Assembly: GCF_004010195.1 (NCBI RefSeq) | Contig: NC_057753.1 | Span: 9,696,622 to 9,760,621 of the forward strand | Source: Chiloscyllium plagiosum | Lineage: Eukaryota | Length of the DNA stretch: 64,000 nt | Direction of reading: 5' to 3' | Shown: positions 1 through 64,000 of the stretch, piece by piece | Layout: each line of letters begins with the position of its first letter | How positions within the stretch are numbered: the first letter of the stretch is position 1 | Notes under the pieces: model-generated | Seen by the model: only the letters and a program-made list of their open reading frames with translations | Told to the model about the DNA's origin: nothing | Database searches by the model: none | Position numbers and translations under genes: made by a program

Positions 1-903
1 TCTTCCACTCTAACCTCCAGGGTTCAGTACTAACTCGAATACAAACACTTCCCAACAGATTATTCCTGAACCCATCCAGTCCTTTCTTCCAGCGCATGCT
101 CTATCAACAACGCGGCGCTGCTTTTTTTCACTCTGATTGGCGAGGGGTCCAGTCAATCCCAGAATGTCATTCCGAGCTGCTCCACTTTCTATTGGGCAGG
201 GCATGCCGTCAATCACACAAGAGCTGAAGCATGCTCCCAGGAAGAATGATGAAGGAGCGTCGCTCCGAAAGCTAGTGTGCTTCATATTAAACCTGTTGGA
301 CTGGTGTTGTGTGATTTTTAACTTTGTACATCCCAGGAAGAAGGGAGAGATTTTTACTTAAAAAAAGATATGTTGTCATATCTGAGCGGGCGTGTGTTTA
401 TTGTCCATCCCTCGTTGTCGGAGGGCGGTGAAGAGTCAATCACAATGTTGTAGGTCTGGAGTCACATGGAGGTTTAACCGGAGAAAAGTGAGCCCAATGG
501 TATTTTACAATAATTAACGGTCCAGATATTTAATAACTTAACGGATCGCCCCTATCTGGCCTACTAGGATTTGAACGCCTCTCATAGAACGTTAGCCAGG
601 GCTAGCCAAGACTCGACCAGTTACATCGAGAGCTGAAAAATGTGTTGCTGGAAAAGCGCAGCAGGTTAGTTACATTGAGACAATTCCTGGCACAGGAATT
701 TCCAACTTTGGTCAACAAGAGGAAACATTTGGTCAATAATGTTTCAGGGAAACCAGAATTATCTATTCAGAAATTCCATTCTGAACTCACAGGAATAACT
801 TCTGTAAAACTCCCTCACAGGATTTTAGGGAGAAGATTTATGTATGAAAAGAAGAATCATAATCTATAAATCCATGTGTGAGTAAGAATAATACTTATTG
901 TTA

Positions 904-1634
904 TGTCATGGAGATCAAACCCTGTTAATTAAACCAAATGCTCAGAAAAGCTCACCTTGCCACGTAACCTGTTAAAATGTGAGTGACAGAATTCCTAAAT
1001 TCCACTATTTAAATAAAATATTTTTTCTAACTCTAATAGTGAACATTAAACAAACCCTATTCACAAATCCAACACAACCTTTGATTAACTGCTTACTATC
1101 TGACCCCAACTCGACACAAATTAATATGCTATTCCAATAACATATTTATTAAACATTACATTAGCTTATTGTCAAGACCACACAATCTCCTCTTCATTGA
1201 TGTTTTCACTTTTCCAGCTGATCTTCCTGGGTACTCTTATTTTTACTGTATGTTTCACGTGAACCTTTGATAGAGAGTGTTTTCAATTTCTCTGAGAGCA
1301 AAGTATTAGATTGGCAGTTGCTCTCCCTCTAACTTTCAAAATGCTAGGTTTATATACCCCACAGGTTACATTAAATTCTTATAATTTGATTAGTTTCCAG
1401 GGGTCAAAACAATAAAATTCAAATCTCATTGGCTTCTGGTATCCTGGGCATAGCTTAAATTAATTAATTAAAATCGAATTGTTGTCAAAACATCAAACAG
1501 AACTCGGGTATCCATTTAACAGCCAATTGCTGCATTTGAAACAGCCCGACCTTTTGCTGGCAGCTGTGGCTGTACTTTAAGTTGAGAAAAGCACTCTATC
1601 TGAAAGTGACCATACATGCTTTCACTTCATGACA
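904..1634 (-). mobile_element. Putative solo LTR
   Basis: Bounded by inverted termini TGTCATGGA...TTCATGACA. The minus strand has a TATA-like GGGGTATATAAAC (~1350) followed by AATAAA (~1145). No clean TSD seen. Confidence 0.5.
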
Positions 1635-1689
1635 TTGAGTGATCATTTGTCCTGGACGAACACGAAGACGCCAACATCATGATGAAATC

Positions 1690-2200
1690 ATGTAAATATG
1701 GAGACTATGGGAAGAGATTGTAGTTACCCTTTCCAGCTGGAAATTGATTGATACAGTCACACTGGAGATAGACTGGTTCCCTGCTCTACATGTGGGAAGG
1801 GATTCATAGTGTTATCCACCTCCAGAAACATCTGCTTATCACACTGAGGAGATACCGTTTAGCTGAACTTCCTGTGGAAAATGTTTCACACAGTCAGTCA
1901 ACCTCACTGCACACCAATGAGTTCACACTGGGGACAGGCTGTTTATGTGCCCTGTATGTGGGAAGGAATTTGCATGGACTTCAAACTTGTTGCAACACCA
2001 GCGAGTTCACACTGGAGGTAAATTATTTACTTGCTTTGAGTTTGCAAAGGGATTCAGATACGCTGATACATCAACACATTCATTCTGGTGAGAGTGTGTA
2101 AAAGAATTCACTCAGTATTTTCTTCTGATGTCACATCAATGAGTTCACACTAGGGAGAGATCATTCACTTGTTCCGAGTGTAATACAAAATGCATTCAGT
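1690..2200 (+). pseudogene. Highly degenerate C2H2 zinc-finger array
   Basis: Recurrent cacactgga/cacactggg (HTG) linkers and tgtgggaaggga (CGKG) motifs, broken by stops and frameshifts. Confidence 0.75.
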
Positions 2201-2244
2201 TTTCTCAACTCCTCAGTTCTCCCAGTGCAGTTACAACATTGGCA

Positions 2245-2555
2245 TTTACCCAAAAATTTGGAAAATTGCCAGAGAATGTCCTGTACACAAGTAGCAGGAC
2301 AAATCCAACTCAGGATTAATCGTCCTATCAGTATACTCTCTATCATCAGTAAAGCTATGGAAGGTGTTGAGTAGCATCCTCTCAGCTATGAGCTGCTCAG
2401 TGACCAGTTTGGATGCCACCAGGCTCACTCAGGTACTGACCTCATTCCAGCCTTGGTTAAAACATGGACAAAAGAGCTGAATCCTAGAGGTGAGATGAGA
2501 GCGACAGCAAAGCTGTCAAGGCTGCGTTCGACCTAGTGTGGCATCAAGGAGCTTT
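2245..2555 (+). mobile_element. LINE reverse transcriptase fragment
   Basis: Translates to RPISILSIISKAME...AFDLVWHQG, typical non-LTR RT motifs. Confidence 0.65.
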
Positions 2556-3029
2556 GATTAGATTCCAGTGTGTAATTTACTATTGCGTATGTTATTATCT
2601 ATATAAATCACCCTGATCATCTTGATTAGATTCCAGTGGGTAATTCATTCCCGAGTATGTTATTCTATATATGGGCTATCCCGAACCCCTCAATTAGATT
2701 ATAATCTGTACTTTACCCAGTTTTCTGTAATGCTGGATGTAATCATCCCAATCCACTCGATCAAATTTCCGTCTGTAGCTCACTCTTGCTTGTATTATTC
2801 TGCCTGTTAACACCCCTCATCCCTTGTTTAGATTCCAGCCTATTATACCCTCCCTTGAATTTAGCCAACCTTCAGCAAATTTCTATGTTTATTCATTTTG
2901 AGCTTTCTGCAGCGACTAATCTGTAATCGCTCTGTCTGATGTTATAACACCGTCTTTCATGGTACATATTTTACCTAGCATGCTATGCGAATGTGATAGC
3001 ACCCCATTCTATATGTAGGAGTCCCACGA

Positions 3030-3240
3030 GCAAGCGCAATGCGCGTTTACAGGCACACGTGTGGCATGACAGCTGGGAGCATGCGCACTGATGGGCCCGA
3101 GGTAGGAAGGGAGAATGATGTCAGTTTCCGTCTAACACTGACAGTGATGGTTCCGAGAAACTCCTTTCACAGGGGGAGAGGGGAAGCATATCCAGATTTT
3201 TCCTCGAGTAATGTTTGACTGGAGTCGTGTGGTGAGTCTT
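3030..3240 (+). promoter_or_regulatory. CpG-containing promoter-like segment with possible non-coding first exon
   Basis: NRF1-like GCATGCGCA (~3079) and GCGCAATGCGCG, followed by a splice-donor-like G|GTGAGT (~3232). Confidence 0.35.
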
Positions 3241-4599
3241 TCTTATATCTGCTTCACTCGCTTGATAATTTTGGTGGTTTATAGTTTGCTGCGAATGTTA
3301 AGCTGCACTCCTCAATCTTCTGCCTTTATCTTATTCATACATGGGACCTGAACGTATTTAGCATCTATATTCCACGCTCAATTGTGCCATTCTGAGTTCC
3401 AGACTTCAGATTCCTGGGGTTCGATTCTAGAGAGTGGTGCTGGAAAAGCACAACAGGTGAGCAGGAGAATCGACGTTTCGGACAAAAGCCTTTCATCAGG
3501 AAATCCTGAGGTTCGATGTCAGCTTGAATGAGAATGTTAGGCATTTGCTGAGCTCCTTGAATTCAGAGGTGCAGAGCTGGAGAAGATGATAGGAGTAGTA
3601 AGGGACCAGACTATGCTCAAAGATTGGCATTTTATAATGGAGCTGCGACATCACCAGGGGCCTGTGTGGGTCAGCAGGCACAGCAACCATAGATTAAATG
3701 AACTTGGTGTGAGGAAGTTGAGAACCAGCCGTGATCTGGAATGAAATGAGGTCATTAGACCTGAAACTTAACTGAATTGTCTGTCCATTGATGTTGCCAG
3801 CCATAGTGAGACACTCCAGCAATTTTTATTTTGATTCTGTTTCTGTTTTCAGATTTCCAGTATCCACAGTTATTTGTTGCTTGTTTACTGATCTGGATGA
3901 TCTCGGATTTATGGGGAATAGAATGTTTCAGGCCTTCAGGAGTGTGACAGAAGAATCAAACTCAAGAGGTGACAAATGCATGGATGTAATTTTCAGAAGC
4001 ATATGAACTGAGGTGGGGCAGGGTCAGAAATTATTCCTGAGATTTGAAGCGGTGGTCACAATGAAAGTGTGGACATGCAGTTGGAAGCTCATCCGAGCAG
4101 TAAATCATTTACCAAGCTTTCAAGTGGCTAGTTCAGCCTCACACATTTGACATGAAGATAGATGGAACTGGTGGCTGGAGAGTGGTGTTTGCAGTGTGAT
4201 TTGGACATAATGGATTTGAATTTCTCATTATTTAATTGTGCAAAATTTATGTCAAACGTTTTGTATTAATGATACCTAAAATCTCTCCCATTTCTCACTC
4301 TGTCTGTCTCTGTCCCTCTTACTGCCTTTCCTCCTCCAGGGATTAGACTCACGTGTAAGTCCAGACCAGGAAGTGAGGTTTCTTCATTGAAGAACATTGT
4401 TGGATCAGTGACAATCCATCCATGTTTGTGATCACTATTTCTGAGTTTTGACCCCATAAATGATCAAAATAATTCAGGTCTCTATAGTTTTCTGATTTCT
4501 CAATCATTCCTTTTTTTTGTTTCAGATCATTTATATAAAGTGGGAATCAGTTTAGCTCAGTTAGCAGGATTGTTGGTTTGCAGAGCAGTGTGATGCCAA

Positions 4600-5095
4600 C
4601 CTGCAGGTGTGTCAGGAGGTGGGATGCATCAATGAATCTCTGCCCACATAGAGAGCAGGAGAACTGCCTCTTTTCGGTGTGAATGCATCTGATGTTTGCT
4701 AGCACCGATGGGGAACGGAATCCTTTTGCACAATCCCCACATTTCCATGGTTTCCTCGAGGTGGAGGGGGGTGCTGTGTTGCTCTAGGTTTTCAAATTAC
4801 AGACGGAACAGGTGCACAGTCACTGCCCACTGTTAGTGGTGACAATTTGATCCCCCAATCTGAATAAATGGTTTGAAGCACTTTTCACAATCAGCTCACT
4901 GAATCTCCCTCACTCGGGTGTCTCAGTATTCTTCCTGCCGCACCAGTGTCCAAACTCTCTCAGGCAGACAAAAGCAAACATTTCTTCTCAATTTGAATGA
5001 CTGCTGATATTCAAGTCCCAATGAATCAAGTGGCTCTATTGGAAGTTGATGGAGCAATTGTTTTCAGATTTCTTTCCTCATGTCTTCCTGCAAAA
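4600..5095 (-). pseudogene. Internally deleted ZNF paralog (inverted copy of the 8534-9857 exon)
   Basis: Reverse complement matches 8525-8900 and the 9140-9185 finger (QRFIDASHLLTH); the intervening fingers are missing. Confidence 0.75.
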
Positions 5096-5704
5096 GAAAA
5101 TCACAAAGGAAGCGAGGAAGCGATTATTTTCAGTGTAGTTAAATAAACATAGGTGTCAATTCCTGTAGATTGCCAGATGCCTGCTGATCACATTATCCAG
5201 GACACACTCCAGTTGCTACAAGTAAACAATGCCTCCCCTCCCCACCCCACCTCCCAGGATGAGAAATGGAAAGGGGGAGACATTGCTTTGTTTCCAGATG
5301 TTGCCAGAGGGTGGGAGTTTCACTCTGAAACTTACAGGGCTACTTCTGCATTGTGATATTCACAATGGGAGGCGCGGGGTGGACAGTGGGCCCGCACTGC
5401 ACCTGCATTGCCCTGCAGCTGAGGCACGTGGGGAGGGGAGGACACTTTGCAGACTCCCTTCACTCTCCTTTAAGTCAATGGAGTTTGGGTTCAAGCAAAG
5501 CATGGGGTTTCATTTTAGCTTCACACTAACAGAAAACCCCCTCCTCTGTGAATCCAACACTTTCCTCCCCCTCAACTCCATAGAAATCATGATTTGTGAG
5601 AGTCTGGCGTTGAAGTTGCTACTATATGTGCTGTAGGGGGTTTGGGAGAAACAGTTTATTTTATGAACCATTTCAGTTCAACCTCATCCTTGTCATTCAA
5701 ATCC

Positions 5705-5925
5705 TAATTTTACACAGAGGTTGGTTCATGTATGGAATGATCTTCCTGAGGAAGTGGAGGATGCGAGTACAATTAAAAGACATTTGGATAAGTACATGAA
5801 TAGGAAAGGTTTGGAGGGATACAGGCCAGGAGTAGGCAGGAGAAACTAGTTTAATTTGGGATTATGTTTGGTATGGACTGGTTGGACCAAAGGTCTGTTT
5901 CCATGCTGTATGATTTCATGGTATG
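5705..5925 (+). mobile_element. CR1 LINE 3' end fragment
   Basis: TQRLVHVWNDLPEEV-like ORF2 C-terminus plus the CR1 3'UTR ggtctgtttccatgctgtatga. Confidence 0.75.
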
Positions 5926-6149
5926 TCCATAGTTCCTTGAAATGAAGTTGCAGGTAGACAGGATAGTAATGATGATATTTGGTACACTTCACAGGACATT
6001 GGTTAGAGCACTTTGATGCAATTCTGGTATCAGAGATCTCACCCTGACACACCATCCACCTGAGATTGTAACTAAAATTGACTGGGACACAGAATAAAAT
6101 CTTAAAATCCCTGCAGTGCATAAAGATGCCATTTGGCCCATTGAATGCA

Positions 6150-6745
6150 TTGGATATAGGAGTTGGGAGCTCATGTTGCAGCTGTACAGGATGTTAGTTT
6201 GGCCACTTTTGGAATATTGCGTGCAATTTTGTTCTCCTTCCTATCGGAAAGGTATTGTGAAACTTGAAAGGGTTCAGAAAAGACTTACATGATATTGCCA
6301 GGATTTGAGGTATCGGGAGAGGTTGAATACGCTGGAGCCCTTGTCCCTGGAGGGTCAGAGGATGAGGGGTGACCTCATAGAGGTTTATAAAATCATAAGG
6401 GGCATGGATAGGATAAATAGACAAAGCCTATTCCTTGGGGTAGAGGAGTCCAGAACTAGAGGGCATAGGTTTAGGATTAGAGGGGAATGATATATAAAAG
6501 AGACCTAAGGGGCAACTTTTTAACACGAGGTTGGTGCATGTTTGGAATGAGCTGCCAGAGGAAATGGTGGAGGCTGGTAGAATTGCATCATTTAAAAGTC
6601 ATCTGGATAGGTATTTGAATAGGAAGGGTTTAGATGGATATGGGCCAAGTGTTGCCAAATGGGACTAGGTTGGGATATCTGGTCAGTATAGACGAGTTGG
6701 ACCGAAGGGTGTGTTTTCATGCTGTACATTTCTATGATTCTGTGA
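6150..6745 (+). mobile_element. CR1 LINE 3' portion
   Basis: LEGQRMRGDLIEVYKIIRGMDR...RTRGHRF motif and CR1 3' tail. Confidence 0.85.
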
Positions 6746-6749
6746 TTTT

Positions 6750-7510
6750 ACAAACCTCTATAAGTTAACTCCTCAGCTTTCGATGCTCTACGGAAAACTG
6801 CTCCATCCTATTCAGCCTCTCCTTTTACCACAACTTCTGCAACCCTGGCGACATCCTTATCAATCTTTTCTGCCTCTTTCAAGTTTCACAATATCTTTCC
6901 TATCCTACAGCAGGGAGACCAGAATAGAATGCAATATTCCAAAAGTGGCCTAACCAATGTCCTGAACAGCTGTAACATGACCTCCCAAGTCCTCTATCCA
7001 ATGCATTCAATGGGCCTAGCGGTCTTTTTCTGCACTGCAGGGATTTTATGATTTTATCCTGTGTCCCATCAATTTTAGTTACTCTCTCTGGTGTATGGTG
7101 TGTCAGGATGGGATCACTGGTACCGGAATTGCATGCAATACTCCAAAATTGGCCGAACTAATGTCCTGGACAGCCGCAACATGACCTCTCAACTCCTATA
7201 CTCAATGCACTGTCCAATAAAGCCAAGTGTGCCAAACACCACCATCACTATCCTGCCAACCTGCGAGTCCACTTTTAAGGAACTATGAACCAGTCATCGA
7301 GTCATACAGCATGGAAACAGACCTTCAGTCCAATCAGTCCATGTCAACCATATTCCTAAATTAAACTAGTCTCTCCTGCCAGCTCCTGGCCTGTATCCCT
7401 CCAAACCTTTCCTATTCATGTATTTATCCGAATGTCTTTTAATTGTACCTGCATCAACCACTCCCTCAAGAGGTTCATTCCACCCATGAACGACCCTCTG
7501 CGTAAAATTA
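6750..7510 (-). mobile_element. CR1 LINE fragments (inverted counterpart of 5705-6400)
   Basis: Reverse complement gives LVRPLLEYC-like and CR1 3' end sequence. Confidence 0.75.
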
Positions 7511-8533
7511 GTATTTGAATGGCAAAGGTAAGGTTGAATTGAAGTGGTTCATTAAAATAAACAAATTGTTATTTCCATGGAGGGTGGAGTAAAGTGTTGG
7601 ATCACAGAGGAGGAGGAGGATTCCTATAAGTGTGAAACTAAAATGAAACCACGTGCTTTGCATGAACTCAAACTGCTTTCACTTGGAGAGCGAAGGGAGT
7701 TTGTAAAGTGTCCCTCACTACGTGCCTCAGCGACAGGACAGGGCAAGCTCAGTGCGGGCCCATTGTCCGCCCGGCCCCAATTGTGGACGTCACAATGCGC
7801 AAGTATCTATGAAACTGACAGGGCGAAACTCCCTCCCTCTGGGCAACATCTGGGACCAAAGCAATGTCTCTCCCTTTCCATTCCCCATCCTGGGAGGGGG
7901 AGACTCTGCAAAGGTGCTCAGATGCTCTCTGTCTCTCTTAAATGTATTTTCATTGTGTATTCACCTCAGTTTGGTACCTATACAGTTTGCACCCTAGAAA
8001 AGTATTACTTCTTTCCTCATGTTCACATTTAAAAGGATAATTTCTCATGGACCCGGGCAGCATTTAAGGGATAGGCAGATTGATATAAAATGTGGTCACA
8101 TGTTGCTTCATATGGTATATATCTGATATTGTTGGCTGTTGTAAAAGCTTCATAGCTATTGTCTCCTAAAAAGTAATGGAGTTATATCCTGTATTTCTTG
8201 TCTTTTTTTATTTAATAGGACAGAAGGAAGTTATTCAGCAACTTTACTGGCTTTCTATTCTCGAGCAGCCTTGATATTTCATTTTCAAATCCCTTGTTTT
8301 AGCTCCATTTCCAGCACCTTTCTAGGCAGCTTGTTCCAAGTCATTATCACCGAAATGAAGATTTCCTCCATACACACTTAAGGCTATCTGGCTGCATGAG
8401 GGTTTTCAGGTTTCTGTGTCCTGGATAATGTGTGATCAGCAGGCATCAGGCAATCTATAAGAATTGCCAATTGTGTTATGTTAATTTAACTGTACTGACT
8501 GTGATCACTTATTTTGTGAATTTCCTTCTGCAG

Positions 8534-9857
8534 AAAGACATGCGGAAAGAAATCTGAAAGCAAATAATACATTGACTTCAGACAGAGCCACTTGATTCAT
8601 TGGGACTTGAATATCAGTAGCCGTTTAAATCCAGAGGGAATGTTTGTTTTGGTCTGCTTGAGAAAGTTTGGACACTGGTGCGGCAGGAAGAATATTGAGA
8701 CGCCCAAGTGAGGGAGATTCAGTGCGCTGATTGTGAAAAGTGCTACAAACCATTTTCTCAGCTTGGGGAATCAAAATCTCGCCCCTCACGGTGGGAAAGA
8801 TTATGTCCCCGTTCTGTTTGTAATTTCAAACCCAGAGCAACACAAGGAAAGCTCCCCACTTGCGGAAGCCGTGGAAATGTAGGGACTGTGGGAAAGGGTT
8901 CCCTTCCCCATCCGTGCTGGAAATGCACAGACGCGTTCACACTGGGGAGACACCATTCACCTGCTCTGTGTGTGGGAAGGGATGCGGTTGGCTGTGCAGC
9001 CTGAAGAGACACCAGCGAGTTCACACCGGGGAGCAGACGTTCATCTGCTGCCATTGTGGGAAAGGATTCATTCAGACTTCCCACCTGCAGACACACCATC
9101 GGGTTCACACCGGAGAGAGGCCGTACTCCCGCTGTCAGTGTGGGCAGAGATTCATCGATGCATCCCACCTCCTGACGCACCAGTGCGCTCACACCGGGGA
9201 GAATCCATTCACCTGCTCCAAATGCGAGAAATCATTTGTCAATTCTTCTGGCCTGTTGAACCATCAGCAGATCCACACCAGGGAGAGGCCGTTCACCTGC
9301 TCAGTGTGCAGGAAGGGATTCAGTCAGATGGGAAACCTGCAGATGCACGAGCAAGTCCACACAGGAGAGAAGCCATTCACATGCCCTGCGTGTGGGCAGA
9401 TGTTCACTCAGTCATCTACTGTGCTAATCCACCAACGGGTCCACACTGGGGAGAGGCCGTTCAACAGCTGTGATTGTGGAAAGGGATTTGTGAATTCTTC
9501 CAGGCTACAGACCCACCAGTGGGTGCGCACTGGGGAGAGGCCATTCACCTGCTTCGGGTGTGGGAAGGGGTTCAGTCAGGTGAACAACTTGCGGACGTAC
9601 CAGAGGGTCCACACCGGGAAGAGGCCGTTCACATGCCCCGAGTGCGGGAAGGGATTCAGTCAGATGGGCTATCTGCAGACGCACCAGCAGGTTCACACCA
9701 GGAGAAGCCCTGCATGTGCTCCGTGTGCAGGATGGAGTTCACTCAGTTAGCTGCACTGCTGACTCACCAGCGGGTCTACACCGAGGAGAGGCCGTTCACC
9801 TGCACTGACTGCAGGAAGGGCTTCACCTGCTCCTCCCACCTGCAGAAGCACCAGTGA
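8534..9857 (+). pseudogene. C2H2 zinc-finger gene terminal exon, ~12 fingers, degenerate
   Basis: Acceptor tttccttctgcag at 8533. ORF 8860-9750 has 10 finger units with TGE(K/R)PF linkers, of which fingers 4, 8 and 9 lack a ligand. A frameshift at ~9705 is followed by 2 more fingers ending in a CGA>TGA-like stop. Could still make a truncated protein. Confidence 0.85.
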
Positions 9858-10304
9858 GTTCATGTGCTATTGCAGGGAGATTGAAGGAGCGATAGCCAAG
9901 TGTTATTTTTGACTGGACTATCAACTCAGCCCGGGGTTCGAATCCTGCTGTGGCACATGGCGAAATTGGAATTTGGTCAGAAATCTGGAGTTCAGAATCT
10001 AATGATAAACAGTTTTGGGCTGAAATCCCCTTCTGATTCACTCATGTCCTTTTTAGAGAAGGAAACTACGGTTGCGGGAAAGGAATCACTCCATCGTCCC
10101 AGCTGTATTCTTTACCCACTCTGGCCGATACATGATTCCAGACCCACAGCAGTGTGGTTGACTGTTGACCGCCCTCCCCACCCCTTCCCTCGGCAAGTGA
10201 GCAGGGAGAAACTTACTTGGATGCAGTGTGTAGGTTGAAATTGCTGAGTGAGGCAATACTTCCTGTGGGTTAAAGCTGTATCAAGGATCCAATTACAAAG
10301 GGAG

Positions 10305-10537
10305 AGCTGAAAATGTGTTGCTGGAAAAGCGCAGCAGGTCAGGCAGCATCCAGGGAACAGGAGAATCGATGTTTCGGGCATAAGCCCTTCTTCAGGAATG
10401 AGGAACGTTTGTCCAGCAGACTAAGATAAAAGGTAGGGAGGAGGGACTTGGGGGAGGGGCGTCGGAAATGTGATAGGTGGAAAGAGGTCAAGGTGAGGGT
10501 GATAGGTCAGACGGGGGTGGGGGCGGAGAGGTCGGGA
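10305..10537 (-). mobile_element. Penelope-like element terminal fragment, truncated by the N gap
   Basis: Same family as 34160-34730, which is joined to GIY-YIG-region coding sequence; contains a hammerhead-type motif. Confidence 0.7.
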
Positions 10538-10730
10538 NNNNNNNNNNNNNNNNNNNNNNNNNNNNNNNNNNNNNNNNNNNNNNNNNNNNNNNNNNNNNNN
10601 NNNNNNNNNNNNNNNNNNNNNNNNNNNNNNNNNNNNNNNNNNNNNNNNNNNNNNNNNNNNNNNNNNNNNNNNNNNNNNNNNNNNNNNNNNNNNNNNNNNN
10701 NNNNNNNNNNNNNNNNNNNNNNNNNNNNNT

Positions 10731-11200
10731 ATCGGAAGGATGTGGAGGCACTGGAACGGGTTCAGAGGAGGTTTACCAGGATGTTGCTTGGTATGGTAGA
10801 AAGATCGTATGAGGAAAGGTTGAGGCACTTGGGGTTGTTTTCATTGGAGAAAAGAAGGTTTAGGGGTGACTTGATAGATGTGTACAAGATGATTAGGGGT
10901 TTAGATAGGGTCGACAGTGAGAATCTTTTTCCAAGGGGGCATAGCTTTAAATTAAGGGGGGGTAGGTATAGGACAGATGTTAGGGGTAGGTTCTTTACTC
11001 AGCGAGTCGTGAGTTCATGGAATGCCCTGCAAGTAGCAGTGGTGGACTCTCCCTCATTATGGGCATTTAAGCAGGCATTGGATAGGTATATGGAGGATAG
11101 TGGGCTAGTGTAGGTTAGGTGGGCTTGGATCGGCGCAACATCGAGGGCCGAAGGGCCTGTACTGCGCTGTATTCTTCTATGTTCTATATTCTATGTTCTA
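10731..11200 (+). mobile_element. CR1 LINE 3' end, relatively young
   Basis: YRKDVEALERVQRRFTRM...RGDLIDVYKM...FFTQRVVSSWNAL with a (TTCTATG)n-like tail. Confidence 0.9.
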
Positions 11201-12157
11201 AAGTTGGGTCGTAATAAAGGCTACCTGAACTTAATGCCGGGCTCAGACTCTCATTGAAAGCTGAGAGGTCCAAATGGTTTGTGTTTTAAAGCTGCTCGTT
11301 TCTTTCAGCCTCCAGGACCAAGTTTCCAACGTCGTGTATCAGACAAAGCACTGAATAAGTAACAAGGATTGTTAGAAATTGTAAAATCCTAAGGAATGCA
11401 GGTACTGCTTTGTTTCATCAGCATTGTAAAATTTACTGGCAGCACCGAGAGGTGTGAGCTGTGTTCACTCAACATGATGTGGAGGAGCCGGTGTTGGACT
11501 GAGATGGATAAAGATAAAAATCACGCATCAAGTTATAGTCCAACAGGTTTATTTGGAAGCACCATCAAGTAGTTGTGAAGCAGGATCATAAGACACAATT
11601 TATATCAAAAGATTACAGTGTCATGCATCTGAGAATATATATTGGAAAAATTTAGATTGCTGTTAAGTCTTATATCTTTTACGGTGAGTTGCAGGTGTCA
11701 ATTCATTAATATTGTAAATTGCAGAACCTCTTTCAAGTCACATTCTTGAGATAATGAAAGGTTTTATAAAACAAAAAAGAAGACAGCTCAGCTACTTTGG
11801 AAATAGAACCAATCTCACTCAAGATTCAGATAGAGACAGACTCAAGCTTCACACCTTTAATGCATTGTCTGAGCTGAGCTGTCTTCTCACATGTATATTG
11901 AGAAATGACTGCTGTAGGAGGAGTGCGTTCCAGTTAGTGGTACACTGACACCGGTCTTGGGGAAAGTGGGATTTGTACTGTCTCTCCCCCCAACCCATTG
12001 TCCCCGTCCATTCTCTCCCCTGCAACCCACTGCCCCCCCATTCTCTCTCCCCATCATTTCATTTCCCCCACCCTTTACTCCCCCCCAGTCTCTCAATGGC
12101 CCTGACACTCTGTTCCCCTATACATTCTATCTCTCTTCCCACCCCCTCCCCCCCTCT

Positions 12158-12295
12158 TTGGACTGTGGGAGGAAACCCACGCAGACACAGGGAGAATGTG
12201 CAAACTGCACACAGACAGTTGCCCAAGGCTGGAATCGAACCTGAGACCCTGGTGCTGGGAGGCAGCTGTGCTAACCACTGAGCCACCATGCCATC
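12158..12295 (-). mobile_element. tRNA-derived SINE head
   Basis: Reverse strand has an A-box (GGTGGCTCAGTGGTTAGC) and a B-box (GGTTCGATTCC). Confidence 0.75.
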
Positions 12296-13182
12296 TATAG
12301 TAGTATCCATGTAACAGTTGACCCCCTAAATTTAACCTTAAAAAGTAGTAAAAAAAAAATTGACTATCACTTGAGTATATACGGTATAAATGAATTAATG
12401 TCCACTGCTTCTTTGCTTTACGCTTATAGAATTCTATAAATGTGTTGAGTACAATATATACCAGTAACTGTATATTTATAATTAAGAATTGCAGCACTTG
12501 TCAGAGCACTGTAGGGATGTCACAGGCAATATTGTGTGCGAGAGCCTGTGTAAACCTCTTTGGTTTTGTTTTATAAATGTGATTTGAGGTAATCATACAT
12601 AAAATGTGTTCACATGCAGTCATTGGTTAAGATTTTTTGTGTGCATCTGTGTATGTTATTTAGATCCTGGGGTTTTGACTTGCCCAGTGATGATTTGGCT
12701 GTGGGGAGTGGGGATACTAATTAATCTTTCTACCAAATCCAGCATCTTGATGAAGAGCTTCACTTCTTTGTGATTGTTATCTTCCAAAGGATCAACCTAC
12801 CCAGTATTTATATGGCCATGTGCATATGTATAGTTGTGTCTGAATGCTAGAAATCTCTTTTTTTTAAAAAAAAGTCCTTTAGTATATTTCCTGTTCTCCA
12901 TGCATGGCAAATTGGACGTGTTTTTTTCTTGCAAGTGCTGTGAAAAGTAGTCTGATCATGTAAAAGTCGACCCTAGTTCTTCATAGACAACAGACCAATG
13001 TTTGTGAGTCAGTGTGCTGGCCGTCATGTTCCACTCCAGCTTTTCAATCTGTCGGTTGTTCGTCTCTGCTCCCGTCTTCTAGTCCGTTGTCTGTATGTTC
13101 CACTCAGTTTTCAAAATTACTATGATTGAGTATTTTTGCTTTATACATCAGTTGAGCTTCTGCTTATGATACGGTATGAATT

Positions 13183-13457
13183 TTGACAGACATGGACCCC
13201 ACCACCAAGGATATATTTCCCTCCCCTCCCCTATCAGCATTACGTAAAGACCACTCCCTCCGTGACTCCCTCGTCAGATCCACACCCCCCACCAACCCAA
13301 CCTCCACTCCCGGCACCTTCCCCTGCAACCGCAGGAGGTGCAAGACTTGCGCCCACACCTCCCCCCTCACCTCCCTCCAAGGCCCCAAAGGAAACTTCCA
13401 TACCCGCCACAGATTCACCTGTACCTCCACACACATCATCTATTGCACCCTCTGCAC
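13183..13457 (+). mobile_element. Penelope-like retroelement, RT-to-GIY-YIG linker region
   Basis: IFPSPPLSALRKDHSLRDSLVRS...PGTFPCNRRRCKTC...FTCTSTHIIYC, the Cys-rich linker preceding the PLE GIY-YIG endonuclease; runs into the N gap. Confidence 0.85.
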
Positions 13458-13822
13458 NNNNNNNNNNNNNNNNNNNNNNNNNNNNNNNNNNNNNNNNNNN
13501 NNNNNNNNNNNNNNNNNNNNNNNNNNNNNNNNNNNNNNNNNNNNNNNNNNNNNNNNNNNNNNNNNNNNNNNNNNNNNNNNNNNNNNNNNNNNNNNNNNNN
13601 NNNNNNNNNNNNNNNNNNNNNNNNNNNNNNNNNNNNNNNNNNNNNNNNNNNNNNNNNNNNNNNNNNNNNNNNNNNNNNNNNNNNNNNNNNNNNNNNNNNN
13701 NNNNNNNNNNNNNNNNNNNNNNNNGAAACGTCGATTCTCCTGTTCCCTAGATGCTGCCTGACCTGCTGCGCTTTTCCAGCAACACATTTCCAGCTATGAT
13801 TTTCAGCCCCTCAGAAGTAGTT

Positions 13823-14115
13823 TAGATTAGATTCCCTACAGTGTAGAAACAGGCCCTTCGGCCCAACCAGTCCACACTGACCCTCCGAAGAGTAACCCAA
13901 CCAGACCCACTTCCCTCTGACTAATGCACCTAACACTATGGACAATTTAGCATGGCCAATTCATCTGACCTGCACATCTTTGGACTGTGGGAGGAAACCC
14001 ACGCAGACACAGGGAGAATGTGCAAACTGCACACAGACAGTTGCCCAAGGCTGGAATCGAACCTGAGATCCTGGTGCTGGGAGGCAGCTGTGCTAACCAC
14101 TGAGCCACCATGCCA
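13823..14115 (-). mobile_element. tRNA-derived SINE, near full length
   Basis: A/B boxes, conserved core and a CR1-like tail ending in (TAATC)n. Confidence 0.8.
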
Positions 14116-14399
14116 TCCATAGTAGTATCCATGTAACAGTTGACCCCCTAAATTTAACCTTAAAAAGTAGTAAAAAAAAATTGACTATCACTTGAGTATA
14201 TACGGTATAAATGAATTAATGTCCACTGCTTCTTTGCTTTACGCTTTCTCACCTTATGAAAGGTTTCATATGAACGCTCCACTTTTGGATAGTGAGTAAA
14301 ACCTGTATCAGTACAATACACCACAGTCACAAGCCCTTCTTATTTTGTTTAGGCACCCCCGTCAAGCCTGTACCAATTCTTAATCCTTACTTGGACTTG

Positions 14400-15835
14400 C
14401 TATTTATTGCCCATGTGCGGTTTCTATCCCTCTGTTCACCTCCTGTTCATGTGCCTATCAAGATACACCTTAAAAGTTGCTAAGGTGTCTGCTTCCACCA
14501 CCCATCACCCCTCTGTGTGATAAACCTTCCCCTCCACTTCTCCCCTAGAATGTCCTCCTTTCGCCTTGAACCTGTGCCCTCTTGTAGTTGACCTTTTCAC
14601 CCTGGAGAATAAAAATACCTCTGAGTATCATGGAATCCCTACAGTGTGGAAAAGACCATTTGGCGCAAAATGTGTACACTGACCCTCTGAAGAGTAAACA
14701 ACACAGACTCACTCCCCTACTCCTATTGCTCAACATTAGTCCTTGACTAAAGCATCCTCTCCCAGAGCATCCACATCCTTCTGGTAGCGTGGTGACCAGA
14801 ACTGCATGCAATATTCCGAATGTGGCTGGAATAAATAGCTGTAACATAACTTGTCAACTCTTATACTCGGAAGGCAAGCATGCTGTGTGCCTTCGTGACC
14901 ACCGTACCCACCTCTGTTTCCACTTTCAGGGATCTGTATGTCCAGATCCCTCTGCATGCCAGTCATTTATTGTCACTTATTGTACAATTCTTGTATTTCC
15001 TTCTCTTCCTTTCTCCGTGGTGTCTGTATCCAGCTTCCCCTTAATTCTACTCCCCTCTTCATCTCTTTGCCCCCTCCTTACGCTCCACACATCAGCATAT
15101 CATAAGACCATAGGACCTGAAATTAGGCCATTCAACCCACTGAGTCTACTCTGCCATTCAATCGTGGCTGTTAAGTTTCTCAAGCCCATTCTCCCCATTA
15201 CCTTTGATCCACTTGATACTCAAGAACATTTCTATCTCCACCCTTAAATATGCTCAATGACCTGGTCTCTACAGCCTTCTGTGGTAGCGAATTCCATAGA
15301 TACACCACTCTCTGGATGAAGAAGTATCTCCTTATCTCCCAACTAAAGTGTTTTCCCTTTATTCTAAGGCTGTGCCCTTGGGTCCTAGTCTCTGCTATCA
15401 ATGGAAACATCTTCCCAACATCCACTCTGTCCAGGCTGTTCAATATACTGTAGGTTTCAATTGAAACCCCCCTCATCCTTCTAAACTCCATTGAGTATAG
15501 TCCCAGAGTCCTCAGAAGTTCCTCATATGTTAAACTTTTCATTCCTGGGACCATTCTCGTGAACCACCTCTGAACACTCTTCTGGGCCAACACATTCTTG
15601 CTAATAGGAGGCCCAAAACTAAGCACAATGCTCCAAATGTGGCCTTACTAGAGCCATACAGAGTCTCAGAAGTACATCCCTGCTTTTGTATTCAAGTCCT
15701 GTCAAAATAAATGCCATCATTGCATTTGCCTTCCTAACTACTGACTCAGCCTGTAAGTTTATCTTGAGAAAATCCTGAACTTGAACTCCCAAGTCTCTTT
15801 GCACTTCGGATTTCTGCATTTTCTCTCCATATTCT
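14400..15835 (-). mobile_element. CR1 LINE fragments (two or more)
   Basis: QRDLGVQV...RPHLEHC and SVQRWFTRMVPG...FFIQRVVYLWNSLP motifs. Confidence 0.85.
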
Positions 15836-15989
15836 CTCCATAATCCTTCTGTTCCAATGGTGACTGTTTGGTGTCAGGGCAGCACCAGTGATTTCCTGAC
15901 ATGTGGATTGTATTTGGGGATACCAAGGAATGTCAGGAACTGCCAGTATCTTAGGAGCAATCATTATTCCTGGCAGAGGCAGAGAGGAA

Positions 15990-16544
15990 TGTGGTGTGGT
16001 CCTGTAAACTCCAGAACTTTGATAACTTCATGAGTCAGCAATAACTATTTCTGGACCAATAAACACAAGGTCCAACGAGAAATTGCTACAAGGGAGTTAA
16101 CAAACAACATACGTGAGCCATCACTGGGAAGAAGGGGGCAAAACAACCAGCTGTTTCTTTGGACAGATGGGATAATGGTGTTTAATAACTGTGTGACAAA
16201 AGGTCAATTAATTCTGCCTGTAGCAGGAATGCCCTGACATAAAGGAGTTAACTGCAGGACGTGCTGTTTCAAACAGGCGGCAAACCCTCAAGGATAAGAA
16301 GGTAAGCTACACACGTGAGGTCTCCAGAAGTGTGGTTCTATTTCTGCATCGTCAGGATCAATTTCACAAGACTAGAAATAGGCCATCCACAACTTACAGT
16401 CTGTCCTCGACTGTGTACATATTTGAATGTAAGTTTCAGAAAGATATCTGCAGCTTTTCTATAAAGTTGAACTTGCTTTCATGATGTTTCTGAATATATC
16501 ATTTTAGCTACTCTCAATTTTAAAGACCAGTCATTTCTTGTACA
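15990..16544 (+). mobile_element. Possible LTR preceded by a polypurine tract
   Basis: AGAGGCAGAGAGGAA is immediately followed by TG at 15990 and the segment ends ...TGTACA; non-coding, with an AP-1-like TGAGTCA. The ends are not confirmed by a second copy. Confidence 0.3.
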
Positions 16545-17049
16545 GCCGTGTCTACCAGTTAGAGTCATCAACATCCATTCTCTTTCTAGAAGGGTTTGAT
16601 ACAGCGATCAAAGAGGATTTGAGGCACCCGAAAGGACAGGGAGTGGGTGGGAGAGAAGGAGACAGAATGGACGGAGGGGCAGAGTGTGAGGGGGTGAGAG
16701 AGATAATTGACAGGGGGACAGAGGGTGGGTGGATGAGAAAGACTGGGGGGAACAGAGGGTGATGGGAAAGGATAAGATTGTGGGGACCGAGGGTGAGGGA
16801 AAGAGAAAGACTGGTGGGCAAAGGTGGGGAGGAAGAGAATGCAGGGCAGAGGGCTGGAGGTTGAGAGAGAATAGAAGGGGGACAGTTGGTGGGGAGAGAT
16901 TGGACAGGGGCAGAGGGTGGGGGGGGGGGGGGGGGTAAAGACTGCCCAAATCCCACCTTCCCAGGCCCGGTGTTGATATCTCACGAACTGGAATCCACTC
17001 CCCCCACAGCAGACTTGGAGCAATCATTTCTCAATATACATGTGACGAA

Positions 17050-17385
17050 GGCAGTAGAATCAAGTAATTCTGACAGGCCATTCGGCCCATCGAATTCACA
17101 CTGACCTTCCAAACAGCATTTTCCAGACCCACCTGCTGACCCTACAGCCCTGCAGTTCCTCATGGCTAACCCACTCTAATCTACACACTTCAGCATGGCC
17201 GATCCCCCCTAAACTGCAGGTCTTTGGACTGTGGGAGGAAACCAGAGCACTCGCAGGTAACCCACACAGACACAAGGAGGAGGACGTGCCAAAGTCCACA
17301 CAGACAGTTGCCCAAGGATGGAATCAAACATGGACCATTGGCACTGTGAGGCAGCAGTACTAACCACTGAGCCACTGTGCCGTCC
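17050..17385 (-). mobile_element. tRNA-derived SINE
   Basis: A-box and core shared with the other SINE copies. Confidence 0.7.
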
Positions 17386-18065
17386 AGAGTTAGCTTCTAA
17401 CTTTTCACGCACCCTCAGCAGAGGCTCTCTCCTGACTTTTGTGGACCACGCCTGCTGTAACCTCCATTTCCCACATCTTCAGCCCGGAGCACATTGGTTC
17501 CCGAATCCTGGTACCAGATAGACACCGATGTCATCTGGCCTCCTGTTACCAACTGCAATCCCTGTCACTATTCTGTGTCTTACCACCACCTCCCCAACCC
17601 AGCCGGTTCGCTCCTCCTCCCCTTGCAGCCCTCTCTCAGATCCCCTTTACCTGCCTGACTCAATCAGAAGGGTCTGTCTGGAGAGGAATGACCAACTCCT
17701 AGAATAAAATGTCTGATTATCTTTATCCCCAACGGTCTGCAGCCTGGCTTCCAGCTCCATCTCTCTGAGCCGAATGTCTGCCAGCATGTGTTTGCCCTGC
17801 ATCATAGCATCCAGAACCTCTCACCTTCTGCAAATCAAAAGGCAAGTTCCACCTTACACTCTCCAACATGTGTTGTGTAACTGCTTAATCGTATCTGGTG
17901 GCCGAGCAGAGGCCAAGTTCAATTTGGCTATTGATACCCAAGTTTGAGGATGGCCTCAAACGAATCTTGGGTTCATGTCACATTACAGGTGACTCCACTA
18001 CACTATACAGTCCCTCACTCTTTCTCTCTTTCATACACACACACACACAACCCCTCTCTCATATA

Positions 18066-18392
18066 TTAGATTAGATTACCTTCAGTGTGGAAACAAGCCA
18101 TTTGGTCCAACAAGTCCACACCGACCCTGCGAAGAGTAGCCCACCCAAACCAATTTCCCTACCCTATATTTATCCCTGACTAATACTTCTAACACTACAG
18201 GCAATTTAGCTTGGCCAATTCACTTGACCTGCACATCTTTGGATTGTTGGAGGAAACCCGAGCACGCAGAGGAAACCCACACAGAGATGGGGAAAATGTC
18301 TGTGTGGAGTTTGCACGGTCTCCCAAGGAATTGAACCTGGGTCCCTGGCACGGTGAAGCAACAGTGCTAACCACTGAGCCACTGTGCTGCCC
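18066..18392 (-). mobile_element. tRNA-derived SINE
   Basis: A/B boxes and (TAATC)n tail. Confidence 0.75.
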
Positions 18393-19439
18393 TCATACAC
18401 ACACACTCTCTCTCAGAAACACAAACTCACAGTCTTATACTCCATCACACACACACTTTACTAAGCATACACACACACACACTCATAAATACACACATAT
18501 ACACACAAATCAATAGGGTGAATTTGCCGAATTATATTTGCAGATACATTCCATTTTGCTCAAAAGGTGCACAATCTGCAGGCAGTCAATGCATGTAATA
18601 TTTTATAAATTCCTATTTTCTAAATAGAACCAGTCTGACTCAAGTTTGGGATTCTGACAGACTTGAACCTCACACCTTTCATGCATTATCTGAGCTGTCA
18701 CTTGTTTTTATAAAACCTTAAGTTATCTCGAGGATGTGACTTAAAAGTAGTTCTGGGATTTGCATATTAACGAACCAAAACCTGCAGCCCATTCTAAAAG
18801 ATGAAAGACTTAACAGCAATCTTGGTTTGTTCAATATATCATTTCAGTTGCATGACACTGATCTTTTGCTATAAATTCTGTGTCTTATGATCCTGCTCCA
18901 TAGCTATCTGATGAAGGAGCAGCGCTACAAAAGCTAGTGCTTCCAAATAAACCTGTTGGACTATAATTTGGTATTGTGTTATTTTTAACGTTGTTTCTCA
19001 TGAACACAGCCACAACACTTCCGGCTGCTGCCAGTAAACATTACAATGCTGATGAAACGATGCAGTACCTGCAGAGATGAAAATCTTAACAGTTTCTAAC
19101 GATACTCGCTACTGATTCACTGCTCCTTCTGATACACAACTTTGGCAACTTAGTGCTGGAAGCCGAGTGAGCAGCTTTAAAACAGAAACCTGTTGGATTT
19201 TATATCTTTCAATGTCTGAGTCCGAATTCAGGTAACCTTTATTGCGACCCAACTTTGGTACAGCTTCAGATCTCCCCAGCAAAAAAAATTACAAAAAGTA
19301 GCTTTTCTTTTCTTCAACAGCTGAAGCTCAAAGCACACACACACACCCGACCTCTCCTGCCACCACAGTTGCTTTACTATTGGTAAGCACTGAGGTGTCC
19401 CTTTGTAACTGGATCCTTGGTAAGTCTTAACCTGTAGGA

Positions 19440-19985
19440 AGTTATGCCCCACTCAGCAATTTCAACCCATATACTGTATCCAAGTAAGTTTCTCCCCACT
19501 CATTTTCTGGGGATGCGGGTGGGGACAGGGTGTTTAAAGTCGACCACATTGCTGAGAGTCTGGAGTCATGTGTAGGCAAGACCGGGTAAAATATGCATCT
19601 GGGACGACTGAGTGAATCCTTTCCCACAACAGCAGTTTCCTTCCCTAAAAAAATCATGAGTGAATCAGGTGGGGATGTTTTCCCCCTGAAAATGGTTTCA
19701 TCATTAGATTCTGAACTCCAGATTTCTGACCAAATTCCAATTCCCCCCAAACTGAGTAACTGGTTTCAAGCATTTTTCACAGTCAGTGCACTGAATCTCC
19801 CTCACTTGGGTGTCTCCGTATTCTTCCTGCCAAAGTGTCCAAAATCTCTCAAGCAGACAAAAGCAAACATTTCTTCTCAATTGGAATGGTTGCTGATATT
19901 CAAGTCCCAATGAATCAAGTGGCTCTGTCAGAAGTTGATGTATCAGTTGCTTTCAGATTTCTTTCTACATGTCTTCCTGCAAAAA
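19440..19985 (-). pseudogene. ZNF paralog exon with the finger array deleted
   Basis: Reverse complement matches 8525-8770 joined directly to 9960-10270. Confidence 0.75.
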
Positions 19986-20189
19986 TAAATTCACAAAATA
20001 CGTGATCACAGTCAATACTGTTAAATGAACATAACAGAGGTGACAATTCCTGTAGTTTGCCAGATGCCTGATCACATATTATCCAGGACACAGGAACCCG
20101 AAAACCCTCATGCTGCCAGATAGCCTTTAGTGTGTATAGAGGAAATCTTCATTTCGGTGACAATAACCTGGAACAAGCTGCCTACAAAG

Positions 20190-20413
20190 GTTAAAAGCAA
20201 ATGACTGCAGATGCTGGAATTTGAAACCAAAAGAGAAAATGCTGGAAAATCTCAGCAGGTCTGGCAGCATCTGTAAGGAGAGAAAAGAGCTGACGTTTCG
20301 AGTCTAACTGACTTTGACAAAGGGTCAGTTAGATTCAAAACGTCAGCTCTTTTCTCTCCTTACAGATGCTGCCAGACCTGCTGAGATTTTCCAGCATTTT
20401 CTCTTTTGGTTTC
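20190..20413. mobile_element. Palindromic Penelope-type insertion
   Basis: Near-perfect inverted arms spanning 20223-20413, flanked by TGCCTACAAAG / TGCCGACAAAG; absent from the paralog at ~8325. Confidence 0.75.
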
Positions 20414-21784
20414 TGCCGACAAAGACACTGGAAATGGAGCTGAATCAAGGACAATGAAAATGAAATGTCAAGGCTACTTGAGAAAAGCAAACCAGTAAAG
20501 TTGCTGAATGACTTCTTGCTGTTCTATTAAATAAAAAAATGACAAGAAACACAGGATATAACTTCAGTGCTAGATTAAAATGTGAAAAATAATAGCCATA
20601 AAACTTTTATAACAGCGAATAATATCAGATATACACCATATGAAGCAACATATGTCTACATTTTATATCAACGTGCCAATCCCTTAGATTCTGCTCCATC
20701 CCATGTGTAACTACCCTTTTAATTCTGAACATGAGGAAAGAAGCGATCTTTTTCCACAATGCAAACCGTATTTAAATAAACGTGCCAAACTGAGGAGAAA
20801 AAATTAATATACCATTAAGAAGGACAGAGAGCATCTGACACCTTTGTAGAGTCTGCACCCTCCCTCGATTCAGTCCAGATGCTTCAAGTGAATAATGTTT
20901 CCCCCCCCCACTCCCCCCTCCTTCCCAGGATGAGGAATGGAAAGGGCGAAGACATTGCTTTGCTCCCACGATTTCTCCATGATGTGGGAATCTTTGTCTC
21001 TCGCCAGCTTTGACAATTTGTTGAAAGACCACTCACGTATGGAACGTGTTCCATCTATTGCTGCTGCGAATGGGGTGTTGCTATTTCAGGCTGTGTATCC
21101 ACTTAAAGCTCTTCCCACAGTCAGTTCATTGGGACACACTCACTCAGGTCTGTGTGCCTCAGTCTCACTAATGTTTGAAACCTTTCGAAGCAGACAGGAC
21201 CAATCCCCCCTAAACTGCAGATCTTTGAACCAATACAATCAGCAGTTGGAACAAGCCCTCATTCTATAAACTCCACCCCACTTTCATCTCCTGCAAAGTC
21301 AACAAGTTAACCACAGAATGAGAAAGTAAATGGAAAAGGAGAGGGTGAGAAAAGAGTGTGCGGTACTCACAGATATCATACAGAGGAAGGAAGTAGCAGT
21401 CTGGGGTGAAGCTCAATCTTCATTCAGAGAGAGGGGTGCAGCAGCAGCAGCTTCAGGAGCTCATGGTCCAACTTCTGCAATCAGACAATAGGGGGTTCTG
21501 ATTGACAGGAAGACCTAACAGCCTTCCGGTCCTCCAGGGATTCCAATTGATCAATCTCTAGGCACAGCTCACAATGGTCTTTATGATGCAAGGGCGGTTG
21601 ACCAATGTGAGACAGGCAGTTTAGAACACATGGACATCACTGGCTGGCACTGCAGCTCCAAGGCCTCCAAGTATCTTCCACTCCCGGGGTCCCCACTGGT
21701 ACCCCTCCAATGACACACTCATTCACTTGGCTGAACTGGTTCTCACCCTCAATTCGTTCCCGTATACATGCTGAGCCCTGTGGC

Positions 21785-22060
21785 TATGTGGTTGGCACTG
21801 CTGCCTCGCAGTGCCAGGGTCCCGGGTTTAATGCCAGCCTTGGATGGCTGTCTGTGTGGAATTTGCACATTCTCCCTGTGTCTGTGTGGGTTTCTTCCGG
21901 GTGCTCCGGTTTCTTCCCACAGTCCAAAGATGTGTAGGTCAGGTGAATTGGCCATGCTAAATTGCCCATAGTGTTAGGTGCATTAGTCAGAGGGATATTG
22001 ATTTAGGTGGTTTATTCTTCGTAGGATTGGTGTGGACTTATTGGGCCTGTTTCCACACTC
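21785..22060 (+). mobile_element. tRNA-derived SINE
   Basis: Degenerate A/B boxes and shared core. Confidence 0.7.
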
Positions 22061-24121
22061 TAGAAAATTGAATCATCTCCTGATTGTCTCCAGCCTTAAT
22101 TTAAAACATCCACTTGTTGAAACTTTTCCTTCTTTTGAAAATGAAGCATTCAGTCTTCATAGTCGATATAATGCGGATGAGTGACTTGCGCCATCCTAAA
22201 CCGGGTCCCATCCCAGGGACTAGAATAATGTTAATGAAGCATGCCCCTGACTGCAAGACCAAACGGCTAAATTTGCTCAATATGTCCAGTGTGATACGGA
22301 TGCAAATGCGGTGGTTTTCTTTTGGGATGGCCAGAACCAGACTGAACCATGATGCAAGTTACAAGTAAAACAAATTATATTCAGCATCCTCGTGATCCCA
22401 AATGCCGTATGCCAGCCCTGATAGGGTTGATTGGAACCAGGATACCCACTGGGGGCGTAACCTTCTCATATACCTACCCGACGACCATGACTGGACAACG
22501 TTTTCCCGAGGGGACCCTGAAAATGGGGACAGGCAGGCCCCAATATTTCACCTTTGTGAATGGCAACAAGACATCAAAAAAAAACTCAGGGGCAAATGCC
22601 TGGCCCTTGCTTTAATTGTTGAAATTTGGCCAATGGGGAGTAGTGTGTCTTTAATGTTACCTCGGAGCTAACGTTGGGAATCGACAGGCTTTCATCCTAT
22701 CAAAAGGAAAATCTACTAATATACTAATATACACTGACTCTTCATTGTGCTTTTAATATGATCCACAATTTTGGAGCCTTGTGGGAACATTGAAGATTTT
22801 TAACTCCAAAGGGAGTTATAGTATTATTACTATAAAGGGGGGCTGCATTATTTGTCTAATCAATCTGACAGTTATCAAGATATCTGGCTCATGCTGATGA
22901 AAATGATACTGTTTATAAAGTGATGGGCAAGTATATGCAGCTGCCAAGCAGTTAGCCTTACAACTCAAACTTCTGATCCTATAGGGTCCCGAACAAAACC
23001 CGTTTAGACACAGTATAAGGTATGCCAGACCTGGGTAAGGTACAAAATCACGGGGGAATGATACTGTCTATTCAGTGACAATTCACAATGTAGAGGTTGA
23101 TTTCTCTATTGCTTACTGACTGTAATCATACAGGTTTAGTGTTTGGATTGTTTTCAATATTGTTTAGAAATTTGGAAGTAATTTTCAAATTTCCATTTTT
23201 GAAATAATTACAGGCACTTTATATTACCATATACTACTGACTGAATTATCAAGTGATTTGATTTCATACATAGACGCTAAGCCTAAATGTCTTTGCTTTG
23301 TGTATGAAGCTTATAAGAATGCACACTGGTTGATTTGATTTATTTTTGGATTGGGCTGTGAGATCCAATAAGGAGTGTCTGTCTGAGCTATTATCTTCAC
23401 TCAGATATTTAATACTGAACAGTGATGGTTTATCATTTTAAAGACTGCACCAATGTCTAAATTATAGACTTAGCTCAATATTAGAAAAACATCAGTGTGG
23501 TTGGAAAGCTTTGTGTTGTGTTATCATAATTTGGGGATAGCATTGCCCTCCAGCCAATATTCATCGCCAACTTTTCTGCTCAAAATCACCATATGGTTTC
23601 TGTACTTAATTCTAAACACTGTTAAGTACGGCTGTACATCAGGCCATTTGATTGGTCACAAGTTTAATGTATGTTTTTAAAAAGAATACAATATATTGCA
23701 GAACTAATCTAAATTTTAGGTAATATCGATGTTTTCACTCGCAAAACTTCGAAGAGTATTACGTCCTAGAAAAGCTAGATTTCTAGAAGTAGGCTTGGGC
23801 TCCTTCATATAAAGTAAACAAAAAATGGGTAGGAAGGGAATCTCTAGTGCAGAGTTTAAAATGCGAGCCTTTTGCCGGTGTAGGCATTATATTTACTCCA
23901 GTGGGCTACTTGAGTTTGATTAATTTGAGAATTATTTATTTCAAAATTGCTCTTAGGGCTTCCAGCCTGCAAAGAGCACAGATTGTGGCCTCAAATAGGA
24001 TTCTCCCGCGATACTCAAACCAGAATATGGGTGACCCCCTACAAGATTAGTTTGTGTTACTTTGCTGCTGCCTATTTAAATTGATTATATGTATTTTGTT
24101 TATACTTATATACAAGGAGGA

Positions 24122-24565
24122 AATAGAGTCATAGAGATGTACAGCATGGAAACAGACCCTTCGGTCCATCCCGTCCATGCCGACCAGATATCCCAACGCA
24201 ATCTAGTCCCACCTGCCAGCACCCGTCCCTCCAAACCCTTCCTATACATATATCCATCCAAATGCCTCTTAAATGTTGCAATTGTACCAGCCCCCACCAC
24301 ATCCTCTGGCAGCTCATTCCATATACGTACCACCCTCTGCGTGACAAAGTTGCCCCTTCTAAATCCTTTCTGAACCCTTTCAAGTTTCACAACATCTTTC
24401 CGATAGGAAGGAGACCAGAACTGCATGCAATATTCCAACAGTGGCCTAACCAATGTCCTGTACAGCCGCAACATGACCTCCCAACTCCTGTACTCAATAC
24501 TCTGACCAATAAAGGAAAGCATACCAAACACCTTCTTCACTATCCTATCTACCTGCGACTCCACT
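24122..24565 (-). mobile_element. CR1 LINE fragment with internal deletion
   Basis: LVRPLLEYCMQFWSP...FVTQRVVRIWNELP. Confidence 0.9.
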
Positions 24566-24599
24566 ATACATTATTACAATGAACACTCCATGGTCTCCA

Positions 24600-27045
24600 A
24601 ACTTGCAAGGGGCGGAAGATGACAAAGATCAAACTTGCCAGCATTGGTGTACAAGAAGGGACAGTTTACCTGTGTGATCCTGAGCAAACAGAGACTGTAC
24701 TAACTTTGCCAGGAAGATGTCCTTGTGTGCCGAGAGACTGAATGTTACCAAGAATGACTATTTCAGTGGTCAACTGCATCAAAAAGATTAACAGTTCATT
24801 TACAGAACAAGTCTAAATGGTCTTTACCCTGTAAGGGTGTTGTGTGGCAGTTTGATTACACTTGTACTATGGGCATCCCTGGTAAGCCTTGTCCTCTTTC
24901 AGATAGATCACGTAGTAAAAGAGACAAAGGGCGGATGTTATCTTTCACTAACAATTTGTTTCTAGAAACCCATAATAAAATATTTGGAGAGGATGAAGTA
25001 GTTTGTTACGCCCTTATTTTAGCAAGAGACTGCCTGACCCCTTTTATCCTTCCAAGCCCTAACATGGTGGTATAGAATAGTTCTAAAGTATTTACATGAT
25101 TATGGACTTCCTCCAATAAATCCGCAATATCCTATCCAAATTGCTACAATGGAAAGGGATGGGGGTGTGCTTATGTAAGAGTGTCTAAAATTCTCCCCTG
25201 TGCTATGATAAAATGTATCAGTTGTCACTGCTTCCCTGAAGGATCTTGCATCTCATGTGTATGCCTTAAGGAGGAATGCGTCTCTATTACCACTGGTATT
25301 CAAATCCTTTGTGGGTGGGTAACAACACTCACCTTCATTATGATACCCCTAATGGCACTAATATTTTCCCAGTTATTGGATGGGTAGAACCATTCTGGGA
25401 TGTCGACCACATCTTTTATCAAGAGACCCACCTCATTCAACTAAATCATTTCAGCCTTTACGTTTGGGACCAAACTATGTAATCATGGATTACCCAGATA
25501 CTCCAGGAAATCACAGAGAGGCGCACTTCTTATTGGGAAGGTCCCTCCATTATCTCTACTAAACCTGGATATTATGTTTTCAGTTATAATAACGCATCTA
25601 ACTAACTACCTTGTCCTGAATAGAGTAAGTACTCCTCATGCTGTAGCTGTAGGAACACTATTTCCAACTGCTGTTTCCTGTCCAATTACCTGGCAACGAG
25701 ATCATAATTCCCCTTTCAAATGTTCAGTTCCTCTGATTTTTGTGCAGAATGGAAGAATCCAAAGGTTCTATCGAAAAGTAAAATTCACTCATTGGCATAT
25801 GCAGCCCTTAGTGTTCTTTCAGGAATTATTGGTCATCAAAACTGTAATTATCTGATTTGCGGACTCACGATTTTGGGAAGTGAGACAACTGCTGCCCTAA
25901 TAGAAGTTAGGGACATGCTTTCAGAATTGCACCTATTTATCCAACAACACCCCTATGCCCTCGATTACAAACTTGTGAAGGAAGGTGGAGTGTGCGCCAT
26001 AGTCAAAGGAAAGTGCATCATGGAGGTCACTAATCTTATCAAAATCATTACTAGACATATAGATAACATCCATACTTTTGTCGACCAAGTGTATGAAAGT
26101 GCAGGATGGGGAGATTGGGATTTGGCTCATGGTACAACTAGCTAATCAATATGCCTATGTTTGTGAAGAACTTTGACCCCTCAAGAGGGGGCTTTTGGTT
26201 TGAGATCTGTCAAAAGAATCAATGAATACGGTCAATTAAAAAAGCAAGGGTTATTAGTTAATTGAATTAAGGTACCTTGACGCAATTCTATCCAGCAACA
26301 CAGAGCTTCAGAGCTTCTGTGTTCCATGGTGAAGTTGCACAATTACATTTGAAAATTACACATTATTTATGTTTTTTCAGAGATAGTACAGCCTTAGTTA
26401 CAAGAAAAGACCAATCTCATAATAAGGTGACATGATTTACAGCAGGTTAATCCAATGATATTTCATGGGAAAAACTTTCTTATTTACAAGAAAAGTCCAA
26501 TCAACTGTAATATGGTGACATGATTGACAACAGGCTAATCCAATGGTATTCCTTGGAAACGAAATCTTATTTACATAAATTGTCACGCCATGTATCAGTT
26601 CAAGGTTAGTTGGAATGGTCAATTAATGTGTCAGTATTCATTTTATGAAAACACTATTGTCCTCTAATCTTTGAATTTCAGCATAATTCTGCAAATCAGC
26701 AGTACAGGTTCACAGAGTTCAATCACTATTCTCAGCCATTTTTTAGTATTCTTTTAAATTGAAAAACCATTTTGTGGTTAATAAAAATCTACATATACTT
26801 GTTGCCTAAATTCAAATTTTAGCTCTTCATATGCTACTATTGGTTTAGTTGGTCTTTTTGTTGGTATTGCTATTGTTAAGTGTATTATTGCTAAAATATT
26901 AGTTTCTCTTGACAACATTGGTTCCACCCAGAAAATACTTGTTCTCCACTTAGATGATGATGATGAAGCATTATCATCTGCTCCTGGTTCCTCTTTGGAG
27001 GAAGAGAAAATATTGCTGTCTTTTGCTGCCATTGAATTGGATTAA
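24600..27045 (+). pseudogene. env: ERV-B env pseudogene, interrupted by an antisense LTR at ~26155-26829
   Basis: SU-like NNLFLETHNKIFG; TM ectodomain QQHPYALDYKLVKEGGVCAIVKGKC (~25945-26020); membrane anchor and tail YATIGLVGLFVGIAIVKCII...IELD* resume at 26830. Confidence 0.75.
26155..26829 (-). mobile_element. Antisense solo LTR of the ERV-B family
   Basis: Reverse complement begins TGAAGAGCTAAAATTTGAATTTAGGC and aligns with 27095-27530; TATGC is present on both flanks. Confidence 0.75.
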
Positions 27046-27094
27046 TTTGATCCATGCCTTTATGGTTTTGTCATAGAATGACAAAAGAGAGGAA

Positions 27095-27555
27095 TGAGGA
27101 TCTAAAATTTGAATTTAGGCTGTTGTCAGAAGCAACAAGTATATGTTGATTTTTATCAACTACAAAATGGCTGCAAGTAATGATTTGATTCTGTGAACTT
27201 GAACTGATGTTTTGATAAGTTGGTTGTATTTAGAGATAGGAGAGAACAATGGATTTTTCATGATATGAATCATAAGACAGTGATTTGGTATTCGAACTAA
27301 CCTTGAACTGCTTGCATGGAATGGTGCTCTATGTAAATTAAGAACCCTTTCCCAGGGAATATCATTAGATTAACCTGCTGTAAATCATGTCACCTTACTA
27401 TATGTGATTGGTCTTTTCTTGTAATTAAGGCTGCACTATCTCTTTAAAAAAAACATAAATAATGTGTAATTTTCAAATGTAATTGCACCATTTCTCCACA
27501 GAACACAGAAGCTTTAACCTATGTGTTGTTTTCCCTTGCGCACCAGACCTTGTAG
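27095..27555 (+). mobile_element. ERV-B 3' LTR, truncated by CR1
   Basis: Polypurine tract AAAAGAGAGGAA (27083-27094) is immediately followed by TGAGGATCTAAAATTTG. Confidence 0.75.
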
Positions 27556-27564
27556 ACTTCTAGT

Positions 27565-27905
27565 AAAGCATGAGAGGCATAGATAGAGTAAATAGACAAG
27601 ACTTTTTCCTTGGGATAGGGAGTCCAGAACTAGAGGGTAATAGGTTTAGAGTGAGGGTGGGGAGGTGGAGATTTAAAAGGGACCTAGAGGGCAACCTTTT
27701 CATGCAGAAGTTGATGTCTGTAAGCTGCCACAGGAAATGATGGATGCTGGTACATTTACGGCATTTAAAAGGCATCTGGATGGGTGTTTGAATAGGAAGG
27801 GTTCAGAAGGATATGGGCCAAGTGCTGACAAATGGAACTAGATCGATTTAGGCATGGAAGAGATTGACCGAAGGGTCTGTTTCTGTGCTGAATATCTCTG
27901 ACTTT
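27565..27905 (+). mobile_element. CR1 LINE 3' end
   Basis: MRGIDRVNRQDFF...FKRHLDG-like sequence and CR1 3'UTR. Confidence 0.8.
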
Positions 27906-28562
27906 GGCTTTCCACTAACGTTTGCTACGTCTGTATGTTCAGTTTCTCTCTGGTGTCTGTGTTAATGGCTGATGTCTTCTTTCCCCCCCTACTTCCCGGG
28001 GGATGTTAATATAAGAGCAGAGGGAGAGTGAGAGAGATGGTGTTTTCAATTTTGTGGAATAATAAAAGAAAAGAACATTCCCCCGAAATTAGAATTGCTT
28101 GTTCTGAATTTCTACCCTGGACTGACACTAGTGACTTTTGTAATCTCTTTTTACAGAGTATTTGATGATCTGAGGATGGAAGTTTCAAAATTAACAGATG
28201 AAGGGCTTATGCCTGAAACGTCGACGCTCCTGCTCCTCAGATGCTGCCTGACCTGCGTGCTTTTCCAGTGCCACACTTTTCGATATTGACTCTCCCCTGT
28301 CTGCAGTCCTCACCTTGAAGTCAATATCTGACAGTCACTCAATCCATTGGGACCGCAACAATTTTCAACTGTGATTCTGTGAGAAGGAGCAAAGCTTTTT
28401 GGTTCCTGTTGAGTATGTTTTCAGCATCAGTGCGACTGTATAACAGACCCTAGTGTTGCAGCGCACTGAGTGTGGAGCCTGAAACAGTTATACTGCCTGG
28501 AAAGAGGATTTCATGGCTGGGAGGGGCTGTACACTTATTTGTGTGCGGCTGAAGCTTCAGCC

Positions 28563-29085
28563 ATGGAGAAACCAGAGGAATTCCGCCCTGGAGAAACCGT
28601 GGAAGTGTGGCAATTGTGGGAGAGGCTTCCATGCCCCATCTGCCCTGGAGATTCATCGGCGCAGCCACACAGGGAGAGGCCATTCATCTGCCCCAAGTGT
28701 GGAAAGGCCTTCAGCAATTCCTCTGCCGTGCTGAGGCACCAGCGGGTCCACACTGGGGACAGGCCCTTCAGCTGCCCCGAGTGCCAAAAGGGCTGACACC
28801 CTGCTGATCCACACCGGGGAGAAGCTGTTCTGCTGCCCTGAGTGCGGGAAGGGATTCACTCAGGTCGGCAATTTGCACATGCACCAGCAGGTCCACATGG
28901 GGGAGAGGTCCTTCAGCTGCCCCGAGTGTGGGAAGGCCTTCAGCAATTCCTCCATCCTACTGAAGCACCAGCGGGTCCACACAGGGGAGAGGCCCTTCAG
29001 CTGCTCAGACTGCGGGAAGAGCTTTTCCAGGGTGGCCACCCTGCGGACACACCAGCGAGTTCACGTGCCATCGCGGGGAGATTGA
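28563..29085 (+). pseudogene. C2H2 zinc-finger pseudogene (~6 finger units, frameshifted)
   Basis: [33 protein letters not shown] and CSDCGKSF lie in different frames; upstream acceptor tttttacag at 28156. Confidence 0.85.
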
Positions 29086-30339
29086 AGGAGCGACAGCCGA
29101 ATGCCATTATTGACTGGACTATCGACCCAGTTCCTGGGACTCCCAGGTTTGAATCCCACCAAGGCAGAAGGTGGGATACAGGGTATGGGTTGAAATTACT
29201 GAGGGAGGCAATACTTCATTCCGGGTTATGGCTGTACCAAGAATCCAATTACAAAGAGACAACTCGGTGTGGACCAATAGTAAAGAAAGTGAGGTGGTGG
29301 AGCTGTGCGCTTTGACCTTGAACTGTTTAAAAAGCAGCTACTTTTTCTGTGCCTTTTTGCTGGGGAGATCTGAAGCTGTAACAAAGTTGGGTCACAATAA
29401 AGATTACCTGAACTTACTGCCGGGCTCAGACTCATATTGAAAGCTTTGAGCTCCAAGAGGTTTTTGTTTTAAAGTTGCTCATTTCTTTCAGCCTCCTGCA
29501 CTAAGTTTCCAATGTGGTGTATTAGATGGAGCAGTGAATGAGCAGCCAGTATCATTAGAAATTGTAAATCTTTAAGGAGTGCAGGTACTGCATCATTTCA
29601 TTGGCATTGTAAAGTTTACTGGCAGCATCGGCAGGTGTGGGTTGTGTTCACTAGAAAGGATGTGGACTGGGGCAGATAAAATTAAAAATCTCACAACACC
29701 AAATTATAGTCCAACAGATTTATTTGGAAGCACTAGCTTTCACAGTGCTGCCCCTTCATTGGGTAGCTGTGGAGCAGGATCATAAGAGATAGATTTTATA
29801 GCAAAAGATCACAATGTCTGCAACTGATAGGATGTATTGAACAAACCAAGATTGCTGTTACGTCTTTCATCTTTTAGAATGGGTTGCAGGTTTGGGTCCA
29901 TTAATATGTAAATCCCAGAACTACTTTTAATTCACGTTCTCCAGATGACTTAAGGTTTTATTAAAAAAAGAAAGTGATTGCTCAGCTCAGACAATGCATT
30001 AACGGTGTGAGGTTCGAGTCTGTCAGTATCCCAATCTTGAATCAGACTGGTTCTATTTCCAAAGTAGGAATTTATAAAATATTACATGGATTGACTGCCT
30101 GCAGATTGTGTGCTTTATGAGCAAAATTGAATGTATCTGCAAATATAATTCTGCCAATACAAGTTTACCCCATAGAGTTATGTGTGTATGCATGCATGAG
30201 AGTGTGTACGTGTGTGTGAGAGTGTGCAGAAAAGTGTGTGCATGCTTGGTAAATTGTGTGTAATGGAGTATAAGCTTGTGAGAGTGTTGTGGGATGTGTG
30301 TGTGTCTGAGAGAGCGTGTGTAGAGAAACGTATGAATAA

Positions 30340-31030
30340 AAGTGAGGGCTTGCATTTTCCTAAAACAAGGAAGGGCAGGACTTGTACAGTTAATGGTAGG
30401 GCCCTGGGTCATGTTACAGAATAGACAGTCATGGAGGGGGGCGGTTTCAGGTACATAGTTCTTTTAAAGTTACATCACTCGTAGACAGGGGGGGGGTTAA
30501 AAAGGCACTGAGTACAGGAGTTGGGACATCATGTTGAGGTTGCACAAGATGTTGGTGAGACCATTTTAGAGTACTGAGTACGGTTCTGGTGGCCCTATAA
30601 TAGGAAGAATACTATTAAAGGGGGCTTGGTAAAGATTTACCAGGACATTGCCAGGACTGGAGGGCTTGAGTGGACGGTCATGAGGAGTGGAGGTAAGGTG
30701 AATAGCAAAGGGCTGTTCCTTAGCATAGGGGAGGTCAAAACTAGGGGGTATATTTCTTTAAGGTGAGAGGAGAGATATTTAAAAGAAACCTGAGGGGCAG
30801 TGTTTGGCAGAGAGTGGTTTGCATGTGGAATGAACTTGCTGAGGAAGTGGTAGATGCAGGGACGGTTACAATGTTTAAACGACATTTAGATGGGTACATT
30901 GAAGAGAAAGGTTTAAGAGGGATATCAGCCAAACGGAGGCAAGTCGGGCTAGTTTAGTTTGGGGAATCCTGGTCGGCATGGAGGAGTTGGACCGAAGGGT
31001 CTGTTTCTGTGCTGTATGCCTCAATGAACC
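30340..31030 (+). mobile_element. CR1 LINE fragments
   Basis: QRVVCMWNELAEEVVDAGTVTMFKRHLD plus 3'UTR. Confidence 0.8.
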
Positions 31031-31449
31031 AGAAGTGATCTTATTGAAACCAACAGAAGTCTGATAGGGGCTTGACAGGATAGATGCCGATAAAATGCTC
31101 CTTTGTGGGTGGAATCATAGAATCCCGACAATGTGGATACATTTAGATACTGCGTCACTTTACATATTAAGATATCCCTTTGAATGTGCTCACATCCCTT
31201 TGAAATATAATCTTGTCCCCCATTTAAATCTCTTTATTTGCAGAAATAGCCCGTTAAAATGTCCATGTCCCTTTAAAATGCAGATTTCCCCCTTTAGATA
31301 TGACGAGGTATCGTTATATGTCGGAATATGTGTTTAAATTGAGCCGTGAGCTTTCCCAATGTAGACAGGGCTCCTGGAAACGTGGCAGTGTCCCCCCTGC
31401 AGCTGCAGAGCGAGACAGGAGAGTTTGTTTTTGTGAATGAGCAGTTGTA

Positions 31450-31583
31450 GCGCGAGGTGGCTGTTGCTTGGTGACGGTGAGGCTCCCCGGCCCCGCCCAT
31501 CCCCCGTGCAGACGTCACGCGGAGGCGGTTGGGAGGAGAAGTCGCTCGAGCGGGGAAGCGGCGGGAGGGCGGCCGTTAGGAAA
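31450..31583 (+). promoter_or_regulatory. CpG-island promoter of the QSOX-like exon
   Basis: CpG-rich; GC box CCCCGCCC (~31491), CRE-like GACGTCA (~31511), and good Kozak context AAAATGG. Confidence 0.6.
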
Positions 31584-31835
31584 ATGGCGCCGTGCGGCCC
31601 GGGGCAGACACCCGTCACTGGGCACCGCCGCCTTCCTGGCGCAGCTGCTGTGTCACGGCCACACCGGCCGGCTGTACAGCAGGCAGGAGCCGGTGAGCAT
31701 TCTGGAGGCGGATGGGGTTAAGGGCCTGCTTGGGAACTCGTCGGCCGCCTGGGTGGTGGAGTTCTACTGGTCGTGGGGCGGCCCCTGTGTCAACTATGGG
31801 GCCACCTGGAAGGTACTGGGCCCGGGAGGTGAAAG
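31584..31835 (+). pseudogene. QSOX: Sulfhydryl oxidase (QSOX family, QSOX2-like) exon 1, damaged as assembled
   Basis: RLYSRQEPVSILEADGVKGLLGNSSAAWVVEFYWSWGGPCVNYGATWKVL matches the Trx1 start of QSOX (LY...NSSAAWLVQFYSSWCGHC..YAPTW..LA.DVK). Ends at AAAG|GTGAGG donor. Frameshifted near the ATG, and WCGHC reads WGGPC. Confidence 0.8.
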
Positions 31836-33284
31836 GTGAGGCAGGTTGTAGAGGGGGACGGAGGGGAAGGAATGTGCGGCCTGTCCTGTCATAGTGACAT
31901 TTTACACTCACTTTCCATCTGCTTTTACTGGGGCTTGTGCTTTTACCCTCAATGTTACTTGTGAAATTGCTTAGGGCGAATGTGTAAATACTAGTGAAGG
32001 AGATTATGCACCAGCATGTATATGTTCCTCAGTCATTGTAGGGGCAGGACCTGTTGAGAATGGTTAGTAAACCATGTGGTGTACTCAGCCTTGTTAACAT
32101 GGATATAGTTTGTTATTTGTCAAAGTATACTTTTTATTATTTAGTCATAAGAGTTGTACAGCTCGGAAACAGATCCTTTGGTCCAACCTGTCCATGCCAA
32201 CCAGATATCCCAAATTAGTGTGAAGAGTGTAGTGCTGGAAAAGCACAACAGGTCAGGCAGCATCCGAGGAGCAACAGAATTGGCGTTTCGGGCATCAGCC
32301 CTTCATCAGGAATCAAAAGATTCTCCTGCTCCTCGGATGCTGCACAACCTGCTGTGCTTTTCCAGTACAATGTTCTCAACTGTTATCTCCAGCATCTGCA
32401 GTCCTCACTTTCTCTGAGTTGATTTCAACTTCACTATAAAGTCTCTTCCGACGATACCTACCTAGAAGTAGATCTCCTCCCCTCTCTACAAAGATCACAG
32501 TCAGTCCCTCTCTCACTGTACCTCCAAGTCCTCTCCTCTGCTCCTCAGATGCTGTGCACCACACTCTTGCAGCCCTCACTTTCTTCCAGTGAAACAGTCT
32601 CAGCCTATCCGCCTCAGTCGCAGTAGATTCATATCCAATTGTTCAGTGCTGGAAAGACCAAATGGCCTATTCCTCCCAATTCTCACTGTGTCCAGGACAT
32701 CAACAGTGAGAATGGAGGGAGTGTGTGTGGGATGGAGATTGTCAGCTGATTTGGATGGGCTATGCTAAATTGCTCATAATGTCCAGGGATGTGCAAGTTA
32801 GGTGAGTTAGCCATGGGAAATGCAGAATTATAGTTTCATAGTAAAAGCAGCAGGAGTCAGCCATTTGGCCCGTCCAGCCTGCTCCACCAATCATTAAGAT
32901 GATGGCTGATATATCCATCGGCTCAGCTCCTCCTCCCTGCATTGTCTCAACTACCCTTAATTCCATCTGTGTCTTGAATATACTTAATGAAGTTATGGGA
33001 ATAGCAAGTTCCTCCTCATCTCAGTCCAGGCCCCCTCAACTTGAGGCCTGGTCTCATCCACCAGCAGAAATGACTGGATAGGGTATGGCTTTATCCCCAC
33101 AGTGCAATGAATTCTCACTTTTCACCAAACTCCCAGATGTACTCCCTCATTCAGTTGCTGTCTCACAAACGAAAGACTTCATTATAACTTGTTTTGCTCC
33201 CAGTAAGGGCAAAACATCTTGGAAAGCTGCTCTGAAAGTCCAGTCTTCACAACCACACTTCTGCATCCACCGAAGACAATTCCA

Positions 33285-33630
33285 GTATTACAGCATAGAA
33301 AGAGACCCTTCGGCCCAACTCGTCGGTGCTGACCAGATATCCTAAATTAATCTGGTCTCATTTGCCTACATGTGGCCCATATCCCTCTAAACCCTTCCTG
33401 TTCATATACCCATCCAGATACCTTTTAAATGTTGTACTCGTTCCAGCCTCCACCACTTCCTCTGGCAGTCCCATACATGCACCACACTCTGTGTGAAAAG
33501 GTTTCCCCTCATGTCCCTTTCCCCACTCACCTAAAAGCTATACCACTTTTTAGTTCTGGACTCTCCTACCTTGGAGGAAAAGGCCTTGGGTATTGACTCT
33601 CCATGCCCCTTACAAACCTCTATAAGGTTA
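33285..33630 (-). mobile_element. CR1 LINE 3' end
   Basis: Reverse complement of CR1 3' ORF2/UTR. Confidence 0.75.
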
Positions 33631-34154
33631 ATTCTCAGCGTCCTTCTATACCAGTCACTGCCAGTTGTCAGACAGGTAAGACAAACAATCAGCAAGGCAA
33701 GTGGTATATTAGCAGGATGAACTGGGAGTAGAAGTGAGGATATCTTCATGCATTAAATATATTCATGGCTGAGTTTGTCTGATTTTTGAACAGCAAAGTG
33801 TGGATTTTTATGTTGTGTGGATGAGGTGTTTTTTTTTGAGTGGTTTATGTTTTGGATGCAGGTACTGTAGACACGTTTAAAGTGGAAGGCAAGAAAATGG
33901 TTTTATGACCACGACAGAACAGTTACAGTCAGACAGCACAGAAACAGACCCTTCATTCCCACTATTCCATGCTGACTATGTTCTCAAACTAAACTAGTGC
34001 CACTTGCCAGTGTTTGGCTCATATCCCTCCGCATCGTGCCTATTCATTTACTTATCCAAATATCTTTTAAACGTTGCATCTGTACGTGCATCCACCACTT
34101 CCTCTGGACATTCATTCCATACATGAACCACTGTCTGGATATGGAAACCTTTTA

Positions 34155-34730
34155 GGAGAAAGTGAGGACTTCAGATGCTGGAGATCAGAGCTGAAAATGT
34201 GTTGCTGGAAAAGCGCAGCAGGTGAGGCAGCATCCAAGGAGCAGGAGAATCAACGTTTCGGGCATGAGCCCTTCTTCAGGAATGAGGAAAGTGTGTCCAG
34301 CAGGCTAAGATAAAAGGTAGGGAGGAGGGACTTGGGGGAGGGGCGTTGGAAATGCGATAGGTGGAAGGAGGTAAAGGTGAGGGTGGGGGCGGAGAGGTCA
34401 GGAAGAAGATTGCAGGTTAGGAAGGTGGTGCTGAGTTCGAGGGATTTGACTGAGACAAGGTGGGGGGGAGGGGAAATGAGGAAACTAGAGAAATCTGAGT
34501 TCATCCCTTGTGGCTGGAGGGTTCCTAGGTGGAAGATGAGGCGCTCTTCCTCCAGCCGTCGTCTTGCTATGGTCTGGCGATTGGGGAGACAGGCCGCCTA
34601 CTTGCGGAATGTTTCAGAGAACACCTCTGGGACACTCGGACCAACCAACCCAACCACCCCGTGGCTCAACACTTCAACTCCCCCTCCCACTCCACCAAGG
34701 ACATGCAGATCCTTGGACTCCTCCATCTGT
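34155..34730. mobile_element. Penelope-like element with internal inversion
   Basis: Minus-strand terminus joined to plus-strand IGETGRLLAECFREHL...HPVAQHFNSPSHS (GIY-YIG region). Confidence 0.8.
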
Positions 34731-36899
34731 GGTCGTCAATAAGGCGACCAGAACTGTGCTCCGTGCTCTAAAAGTGGCTTCACCAATCTCCTGTACAACC
34801 CCAAGTGATGTCCCAACTCCTACTCTGAACAGCGTGAACAATGAAGGCAGGTGTGCTAAACGCTTCTTTCACCACCTTGTTGCAATGATGCAACTTTCAA
34901 AGAATTATGTACCTAATTTGGAGAGGCTGGTGTTGGACTGGGGTGTACAAAGTTAAAATTCACACAACACCAGGTCATACTCCCAACAGGCTGGTTTGGA
35001 AGCACAGCTTTTGGAGCGCTGCTTCTCCATCAGGTGGTTGTGTCTTATGATCCTGCTCCACAAACACCCAATAAAGAAACTCGTCCTTTCAACCTGCTGG
35101 TGTGATTTTTAACTTTATGTATCTGAACCCCTCCATCCCACCCCATGTCTCTCTGTTCTACAAGACGACGCAGGGTCCTACCATTAACTGTACAAGTCCT
35201 GTCCTTCCTTGTTTTAGTAAAATGCAACCTCTTGCCATCGTCTGTCACTCTCTCAGACACACCCCCCCAACATTCACACCATCTCATAGGCTTATACTCC
35301 ATCAAACACACACTTCATTAGCATGCATGAATGCATAAACTCGCATGCACACACAAGTCTATGGATGAATTTGCATTTGCAGAATTATATTTGCAGATAT
35401 ATTCAATTTTCCTCAAAAAGCACACAAACTGCAGGCAGTCAATCCATGTAATATTTTATAAATTCCTACTTTGGTTAATAGAACCAGTCTGATTCAAGAT
35501 TGGGATATTGACTTGAACCTCACACCTTTTTTGCAGTATCTGAGCTGAGATGTCACCTATTTTTATAAAACTTTAAATCATCTCGAGAAGGTGAATTAAA
35601 AATAGTTCAGGGGTTTACATATTAACGAACTGAAATCTGCAACCCATGGTAAAAAATGAAAGGATACAAAAGTAGATTGTGGATTAGTCTATCAGTTGTA
35701 TGACACTGTGAGCTTTTGCTCTAAATTCGGTGTCTTATGATCCTGCTCCACAACTCCACAGGAGCAGCATTCTGAAACCAAGTGCTTCCAAATAAACCTG
35801 TTGGACTTTAATCAGGTGTTATGTGACTTTTAACTTTATCCACCTGAGTGGACACAGCCCACACTTCCCAGCGCTGCCAGGAAACTGTACAATGCCGATG
35901 ACATGATGTAGTACCTGCACTCCTGAAAAATTTACAATTTCTAACGATACTGGCTACTCATTCACTGCTCCAACCGATACACAACATTGGAAACATAGTA
36001 CAGGAGGTTATAAGAAATGAGCACAGCAGATCAGGCAGCATCAGAGGAGCAGGAACATCAACGTTGCCCGAAATGTCGATTTTCCTGTTCCTCGGATGCT
36101 GCCTGACCTGCTGTGCTTTGCCAGCACCACTCTAATCTCTAGCATCTGCAGTTCTCAGTTTCACCTGTAAGAAATGAGCAGTTTTAAAACAACAACCTGT
36201 TGCAGTTCAAAGCTCTCAATGAGAGTCTGAACTCGGCGTGAAGTTCAGGTAATCTTTATTGCAACCCAACCTTGTTACAGCTTCAGAAGCTCCCAGCAGA
36301 AAAGCGTACAAAAAGTAGCAATTTTTAAAAAACAGTTCAAGGTCAAAGTGCACACACCCCCTCCAACCCCTCACTTTCTTCATTATTGGTCACCACCAAG
36401 TTGTCCTTTTGTAATTGGATCCTTGGTACAGCCTTAACCCGGAGGAAGTATTGTCTCATTCAGCAATTTCAACCCATACCCTGTCTCCAAGTAAGTTGGA
36501 TGGGCTGTGTAGAGCTGAAAATGTGTTGCTGGAAAAGCGCAGCAGGTCAGGCAGCATCCAGGGAACAGGAGAATCGGCAGAAACTCCAGTTTCTGTAGTG
36601 TAGTGGGCTGTGTGGAGTCAACCACACTGCTGTGGGTCTGGAGTTACGTGTAGGCCAGACTGGGTAAAGGATGCAGCTGGGACGACTGAGTGAATCCTCT
36701 CCCACAACGACAGTTTCCTTCCCTAAAAAGGAACTGAGTGAATCAGATGGGGGTTTTCTTCCACCCCAGCCCACCGTCAATGGTTTAATCGTTAAATTCC
36801 AATTCACCGTCTGTCGCGGTGGGAATCGAACCGGGAGCCCTGGAATTGGGTTGATAGTCCAGTCGGTAATGACGGCCGTTAGTCCTTCAATCGCCCTGC

Positions 36900-37955
36900 A
36901 ATGGCTTGTGAACTCACAGGTGTGGAGGAGCGGGTGAAGGCCTTCCCACACTCAGGGCAGCTGAAGGGCATCTTCCCCCGTGTGGGTCAGCAGGGTGGAG
37001 GCGTGGGTAAAGGCCTTCCCGCACTCTGGGCAGCTGAAGGGCCTCTCCCCCTGTGTGAATCAGTTGGTGGGTCAGCAAGGCAGAGGAATCACTGAAGGCC
37101 TTCCCACACTCTGAGTAGCTGAAGGGCCTCTCCCCGATGTGGAGCCGCTCATGCCTCAGCAAGTTGGAGGAATTGCTGAAGGCCTTCCCGCACTGGGGAA
37201 GCTGAAGGGTCTCTCACCCGTGTGGAGCTGCTGGTGCCTCAGAAAGGCAGAAGAATCACTCTAGGCCTTCCTGCACTTGGGGCAACTGATGAGCCTCTCC
37301 CCTGTGTGGAGCCGCTGGTGGGTCAGTAGGTTGGAGGAATTGATGAAGACCTTCCCACGCTTAGGACAGAAGAATGGCCTCTCCCCGTGTGGATTCGCCG
37401 GTGGGTTAGCAAGTTGGAGGCCTGGGTGAAGGCCTTCCCGCACTGGGGGCAGCTGAAGGGCCTCTCCCCCGTGTGGACCAGCTGATGGGTCAGCAGAGCA
37501 GAGGAATGGCTGAAGGCCTTCTCGCACTCTGGGCAGCTGAAGGGCCTCTCCCTTGTGTAGATCCGCCGGTGGGTCAGCAGGATGGAGGCCTGGGTAAAGG
37601 CCTTCCCACACTCAGGGCAGCTGAAGGGCCTCTCCCCTTTGTGGACCTGCTGGTGGGTCAGCAGGTTGGAGGAATTGATGAAGGCCTTCCCACACTCGGG
37701 ACAGGAGAACGGCCTCTCCCCAGTGTGACTGCGCTGATGAATCTCCAGGGCAGACGGGACACAGAAGCCTTTCCCACAGTCGTCACATTTCCACCGTTTC
37801 TCCATGGGGCGGGATTCCTCAGGTTTCTCCAGGGCCAAAACTTCAGCTGCACACAAATGTGTGTACAGCCCTTCCCTGATGTGAATTCCTCTTTCCAGGC
37901 TGTATAACTGTTCCAGGCTCCATGCTCCTTGTATTGCAATGGTAGGGTCTCTCAT
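36900..37955 (-). pseudogene. C2H2 zinc-finger gene, ~11 finger units; 5 in frame, then frameshift and stop
   Basis: ORF 37323-37955 carries CDDC/CPEC/CPEC/CPEC/CPQC fingers; frameshift at ~37385 and TAG at 37261; inverted paralog of 28157-29085. Confidence 0.85.
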
Positions 37956-38877
37956 CCAGTCCCACTGATGCTGAAAACGTACTCAAACAGGAACCACAAA
38001 GCTTTGCTCCTTCTCACAGAATCATAGTTGAAAACAGTTGCAATCCCGATGGATTGAGTGATTGTCAGACATTGACGTCAAAGTGTGGACTGCAGACGCT
38101 GGAGAGTCAGAGTCAAAAAGTGCAGCGCTGGTAAAGCACAGCAGGTCAGGCAGCATCCGAGGAGCAGAAGAGTCAACATTTCGGGTATAAGGCCTTCATC
38201 TGATGATTTTTAAACTTCCATCTTCAGATCTTCAAATACTCTGTAAAAAGAGATTACAAAAGTCATCACTGTCAGTCCAGTGTGGGAATTCTGAACAAGC
38301 AATTCTACTTTCTGTGGAACATTCCACAAAATTGAAAGCACTATCCCACTCTCTCTCCCCCTCTGTTCTCACTCCGCTCTAACCAATTCTCCTGAAGGTG
38401 CTGATTCAGGATCTCACAGGTGCAGAAAAGCAAAAGCATTAAGACTGACATCTCTCTGAATTTTGGATAACTCCACCTGAAAGTTAATATCTTTCACAAC
38501 ATTGGGATACTGCTGAGAGTGAGCAGGTCTGATTTTGGGAAGCAAAAATAAAAGTTTGTGACAATCCCTTCTCTTCAGAGAATCCCCACAGTGTGGAAGC
38601 AGGCCACTCGGCCCAAATATTCCACACTGTCCCTCCGACGGGTAACCCAGCCACACCCATTCCCTAACCCCTATTGCTCAACATTTACCCCCTGATTAAT
38701 GCACCTAACCTGCACATCCCTGGGCACTATGTAATTTAACATGGTCAATCCATCCTAACCTGGACGAAGTTAAAAAATCACACAACATCGGGTCATAGTT
38801 CAACAGGTTTATTTGGAAGCACTCGCTTTCAGAGTGCTGATCCATCATCAGGTGGTTGTGGATGAATAAGATCATAA

Positions 38878-39187
38878 GGGCGACACGGTGGTTAGCACTG
38901 CTGCCTCACAGCACCAGAGATCCGGGTTCAATTCCTGCCTCAGGCAACTGTCTGTGTGGAGTTTGCACATTCTCCCCGTGTCTATGTGGGCACCCTCTGG
39001 GTGCTCTGGTTTCCTCCCACAGTACAAAGATGTGCAGGCCAGGTGAATTGGCCATGCTAAATTGCCTGTAGTGTTAGGTGAAGGGGTAAATGTAGGAGAA
39101 TGGGTCTGGGTGAGTTGCTCTTCGGAGGGTCGGTGTGGACTTGTTGGGCTGAAGGGCCTGTTTCCACACTAAGTAATCTAATCTAAG
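38878..39187 (+). mobile_element. tRNA-derived SINE
   Basis: GGTGGTTAGC, GGTTCAATTCC and (TAATC)n tail. Confidence 0.8.
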
Positions 39188-39984
39188 ACACAGATATAGA
39201 GAAAAACATTGCAGTGTCCTGCCACTGAAATGATGTATTGAACAAACCTGTTTCATCTTTTAGAATGGGTTACAGTTATTATTACTATGTAAATCTCAGA
39301 AATTCTTGTAGGTCACTTTTTCAAGATAACTTAAGATTTTATAGCAAACTGTGACATCTCAGCTCAGACAATGCATTAAAGGTGAGGTCAGAGTCTGTCT
39401 GTGTCCCAATCTTGAGTCAGACTGGTTCTATTTCCAAACCTATTCCAGAATTTACAACCTATTACATGGATTGACTGCCTGCAGATTGTGCATTTTTGAG
39501 CAAAATAGAATGTATCTGCATTTATCATTTTCCAAGTTCAAATTCACCCCCATGGACTTTTAAGTGTGTGTGTGTGCATGAGAGAAAAAAAAGTCTATTT
39601 CTGTGCTGTATATTTCTGTGTCTGTTTGATAACAGATACTTTATTTCTGTTGCTGTCAATATTGTTGTAAATCATAGCTGGGTACTAATAGTTAGATGTA
39701 AAGGAGACAAATTTCCCCAAATAGGGCACCATACAAATCCTAGGAGAGTCCTATTTCTGGTTTACTTCCAAATGAACAAACACTAAGCATGAACACCTAT
39801 TCATTTCTAGGTTTGTTCCATTTTCTTGTTCAATTCCCTGCTATGACTGCACACTGTGTCTGGATGGTTGATAGGCTGGGAGATTGTGGGTTGGGTCTTG
39901 ATTGCTGAATGTTTTATTGTTCCGGAAGGTATAAAAGGAGGGTCAAAGCTTCAGCAGAGCTGAGAACAGACCGACATCCAGATG

Positions 39985-40625
39985 ACTTTTAAAATGTTGT
40001 AATTCCACCAGTCTCCACCACTTCCTCTGGCAGTTCGTTTCATACATCCAACACCCTCTGTGAAAAGGTTGCCCCTCAGCTCCCTTTTAAATCATTCCCC
40101 TTTCATCTCAAATGTATGCCCTCTAGTTTTGGACTCCCCTACCCTGGGGAAAAGACTTTGGGTATTCACCCTATTCATGCCACTTACAAACATAAGATCA
40201 CCCCTCGGCCTCGGATGCTCCAGGGTAAATATTCCCGGCCTATTCAGCCTCTCCTTGTAGCTCAAACCCTCCAAATCTGGCAACAGCCTTGTAAATCTTT
40301 CAAGGTTTCACACATGTTTCCTATAGCAGGGAGACCAGAACTGAACACAATATTCCAAAAGTGGCCTCGCCAATGCCCTGCATGGCCACAACATGACCTT
40401 CCGACTCCTGTACTCTATGCTCTGACCAATAAAGGCTCATACCAAACACCTTCTTCACTGTCCTATCTACCTGTGACTCCACTTTCAAGGAACTATGAAC
40501 CTGCACTCCAAGGTCTCTTTGTTCAACAACACTCCCCTTAACTGTGCCAGTCCTGCCTGGATTGCTTGTCTAAAATGCAATACTTCACATTTCTCTAAAT
40601 TAAACCCCATCTGCCACTCCTCGGC
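39985..40625 (-). mobile_element. CR1 LINE fragments
   Basis: LEGLSYKERLNRPGIFTLE...KTRGH; VQVHSSLKVESQVDR. Confidence 0.8.
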
Positions 40626-40831
40626 CCCTCAATCAATTCTAATCTATAGCAAACTATCTTTCCTCCCTTATTCCCTTGAAGCTGAAAGTCTCCATCCCCC
40701 ACACACCCCCTCCATTCTCACTTTGCTGAACCTAATCCCTGCTGTACCTCATTCTGAAGTGTCTGGCTCATGCTAATAAACAGGCCCATACTCAGTAGGT
40801 CTAATTGAAACGTAAAGAATACCATGTGGCT

Positions 40832-40875
40832 GGGCAGACACCCACTTGGAAGGTACTGGCCCAGGACGTGAAAGG
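40832..40875 (+). pseudogene. Internally deleted QSOX exon 1 copy
   Basis: GGGCAGACACCC joined to PTWKVLAQDVK|GTGAGG, followed by the same intron as at 31836. Confidence 0.75.
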
Positions 40876-41641
40876 TGAGGCAGGTTGGGGAACGGAGGGG
40901 AAGGAACGTGTAGCCTGTCCTGTCATAGTGACATTTTACACTGACTTTCCATCTGCTTTTACTGGGGCTTGTGCTTTTTACCCTCACTGTGTGTTTAATC
41001 CTTGTGCTGTTTCCCTCTCACTGTTTGTTTAATCCTTGTGCTGTTTACCCCTCACTGTTTGTTTAATCCTTGTGCCAGTCACTGAAGGGGCAGGACCTGT
41101 TGAGAATGGTTAGTAAAGCATGTGATGTACCAAGCCTTGTTAACATGGATATAGTTTGTTATTTGTCAAAGTATACTTTTTATTATTTAGAGTCATAGAG
41201 TTGTACAGCTCGGAAACAGATCCTTTGGTCCAACCCGTTCATGCCGACCAGGTATCCTAACTCAGTGTCGAGAGTGTAGTGCTGGAAAAGCACAGCAGGT
41301 CAGGCAGCATCTATGAACCTGCACTCCAAGGTCTCTTTGTTCAACAACACTCCCCTTAACTGTGCCAGTCCTGCCTGGATTGCTTGTCTAAAATGCAATA
41401 CTTCACATTTCTCTAAATTAAACCCCATCTGCCACTCCTCGGCCCCTCAATCAATTCTAATCTACAGCAAACTATCTTTCCTCCCTTATTCCCTTGAAGC
41501 TGAAAATCTCCATCCCCCACACACCCCCTCCATTCTCACTTTGCTGAACCTAATCCCTGCTGTACCTCAGTCTGGCTCATGCTAATAAACAGGCCCATAC
41601 TCAGGTAGGTCTAATTGAAACGTACAGAATACCATGCGGCC

Positions 41642-41684
41642 GGGCAGACACCCACCTGGAAGGTACTGGCCCAGGATGTGAAAG
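41642..41684 (+). pseudogene. Internally deleted QSOX exon 1 copy
   Basis: Same junction as the 40832 copy. Confidence 0.75.
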
Positions 41685-42189
41685 GTGAGGCAGGTTGGGG
41701 AACAGAGGGGAAGGAACGTGTAGCCTGTCCTGTCATAGTGACATTTTACACTGACTTTCCATCTGCTTTTACTGGGGCTTGTGCTGTTTACCCTCACTGT
41801 TTTTTAATCCTTGTGCTGTTTACTCTTGCTGTTACTTGTGCAATTGCTTAGGGTAGTGTGTAAATACTAGTGAAGGAGATTATGCACCAACATGTATATG
41901 TTACCCAGTCACTGAAGGGGCAGGACCTGTTGAGAATGGTTAGTAAAGCACAGTGGTGTACTAAGCCTTGTTAACATGGATATAGTTTGTTATTTGTCAA
42001 AGTATACTTTTTATTACTTAGAGTCATAAGATTTGTACAGCTCGGAAACGGATTCTTTGGTCCAACGCGTTCATGCCGATCAGGTATCCTAACTCAGTGT
42101 CGAGAGTGTGTTGCTGGAAAAGCACAGCAGGTCAGGCAGCATCCGAGCAGCAGGAGAATCAACATTTCGGGCATAAGCCTTTCATCACA

Positions 42190-42535
42190 AGGGTTGTGGC
42201 AGGGAGGAGTGGAAAGGACTGGGAAGGGAGTTGGGGATGGGAAGGGAGGTTATTTGAATTGGAGAATTCAAATGTTGAATCCTCTGGGCTGTGGACTGCT
42301 CAGGAGGAAAATGAGGTGTTGTTCCTCCAATTTGTGGTTTGGTTTGTTGTGGCAATGGAGGAGGCCAAAGATGGTCATGTCAGAAAGGGAGTGGGAACGG
42401 GAAAGAAAACGGGTGGTGACTGGGAAGTCCGTACAGCCTCTGAAGACCTGGCTGCGATGCCTGGCAAACCATTCCCCAAGTTTACGCTTGGTCTTCCCAA
42501 TGTAGAGAAGACCACAATTGGCAAACACATGGCAA
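42190..42535 (-). mobile_element. Penelope GIY-YIG endonuclease fragment
   Basis: CGLLYIGKTKRKLGEWFARH...KLEEQHLIFLLSSPQPRGFNI. Confidence 0.85.
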
Positions 42536-43729
42536 TGTGAAGTCATAGCTTTTGCTGTGTAAAAAAAAAACAGAAAGCAGGTGCATTGTTTAAATGGAGA
42601 TGTATTTGGATGCGGAGGAAGTGAGAACTGCAGATGCTCGAGATCAGAGTCAAAAAGTGTGGTGCAGGAAAAGCACAGTAGGTCAAGCAGCATCCAAGGA
42701 GCAGGAGACTCGACGTTTCGGGCACAGTTCCTTCATCAGGAATGATGTGTGGGTGTACAAAGTGGCCTCAGCGTCCCTCTACACCAGTCAATGCCAGTTG
42801 TCAGACAGATGCAGCAAGCAGAATCAGCAAGGCAAGTGGTATATATCAGCAAGAGGAATTGAGTTCAGAAGTGGGGATGTCTTCCTGCAGTTAGGGGGGG
42901 TCCTTGAATATATTCAAGGCTGAGTTCAGCTGATTTTGGAACAACAAAGAAGTGGATGCTTATGGAGAAAGGCAAGAAAACGATTTTAAGACCAGTACAG
43001 AACAGTTACAGAGTCAGACAGCACAGAAACAGACCCTTCAGTCCAACTTGTCCATGCTGACTCTGTTCTCAAACCAAACTAGTCCCACCTGCCTGTGTTT
43101 GGCTCATATCCCTCCAAACCTTTCCTATTTATGTACTTTATTAAATGTCTTTTAAAACATTGTAACTCTACCTGCATCCACCACTTCCTCTGGACATTCA
43201 TCCCACACATGAACCACTCTGTATGAAAAAAACATGGTGCCCCTGAAGACTTTTAAAAATCTTTCTCCACTCATGTTCAAAATTTGCTTTCTAATCTTGA
43301 AACCACCACCCAAAGGAAACAACGCCTGCCGTTCAGCTCATCTATTTCCCCCCCCATGATTTTATAAACCTCGATAAGGTCACCTCTCAACAGTCTATGC
43401 TCCAGTGAAAAAGTCCCAGCCTATCCACCTTGATGTAGATAGATCCATATCCAGTTATGATGTGTTCAATACTGATGCAGGGTCAAAAGACCAAATGGCC
43501 AACTCCTGCTTCCATTCTCTCACTTTGTGTCCTTGACAGCAAGAGACCATAGGACATAGGAGCAGAAATTAGGCCATTCAGCCCATCAGGTTTGCCCAGA
43601 CCATTCAATCATAGCTGATACGTTTTCTCAACCGTATTCTCCCACTTTCAGAAAAGTGAAAACCAAGGGAGTGTGTGGGATGGAGATTTTTAGTTTCTCG
43701 GGAATAAGAGAGTTCACTATAAATTAGAA

Positions 43730-44500
43730 TTCATTGGATTGGCCGAGCAGTGGCAGTACAGAAATGTCAGGTTTGAATTTTGGTCAAGCAATCCAGGCAG
43801 GACTGACACAGTTAAGGGGAGTGTTGCAGAATAAAGAGACCTTGGAGTGCAGGTTCATAGTTCCCTGAAAGTGGAGTCGCAGGTAGATAGGATAGTGAAG
43901 AAGGCATATAGTATGCTTTCCTTTATTGGTCAGAGCATTGACTATAGGCATTGGGACGTCATGTTGTGGCTGTACATTGTTTTCGCCTGTTTTGGAATAC
44001 TGCGTTCAGTTCTGGTCTCCCAGATGTAGGAAAGAATTTGTGAAACTTTGAAAGGGGTTAGAAAGATTTACAAGACTGTTACCAGAGTTGGAGAGGTTGA
44101 ATAAGCCAGGGAAATTTTCCCTGAAGTGTCGGAGGCTGAGGGGTAAACTTGTCGACATTTATAAGGGGCATGGATAGGATGAATACACAAGGTCTTTTCC
44201 CCAGGGTAGGGGAGTCCAAACTCGAGGGCATATGTTAGAGGTGAGAGGGGAAAGACTTAAAAGGGACCTAAGGGACAACGTTTTCATGCAGAGGGTGGTG
44301 CATGTATAGAATGAGCTGTCAGGGGAAGTGGAGGAGGCTGGAACAATTACAACATTTAAAAGGCATCTGAGTGCGTACATAAGTTGGAAGCGTTGAGAAG
44401 GACATGGGCCACATGCTGGCAAATGGGAATCGATTGATTTCGGATATCTGGTTGGCACGGACGACTTGGGTTGAACTGTCTGTTTCCATGGTGGAGGACT
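43730..44500 (+). mobile_element. CR1 LINE 3' portion
   Basis: RDLGVQVHSSLKV...KTRGH...FKRHL motifs. Confidence 0.8.
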
Positions 44501-45841
44501 CTAAACATCTTTGGTGAAAGCAGAAGTGTGGTTGTGAAGACTGGACTTTCAGAGCAGCTTTCATAGATGCTTTGCCCTTACTGGGACCGGAAGAAGTTAC
44601 AATGAAATCTTTCATTTGTGAGACAGCAAGCAACTAAATTAGTACATCTGGGATTTTGGTGGAAAGTGGGAATTCGTTGCACTGTGAGGATGAAGCCGTA
44701 CCCTATCCAGTCATTTCTGCTGGTGGATTAGAATAGGCCCAAAGATTTGGAGGACGGGATTTAGAACAGAGATGAGGAGGAACTACTTTTCCCAGAGAGT
44801 AGTGAATCTATGGAATTCTCTGCCCAAGGAAGCAGTAGAGGCAGCTTCATTAAGAATATTCAAGACGCAGTCGGATGGGTTTTTGCATGGTAGAGGAATT
44901 AAGGGTAGTTGGGATAATGCAGGAAGGAGGAGCTGAGACAGTGTAAAGATCAGCCATGATCTTAACGATGAAGGAGCAGACTGGATGGGCCAAATGGTCT
45001 ACTCCTGCTTCTCTTACTATGAAACTGTAACCCTGCATTTCCCATTGGCTAGTCCACCTAACCTGCACATCCCTGGACACTCTGGGCAATTTAGCATGGC
45101 CAATCCAAATCAAGGCTGGTGAGTAGTATAGTGATGTGGGAAAATGATCAGAGATCTAAAGAAAGGGACAAGGAGAGAAAATATACCGGCAATCAAAACT
45201 GGATTTTAAGGATCACAAAAACAAACTAAAAATGGTGTGTCTGAATCTGTGGATCGTCCCAGCGCCAGGATCCAAATCGAATAGGTTCCGGGTAAGAGTC
45301 CTTAAGTAATCCTACATAAAGACTCGTTCTAAGAGAATAAATAAATGCTGCATTGTAACAAAAGTGAATGAATTGACTGCACACATTGAAGAGAATAATT
45401 ATGATCAGAGACTCCTTACAGAGACCCGCCTTCAGGATGGCACAAATTAGATCCTGAATATAGAGGGTTTGGTCAAATGGGAAGCGAGGTAAAGATAGAG
45501 GGTTGGCACTGCTAATCAAAGCACTGATCACAGGGTAGTCTGGTGTCAGCTCGGATTTCAGGTCCTGATTTCTCTGTCCCCTGTTGATCTCCCTGTTACC
45601 ACAGAGCTAGATGTTTGTCTGAGAACAGTTCTTAGCTCTGCTGGATTTCTGCTGAAGCTCTGACTCCCCGTTACACCTTCCGGAACAATAAAACATTCAG
45701 TCCATTGAGACCCAACCCACAATCGCCCAGCCTGTCAACCATCCAGACAGAGTGTAGTCATAGCAGGGTTAACAAGCAAATAAAATGAAACAAAATTAGA
45801 AATAAATGGGTGCTTGTGTTTAACGTTTGTTTATTGGGAAG

Positions 45842-46242
45842 TGTAATGGAAAATTAACATTTATTGTGAAATCTATAAAAGCATAGGGGAACAAAGAAGT
45901 AAGGGCCTGACTTTGCAGAGGGCAAGCATTGCAGACAGACAGAAAAAAGTAAGGATAAACCGACCTAACAGCAGACTTCCAAGGCCAGTAAACTACCATT
46001 GCAACAGTCAAGTAATGAGAAAAACAACTCCATATATGGAAAGGAACTCTAAATATTCCATGCTCCTAGCCTTGAGGTGTTGATAAGGAAAAGCGAATTA
46101 TATTATAAAGGGAATATGGGAAAGCTATCAGGCGCCCCTTACATGAGGCGTCTTGCCAATGTATCAGGTCTCTTTGCAGAGGTTAAAAATAAACTTTTTC
46201 TTTGCTCTTGCTAATAGTCGAGTTGATTTAATTTGCATGACA
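45842..46242 (+). repeat. ERV-A 5' LTR
   Basis: TGTAATGGAAAATTAAC...CATGACA with TATAAA (~46104) and AATAAA (~46188); homologous to 52784-53167. Confidence 0.9.
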
Positions 46243-46249
46243 GTAAACT

Positions 46250-46267
46250 TGAGGGCTCGCCCAGGAC
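46250..46267 (+). promoter_or_regulatory. Primer-binding site, tRNA-Pro-like
   Basis: TGAGGGCTCGCCCAGGAC matches the MLV tRNA-Pro PBS TGGGGGCTCGTCCGGGAT at 14/18 positions. Confidence 0.75.
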
Positions 46268-46739
46268 CCCGAAACTGGGGAAGATTCTGAAGATTCCCAG
46301 GAGGTGTAGGTGCCAGGTGAAGGACTTTCACTTCATCTCAAGCGCTAAATTGGCCCCTTTACGCGAGGGAGCTGGGAATCTGTGGATCGTCCCAGCGCCA
46401 GGATCCAAATCGAATAGGTTCCGGGTAAGAGTCGTGGCTTAAGTAATCCTACATAGAGACTCGTTCTAAGAGAATAAATAAATCAGGAGGAGGGTCCAGT
46501 GAACTCTCGCGTGGTATTAGAGTAAAACTCAAGGGAAAGGATTGCTGTCTCTAGAGTGTTTAAGAGAGAGCAGGTTTAAGGGTGGTTTTAGCCCTGGAAC
46601 CACCACTGGCTGAGTTGGACTTACCCGGATGCGTCCAATGAGAGGGAACCTCTGGAGATAAAAGCAAGTCAAATTGGCTAAAAAAAGACAGAGACAGACA
46701 GAGACACACAGAGAGAAAGACACACAGAGAAAGAGAGAG

Positions 46740-47193
46740 ACCCTTATGCGCCTCACTGAAATCCATAATGCCCATAGTGGACTGACACCACCCGAGGACA
46801 TAACAACAGCAGAAATCACACCGTATGAGGCTCACCTGAGGAACAGCTTCATCAATGGAATGAAGGACAAAAATAGCAAAAAAGGTAAAAGACATATTTC
46901 TTACCTGGGACACGGGAAAGCTCAATTTGATAGCACAACACGCGATACATGCTGAATAATTGCTGGCCCAAGAGAAGGATAAGCTCAGCTTACTATGATG
47001 CAAATAGTCGCCCAGCCGTTGGAAGGAGGTACTGCGGGAAAAGGGAGAGGCAGAGGTGGAGGTCGCGGAAAGGGAACTGGCAGGAGGTAGATCTGGCAGG
47101 TGCTTTGTTTACGGAGCAATTGACCACCGGGTGAGGCAGTGCCCACACAGGCAGCCTCAGTCAGCCCTGGAGGCTGGACAGCAGGGTGACTGA
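46740..47193 (+). pseudogene. gag: gag remnant (capsid C-terminus, RG-rich linker, single zinc knuckle); N-terminal gag apparently deleted
   Basis: EIHNAHSGL...HLRNSFINGM; GRGRGRGG; CFVYGAIDHRVRQC at 47101 (CCHC with C>Y); stop TGA-TAG at 47191. Confidence 0.8.
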
Positions 47194-47196
47194 TAG

Positions 47197-50100
47197 GGGA
47201 AGGCTAAGGTGGAGGTGGGCAGCCCACAAGGGACTAGTGAGCCTCTTTCCTTTATGCTTGGCAACGAAGACTCGCTTATGCTAATCTCTTCTACTAACCT
47301 AACGGGCACTGAAACATGTCCCACCTCCATAGTGAGTGCTGAGATTGCAGAGCGTGGACCATATGTTCAGTATAACAATGATGCGTATAAGTTGATGCCT
47401 ACCTCTATGTCATACGTGGAACGTACACCAGTTACCTTTTTGGTAGGTACAGGTGCAACCTATTCAGTCCTTAAATCATACCAGTTCGGAGAGTCAACGC
47501 AAATAAAGAGGAGTGGAAGGTTCCTGAACTCAATGGGTGCACCAGGAGTCGTGATACGAGAGAGGTTTACCCCTGTTGTGCCTGCTGTTTACCCCTGTTG
47601 TGCAAACCCAGTAATGGGGAAACATTCCAATTCTCAGTTTTGTTATCGGAATTCTGTTCTTTAAATCTGATGGCTCAGAATCTCAGTGAGACTGGGGTTG
47701 GATTTGCTCAGACGGGCTTGCAAGTAATACGAAAAGAAGATTTACCAGTGCAGGCTGTAAAATACGGCTCAGGAGCCCTGATGTATGTCTATGAATGGCG
47801 ATTAAGCCAGACAGCGATAAGTTCAGTGAGCGATTCACTCGCCCTGGAAGCAAGTAACTAAATTGGCTAACTCAAGCAGATAGGGGAGTCCAGGTAACCC
47901 CCGCTAGCCTGGAGAGCCTAGGAAGGTGGCCCTATACTATATTGGCGTTTTCCTAAGGTAGAAGTCTTGGACCCAAGATTGAGAAAGGTCCCTACTGAGT
48001 TGTGGGCAAAAGGCAAACATGACGTGGGGCTCATACGAGGCTGTGAACCCATACAAATAACCCCGAAGTCTGAGTATCGTCCTTGCAGAGCACAACACCC
48101 GTTAAAACCAGAGGCTATCGAAGGAATTACTCCAGTCTTTGAATTCCTCCTAAAGGCTGGAGTGATAATCCCCTGTGAAAACTCACTGGCGAGAACCCCC
48201 ATTTTTCTGGTCAAAAACGCAAATATTCCGGGTGAACCAGAGGAATGGAGGTTTGTTCAAGACCTACAGGCAGTCAATAACGCTGTTGTTCCGCACGCCC
48301 CAAATGTTCCCAACCCCTATACTATATTGGCTCAAATTCCACCAGACAGTAAATGATTCTCTGTTGTGGAGTTAGCAAATGCCTTCTTTAGTGTATTGGT
48401 ACACCCAGAAAGTCAATTCTGGTTCACTTTTTCATTCAAAAGAAAATCGTATACCCACACGTGACTGTCAAGGTTACTGTGAGTCCCCCCACCATATATA
48501 ATGAGGCTCCACGCAGGAGTCTGGAGACTCTTGTTCTAACCCCGCGGTCAGCGCTTCTGCTGTATGTAGATGATTGCTTAATAGCAGCACCAACAGAGGA
48601 ACAATGTGAGAAAGATACCCTTGCATTGCTCTGCCATCCAGCAAGGGAAGGGCACAAAGCTAGTCTCGCAAAGCTACAAAGTTGTGCAACTGGTGAAGTT
48701 CTTAGGTCACTTAATATCTGAACAAGGGAAGGCCATTGGTCAAGACAGAGTTCAAGCAATCCAGCAAATTCCAAAGCCTCACACGAAGAAACAATTGCTG
48801 TCCTTTTTGGGGCATGTGCTCCGACTGTAGAATGTTTATCCACATTACACAACCCATGAGGCATCTCTAAGTGACATAGCCCATGGCAAAGGGTTGCTGA
48901 GCCAGAGTCCGTTGCAGTGGACCCCAGAGGCCAAGAGTGCCTTTGCTGAATTGAAAAAGACCCTCCAAACTACACAGACACTGGGGATTCTGAATCCAAA
49001 CAAGCCTTTTGTACAAACGGTAGATGTGAAGCATGGCTGCATGACATCTCTGCTGTTACAAGATCATGGGGCAAAATTGAGGCCGGTAGCTTATTTTTCA
49101 GCAAAACTAAACCCTATAGTGGAGGATTGCCTAAATGTCTGTGAGCCGTGGCTGTAGCTGAAAAGGCTGTTGTAGTGTCCAGGGACATAATCAGCTATGG
49201 TGAATTAACCCTACTGGCCCCACATGCAGTATCCTTACTGCTACCCATGAGGCAGTCAAAGCGGGATCACTCCCTTCTCATCTGTCAGTGCAAGCAGCGG
49301 AGCTGATAGCCAACTTACATGCCTCAGTTAAGGCAAAGGGAAGGACAGTGAATATTTACACAGACAGCAGATATGCATTTGGGATTGTACATGATTTTGG
49401 AACCCTATGGAAACACAGGGACTTCTTGACCTCCTCCAGAAAGCCCATCACACACCCTGGCCTGATGTCTGACCTCCTGGAAGCGGTCCTATTGCCCAAA
49501 TCACTTGCTGTGTGTAAGTGTGAAGCCCACACAAAAAATAACAATTCCATTTCTCAAGGCAATGCGAAGACGGACTCAGCGGCAAGGACAGCAGCCCAGC
49601 AGCTGCCAAGTGATCAGTTTGACATGTGTATGACAAACATTTGAACCCCAGCAGCAGACATATGGGAGTTACAGTCACAGGCCACGCTGGAGGAGAAGCA
49701 TGAGTGGACAAGGACAGGGTGCAGCATGAGGGAAGGGGTGTGGTGTGGCCCCAATGGTAAACCCTGTCTACTACGATCATTATTCCCATTCTATGCCAAA
49801 CTGACACACGGTAATGACCATATGTCAAAAGAGGGGGAATGTACAACAGTATTTCGGCACACTGGTACACTAAGGGATTCATTACTCCCAGAAATATTGT
49901 GAATGATGTGTTATCTGTGCCACTATTAGTGTGGGGAGGGGAATACAGATGAGACAGGCAGCACACCCCCAACCCCAAAGACCTTTGAAAATTTACGGAT
50001 GGATTTTATTGAACTAACACACAGCTAAGGTAATAGTTGGTATGTTTTCCAAAGGGTGGAAGCATTCCCCACGTCTAAACAGGATGCCAGTGCAGTAGCC

Positions 50101-50776
50101 AAGGCTTTGCTAACTGAAATAATTCTGAGATGGGGCATCCCTGAAAGGCTTAGAAGTGACAATAGGACACCATTTGTCAATAATGCCTTACAGCAGATCA
50201 GTGATTACTTGGGAATAAACATGAGACAACACTGTGCCTACCACCCAGCGAGCAATGGGACAGTGGAACGAGAGAATGCTACCCTAAAAAATAAATTGAC
50301 AAAATGCTGTGAGGAACTCGGGGTGACATGGACAAAGGCACTTCCAATTGTGCTAATGTATATGAGATCTAGGAGGAGAGGAAGAGCCAATCTTCGCCCG
50401 TTTGAGATTTTGTTTGGTAAGCCGCCCAACACAGGAGTTGGCCCAAGACCTAAAGCAAGACAAATAACAGACCACAGTGAGAATGAGATGTTGTGTTACT
50501 GTAGAAAACTCTACACTTTTGTCTCAAATACAGAATCAAGTGAGAGCAGTACTACCCCAACCAGCAGGGGGGAAGCTGCACGATCTAGAACCTGGAGACT
50601 GGATAGTGGTGAAAGACTTCAAGAGGAAAAGCTGGAAGGCAAAGAGGTGGCTGGGGCCATTTCAAGTGCTCCTTACAACACAGATAGGTGTTAAAATCAC
50701 CGAAAGAACCACGTGAATATATGCCAGCCATTGCAAATGTGTAGCTGGACCCGAGGAGACATCGGAACCAAATAAG
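47197..50776 (+). pseudogene. pol: pro-pol (protease, RT, RNase H, integrase), multiple stops and frameshifts
   Basis: FLVGTGATYS (DTG>GTG), RFVQDLQAVN, LLYVDDCLIAA, VNIYTDSRYAFG...GNAKTDSAA, RSDNRTPF...HPASNGTVERENATL, and PGDWIV...RWLGPFQVLLTT. Confidence 0.95.
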
Positions 50777-50840
50777 TGCAAGCAGTGAAACTCTAATAAC
50801 CAGATTGGACTTATATACATAGGGATTGTAAGGTTGCTAG

Positions 50841-52632
50841 ATGCCTCATATAAATATGGGGCTGCCCCAGCTCACACTGTCAGTAAGCACCCTAGCAGGA
50901 CTATTCCTAAGGGCAGGGGCGTCTGAGATACAGCCGCAGACAGTAATCATAACCGAGGGTGCTAAGGGAACCTTTACATGTGACCCATGGCTGTTTAGTA
51001 ACCAGGAGGACTATAAATGGGATGATAAATATTTATGCAGGAATCCTTGTGTCCAAGTGACTGGCACTTAATAGTGGCCACCACGGCTACAGGGACACCT
51101 GACATGGGAAATAGGTATTCTATTATCAAGGAAGGAGGTCCCAGGGCACGGGTAATAATAACTAAGACTCAGAAGAATGATGAGGGGGTCTGGTGGTGTG
51201 GAATAGATAGACCCTTCTCCGACATCTATAGAAAGGTGAATATAGTGGTACAGTTCCCTCCTCCCCTCCAAGATGCAGTGCAGAAGGTCCTACAGAAGAT
51301 AGCACCAGGGGCATGGCAACCAATCAAACCAAATCATGGACATAACTCCAAGCAGGGCAAAGGGCATTAATGTCACGCCAGAACCTGGAGGGAATCAGCC
51401 CGGACTCAGGAGTGAGTCTAATTCGGTAGTGGAATTGGCCCTCCATGAGATAAATGGTGTAAGTGTGACGCCAGTAGGTTGGGAGGTGCGAAGGGCCATC
51501 GCTAGATGGGAAGGGAACAGAGCTTGTGCCTTGGCCCAAATACAACACCGGAGATTAGAGGTTGGCTACCCTTGTCGGATATGTTTGCACACAGCCCAAT
51601 GGTGGGCTGCTGAACCAATCACAGAGAGCCCGGCAAGAAATTCTAGCTGCCTGCTTCCGCAGACTACCCTGACCCTGATAGGGGGAGCAATAAGGGCAAA
51701 TCTTGCGCCACCACCCGAACGCAAGGCTAACTGCAGTCCCAAGGCTGACACGCTCCCAACCACAGCCTTCCATATAGTATTTGCACAAATCAGGGGAGAC
51801 TTCATTTGGGGATCTCCCAATATATTACGACGTTATACTTGAACAACGATTCTTACTCAGCAACCTACGCAAATGGTATGATCAACATTACTTGTTCCTT
51901 TAATCAGTAATCAGAACATGATGGCGGGTATAATATGGGCCTGTGGAGAGAGAGGGTACCACCACCTCCCTCCGGGATGGAAAGGGTGCTGCTACCCCAT
52001 GGCACAAGTGTTCATCCCAAAAGCTAGTAATGGGCAAACCCGAAGGGACATGCCACTGCATTGGAATGGGAAACACACTCGCAGGACTACATAAGGAGCG
52101 AACATTGGGTGGTCTATTCTCTTGGGAGCAGGGACAACAGTGGCAATAAACAAGATTAATGGCCTGGCATATAGTGTATAACTGTTCGCAAATAGATGGA
52201 GGAAGGTCTAGCACTCACTAATACTGAGTTAACGGCAGTAAGGGAAGCAGTGATACAAAATTGATTAGTACTAATCATACTGATGGCAGAGAAAGGGGGC
52301 ATCTGCAAATTGCAGATGCCCCCATGCTGTTTTAATATTCCTGATGTGTCCCAGAATATCACTAGTGTGATAAATCATATGAAAGCGGCAGTAGGACCGC
52401 CTCCCCCAGCATATGGCTCTTGGTTCCCATGGCTTACCTCCCTTTGGGGTATTGGATCCTACACGCTCTACTAGTTGTAGGGCTGGTCATACTAATAGTG
52501 CTTTGTATAAGGACCCTGCTTGTGTACCTGCCTATGGCGTTTGCTTATGAGTGCAGCGGGATGCCAAATGGTAAAACGACCAGAGACTCCAACGCAGGAA
52601 AACCCGATTGCATGGATCCCACCATACAGTAA
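50841..52632 (+). pseudogene. env: env with N-terminal Ig V-set domain, frameshifted
   Basis: Signal peptide ending AGA|S; Ig V domain 50922-51253; Pro-rich linker; CRIC (CWxC-like) at 51573; QTRR furin-site remnant at 52035; fusion-peptide-like GGLF..GAGTTVA; ISD QN*LVL..LMAEKGG plus CX6CC (52304-52330); TM LLVVGLVILIVLCI. Confidence 0.9.
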
Positions 52633-52783
52633 CGCTGAAGTGTGTGACGTGTGAAAATGGGCTATGTACAGGGACGATACCACCAGAAAGCTGTGTTACA
52701 GGTAGACGGTGTCGGAGGAAAGGCCTGGTACTCCCTAAGCAGTCTGATGTATAGCTATCTGGCTCGGTATATTTTTATGTCAT

Positions 52784-53167
52784 TGTCATGAAATGGAAAA
52801 TTAACATTCATTGGGGAATAAAGAAGTAAGGATCTGACTGGAACTAAGGGTATTGCAAACAAACAAAAATGTAAAGGCAAACCGACCTAACAGCAGACTT
52901 ACAAGGCCAGTTAAACTACCATGTCAGCAGCCAAGAAATGAGAAAATCAACTCCATATATGGAAAGGAACTTGAATGTTCCAGGCCTCTAGCCATGCAGG
53001 TGCTGATAAGGAAAAGTGAATTCTAGTATAAAGGGAGTATGTGAAAGCAAGACGCCCCTTACATGAGGTGTCTTGCCAATGTATTGAGTCTCTTTGCAAA
53101 GGTCTGAAATAAACATTTTCTTTGCTCTTGCAAGCATTTGAGTTGAGTCAATTTAACTTCCACGACA
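52784..53167 (+). repeat. ERV-A 3' LTR
   Basis: TGTCATGAAATGGAAAATTAAC...CACGACA with TATAAA and AATAAA; clearly diverged from the 5' LTR. Confidence 0.9.
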
Positions 53168-53534
53168 ATTGTTACTATGTCGTCATGCTCAGTGTCTGAC
53201 TACAAACAATGTACATAAGCTCTATACAAACTCTGGAAAAGTCAGCGGATTATTTTGACGGTATAGGAATACTCATCCTTCTGGGCTGATTAGAGTCTAC
53301 CGACCCGGCCATACCAAAGAATAAACAATTGCTTGTGTGATCGACAAAGAGTCATTTCCAGGTGCATTAATTGACCAATCCCAGAAACCTGAAGACCCAG
53401 ACAGCAGTCTGGATCATCAGAACAACCAGACAAGAAATGGTTAATGTCCCCAGGATGTGGGGAGCAAAATGAGACATCAAGGCATTAACACCACCACCAG
53501 AGAGAAACTGAACATACAGACATGGCAAACATTA

Positions 53535-54040
53535 GAGAGTTACAGCAGAGGAACAGTCCCTTCAGTCCAACTCATCCATGCTGACCAGATATCATAAATC
53601 TACCTCGTCCCATTTGCCAGCACTTGGCCCATGTCCCTCTCAACCATTCCCATTCATATACCCATCCAGCGAAGTTTTAAATGTTGTCATTGTACCAGCC
53701 GCCACCACTTCCTCTGGCAGCTCATTCCTTACATGCACCACCCTCTGAATATAGGCGTTGCCCCTTAGGTTCCTTTTAAATCTCACCCTCACCCTAAACC
53801 TATGACCCGTCCAGGGAAAAGACTTGTCTATTTACCCTATCCGTGCCCCTCATGATTTTACAAAAGTTTGTAGGGTCACCCCTTGGCCTCTGGCGCTCGA
53901 GAGAAAACAGCCCCACCCTGTTCAGCTCAAACCCTGACAACATCTTTGTCAATCTTTTCAGAACCCTTTCAAGTTTTGCAACATCCTATAGCAGAGACCA
54001 GAACTGCACACAACATTCCAAAAGTGGCCTAACCAATGTC
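53535..54040 (-). mobile_element. CR1 LINE 3' portion
   Basis: Reverse complement of CR1 ORF2 C-terminus and 3'UTR. Confidence 0.8.
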
Positions 54041-54499
54041 TGGTGCTGTTAGAACATAACTTCCCAAATCGTATAATCAGAGAATTGGGAAAGTTTTCAA
54101 ACCCCAGAAAAGACAACCGGGAAAGAATGGAGGGACAAACCGAATTTTCGCGGGTCAGCTTGGACATCAGGGCGGGAATGGGAATGAGGGAAGGAAGCTG
54201 AATGTGCTGGAGCCAAGACACAGGAAGAACAGAGGATGCAAAACCGGCGTGAAGCTACAATGAGGAATATTGCATGTGCTGTACTTGCACCTGTTGCAGT
54301 TACTGGTGGGAATCGGGTGCATTTTTAAAATAAAAACAAAAAAGCTATCTGCCCTCCGCCTTCTCTTCCACCTCACCCGGATAATTAAGATACATACCTG
54401 AGTTTGCGGAGTCTGCTCCAGTTGCTACAAGTGAACAGATTTCCCCATCTCTGTCTCCCTCCCAAGATGAAGAGTTGCCCAGAGGGAGAATCACTTTGA

Positions 54500-54625
54500 A
54501 ACTGACAGGGCGACATCAGCGTTATGACGTCAATAAAGGTACAAGGGGCGGGGCAAAATGATGGTAAAGGGGCGGGACGAGACTGAGATCGGCCCACGCA
54601 CTGCGCATGCGGTGTCCGGCAGCAG
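54500..54625. promoter_or_regulatory. CpG-island-type promoter fragment
   Basis: CRE TGACGTCA (54526), two GGGGCGGG GC boxes and NRF1-type TGCGCATGCG (54602). Confidence 0.55.
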
Positions 54626-55717
54626 AAGAGGAGGAGAACACCCTTTCCCTTTAGAGAATCCCCACAGTGTGAAAGCAGGCCACTCGGTCCGACGAGTCCA
54701 CACCGACCCTCTCAAGGGTAACGCATCCACATCCATTCCCATACCCCCCACTGCTCTACATTTAACCCTGAGTAACGCACCTAGCTGCATATCACTGGAC
54801 ATTATGCATAATTTAGCATAACCAATCCACCCTAACCTGCACATCCCTGGACACTATGGGTAATTTAGTCCACTTTAACCTGGACAAAGTTTAAATCTCA
54901 ACTCCAGGTTGTAGTCCAACAGGCTTCTTTGGAAGCAGTAACTTTTGGAGTGCTGCTTCTTCATCAGGTGGTTATGGAGAATAAGATCATAAAACGCAGA
55001 ATTTACAACAAAACATTAAGGCATCCTGCCAATGAAATGGTAAATTGAACAAACCTGGATTGTTAAGTCTTTCACCTTTTAGAATGGGTTGCAGGTATCA
55101 TTAAAATGCAAATGCCAGAACTTCTTGTATGTCACCTTCTCAAGAAAACAAGGTTTTACAGCAAAAGGTGACATCACAGCTCAGACAATGAATTAAAGGT
55201 GTGAGGTCAGAGTCTGCCTGTATCCTAATCTTGAGTCAGACTGGTTCTATTTCCAAAGTGGAATTTACAAACTATTATATGTATTGGACTGCCTGCAGAT
55301 TGTGCATTTTTTAATCAAAATAGAATGTATCTGCACATATACTTCCCCACACACACAAGTTTGTTGGGTAAATTTGTACTTGCAGAATTACATCTTTACT
55401 CAAAACTGCATGAATCCATATAAGATTCTGTAAATCAGTTTAACCATTGTGGCACAGACAGTCTCACACAGGGGAGCTCACACCTTCAATACATTATCTG
55501 GGCTGACACAACACCAATTGCTAAAGTTCACTTGAGAATTTAACTTTTAAAAAAACACTTTGTGATTTACATGTGAAAGAACTGAAACCAACATGGTCAT
55601 TCTAACAGATGAGAGACTGAACAAACAATCCAGGTCTTTTTCAATCTATAATTTCAGTTACATCACACTGTAAACTTTGGTATAAATTCTGTGTCTTACA
55701 ATCTTATACTCCATGAA

Positions 55718-55752
55718 CACCTGATGAAGGAGCTGCACTCTGAAAGCTAGTG
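55718..55752 (+). ncRNA. Minimal hammerhead ribozyme motif (Penelope-type terminus, family 2)
   Basis: CAC-CTGATGA-A-GGAG(CTGCA)CTCT-GAAAG-CTA-GTG: stem I CAC/GTG, core, stem II, palindromic AGCT stem III. Confidence 0.65.
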
Positions 55753-56109
55753 CTTCCAATTAAACCTGTTGGACTGTAACATGGTGTAGTGTGATTTTTA
55801 ACTCTGCAAATACACATTTCCTCCCACGGATTTATGTGTGCGCATATGTGCAAGAGAGAGAGAAAAGTCTACATCAGTGTTGGATGTCTCTATGTCTATT
55901 TGATGCTTTATTTCTATTGATGTAAATATTGTAGTAAATCTTAGCTGGGTAATAATAGTTAGATGCAAGAGAGAGAGAATTCCTCAAGTAGGGCACAATA
56001 AGAATCCTGGGAGACCCCTATTTCTTGCTTACTTCCTCATGAACAAACATTACACTCGATCGCATATTTATTTCTAATTTTGTTGCATTTTCGTTGTTCC
56101 TTGCAATGA

Positions 56110-57854
56110 TGTGGGAGAATTGTTAGATTTGGATCAGCCATTTTATCACATATTAAAGCCTGGAAACCATTTTGAATCTCATCTTAGTGCTTGCTTGCGA
56201 AAAGTTATATTTTTCCTCGGCTAAGATTGTGTTTCCCAGGCTCGGCAGAGATGGTTGGCCTTGCAGCTGTAATACTCCCCGATAAACAAATTCTTTCCTT
56301 GCAGGGGACTTTATTTCCATCATCCACAGTTGGCGAGTCAGGCAGGAGATACCCTGGTTCTGCCAGGTCACTGGCTGATATCGTTTGAGAGATGAAATAT
56401 AGAGGGTGGTTGCTGCTTTTGTTGTGTCCAAAGGAAAAGGAAAGCTGGCCAGGGACAAAAATGCTGTTAGAAATGCTGATACAATTCTCGCTATTCGGCC
56501 ATAAGATACTAGTGTGAGTACTCAACAGGATCATCGTGTCCGGATGTAACGTTGCTGAGAGCTTCTTATGCTTTACAAAATTAATAATAAAGAATTTGCT
56601 TGCCCCAGGGTTATGACAGGTGAAAGCCTATTTGATAAGCCGTGGACCCACACTGAGATCTGTAGCATGCTTCAAAATGCCCCTGACCTGTTAGAGTGCC
56701 CAACATTAGTTTTAATTGGCTAGTAAAATTCTGCAATAAGTATAATTGCTTGCTTCAGGACATCCAGACTTGAATAAATTTGGCATACAGGATGCAGTGG
56801 GCAATTATTAAAGACTCCATTGTATTTCCCTTGGGTTGTGGACTCATGCAGAGACATGAACAACTTGCAGCTTTCTTTCCCCCCGCCTTTGGAACTGCTC
56901 AACTGAAAATCAAAGTCACCCCGCAGACAATCCTGTGCTCGGCTCAGTTCACTGTTGTGGCCCTCCTCTCCAGCGATATCTCAGATGCCGAGATTTCCCC
57001 TTCCTGATGAAACCCCTGATGATGATTCCCAGCCCTTGGAGCCTTCTGCCCCTGTCCTTACTGAACTAGAAGACTATCTGTCCAATCTCCAACCACCACC
57101 CCCTGACAATCCCCCTGGCTCTGGGTATAATCCCCCTTTTGCTGACACCCCCAATCTCTTCGTTTTAATAAAAAAAAAGGAGGAGAAAGTGAGGTCTGCA
57201 GATGCTGGAGATCAAAGTTGAAACTTTATTGCTGGAACAGCATAGCAGGTCAGGCAGCATCCAGGGAACAGGAGATTCGACGTTTCGGGCACAGGCCCTT
57301 CTTCAGGAAAAAAAGGAGGGATTGTGGGAGAACTTGACCAAAATTGACACAAAACTGCGTGGAAGTCATTTTGTCACAAAGCAATGTTTGCAGTGAAATG
57401 TAGCCTGTTAACATAATGCTGTCTGAGCCCTGGCTAAGGAATTCTGTTTTGATAGCCTGACCTTGCAGCTGCAGGCTGTCTCTGCTCCTCGGGCCATTAG
57501 ACTGTGCTACTCCATAGAATGATGGATTGGTTCTTTCTGTCCCTTATCGGTAATTCGAGCCTAGCTGAACCTGCAGTATAAGATAACATTCAGATTTGTA
57601 GACATTAAGAAATGTAGGTCTGGACAATGTATGTGAACCTTACGACTGCCCCTCCATTGCATAATTAATGGAGAGTGGCTTGTGTTTTACCATAAAATTT
57701 GTAACACTCTGTATTTCATTGGAATACGTCGGACTTTGTTTTGAACAAATAGGTCTTCCCAAGGCAATGAATAAAGCTAGTTAATTGCTCAAGGTCTCCT
57801 CTCCTGACTACTTTGCTTTAAATGATTTGGCACACGAGTTACTTTGCCCCAACA
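56110..57854 (+). mobile_element. Heavily deleted ERV-C remnant with 3' LTR 57323-57854
   Basis: TGTGGGAGAA at both 56110 and 57323; capsid-like KPWTHTEICSMLQNAPD (~56637); PPT AAAAAAAGGAGGGAT before the LTR; AATAAA at 57770; ends CCCCAACA. Confidence 0.65.
57276..57309 (-). ncRNA. Minimal hammerhead ribozyme motif (Penelope-type terminus, family 1)
   Basis: Minus strand reads TTC-CTGAAGA-A-GGGC(CTGT)GCCC-GAAAC-GTC-GAA; all core residues and stems I/II are intact. Confidence 0.7.
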
Positions 57855-59319
57855 GCACTAACAGTTACATCTAAGGGAGAGAGAATTCCTCAAATAGGGC
57901 ACATGAGAATCTTGGGAGACCCCTACTTCTGATTTACTTCCTAATGAACAAACATTAAGCATTTATTTTATTCTAATTTTGTTTCATTTTTCTTGTTTGA
58001 TTCCCCGCTATGGCTACGCTCTGTGTCTGGATGGTTGACAGGCTGGAAGATTGTGGGTTGGGTTTTGATTGACTGAATGTTTTCTTGTTCTGGAAGGTGT
58101 AAAAGAGGCGTGAAAGCTTCAGCAGAAATCCAGCAGAGCTGAGAATAGACCAACATCATACTCTGTGGGAACAGGGAGATCAGCAGAGGACAGAGAAATC
58201 AGGATCTGAAATCCGAGCTGACACCAGGCTACCCTGTGATTTGTGCTTTGATTAGCAGTGCCAATCCTCTACCTTTATCTAGCTTCCCATTTGACCAGAT
58301 TCTCAATATTCATGATCCAATCCTTGTCATCCTGAAGCCATGTCTCTGTAAGGAGTCTCAGACCATAATTATTCTCTTCAATGTGTGCAGTCAATTCATT
58401 CACTTTTTTTTTTACAATGCAGCACACATTCAGACACTGTTTTTGTGTCAATTTTTGTGATCCTTAGAATCCAGTTTTGATTGCTGGTATATTTCCACTC
58501 CTTGTCCCTTTCTATTGTCCTCTGATGTTAATTTCCCACACGACTACATTGCTCACCGGCCTTGATTTGGATTGGCCATGCTAAATTGTCCATAGTGTCC
58601 AGGGATGTGCAGGTTAGGAGGGTTAGCCATGGGAAATGCAGGGTTATAGTTTCATAGTAATAGAAGCAGGAGTCGGCCATCTGACCCATCCAGCCTGTTC
58701 TGCCATTCATTAAGATCATGGCTGATCTCTCCATTGTCTCAGCTCCTCCTCCCTGCATTGTCCCAACTGCCCTTCATTCCCCTACCATGCAAAAACCCAT
58801 CCAACTGTGTCTTGAATATACTTAATGAAGCTGTCTCTACTGCTTCCTTGGACAGAGAATTCCATAGATTCAGTACTCACCGGGAAAAGTAGCTCCTCTT
58901 CATCTTTATACCGAATGCCACCTTCACTATCCTGTCCACCTGAGACTCCACTTTCAAGGAAATATGAACCTGCACTCCAAGGTCTCTGTGTTCTGCAACA
59001 CACCCCTTAAGTGTGTCAATCCTGCCCACATTGCTTGACAAAAATACAAAACCTCAATTTCTCGAAATTAAACTCCACTTGCAAGTCCTCAGCCCATCAA
59101 CCCATCCAGTAAATTCTAATTTATAGCGAACTCTCTTTCCTCTCTTAGCTGAAAATCTCCATCCCACACATTCTCCCTCCATTCTCACTTTGCTGAACCT
59201 AATCCCTGCTGTACCTCATCCTGAAGGGTCTGGTACATGCTGATTAACAGGCCCACACTCAGGGAGGATCTAATTGTAACATAAAGAATACTGAACAGTC
59301 CGGACAGAGTGGATGTTGG

Positions 59320-59548
59320 TAAAAACAATGACTGCAGATGCTGGAAACCAGAGTCTCGATTAGAGTGGTGCTGGAAAAGCACAGCAGTTCAGGCAGCATC
59401 CGAGGAGCAGTAAAAATCGACGTTTCGGGCAAAAGCCTTTCATCAGGAATACAGTATTCCTGATGAAGGGCTTTTGCACGAAACGTTGATTTTACTGCTC
59501 CTTCGATGCTGCCTGAACTGCTGTGCTTTTCCAGCACCACTCTAATCT
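59320..59548. mobile_element. Palindromic Penelope-type insertion
   Basis: Inverted arms 59358-59547 centred near 59453; 14-bp direct repeat AGAGTGGATGTTGG on both sides. Confidence 0.8.
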
Positions 59549-59967
59549 AGAGTGGATGTTGGGAAGATGTTTCCATTGGAAGGAGAGACTAGGACCCAAG
59601 GGACCAGCCTTAAAGTGAAGGGAAAATCTTTGAGAACAGAGATAAGGAGAAACCTGTTCAGCCAGAGAGTGGTGAATCTATGAAACTCACTGCCACAGAA
59701 CGGGGTGCAGGCCAGGTCAGTGAGGATATTTAGGACTGAGCTAGATAGGTTCAGCATAAAAGGGGAATCAACGGTTATGGAGAGAAAGCAGGAGAATGGA
59801 GTTGAGAAACCAAGCAGCTATGATTGGGTGTGCTCCACCATTCAGTGGGCTGAATGGCCTCATTTCTGCTCCTACGTTTATGATCTCTTGCTGTCCTGAA
59901 CACAGAGTGAGAGAATTGGGAGCAGGAGTAGGCCATTTGGTCTTTCAAGCTTGCACTCGCATTGAAC

Positions 59968-60250
59968 ACGGTGGCACGGTGGTTAGCGCTGCTGCCTCAC
60001 AGCACCAGAGACCCGGGTTCAATTCCCGCCTCAGGCTGGAGTTTGCACGTTCTCCCCGTGTCTGCGTGGGTTTCCTCCGGGTGCTCTGGTTTCCTCCCAC
60101 AATCCAAAGATGTGCTGGTCAGGTGAATTGGCCATGCCAAATTGCCCGTAGTGTTAGGTAAGGGGTAAATGTAGGGGAATGGGTGGGTTGCGCTTCGGCG
60201 GGTCGGTGTGGACTTGTTCCACACTGTAATGTAATCTAATCTAATCTAAA
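59968..60250 (+). mobile_element. tRNA-derived SINE
   Basis: GGTGGCACGGTGGTTAGC, GGTTCAATTCC and (TAATC)n tail. Confidence 0.8.
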
Positions 60251-60848
60251 CACATCATAACTGGATATTAATCTACCAACATCTCGGTGGATAGGCTTGG
60301 ACTTTTTTCACTGAGCACAGGAGGTTGACAGGTGACCTTATAGAGGTTTATAAAATCATGAGGGGCATAGATGAGGTGACCGCCAGGTATCCTTTCCCTC
60401 GGGTGGGAGTTTCAAGATTAGGCAGCAAATTTGATGGAGAGAGGAGAAAGATTTTAAACAGGCAGGAGGGGCACCTTTGTTTTGACACACAGAGTGGTTT
60501 GTGTGTGGAATGAATGTCCAGAGGAAATGGTGGATGCAGGTACTGTAACAACGTTTAAAAGACATTTGGATAAGTAAATGAACAGGCAAGGTTGAGAGGG
60601 ATATGGGTTAAATACTGGCAGGCAGGACTTGTTAGGTTCGTGAATATAGTCAGCATGGACCAGTTGGGTCTGCTTCTGTGCTGTATAATTCTGTATGTGT
60701 TCTATACTGGTCTTAAAATAATTTTCTTGCCCTCCCCCATAAACTTCCACTTCTTTGTTGTTCAAAAATCAGATGAACTCAGCCTTGAATATATTCAATA
60801 ACCCCCTAACTACAGGAAGACAGCCGCATTTCTGAACTCAATTCCTCA

Positions 60849-60882
60849 TTCCTGATGAAGGGCCAATGCCCGAAACGTCAAC
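60849..60882 (+). ncRNA. Minimal hammerhead ribozyme motif (family 1)
   Basis: CTGATGA-A-GGGC(CAAT)GCCC-GAAAC-GTC. Confidence 0.6.
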
Positions 60883-61079
60883 TCTCCTGCTCCTTGGATG
60901 CTGCTTGACCTACTGTGTGTTTCGAGGGCCACACTTTTTGACGCTGATCTCCAGCATCTGCAATTCTCACTTTCTCCACATCCCAGTCCATCACCATTTA
61001 AACAATGCACCGCCTTTCTGCTTTCTTTTTTTACACAGCAAAGGCTAGCACATTTGCGGTAGCACATTTGCCACATGTT

Positions 61080-61630
61080 TGCCAATTGTGGTCTTCTCTA
61101 CATTGGGGAGACCGAGCATAAACTTGGGGAACAGTTCACCAAGCATCGCAGCTAGGTCCACAGAGGCTGACCGGACCTCCTAGTCACCATCCATTTTAAT
61201 TCACCTTCCCACTCCCTTTCTGACATGACCATCTTTGCCACCTCCATTGCCACAATGAACCAAACCACAAATTAGAGGAACAACACCTCACCTTCTGCCT
61301 GGACAGCCTACAGGCCAGAGGACTCGGCATTGAATTATCCAGTTTCAAATAAACTCTCTTCCCATCCCCCGACTCCCTTCTCAGCACCGACCCTTCATTT
61401 CCACTCCTCCCTGCCACTAACCAGATTCCTTCTTCCCATTGACCAACCAGGTCGTACCCTCGGCTTGTCTTCACCTATCCCCACTTCACCACACTGCCCC
61501 TTGCACTCCCTTTATCTGCATCTGCCCCTACACCCACCTGAAGAAGGGTTACACCTGAAACGTCAACTTCTCCAACTCCTGAAGCTGCCTGGCTTGCTGT
61601 GTTCTTCCAGCCTCCTGCTCGTCTATTTTG
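61080..61630 (+). mobile_element. Penelope GIY-YIG fragment and 3' terminus
   Basis: CGLLYIGETEHKLGEQFTKH...LEEQHLTFCLDSLQARGLGIE; inverted paralog of 42190-42535. Confidence 0.8.
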
Positions 61631-62394
61631 CCAATCGAGACACATCTGCACCAACATTTCCAGAGTCTGTCCCACCCGGATTCACTCTCTTTCCTTTCAA
61701 TTGCTGCAATTCAACAATTGCATTCCACAATGAAAAAGAAATGGAGAAAGGGGAGAGAAAAGAGAATGCCGTACTCACAGACGTTGGACAGAGGAAAGAA
61801 TTTGCAGTCTGGGTGAAGCTCAATCTTCATTCAGAGACAGTAGCAGCTTCAGAAGCTCATGGTCCAACGCCCACATTCAGACGATGGAGTGGCTCTGAAT
61901 GGCAGGAGGACCAGACTCCTTCCGGTCCTCCAGGGCTCCCTATTGGTTCATCAAGAAAAGGTCGCGCGCCTTTTTCTGCTGACAGCGATGAGCAGGCCCG
62001 ATGGTTTGTTGACACTGGTGGACATGCGCACGGCTTTGCTGACACCGGCAAACATGCGTGGTATGCCCTACGTGGATGCTAGTGTTCCCGACAGATTTTA
62101 AGTGTCCAAACGCCAAAAGGAAAAAAAGGGCAAAGCCACAAATGTCTTTCCCCATGTGGTTCGACATTTTATTGCTTTTGCATTTTGTCTCGTTTCTCAA
62201 TTTTTATATGTCTTTTCCCCTTGTTGAGAGACAGTGTGTCCCAGTGAGCTGTCTGTGGGAAGGAGCTATAACCAGTTACACAGATTGAAGAAATATTACA
62301 TTATTCAAAGCAGGGAGTGACTGTACACGCTTCCTGAGTATGATCACAGTTTCAATTGTTCATCGGAAATACAGAGCCAAAAGGACACCAAGAA

Positions 62395-62460
62395 CTGCGG
62401 AGAAGTCGTGGGAATGTGGGGACTATGAGAAGGGATTCCATTCCCTGTCGGCACTGCCTG
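62395..62460 (+). pseudogene. Isolated ZNF first-finger fragment
   Basis: AEKSWECGDYEKGFHSLSAL resembles the EKPWKCxDCGKGFxxPSAL start of the cluster's genes. Confidence 0.5.
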
Positions 62461-64000
62461 ATTACCTTGAACTTATACAAGTGCCCTGTCATAACATCTT
62501 TAATAATAGCTTTGAACATTTTCTCTATGACATATGTTAAATGTAAACAGTCTGCAGATTCCTGTTGTCTGTCTTCCTTTTTGAAGAAAAGAGTTTACCA
62601 ATCTTAAGAAACCTTCCCTAACACTAATGAGGTTTGGAAAATTAAAACCAATGTATTAACTATTTCACTAGCTAGTTTTTCTTTAAGAGTCTAGGATGAA
62701 ATCCTTCGGATACCTGGGACTTGTCAACTCGTAGTTCCAACAGTTTACTCAGTACTACTTCCCTGGTAATTGTAATTTTCTTCAGTTCTTCCCTCCCTTT
62801 CAATTCCTGATTTACAGCTAGTTCCAGGGTGTCACTTGTATGTCTCTAGTGAAGACAGATTCAAGCTCTTTTCAATTCATCTGCCATCTCTTTATCCTGT
62901 TATTGAATCCCCAGACTCATTTTTTGTGAAACTAACACTTAATTTGTTAACTTTTTTTTAAGAAAAGCTGATGAAACTTTCCAACCTGTTTTTATATTTT
63001 TGGCTAACTTTCCAACTCTAATTGCTGTGCGACTGCCTGCATTATTTCTGCTGTTTTGCCCCAGCTCTCAACTCTAGCATCAACTTGTCTGCTTATTCTA
63101 TTGAACTGACCTTGGTTAAGTGTTGCAAAATCTTTCCTCTCCAGAAAGCCTGAGTACTTAACATTCACTTTGAAGTATTGTTCATTAAAACTTTACCAAG
63201 CACACACTACAGATTCAATATCCCACAACAGCACCCAGTTTTGTTATGACCTTTAATTTTGAAGAGAAATCTGAATATCTAGTGATTAACTGGAAGAACT
63301 GTTCGCGAAGTTTTCACATTTTTAAACAAAAAAAAAACAATTGGAGTAATTTAGCAGAATAGCATGTATGGCCTTAAATTGTAAATCGAGTTTACTTCCG
63401 AGTGATGGAGCAGGTCCACACCAGATGAGGATCTAAAATCTTGATTTAAGATGTTATCAGGAGCAAGAAGTGTGTATAAGCTTTTATGAACCACAAAATG
63501 ACATCTCAATATAAAGTAATATAACAAAATGGCTTTAGGGTGCAAATTAATACCATGTTTAAAATGGCTAAAAGCTGTATTTCTGCATTCCTGATCTAAC
63601 TGAATTACAGATTAAGCAAACAATACTTTCTTCATAGTTTGAATCGAATTAAGCTAGATAAGACATTACTGACCATCCTGGCACCCAGATTTTCACAATG
63701 CAGTGAGGAAAAGAGCTGAAGCGTGTTTAATTTGTAAACAAACAAGATGCATGCTCTAAGAGGGATGCCCTGTGTTTGTTTGTTAACCACCTCCTTACCC
63801 GGTCGGCCTTTTTACTTGTCTATAACTTGCTTTTATAGAATCACCTCACATACATTGTTATGAATATTGTCTAATAACAGTAGATGTATTTAGTAGATGA
63901 ATCAAAACCATCCCAATGGCTGAAACAGCTGACACTGTAGTGTTGGACAAGTGGGAAATATTTGCATCAATTAACCAAAACTCTTCAAAGTTTACATTCA

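Follow-up and report, generated by a model that had tools for sequence, protein, structure and literature searches.

Results

A CD300-like IgV domain at the N terminus of a decayed shark retroviral Env

The env gene of a dead, decayed endogenous retrovirus of about 7.3 kb in the Chiloscyllium plagiosum genome begins with a V-set immunoglobulin (IgV) domain that, by both sequence and fold, is a homologue of receptors of the CD300/CMRF35-like/pIgR-like family. The provirus lies in the window, by which we mean the whole 64,000-nucleotide stretch of DNA that was analysed; all coordinates given are window positions and all features are on the plus strand. The best explanation, which as a whole we regard as quite probable, is that a CD300-like host IgV was captured as the N-terminal Env head of a retrovirus, of which the window holds a class I (gamma/epsilon-like) endogenous element, old and now decayed.

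The provirus is bounded by two LTRs with approximate ends, the 5' LTR at 45842..46238 (found by blastn, in agreement with the repeat pairs D6 and D10, its ends being placed by eye) and the 3' LTR at 52789..53162 (located by blastn against the 5' LTR), which are 81.4% identical over 355 blastn columns (45882-46234 versus 52809-53154). Open reading frame (ORF) pieces in several frames make up a decayed pro-pol region encoding protease, reverse transcriptase (RT), RNase H and integrase at 47197..50694. The integrase gave a Pfam rve match at 50029-50691 (E=2.4e-7), and the solved structure nearest to the RT piece at 47922-48353 was MMLV RT (E=1.2e-12), a foamy-type structure scoring 2e-6.

The env start codon and a predicted signal peptide (50841..50921, a hydrophobic leader also found in relatives, with a presumed cleavage site) are followed by the N-terminal half of the IgV domain (50922..51050), which aligns with intact copies and holds strands A-C with the B-strand Cys, the C-strand Trp and KY-x-C-x3-C. 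A first frameshift within the domain (51048..51055), at which the reading switches from the ORF at 50841 to that at 51029 and at which relatives have no break, leads into the C-terminal half (51053..51253, strands C'-G with D-x-G-x-W-W-C-G; Pfam V-set E=0.0019). Positions 50841-51253 together encode the predicted signal peptide and an Ig V-set domain with one frameshift inside. A short Pro-rich linker and a second frameshift follow (51254..51312), where relatives read PPPPP...DAVQKVL in frame into the surface subunit (SU). This frameshift, at about 51300-51312, parts the V domain and linker from the remaining SU, which continues in ORF 51303-51842. The SU C-domain remnant (51303..52094) contains in-frame stops and aligns with the intact proteins P0158 and P0161, and it can also be matched in 26 of the 29 related loci; its CXXC motif (C-R-I-C, 51573..51584) aligns with the CW(I/V)C of P0008, P0158 and P0161. 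The transmembrane (TM) remnant (52095..52633), interrupted by stops and frameshifts, was traced by tblastn through the fusion peptide, heptad region, immunosuppressive-type stretch, membrane anchor and tail at 41-55% identity to P0158 and P0161, and its CX6CC motif (52304..52330, in ORF 52265-52474) aligns with the CX6CC of relatives. As env is broken into pieces, the TM piece scored weakly against Pfam TLV_coat PF00429 (only E=0.18; cut-off 22.5 bits). By its CXXC and CX6CC motifs the window Env is gamma-type, and its layout is signal peptide, one IgV, short Pro-rich linker, SU C-domain with CXXC, and TM with CX6CC.

The preliminary description of this DNA had placed an intronless domain between integrase and the remainder of env, and this is where it lies. 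The motifs named there (EG-x6-C, KY-x-C-x3-C, RYSI, D-x-G-x-W-W-C-G and V-x-I-x-V) are all in the window, with the B- and F-strand Cys pair and the C-strand Trp. The two ORFs had been joined by removing a supposed 2-nt slip. The TGTGT at 51048-51052 is indeed there and skipping two bases yields the peptide: ORF 50841-51071 encodes the hydrophobic leader and then the N-terminal half up to KYLCRNPC, and ORF 51029-51370 (+2 frame) reads PSDWHLIV...DEGVWWCGIDRPFSDIYRKVNIVVQ. All 13 stop-free aligned relatives have one extra residue (Tyr in five of them) between the Cys of KYLCRNPC and P-S-D-W, and therefore the lesion is better read as a net -1 frameshift than as a gain of 2 nt.

Profile and fold evidence for the V-set assignment

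As the window copy is broken, its domain was scored only in halves: the C-terminal half alone matched Pfam V-set with 18.8 bits, under the cut-off of 26 bits, and the N-terminal half alone gave no Pfam match. Four of five intact copies exceeded the cut-off of V-set PF07686 (27.7, 26.6, 29.9 and 26.3 bits; the fifth gave 17.7), with matches spanning profile positions 2-101, and teleost Env heads were also above it at 35.9-43.3 bits. When a shark ORF at near length was used as the query, a word-indexed search of proteins gave no match; in the exhaustive HMMER search then used for protein relatives, which covered 1.84 billion proteins, a 13-copy profile retrieved 171 at E<=0.001. Taken together, these scores put the V-set signal above chance. 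The best sequence matches among solved structures were CD300A (2q87) and pIgR (7jg2, E=0.0017), in a set that was weak overall (E 0.0017-0.4).

Folding from the 13 viral rows alone was unusable (pLDDT 41) and was replaced by a 74-row alignment, from which AF2 gave a model with 8 strands (pLDDT 82.9, pTM 0.77) that leans on the cellular CMRF35-like rows included in that alignment. With this predicted model as the query, Foldseek ranked CD300A 2q87_C first (E=1.7e-6, TMq 0.69, rmsd 2.7), followed by pIgR D2 and the pIgR ectodomain. Ranks 1-4 were CD300A and pIgR, NKp44, CD300lf and TREM-1 were also present, and the rows listed among the first 50 ranks were all Ig V-type with probability 1.00. 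Pfam, the structure-database sequence matches and Foldseek agree on the CD300/CMRF35/pIgR-type V-set that had originally been read from motifs, and the profile match and fold proposed as checks were both obtained.

In the 74 viral and cellular rows, conservation reaches 90% or more for the B- and F-strand Cys, for K-Y-x-C and for the Asp of D-x-G (C21, C93, D87). The 13 copies never vary at W59 and D113; three of them have Tyr in place of the B-strand Cys and two have Ser in place of the F-strand Cys. A putative second Cys pair (strands C-C') has the C-x3-C form seen in teleost CMRF35-like proteins, the two Cys being closer together than they are in CD300A and in the V exons of shark host genes; in one shark ERV subfamily its second Cys is replaced by Tyr.

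Fusion to Env and distribution of copies

The V domain is the N terminus of Env, as had been proposed. Single ORFs run from the V domain into the CXXC region (L009, L012 and P0008), and four proteins of 611-623 aa (P0156, P0157, P0158 and P0161) carry V-set (35.9-43.3 bits) and TLV_coat (48-60 bits) matches in one ORF, with both CWxC and CX6CC present; the one of the four that is named is teleost. A separate accessory ORF is ruled out by these single ORFs from V domain into SU and by the occurrence of V-set and TLV_coat in one protein. The window env aligns end to end with the full-length V-set plus TLV_coat relatives, and a chimaera protein has the same V-domain head. CX6CC was present in 18 of 18 related proteins, accompanied by CXXC in 13. 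Shark, chimaera and teleost elements keep the domain at 30-40% identity. The heads of distant fish Env relatives are barely V-set (E 0.014-0.09) and give 6-30 bits against the viral profile. Ordered by that profile, fish Env heads are graded from a textbook IgV (129 bits) through expanded-loop forms (30 bits, then 6-10), and the series ends with Envs in which a head can no longer be recognised. The CD300-like Env head is common to a large fish retrovirus lineage.

Of 399-489 candidates in the shark genome, at least 150 were scored as matches. Integrase lies just upstream of the domain in 27 of 29 related loci and env pieces lie downstream in 26, such that one or both adjoin the domain in all 29; RT/RNase H/IN was found upstream of 11 of 11 further copies in nine 10-kb loci. 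Family copies diverge by up to about 40%, and the C-terminal half of the window domain matched itself at 100% and other copies at 59-85% identity. Some copies on contig C8 lose homology directly behind the V domain; of these, L067, where a different downstream env was sought, is full of N runs. For intact copies dN/dS was 0.65 between subfamilies (range 0.41-0.85, 40 pairs) and, within subfamilies, 0.50 in one and 1.33 in the other, values that are blurred by decay after integration. They suggest only moderate constraint on the V domain and are not proof of function.

Cellular relatives and direction of transfer

The top five single-domain matches (60-75 bits) were four Env heads and one fragment, which was grouped with the Env heads by V-domain likeness alone, and the next were teleost CMRF35-like proteins (38-50 bits). 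Matches of the viral profile to cellular CMRF35-like proteins had domain E-values of 1e-11 to 1e-15. Of 30 clusters looked up 21 were named, 2 being Env-type and 19 teleost, the latter made up of 10 'CMRF35-like molecule', 2 'pIgR-like' and 7 unnamed Ig proteins. The motif KY-x-C-(R/K)-D-P-C is common to the viral domain and the teleost CMRF35-like/pIgR-like receptors, which on sequence comparison are its nearest cellular relatives. Four shark host V exons (L070-L073) gave only 4-19 bits against the viral profile and have a longer Cys-Cys spacing. Within the shark genome it is the viral copies, not the host genes, that are nearest to the teleost-type receptor.

Two trees were built after dropping V domains below 33 bits (first tree) or 36 bits (second) and domains that spanned less than 65 or 70 positions of the profile, with at most two domains per protein in the first and one in the second. 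Env-linked V domains lay on one side of a branch with SH-aLRT values of 97 and 98 in the two trees, and their monophyly was not rejected by the AU test (p=0.80); we infer a single origin of the Env IgV head. With shark host V exons as the root, the viral sequences form one long branch that lies several nodes deep within cellular diversity, and in this quick tree their nesting among teleost receptors looked supported (node support 98). Since the AU test, on an alignment of about 100 columns, also did not reject all 79 cellular rows as one group (p=0.64), nesting within the teleost receptors is not claimed. Capture of the IgV from a host gene by the virus, as put forward in the preliminary description, is supported as the best inference, although the direction of transfer falls short of formal proof.

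Discussion

In the history we propose, an ancestral fish retrovirus would have gained the V exon of a CMRF35-like receptor by recombination, and the captured IgV would then have been kept as a cell-binding head across the lineage that left ERVs in sharks, a chimaera and teleosts. The N-terminal domain of gamma-type Env is the receptor-binding domain (RBD) and, judged from its position in Env alone, the IgV head probably has such a role in binding host cells. By analogy, the head would bind a ligand of the donor-receptor type on host cells and then trigger fusion through the CXXC/CX6CC disulfide switch, a mode of action that we consider moderately likely. Because CD300-type receptors have known ligand classes, with phosphatidylserine and phosphatidylethanolamine among their reported ligands, testable ligands are suggested.

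Other histories can be weighed against capture. That the segment reached this single provirus late, as a retrocopy or an inserted exon, or that the assembly is chimeric here, deserves practically no credence, and nothing was found in its favour. Family copies lacking the segment had been set out in advance as the telling counterexample and this case failed, as the 29 related loci and 11 further copies all carry the domain at the same place, and it is also found in public Env proteins of other fishes; late insertion is thereby ruled out. Transfer could also have run in reverse, the teleost CMRF35-like receptors bearing KY-x-C-x-D-P-C having acquired their V exon from an Env that had become endogenous. 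In effect the V-domain tree only divides into two sides, and the present data do not fix its root, because the AU test allows all cellular rows as one group (p=0.64). We nevertheless rate this direction as highly improbable, as the cellular group, represented by 79 rows and by many paralogues in each species, is large and varied, includes proteins with several V domains in tandem and membrane-anchored forms whose tails carry tyrosine motifs, and belongs to the pan-vertebrate CD300/pIgR family, and as the rooted tree puts the viral long branch several nodes inside cellular diversity.

A different objection is that the head is the ordinary, vertically inherited RBD-C of gamma-type Env with no host donor, its CD300 likeness being that of Ig domains in general. 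RBD-C, as found in MLV, FeLV and EnvP(b)1, has an altered form of the IgV-like fold (Hotzel 2024, preprint, bioRxiv 10.1101/2024.03.17.585361), the EnvP(b)1 RBD 6w5y_C appears at Foldseek rank 15 (TMq 0.61), and distant fish Env heads barely score as V-set. However, the canonical B-F disulfide is absent from RBD-C according to the same preprint, whereas both Cys are conserved in the viral domain together with the C-strand Trp and D-x-G-x-Y/W-x-C. Moreover, Pfam V-set is exceeded in four of five intact copies and the sequence reaches cellular CMRF35-like proteins at 1e-11 to 1e-15 with a family-specific motif, which leaves the inherited RBD-C a very unlikely source. Rather less unlikely, but still improbable, is that the V domain, displayed or shed, mainly disturbs host immunity as a decoy for the ligand of a CD300-like receptor, either inhibitory or activating, with the entry receptor-binding site in the SU C-domain. 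The donor family consists, by cluster names, of immune receptors, dN/dS constraint is only moderate, and the preprint argues that new heads would initially do no more than enhance cell binding while the original SU still engages the receptor. Against a decoy, the domain occupies the RBD position of gamma-type Env and has persisted, at 30-40% identity, in elements from sharks, a chimaera and teleosts, and a secreted or separately cleaved form is not evident. A captured host IgV acting as the Env head is the reading that we carry forward.

Env-Dbi and Env-Per are mammalian alpha-like Env proteins with a SIRP-like IgV RBD, which the preprint calls the first host-captured RBD in a retroviral Env (Hotzel 2024). 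As in those proteins, the fish head is a canonical N-terminal IgV with the B-F Cys pair and has detectable homology to a host immune-receptor family, read as a captured RBD. The two cases differ in that the donor here is CD300/CMRF35-like/pIgR-like (no SIRP chain is among the Foldseek rows listed), CXXC is present here but absent there, the hosts are cartilaginous and ray-finned fishes rather than mammals, and the lineage is large and old (LTRs 81% identical, copies up to about 40% apart). With the RBD-C Envs of MLV, FeLV and HERV EnvP(b)1 (6w5y) the fish Env shares an Ig-like head that is N-terminal and folds independently, with a Pro-rich linker and then an SU C-domain behind it, the pairing of SU CXXC with TM CX6CC, and the fold similarity to 6w5y_C (TMq 0.61). 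RBD-C is described as having no B-F disulfide, expanded VRA/VRB loops and no alignable host relative (Hotzel 2024), whereas the domain here is compact (about 110 aa), has the B-F Cys pair and aligns with cellular receptors.

The viral domain resembles CD300A (2q87) and pIgR (4nof/5d4k) in its V-set fold, B-F disulfide, strand C K-Y-x-C and D-x-G-x-Y-W-C-G, and CD300/pIgR-like receptors in its W-C-G-(I/V)-(D/E)-R-x-x-x-D-x-Y tail. Its short C-x3-C spacing with D-P is that of the teleost 'CMRF35-like molecule' proteins P0034, P0052 and P0055, whereas the Cys-Cys spacing of mammalian CD300/pIgR chains and of shark host V exons L070-L073 is longer. In contrast to the CD300/pIgR receptors, the viral domain is joined to SU and lacks its own membrane anchor and signalling tail; we class it as a derivative of the receptor gene family rather than as one of its members.

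To our knowledge, how retroviruses acquire new receptor-binding domains is little understood. Within the searchable literature (subscription journals and bioRxiv supplements aside), no paper came up that describes a retroviral Env with a CD300/CMRF35/pIgR-like domain. On that search, the novelty first suggested holds for the CD300-like Env head but not for host IgV capture as such, which has the SIRP precedent of Hotzel 2024. Taken with that source, the present finding would be a second, independent case of host IgV capture as an Env head, beside SIRP, and would differ from it by the CD300/CMRF35-like donor, the CXXC-bearing gamma-type Env, the fish hosts and the many copies. Gamma-type CXXC Env is where the survey of Hotzel 2024 found no captured head and no further distinct RBD.

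The many copies and several subfamilies make evolutionary tests possible. It is possible, although we put it forward only tentatively, that the head came from a CMRF35/CD300-like receptor of ray-finned-fish type, that the virus lineage later passed from one vertebrate class to another, and that the graded heads are a record of the passage from IgV to viral RBD. If true, the graded fish heads would directly support the proposal that the MLV-type RBD-C also began as a captured host IgV, and such progressively derived heads may show how captured Ig domains turn into viral receptor-binding domains.

A CD300/pIgR-type V domain forms the head of the Env protein

The preliminary description had assigned the N terminus of the retroviral Env encoded in the window (the head, 50841-51253, + strand) to the CD300/pIgR type of Ig V domain, and this assignment was upheld by Pfam and by structure comparison. 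Five intact natural copies in this genome span nearly the whole Pfam V-set profile and scored 27.7, 26.6, 29.9, 26.3, and 17.7 bits, four of the five being above the cut-off of 26 bits. Of the window copy itself, the C-terminal half alone matched V-set (E = 0.0019) and the N-terminal half alone gave no Pfam match. Searches of solved-structure sequences gave weak matches, to CD300A (2q87, E = 0.07) and, with a profile built from 13 stop-free V-domain copies of the Chiloscyllium plagiosum ERV family, to pIgR (7jg2, E = 0.0017) and CD300A (E = 0.1), and these suggest a single direction, that of CD300A and pIgR. Fold prediction from the 13 viral rows only failed (pLDDT 41). A model from 74 rows, viral plus cellular, had eight strands (pLDDT 82.9, pTM 0.77), and the first Foldseek match of this predicted structure was human CD300A (TMq 0.69, rmsd 2.7 Å), followed by mouse and human pIgR domains; the remaining matches included NKp44, CD300lf, TREM-1, TIM-4, antibody VL and, at rank 15, the receptor-binding domain (RBD) of HERV EnvP(b)1 (TMq 0.61).

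As described earlier, the head is read in two frames that meet at TGTGT (51048-51052). The frame from 50841 encodes a hydrophobic leader followed by the N-terminal half of the Ig domain, ending K-Y-L-C-R-N-P-C, and that from 51053 encodes P-S-D-W-H-L-I-V ... D-E-G-V-W-W-C-G-I-D-R-P-F-S-D-I-Y-R-K-V-N-I-V-V-Q. The frame break is real, but its reading as a 2-nt gain did not stand: as all 13 stop-free relatives hold one extra residue there, the lesion is better described as a net -1 shift in that codon. A second frameshift at ~51300-51312 parts the head and a short proline-rich linker from the remaining SU, beyond which lie several in-frame stops and additional shifts. The env of the window copy is thoroughly dead.

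The domain is an ancestral part of a diverse ERV family

A survey of stop-to-stop ORFs and Pfam matches placed this env (50841 to ~52633, delimited by ORFs and by alignment to relatives) in a decayed provirus on the + strand. Its LTRs (45882-46234 and 52809-53154) are 81.4% identical over 355 columns, with approximate ends by eye at ~45842-46238 and ~52789-53162. Between them on the same strand lie protease (47197-47664), RT (47922-49157), RNase H (49204-49644), and integrase, which ends at 50694 (Pfam rve, E = 2.4e-7). The solved structure closest to the RT piece was MMLV RT (E = 1.2e-12), foamy-type enzymes being far weaker (2e-6), and hence we class the provirus as class I, gamma/epsilon-like. 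Just 3' of the 5' LTR, 46249-46275 presumably resembles the tRNA-Pro primer-binding site of MLV-type viruses. Upstream of the provirus is a tandem duplication (40488-42143; repeat families D1, D2, D5, and D7) with a period of ~810-830 bp and copies 94-98% identical. Short dispersed repeats, 73-80% identical, surround the provirus (42105-42198, 42656-42749, and 57223-57316; 40000-40066, 43163-43229, and 53687-53753) and probably derive from other interspersed elements.

The window lies on contig 44 (9.70-9.76 Mb) of a 3.56-Gb genome, in which at least 150 matches were scored among 399-489 candidates, with 47-85% identity to the C half of the window head. Had the V domain arrived as a late insertion, family copies lacking it might be expected; all other copies examined carry the domain in a proviral setting. 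At the best 29 other loci integrase lay directly upstream in 27 and env pieces downstream in 26, with at least one of the two at all 29. Nine 10-kb stretches picked from more divergent copy groups had RT/RNase H/integrase upstream in 11 of 11 copies and SU downstream in seven of the 11. Late insertion was thus rejected, and because these neighbors recur across loci and divergent copies, the domain is ancestral to the family. At two loci (L009 and L012) a single frame runs from the V domain into the CXXC region, and the alignment of a teleost Env (P0008) to a shark copy begins in the V domain and extends through that region (26% identity, 217 aa, E = 6e-22). The V domain is fused to Env.

In four proviral copies on contig 8 (L067, two in L068, and the first in L069) DNA similarity to the window ends at one point (51294-51302), directly after the V domain and linker; beyond it, L067 (rich in N runs) and L068 yielded neither SU nor TM pieces. 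Many similar matches with a 106-aa open frame cluster on the same contig (34.9-38.4 and 62-76 Mb). Segmental duplication may have spread the contig 8 copies as a truncated or recombinant subfamily. In another subfamily (L061-L065) Tyr replaces the second Cys of the C-x3-C pair, the open frame stops soon after the F-G region, and dN/dS within the subfamily is ~1.3.

Env relatives in other fishes

HMMER with the 13-copy profile against 1.84 billion proteins gave 171 matches at E ≤ 0.001. The top single-domain matches (60-75 bits) were the public entries P0006, P0005, P0008, P0011, and P0017. All except P0017 are visible Env heads, among them one chimaera (Callorhinchus) and one teleost (Xyrichtys) protein; P0017 has no Env part and was grouped with them solely through a V domain nearly the same as that of P0008. 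In P0006, P0005, and P0008 the domain is followed by a C-(N/E)-(D/G)-N ... A-L motif with C-W-x-C, and in P0011 directly by a TM anchor. Searches with P0008 and P0161 gave four proteins of full length, 611-623 aa (P0156; P0157; P0158, from Siganus; and P0161), all with C-W-x-C and C-x6-CC and with both V-set (35.9-43.3 bits) and TLV_coat (48-60 bits) over cut-off. The window env aligns to these four from head through cytoplasmic tail.

More distant fish Envs are 35-40% identical to P0161 along most of their length, and their heads are V-like by eye, with marginal Pfam matches (E 0.014-0.09); the viral profile scored them at 30, 9.5, 8.2, and 5.9 bits. No recognizable V domain was found ahead of the CXXC region in P0179, nor a V-set match in P0178 (Phoxinus, 473 aa, N terminus possibly incomplete), where CXXC follows after only 76 residues. 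Fish Env heads may form a series from a textbook IgV to a derived viral head. P0177, P0179, and P0182 have a long conserved leader before the head (P-W-H-P-F-R-x-P-G-x-C-G-x-R-G-T, then a hydrophobic stretch), which is absent from the shark family.

Origin of the domain and constraint on it

Cellular proteins ranked below the Env heads (38-50 bits per domain). Names were obtained for 21 of 30 clusters looked up, two of which are Env-type proteins; the other 19 are all teleost (10 'CMRF35-like molecule', two 'polymeric immunoglobulin receptor-like', and seven hypothetical or Ig-domain proteins). These teleost relatives have membrane anchors and tyrosine-motif tails and have in common with the viral heads K-Y-(F/L)-C-(R/K)-D-P-C and W-C-G-(V/I)-(D/E)-R-x-x-x-D-x-Y. 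With a teleost CMRF35-like query, the top matches in the shark genome were ERV copies (E down to 6e-11), and open V exons clustered in tandem on contig 26 came next (best E = 8e-8). Four of these host exons have the longer, classical Cys spacing and scored only 4-19 bits against the viral profile. The cluster (L070-L073; ~11.02-11.48 Mb and 7.5 Mb) comprises 14 or more open V-set exons of the classical CD300/pIgR type, with longer Cys spacing, and probably represents the CD300-like genes of the host itself.

In a V-domain tree the Env-linked heads fell on one side of a branch (23 rows, SH-aLRT 97), together with two rows without a prior Env label, P0078 and P0084, counted among the 23. Rooting on the four shark host exons gave a viral clade of 28 tips (support 98), comprising 26 labeled viral rows, P0078, later found to carry C-W-V-C, and the unlabeled P0084. 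As the viral heads occupy one well-supported branch and their monophyly was not rejected (AU test, p = 0.80), the simplest reading is a single origin. A rooted quick tree set the viral clade several nodes within teleost receptors, and a tree uniting all 79 cellular rows was not rejected (AU test, p = 0.64); similarity and the common motif, not tree nesting, point to the probable donor type.

Nei-Gojobori dN/dS was computed over the V domain of intact copies. For the 40 pairs that cross the two shark subfamilies it was 0.65 (range 0.41-0.85); inside the older and the younger subfamily it was 0.50 and 1.33, respectively. This pattern fits selection in a viral phase followed by neutral decay, as weak evidence; the core structural residues kept between shark, chimaera, and teleost heads despite only 30-40% identity argue more strongly for constraint.

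Possible function and comparison with known captures

The Env runs from leader through head, proline-rich linker, and C-domain with CXXC to a TM with CX6CC, and by position the head corresponds to the RBD of gamma-type Envs. In the best-supported mechanism, the captured IgV would bind, on the cell surface, a ligand of the type recognized by the donor receptor, and this contact would set off fusion by the disulfide-linked SU and TM. A live alternative is that the V domain acts as a decoy or immune modulator, a role that could coexist with receptor binding.

A preprint (Hotzel 2024, bioRxiv 10.1101/2024.03.17.585361) describes two RBD classes in gamma-type Envs and shows, in its words 'for the first time', that a SIRP-like host IgV was captured by Envs of alpharetrovirus-like type, without CXXC, in four mammalian orders. 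It reports no other distinct RBD among CXXC-bearing gamma-type Envs and proposes that RBD-C, the head of MLV-type Env, may itself have an unidentified host IgV as its ancestor. We regard the present family as a second case of host IgV capture by a retroviral Env, an event like the SIRP-like one but with another donor family, a CXXC-bearing Env, and fish hosts. The novelty suggested in the preliminary description holds in part: no description of a CD300/CMRF35/pIgR-like IgV head in a retroviral Env was found in the searchable literature, whereas IgV capture in general has a precedent in the SIRP-like case. The V-domain head is confirmed as an observation and its interpretation as a capture is supported. 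The IgV heads of fish Envs are good material for follow-up on a recently described kind of event.

Follow-up and report, generated by a model that had tools for sequence, protein, structure and literature searches.

What is a host-type immunoglobulin V (IgV) domain doing at the front of a retroviral envelope gene? The question is raised by a locus on the plus strand of the window (the whole stretch of DNA analysed here, 64,000 nucleotides), which was originally predicted to encode a gamma-type Env with an Ig domain in the slot of its receptor-binding domain (RBD). In gamma-type Envs, contact with the cell is made by an independently folding N-terminal RBD that a linker carries, and CXXC and CX6CC motifs join the C-domain to TM; the classical gamma RBD is itself a modified IgV fold (Hotzel, main text of 10.1101/2024.03.17.585361). 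Whether the domain in the window belongs to the Env at all, where it came from, what it did and how it relates to known RBDs are considered in turn below.

At positions 50856-52632 lies a broken env gene, which belongs to an old endogenous retrovirus of class I that is present in many copies; this copy is on the plus strand. Assignment to class I (gamma/epsilon-like) follows from the combination of an LTR pair, a pol with MLV-like reverse transcriptase (RT), RNase H and integrase, and env. Apart from env, the provirus comprises the following parts.

45842-46242, plus strand: 5' LTR, TG...CA, with TATA-like and polyadenylation-like words (LTR alignment)
46250-46267, plus strand: primer-binding-site-like stretch
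46660-47190, plus strand: short degraded stretch, probably a gag remnant, judging from its position and a decayed zinc-knuckle-like motif
47197-50788, plus strand: broken pro-pol with RT, RNase H and an integrase with MLV-type C-terminal domain
52789-53167, plus strand: 3' LTR (LTR alignment)

Over 371 aligned bases the two LTRs have diverged by 15.4% (K2P 0.17), and among solved structures MLV RT is the nearest to the RT piece (E 1e-12). The stretch at 46250-46267 presumably resembles a tRNA-Pro primer-binding site. The gag-like remnant (46660-47190) has no Pfam match, and no target-site duplication is evident at the provirus. The provirus leader (46376-46483) recurs, 95% identical, at 45243-45346, upstream of the 5' LTR, and the left end of the provirus may be a rearranged tandem insertion. 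Elsewhere in the window, a second, unrelated env TM remnant (25750-26130, plus strand) is 22-28% identical to fish Envs and has no Ig match upstream with the Ig-bearing profile. Arrays with an 84-base period lie at 8931-9822, 28672-29025 and 36909-37805, a period that we take to be as expected of C2H2 zinc-finger genes.

In the window, the env gene lies downstream of pol and between the LTRs. Its layout is as follows.

50856-50921, plus strand: predicted Env signal peptide (hydropathy and position)
50922-51253, plus strand: four-cysteine IgV domain with B-F pair and Cx3C, CD300/NILT/pIgR-like, frameshifted near 51053-51062
51254-51480, plus strand: proline-containing linker, frameshifted near 51300-51340
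51481-52034, plus strand: SU segment holding the CXXC motif (51573), from alignment with intact relatives
52035-52049, plus strand: SU/TM furin-site remnant, aligning with R-x-K-R of intact relatives
52095-52178, plus strand: putative fusion-peptide-like segment, at a distance from the cleavage site
52199-52446, plus strand: TM ectodomain with heptad repeat, ISD and CX6CC (52304-52330), with a stop at 52262
52447-52632, plus strand: membrane anchor (52447-52542) and cytoplasmic tail in a further frame, stop at 52632

Judged by its motifs, namely CXXC in SU and ISD followed by CX6CC in TM, this env is of the gamma type. The copy is dead: it carries four frameshifts (near 51053-51062, 51300-51340, ~52190 and ~52445) and at least five stops (51840, 51879, 52092, 52179 and 52262). 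Three-frame translation nevertheless recovers every element in the order originally read, from signal peptide, IgV and linker through CXXC, furin remnant, fusion peptide and ISD to CX6CC and anchor, and places signal peptide and SU in one reading frame. The extent given at first, 50922-52330, was too narrow, as the reading frame starts 66 bases earlier and ends about 300 bases later. A hydropathy scan of all plus-strand frames bore out the absence of a second signal peptide, with no hydrophobic stretch between Ig and CXXC. The proline-rich linker held up as a linker, but its middle piece from 51302 falls in the second-frameshift zone and was probably read off-frame. It is about 35 codons longer than the linkers of fish relatives; two similar short segments lie at 51360-51490, and the extra length possibly stems from an internal duplication there.

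Several details of the SU and TM regions become clear against intact relatives. The CXXC at 51573 aligns with their CWxC, and its odd residue is private to the window copy, since at 51576 nearly all contig depth differs from the window (3690/3709, 6972/6995 and 342/349 in three runs). The furin site is reduced to a dibasic remnant, whereas intact relatives show R-x-K/R-R at the aligned place, and their fusion peptide likewise lies back from the cleavage site, by about 25 residues. The TM piece matches TLV_coat (E 0.00025), as well as GP2, syncytin and ASLV TM chains.

The Ig domain itself, with cysteines at 50979, 51036, 51048 and 51197, is split by a frameshift and has to be identified from its parts. 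Its second half matches Pfam V-set at E 0.001, short of the curated threshold. With a profile built from 15 intact fish viral Ig domains, the two halves score 19.0 and 23.7 bits, as against no match and 19.7 bits with Pfam V-set, and the whole domain, with an X at the break, reaches 51.6 bits. The best score obtained from shuffled sequences was 7.4 bits (200 shuffles, 183 scored). The V-set match, the margin over the best shuffle and the accompanying SU and TM matches together make the window Ig more than a chance resemblance.

To look for intact relatives, a piece of SU free of stops and of any Ig residue was compared with 1.84 billion proteins. Ten matches were obtained, eight of them fish Env-like proteins and two unrelated repeats, and in three of the eight fish matches a V-set domain lies upstream of the Env, the best being Danio rerio XP_073780150.1 (E 1.5e-5). 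A profile search then raised the family to 43 members, of which every named vertebrate species is cypriniform; these cypriniform proteins are filed as uncharacterised or hypothetical. Two members (P0036 and P0039) are filed as Plesiomonas and Cetobacterium MAG proteins and probably represent fish DNA that entered gut assemblies. Protein searches by word index with the window SU-TM (>534 aa) and Ig half (>139 aa) gave no match, and it was the word-free search that found the relatives. At the DNA level, scans of viral, metagenome and prokaryote collections yielded no confirmed locus, and none that would place the fish genes in a retroviral context. Zebrafish Env38 was considered as an already known member and rejected on size, having 428 aa with a 226-aa SU; no Ig domain is named for it in the pertinent part of the source (PMC10072453).

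The window and the fish proteins are evidently members of one family. Against zebrafish XP_073780150.1, the window SU is 31% identical (E 1e-32) and the window TM 49% (E 3e-27), and with nine intact fish Envs the window is colinear over Ig, SU and TM, at identities of 24-33%, 26-33% and 48-60%, respectively. The cypriniform Envs (Danio rerio XP_073780150.1 and others from Triplophysa, Onychostoma and Leuciscus) share the order IgV, linker, CWxC and CX6CC. They differ from the window copy in being intact, in having a shorter linker and a longer C-domain and, in most cases, in an extra cysteine pair, which is carried on an enlarged B-C loop. Ten fish members (P0010, P0020-P0026, P0032 and P0033) have an extended leader and, immediately ahead of the IgV, a further R-x-K/R-R site, whereas the window has a short signal peptide and lacks that further site. 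One member (P0024) stands for a 105-member cluster with several full-length proteins (643-667 aa) on different contigs, which suggests a recently amplified family.

Are Ig and Env parts of a single protein? In the window copy, an Ig-frame stop at 51368 and an SU-frame ATG at 51336 could be read as the end of a separate secreted ORF, or of a locus-specific insertion, with the neighbouring env starting anew and its adjacency accidental. No hydrophobic leader follows the ATG at 51336, however, and the intact relatives are single ORFs: 18 of the 28 fetched proteins with both CWxC and CX6CC hold all four Ig cysteines in the same ORF, which refutes such a separation for the cypriniform relatives. 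Among the other ten, four begin shortly before the CWxC, two have a partial Ig and four are leader-bearing but Ig-less. Neither a conserved stop after the Ig nor an independent env start was found, and the prediction of a single ancestral ORF with IgV in the RBD position is upheld by these relatives and by contigs from other copies.

Closer copies of the element are represented by 1560, 1462 and 1023 contig records from three species, mostly 80-95% alike. Among 24 of 4186 contig pieces, three bridge the end of pol and the leader or Ig, two cross the Ig break and five run from Ig into SU, although none spans the whole pol-Ig-SU stretch; in all three species, contigs of other copies are continuous across both junctions of the Ig. 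At 51302, within the second-frameshift zone, six contigs of one run (X12) diverge from the window. No joint removing exactly the Ig domain was seen among 15 of 123 joints. Taken with the intact one-ORF relatives, the bridging contigs show the Ig to be a regular component of a multicopy family of viral Envs, and a separate or accidental origin of the Ig is extremely improbable. Contigs of another run (X1) link the end of pol (50637) to a point just before the 3' LTR (52752), so that env-less copies of the family exist as well. Summed contig depth, which is not copy number, is several times higher over pol than over env. In runs X1 and X12 it also exceeds, at 51056-51223 within the second half of the Ig, the level across most of env, an excess that is possibly shared with another element. 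About 2% of one RNA run yielded six partial reads below 95% identity, which are no evidence of expression.

From what kind of protein was the domain derived? Fold comparisons rest not on the window copy but on its intact relative P0045, modelled with AlphaFold from a 25-row alignment; a full-length model of the zebrafish protein had a mean pLDDT of 36.6 and was left unused, and atlas feature scores below 0.9 were taken as leads only. The P0045 model is a V-set sandwich whose core strands have pLDDT values of about 90. Its best fold matches are CD300lf, CD300a and TREM2 (Z 11.1, rmsd 2.2-3.0, 96-102 residues aligned), with pIgR domains at Z 10.7-10.8, and a wider search returned CD300lf at 10.9, a nectin-like domain at 10.8 and pIgR again at 10.7-10.8. 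Many IgV families, such as nectin-like, Siglec, TIM and butyrophilin domains, lie within one Z unit, so that the fold alone cannot name the donor. At the sequence level, the family profile ranks pIgR and CD300lf at the top among Ig-type chains, while P0045 on its own first matches antibody light chains. SIRP is not among the matches listed in either the sequence or the fold searches, which are led by CD300, TREM2 and pIgR.

Fold matches and profile ranking thus agree with the kinship to the CD300/TREM/pIgR group proposed at the outset, and the donor was likely a fish receptor of the CD300/NILT/pIgR clan. The accompanying proposal that the viral domain bound lipids or polymeric Ig, as mammalian members of the group do (ligands are treated in part in PMC12570474), found no support. 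The inner cysteine pair of the window, and of those relatives that hold the motif, has the spacing Cx3C. This spacing is found in some fish NILT domains, whereas human CD300 and TREM domains have Cx6-9C (10.1101/2022.04.21.489081, relevant sections) and pIgR has Cx7C (PMC9321927, relevant section). Since Cx3C points to a fish-type receptor, mammalian CD300 and pIgR ligands cannot be carried over, and the ligands of fish NILT receptors are themselves described as unknown (10.1101/2022.04.21.489081). Fish NILT and CD300/TREM/pIgR domains are likewise IgV domains with an inner cysteine pair, but the viral domain is only about 20-24% identical to solved host domains, is not Cx7C, lacks the strand-C motif YWCR given for CD300 (PMC3031540, in part), has no signalling tail and forms part of a fusion protein.

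How often was such a domain acquired? Between the window and the fishes, the Ig has diverged as much as SU (24-33% against 26-33%). Trees of fish Ig and SU have a Danio pair and a loach-like pair in common, both with strong support, and P0021 groups with P0023 in both; the window itself, whose branches are very long throughout, is not placed by the three trees, which were built without host domains. Because the Ig diverges like SU, fits the fish viral profile and shares groups between trees, a single capture followed by co-descent is favoured. On this view, viral RNA would have recombined with a host transcript and so taken up, once, the IgV of a host immune receptor of CD300/NILT/pIgR type; this would have happened before the window and cypriniform lineages parted. 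An Ig identity of only 24-33% and unlike N-termini, a short signal peptide in the window but, in the fishes, a long leader that carries an additional furin-like site, could instead reflect independent captures of similar host domains by the two lineages, a matter distinct from the questions of role and of kinship with other RBDs. The Env bodies, however, are each other's closest relatives found, the position of the Ig, its cysteine pattern and its strand-B and strand-G motifs are shared, and its divergence resembles that of SU, so that we regard separate captures as very unlikely.

What did the captured domain do? The reading that we prefer, with a probability of roughly two in three, is that the host-captured IgV served as a virus attachment module. 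In gamma-type Envs, isomerisation of the SU-TM disulfide bond releases TM for fusion. The IgV would be displayed at the tip of SU on its flexible linker, where it would bind a cell-surface ligand, concentrate virions on the cell and assist or trigger the C-domain; CXXC/CX6CC disulfide isomerisation would then release TM. An attachment role is favoured because the IgV fills the RBD slot and because the hypothetical model of Hotzel expects an adhesin there, a newly acquired RBD acting as adhesin first and as trigger only later (main text of 10.1101/2024.03.17.585361). If the head bound lipids, it would presumably also encounter that ligand in the membrane of the virion itself.

A captured IgV might, on the other hand, have worked mainly as an immune decoy or modulator, on the virion or on shed SU, by engaging or masking what a host inhibitory receptor binds, with binding of the entry receptor left to the C-domain. 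The donor clan consists of immune-regulatory receptors, Ig-like glycoproteins of large DNA viruses are the top matches in a viral fold library, and several gamma-type Envs bind their receptors without an N-terminal RBD (main text of 10.1101/2024.03.17.585361). Open Envs without Ig also exist. In the 506-aa proteins P0030, P0077, P0078 and P0079 the leader runs directly into the linker and the entire IgV is gone; this form is present on two Anabarilius scaffolds at 99% identity, where it is annotated 'Syncytin-A', and a second Ig-less form, 94% alike, occurs in Logan contigs. In the SU tree the Ig-less Env adjoins an Ig-bearing protein (support 92/90, below the starred bar), which suggests that the Ig was lost later in this lineage. 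Either the Ig may be dispensable for spread or the Ig-less copies may have moved without an Env of their own. A principal role as decoy is nonetheless unlikely: the Ig lies exactly in the RBD slot before linker and CXXC, in frame across divergent lineages, and is accompanied neither by a signalling tail nor by a separate secreted ORF. Decoy and attachment roles do not exclude one another.

An attachment module of this kind has to be compared with the RBDs already described for CXXC Envs. Gamma-type Envs with an RBD of the RBD-C class (MLV, FeLV, Env-Pb1 and ZFERV) have the same order of RBD, linker, CXXC-bearing C-domain, furin site and TM, and their RBD is IgV-like. RBD-C lacks the B-F disulfide, however, and has VRA/VRB loops or a conserved tetrad (main text of 10.1101/2024.03.17.585361), whereas the viral Ig conserves its B and F cysteines and is still detectably similar to host V-set domains. 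Membership of the RBD-C class was rejected on the canonical B-F disulfide cysteines, which the window and 18 of the 28 relatives retain; the RBD-C structures 1AOL and 6W5Y are not among the fold matches listed.

Could the domain still be an early, little-modified form of the classical RBD-C of MLV, Env-Pb1 and ZFERV, with no separate capture, from which the later forms lost the B-F disulfide and grew VRA/VRB loops? Slot, fold class and CXXC-type Env are the same, Hotzel derives RBD-C from a vertebrate IgV gene that is left unidentified, and the enlarged B-C loop with its cysteine pair in the fish members may recall the expansion of the variable regions. The B-F pair is nonetheless conserved in the viral Ig and missing from RBD-C, no ZFERV-named protein occurs among the 43 family matches, and RBD-less Envs are basal in the main group according to Hotzel (main text of 10.1101/2024.03.17.585361). 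No RBD-C structure is among the matches listed in three PDB fold searches. We hold this derivation to be decidedly unlikely. The broader proposition, that the viral Ig family represents the ancestral state of the gammaretroviral RBD and the source of RBD-C in ZFERV, Env-Pb1 and MLV, is quite unlikely as well; if true, it would name the vertebrate IgV source of RBD-C and provide intact examples in zebrafish.

For a host-captured attachment domain, the literature offers one precedent. The only host capture in print concerns Envs without CXXC; in the survey that describes it, CXXC Envs yielded no additional class of RBD, and where the classical gamma RBD came from is left open by its author; the main text makes no mention of shark, fish, CD300 or pIgR, and the Env list in its supplement may bear on novelty (10.1101/2024.03.17.585361). 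A study of fish retroviruses carrying cellular genes (Basta 2009) is cited in the relevant part of a review (PMC4977317) for CNPase and macro domains only. In the literature searched, which left subscription journals uncovered, no fish or shark Env was found described as carrying a CD300/NILT/pIgR-like domain. The idea that a host domain retargeted an Env is thus not in itself new, one host-IgV capture being already in print, but its CXXC context apparently is. As far as our literature searches reach, this is the first host-IgV capture in a CXXC Env and apparently a second, independent capture of a host IgV into a retroviral RBD slot. The captured domain probably stems from a different receptor clan, sits in a true CXXC/CX6CC Env and is common to viruses of very distant fish hosts. 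Intact members, in zebrafish and in the 105-member cluster, make its role as a captured RBD testable, with the Ig-less forms as a natural comparison, and the ligand of the viral domain could point to ligands of orphan fish Ig receptors.

The closest parallel is the SIRP-like class of Envs (Env-Dbi and Env-Per), in which a canonical host-type IgV with B-F disulfide likewise stands at the N-terminus of SU and is likewise read as a host capture. Membership of that class was rejected because CXXC is present in the window family; the viral Ig would act as the RBDs of both classes do and falls into neither. Env-Dbi and Env-Per are alpharetrovirus-like Envs of mammals that contain no CXXC and took their domain from SIRP (main text of 10.1101/2024.03.17.585361), whereas the family described here combines CXXC and CX6CC with a Cx3C domain of CD300/NILT/pIgR type and is found in cartilaginous-type and cypriniform fishes.
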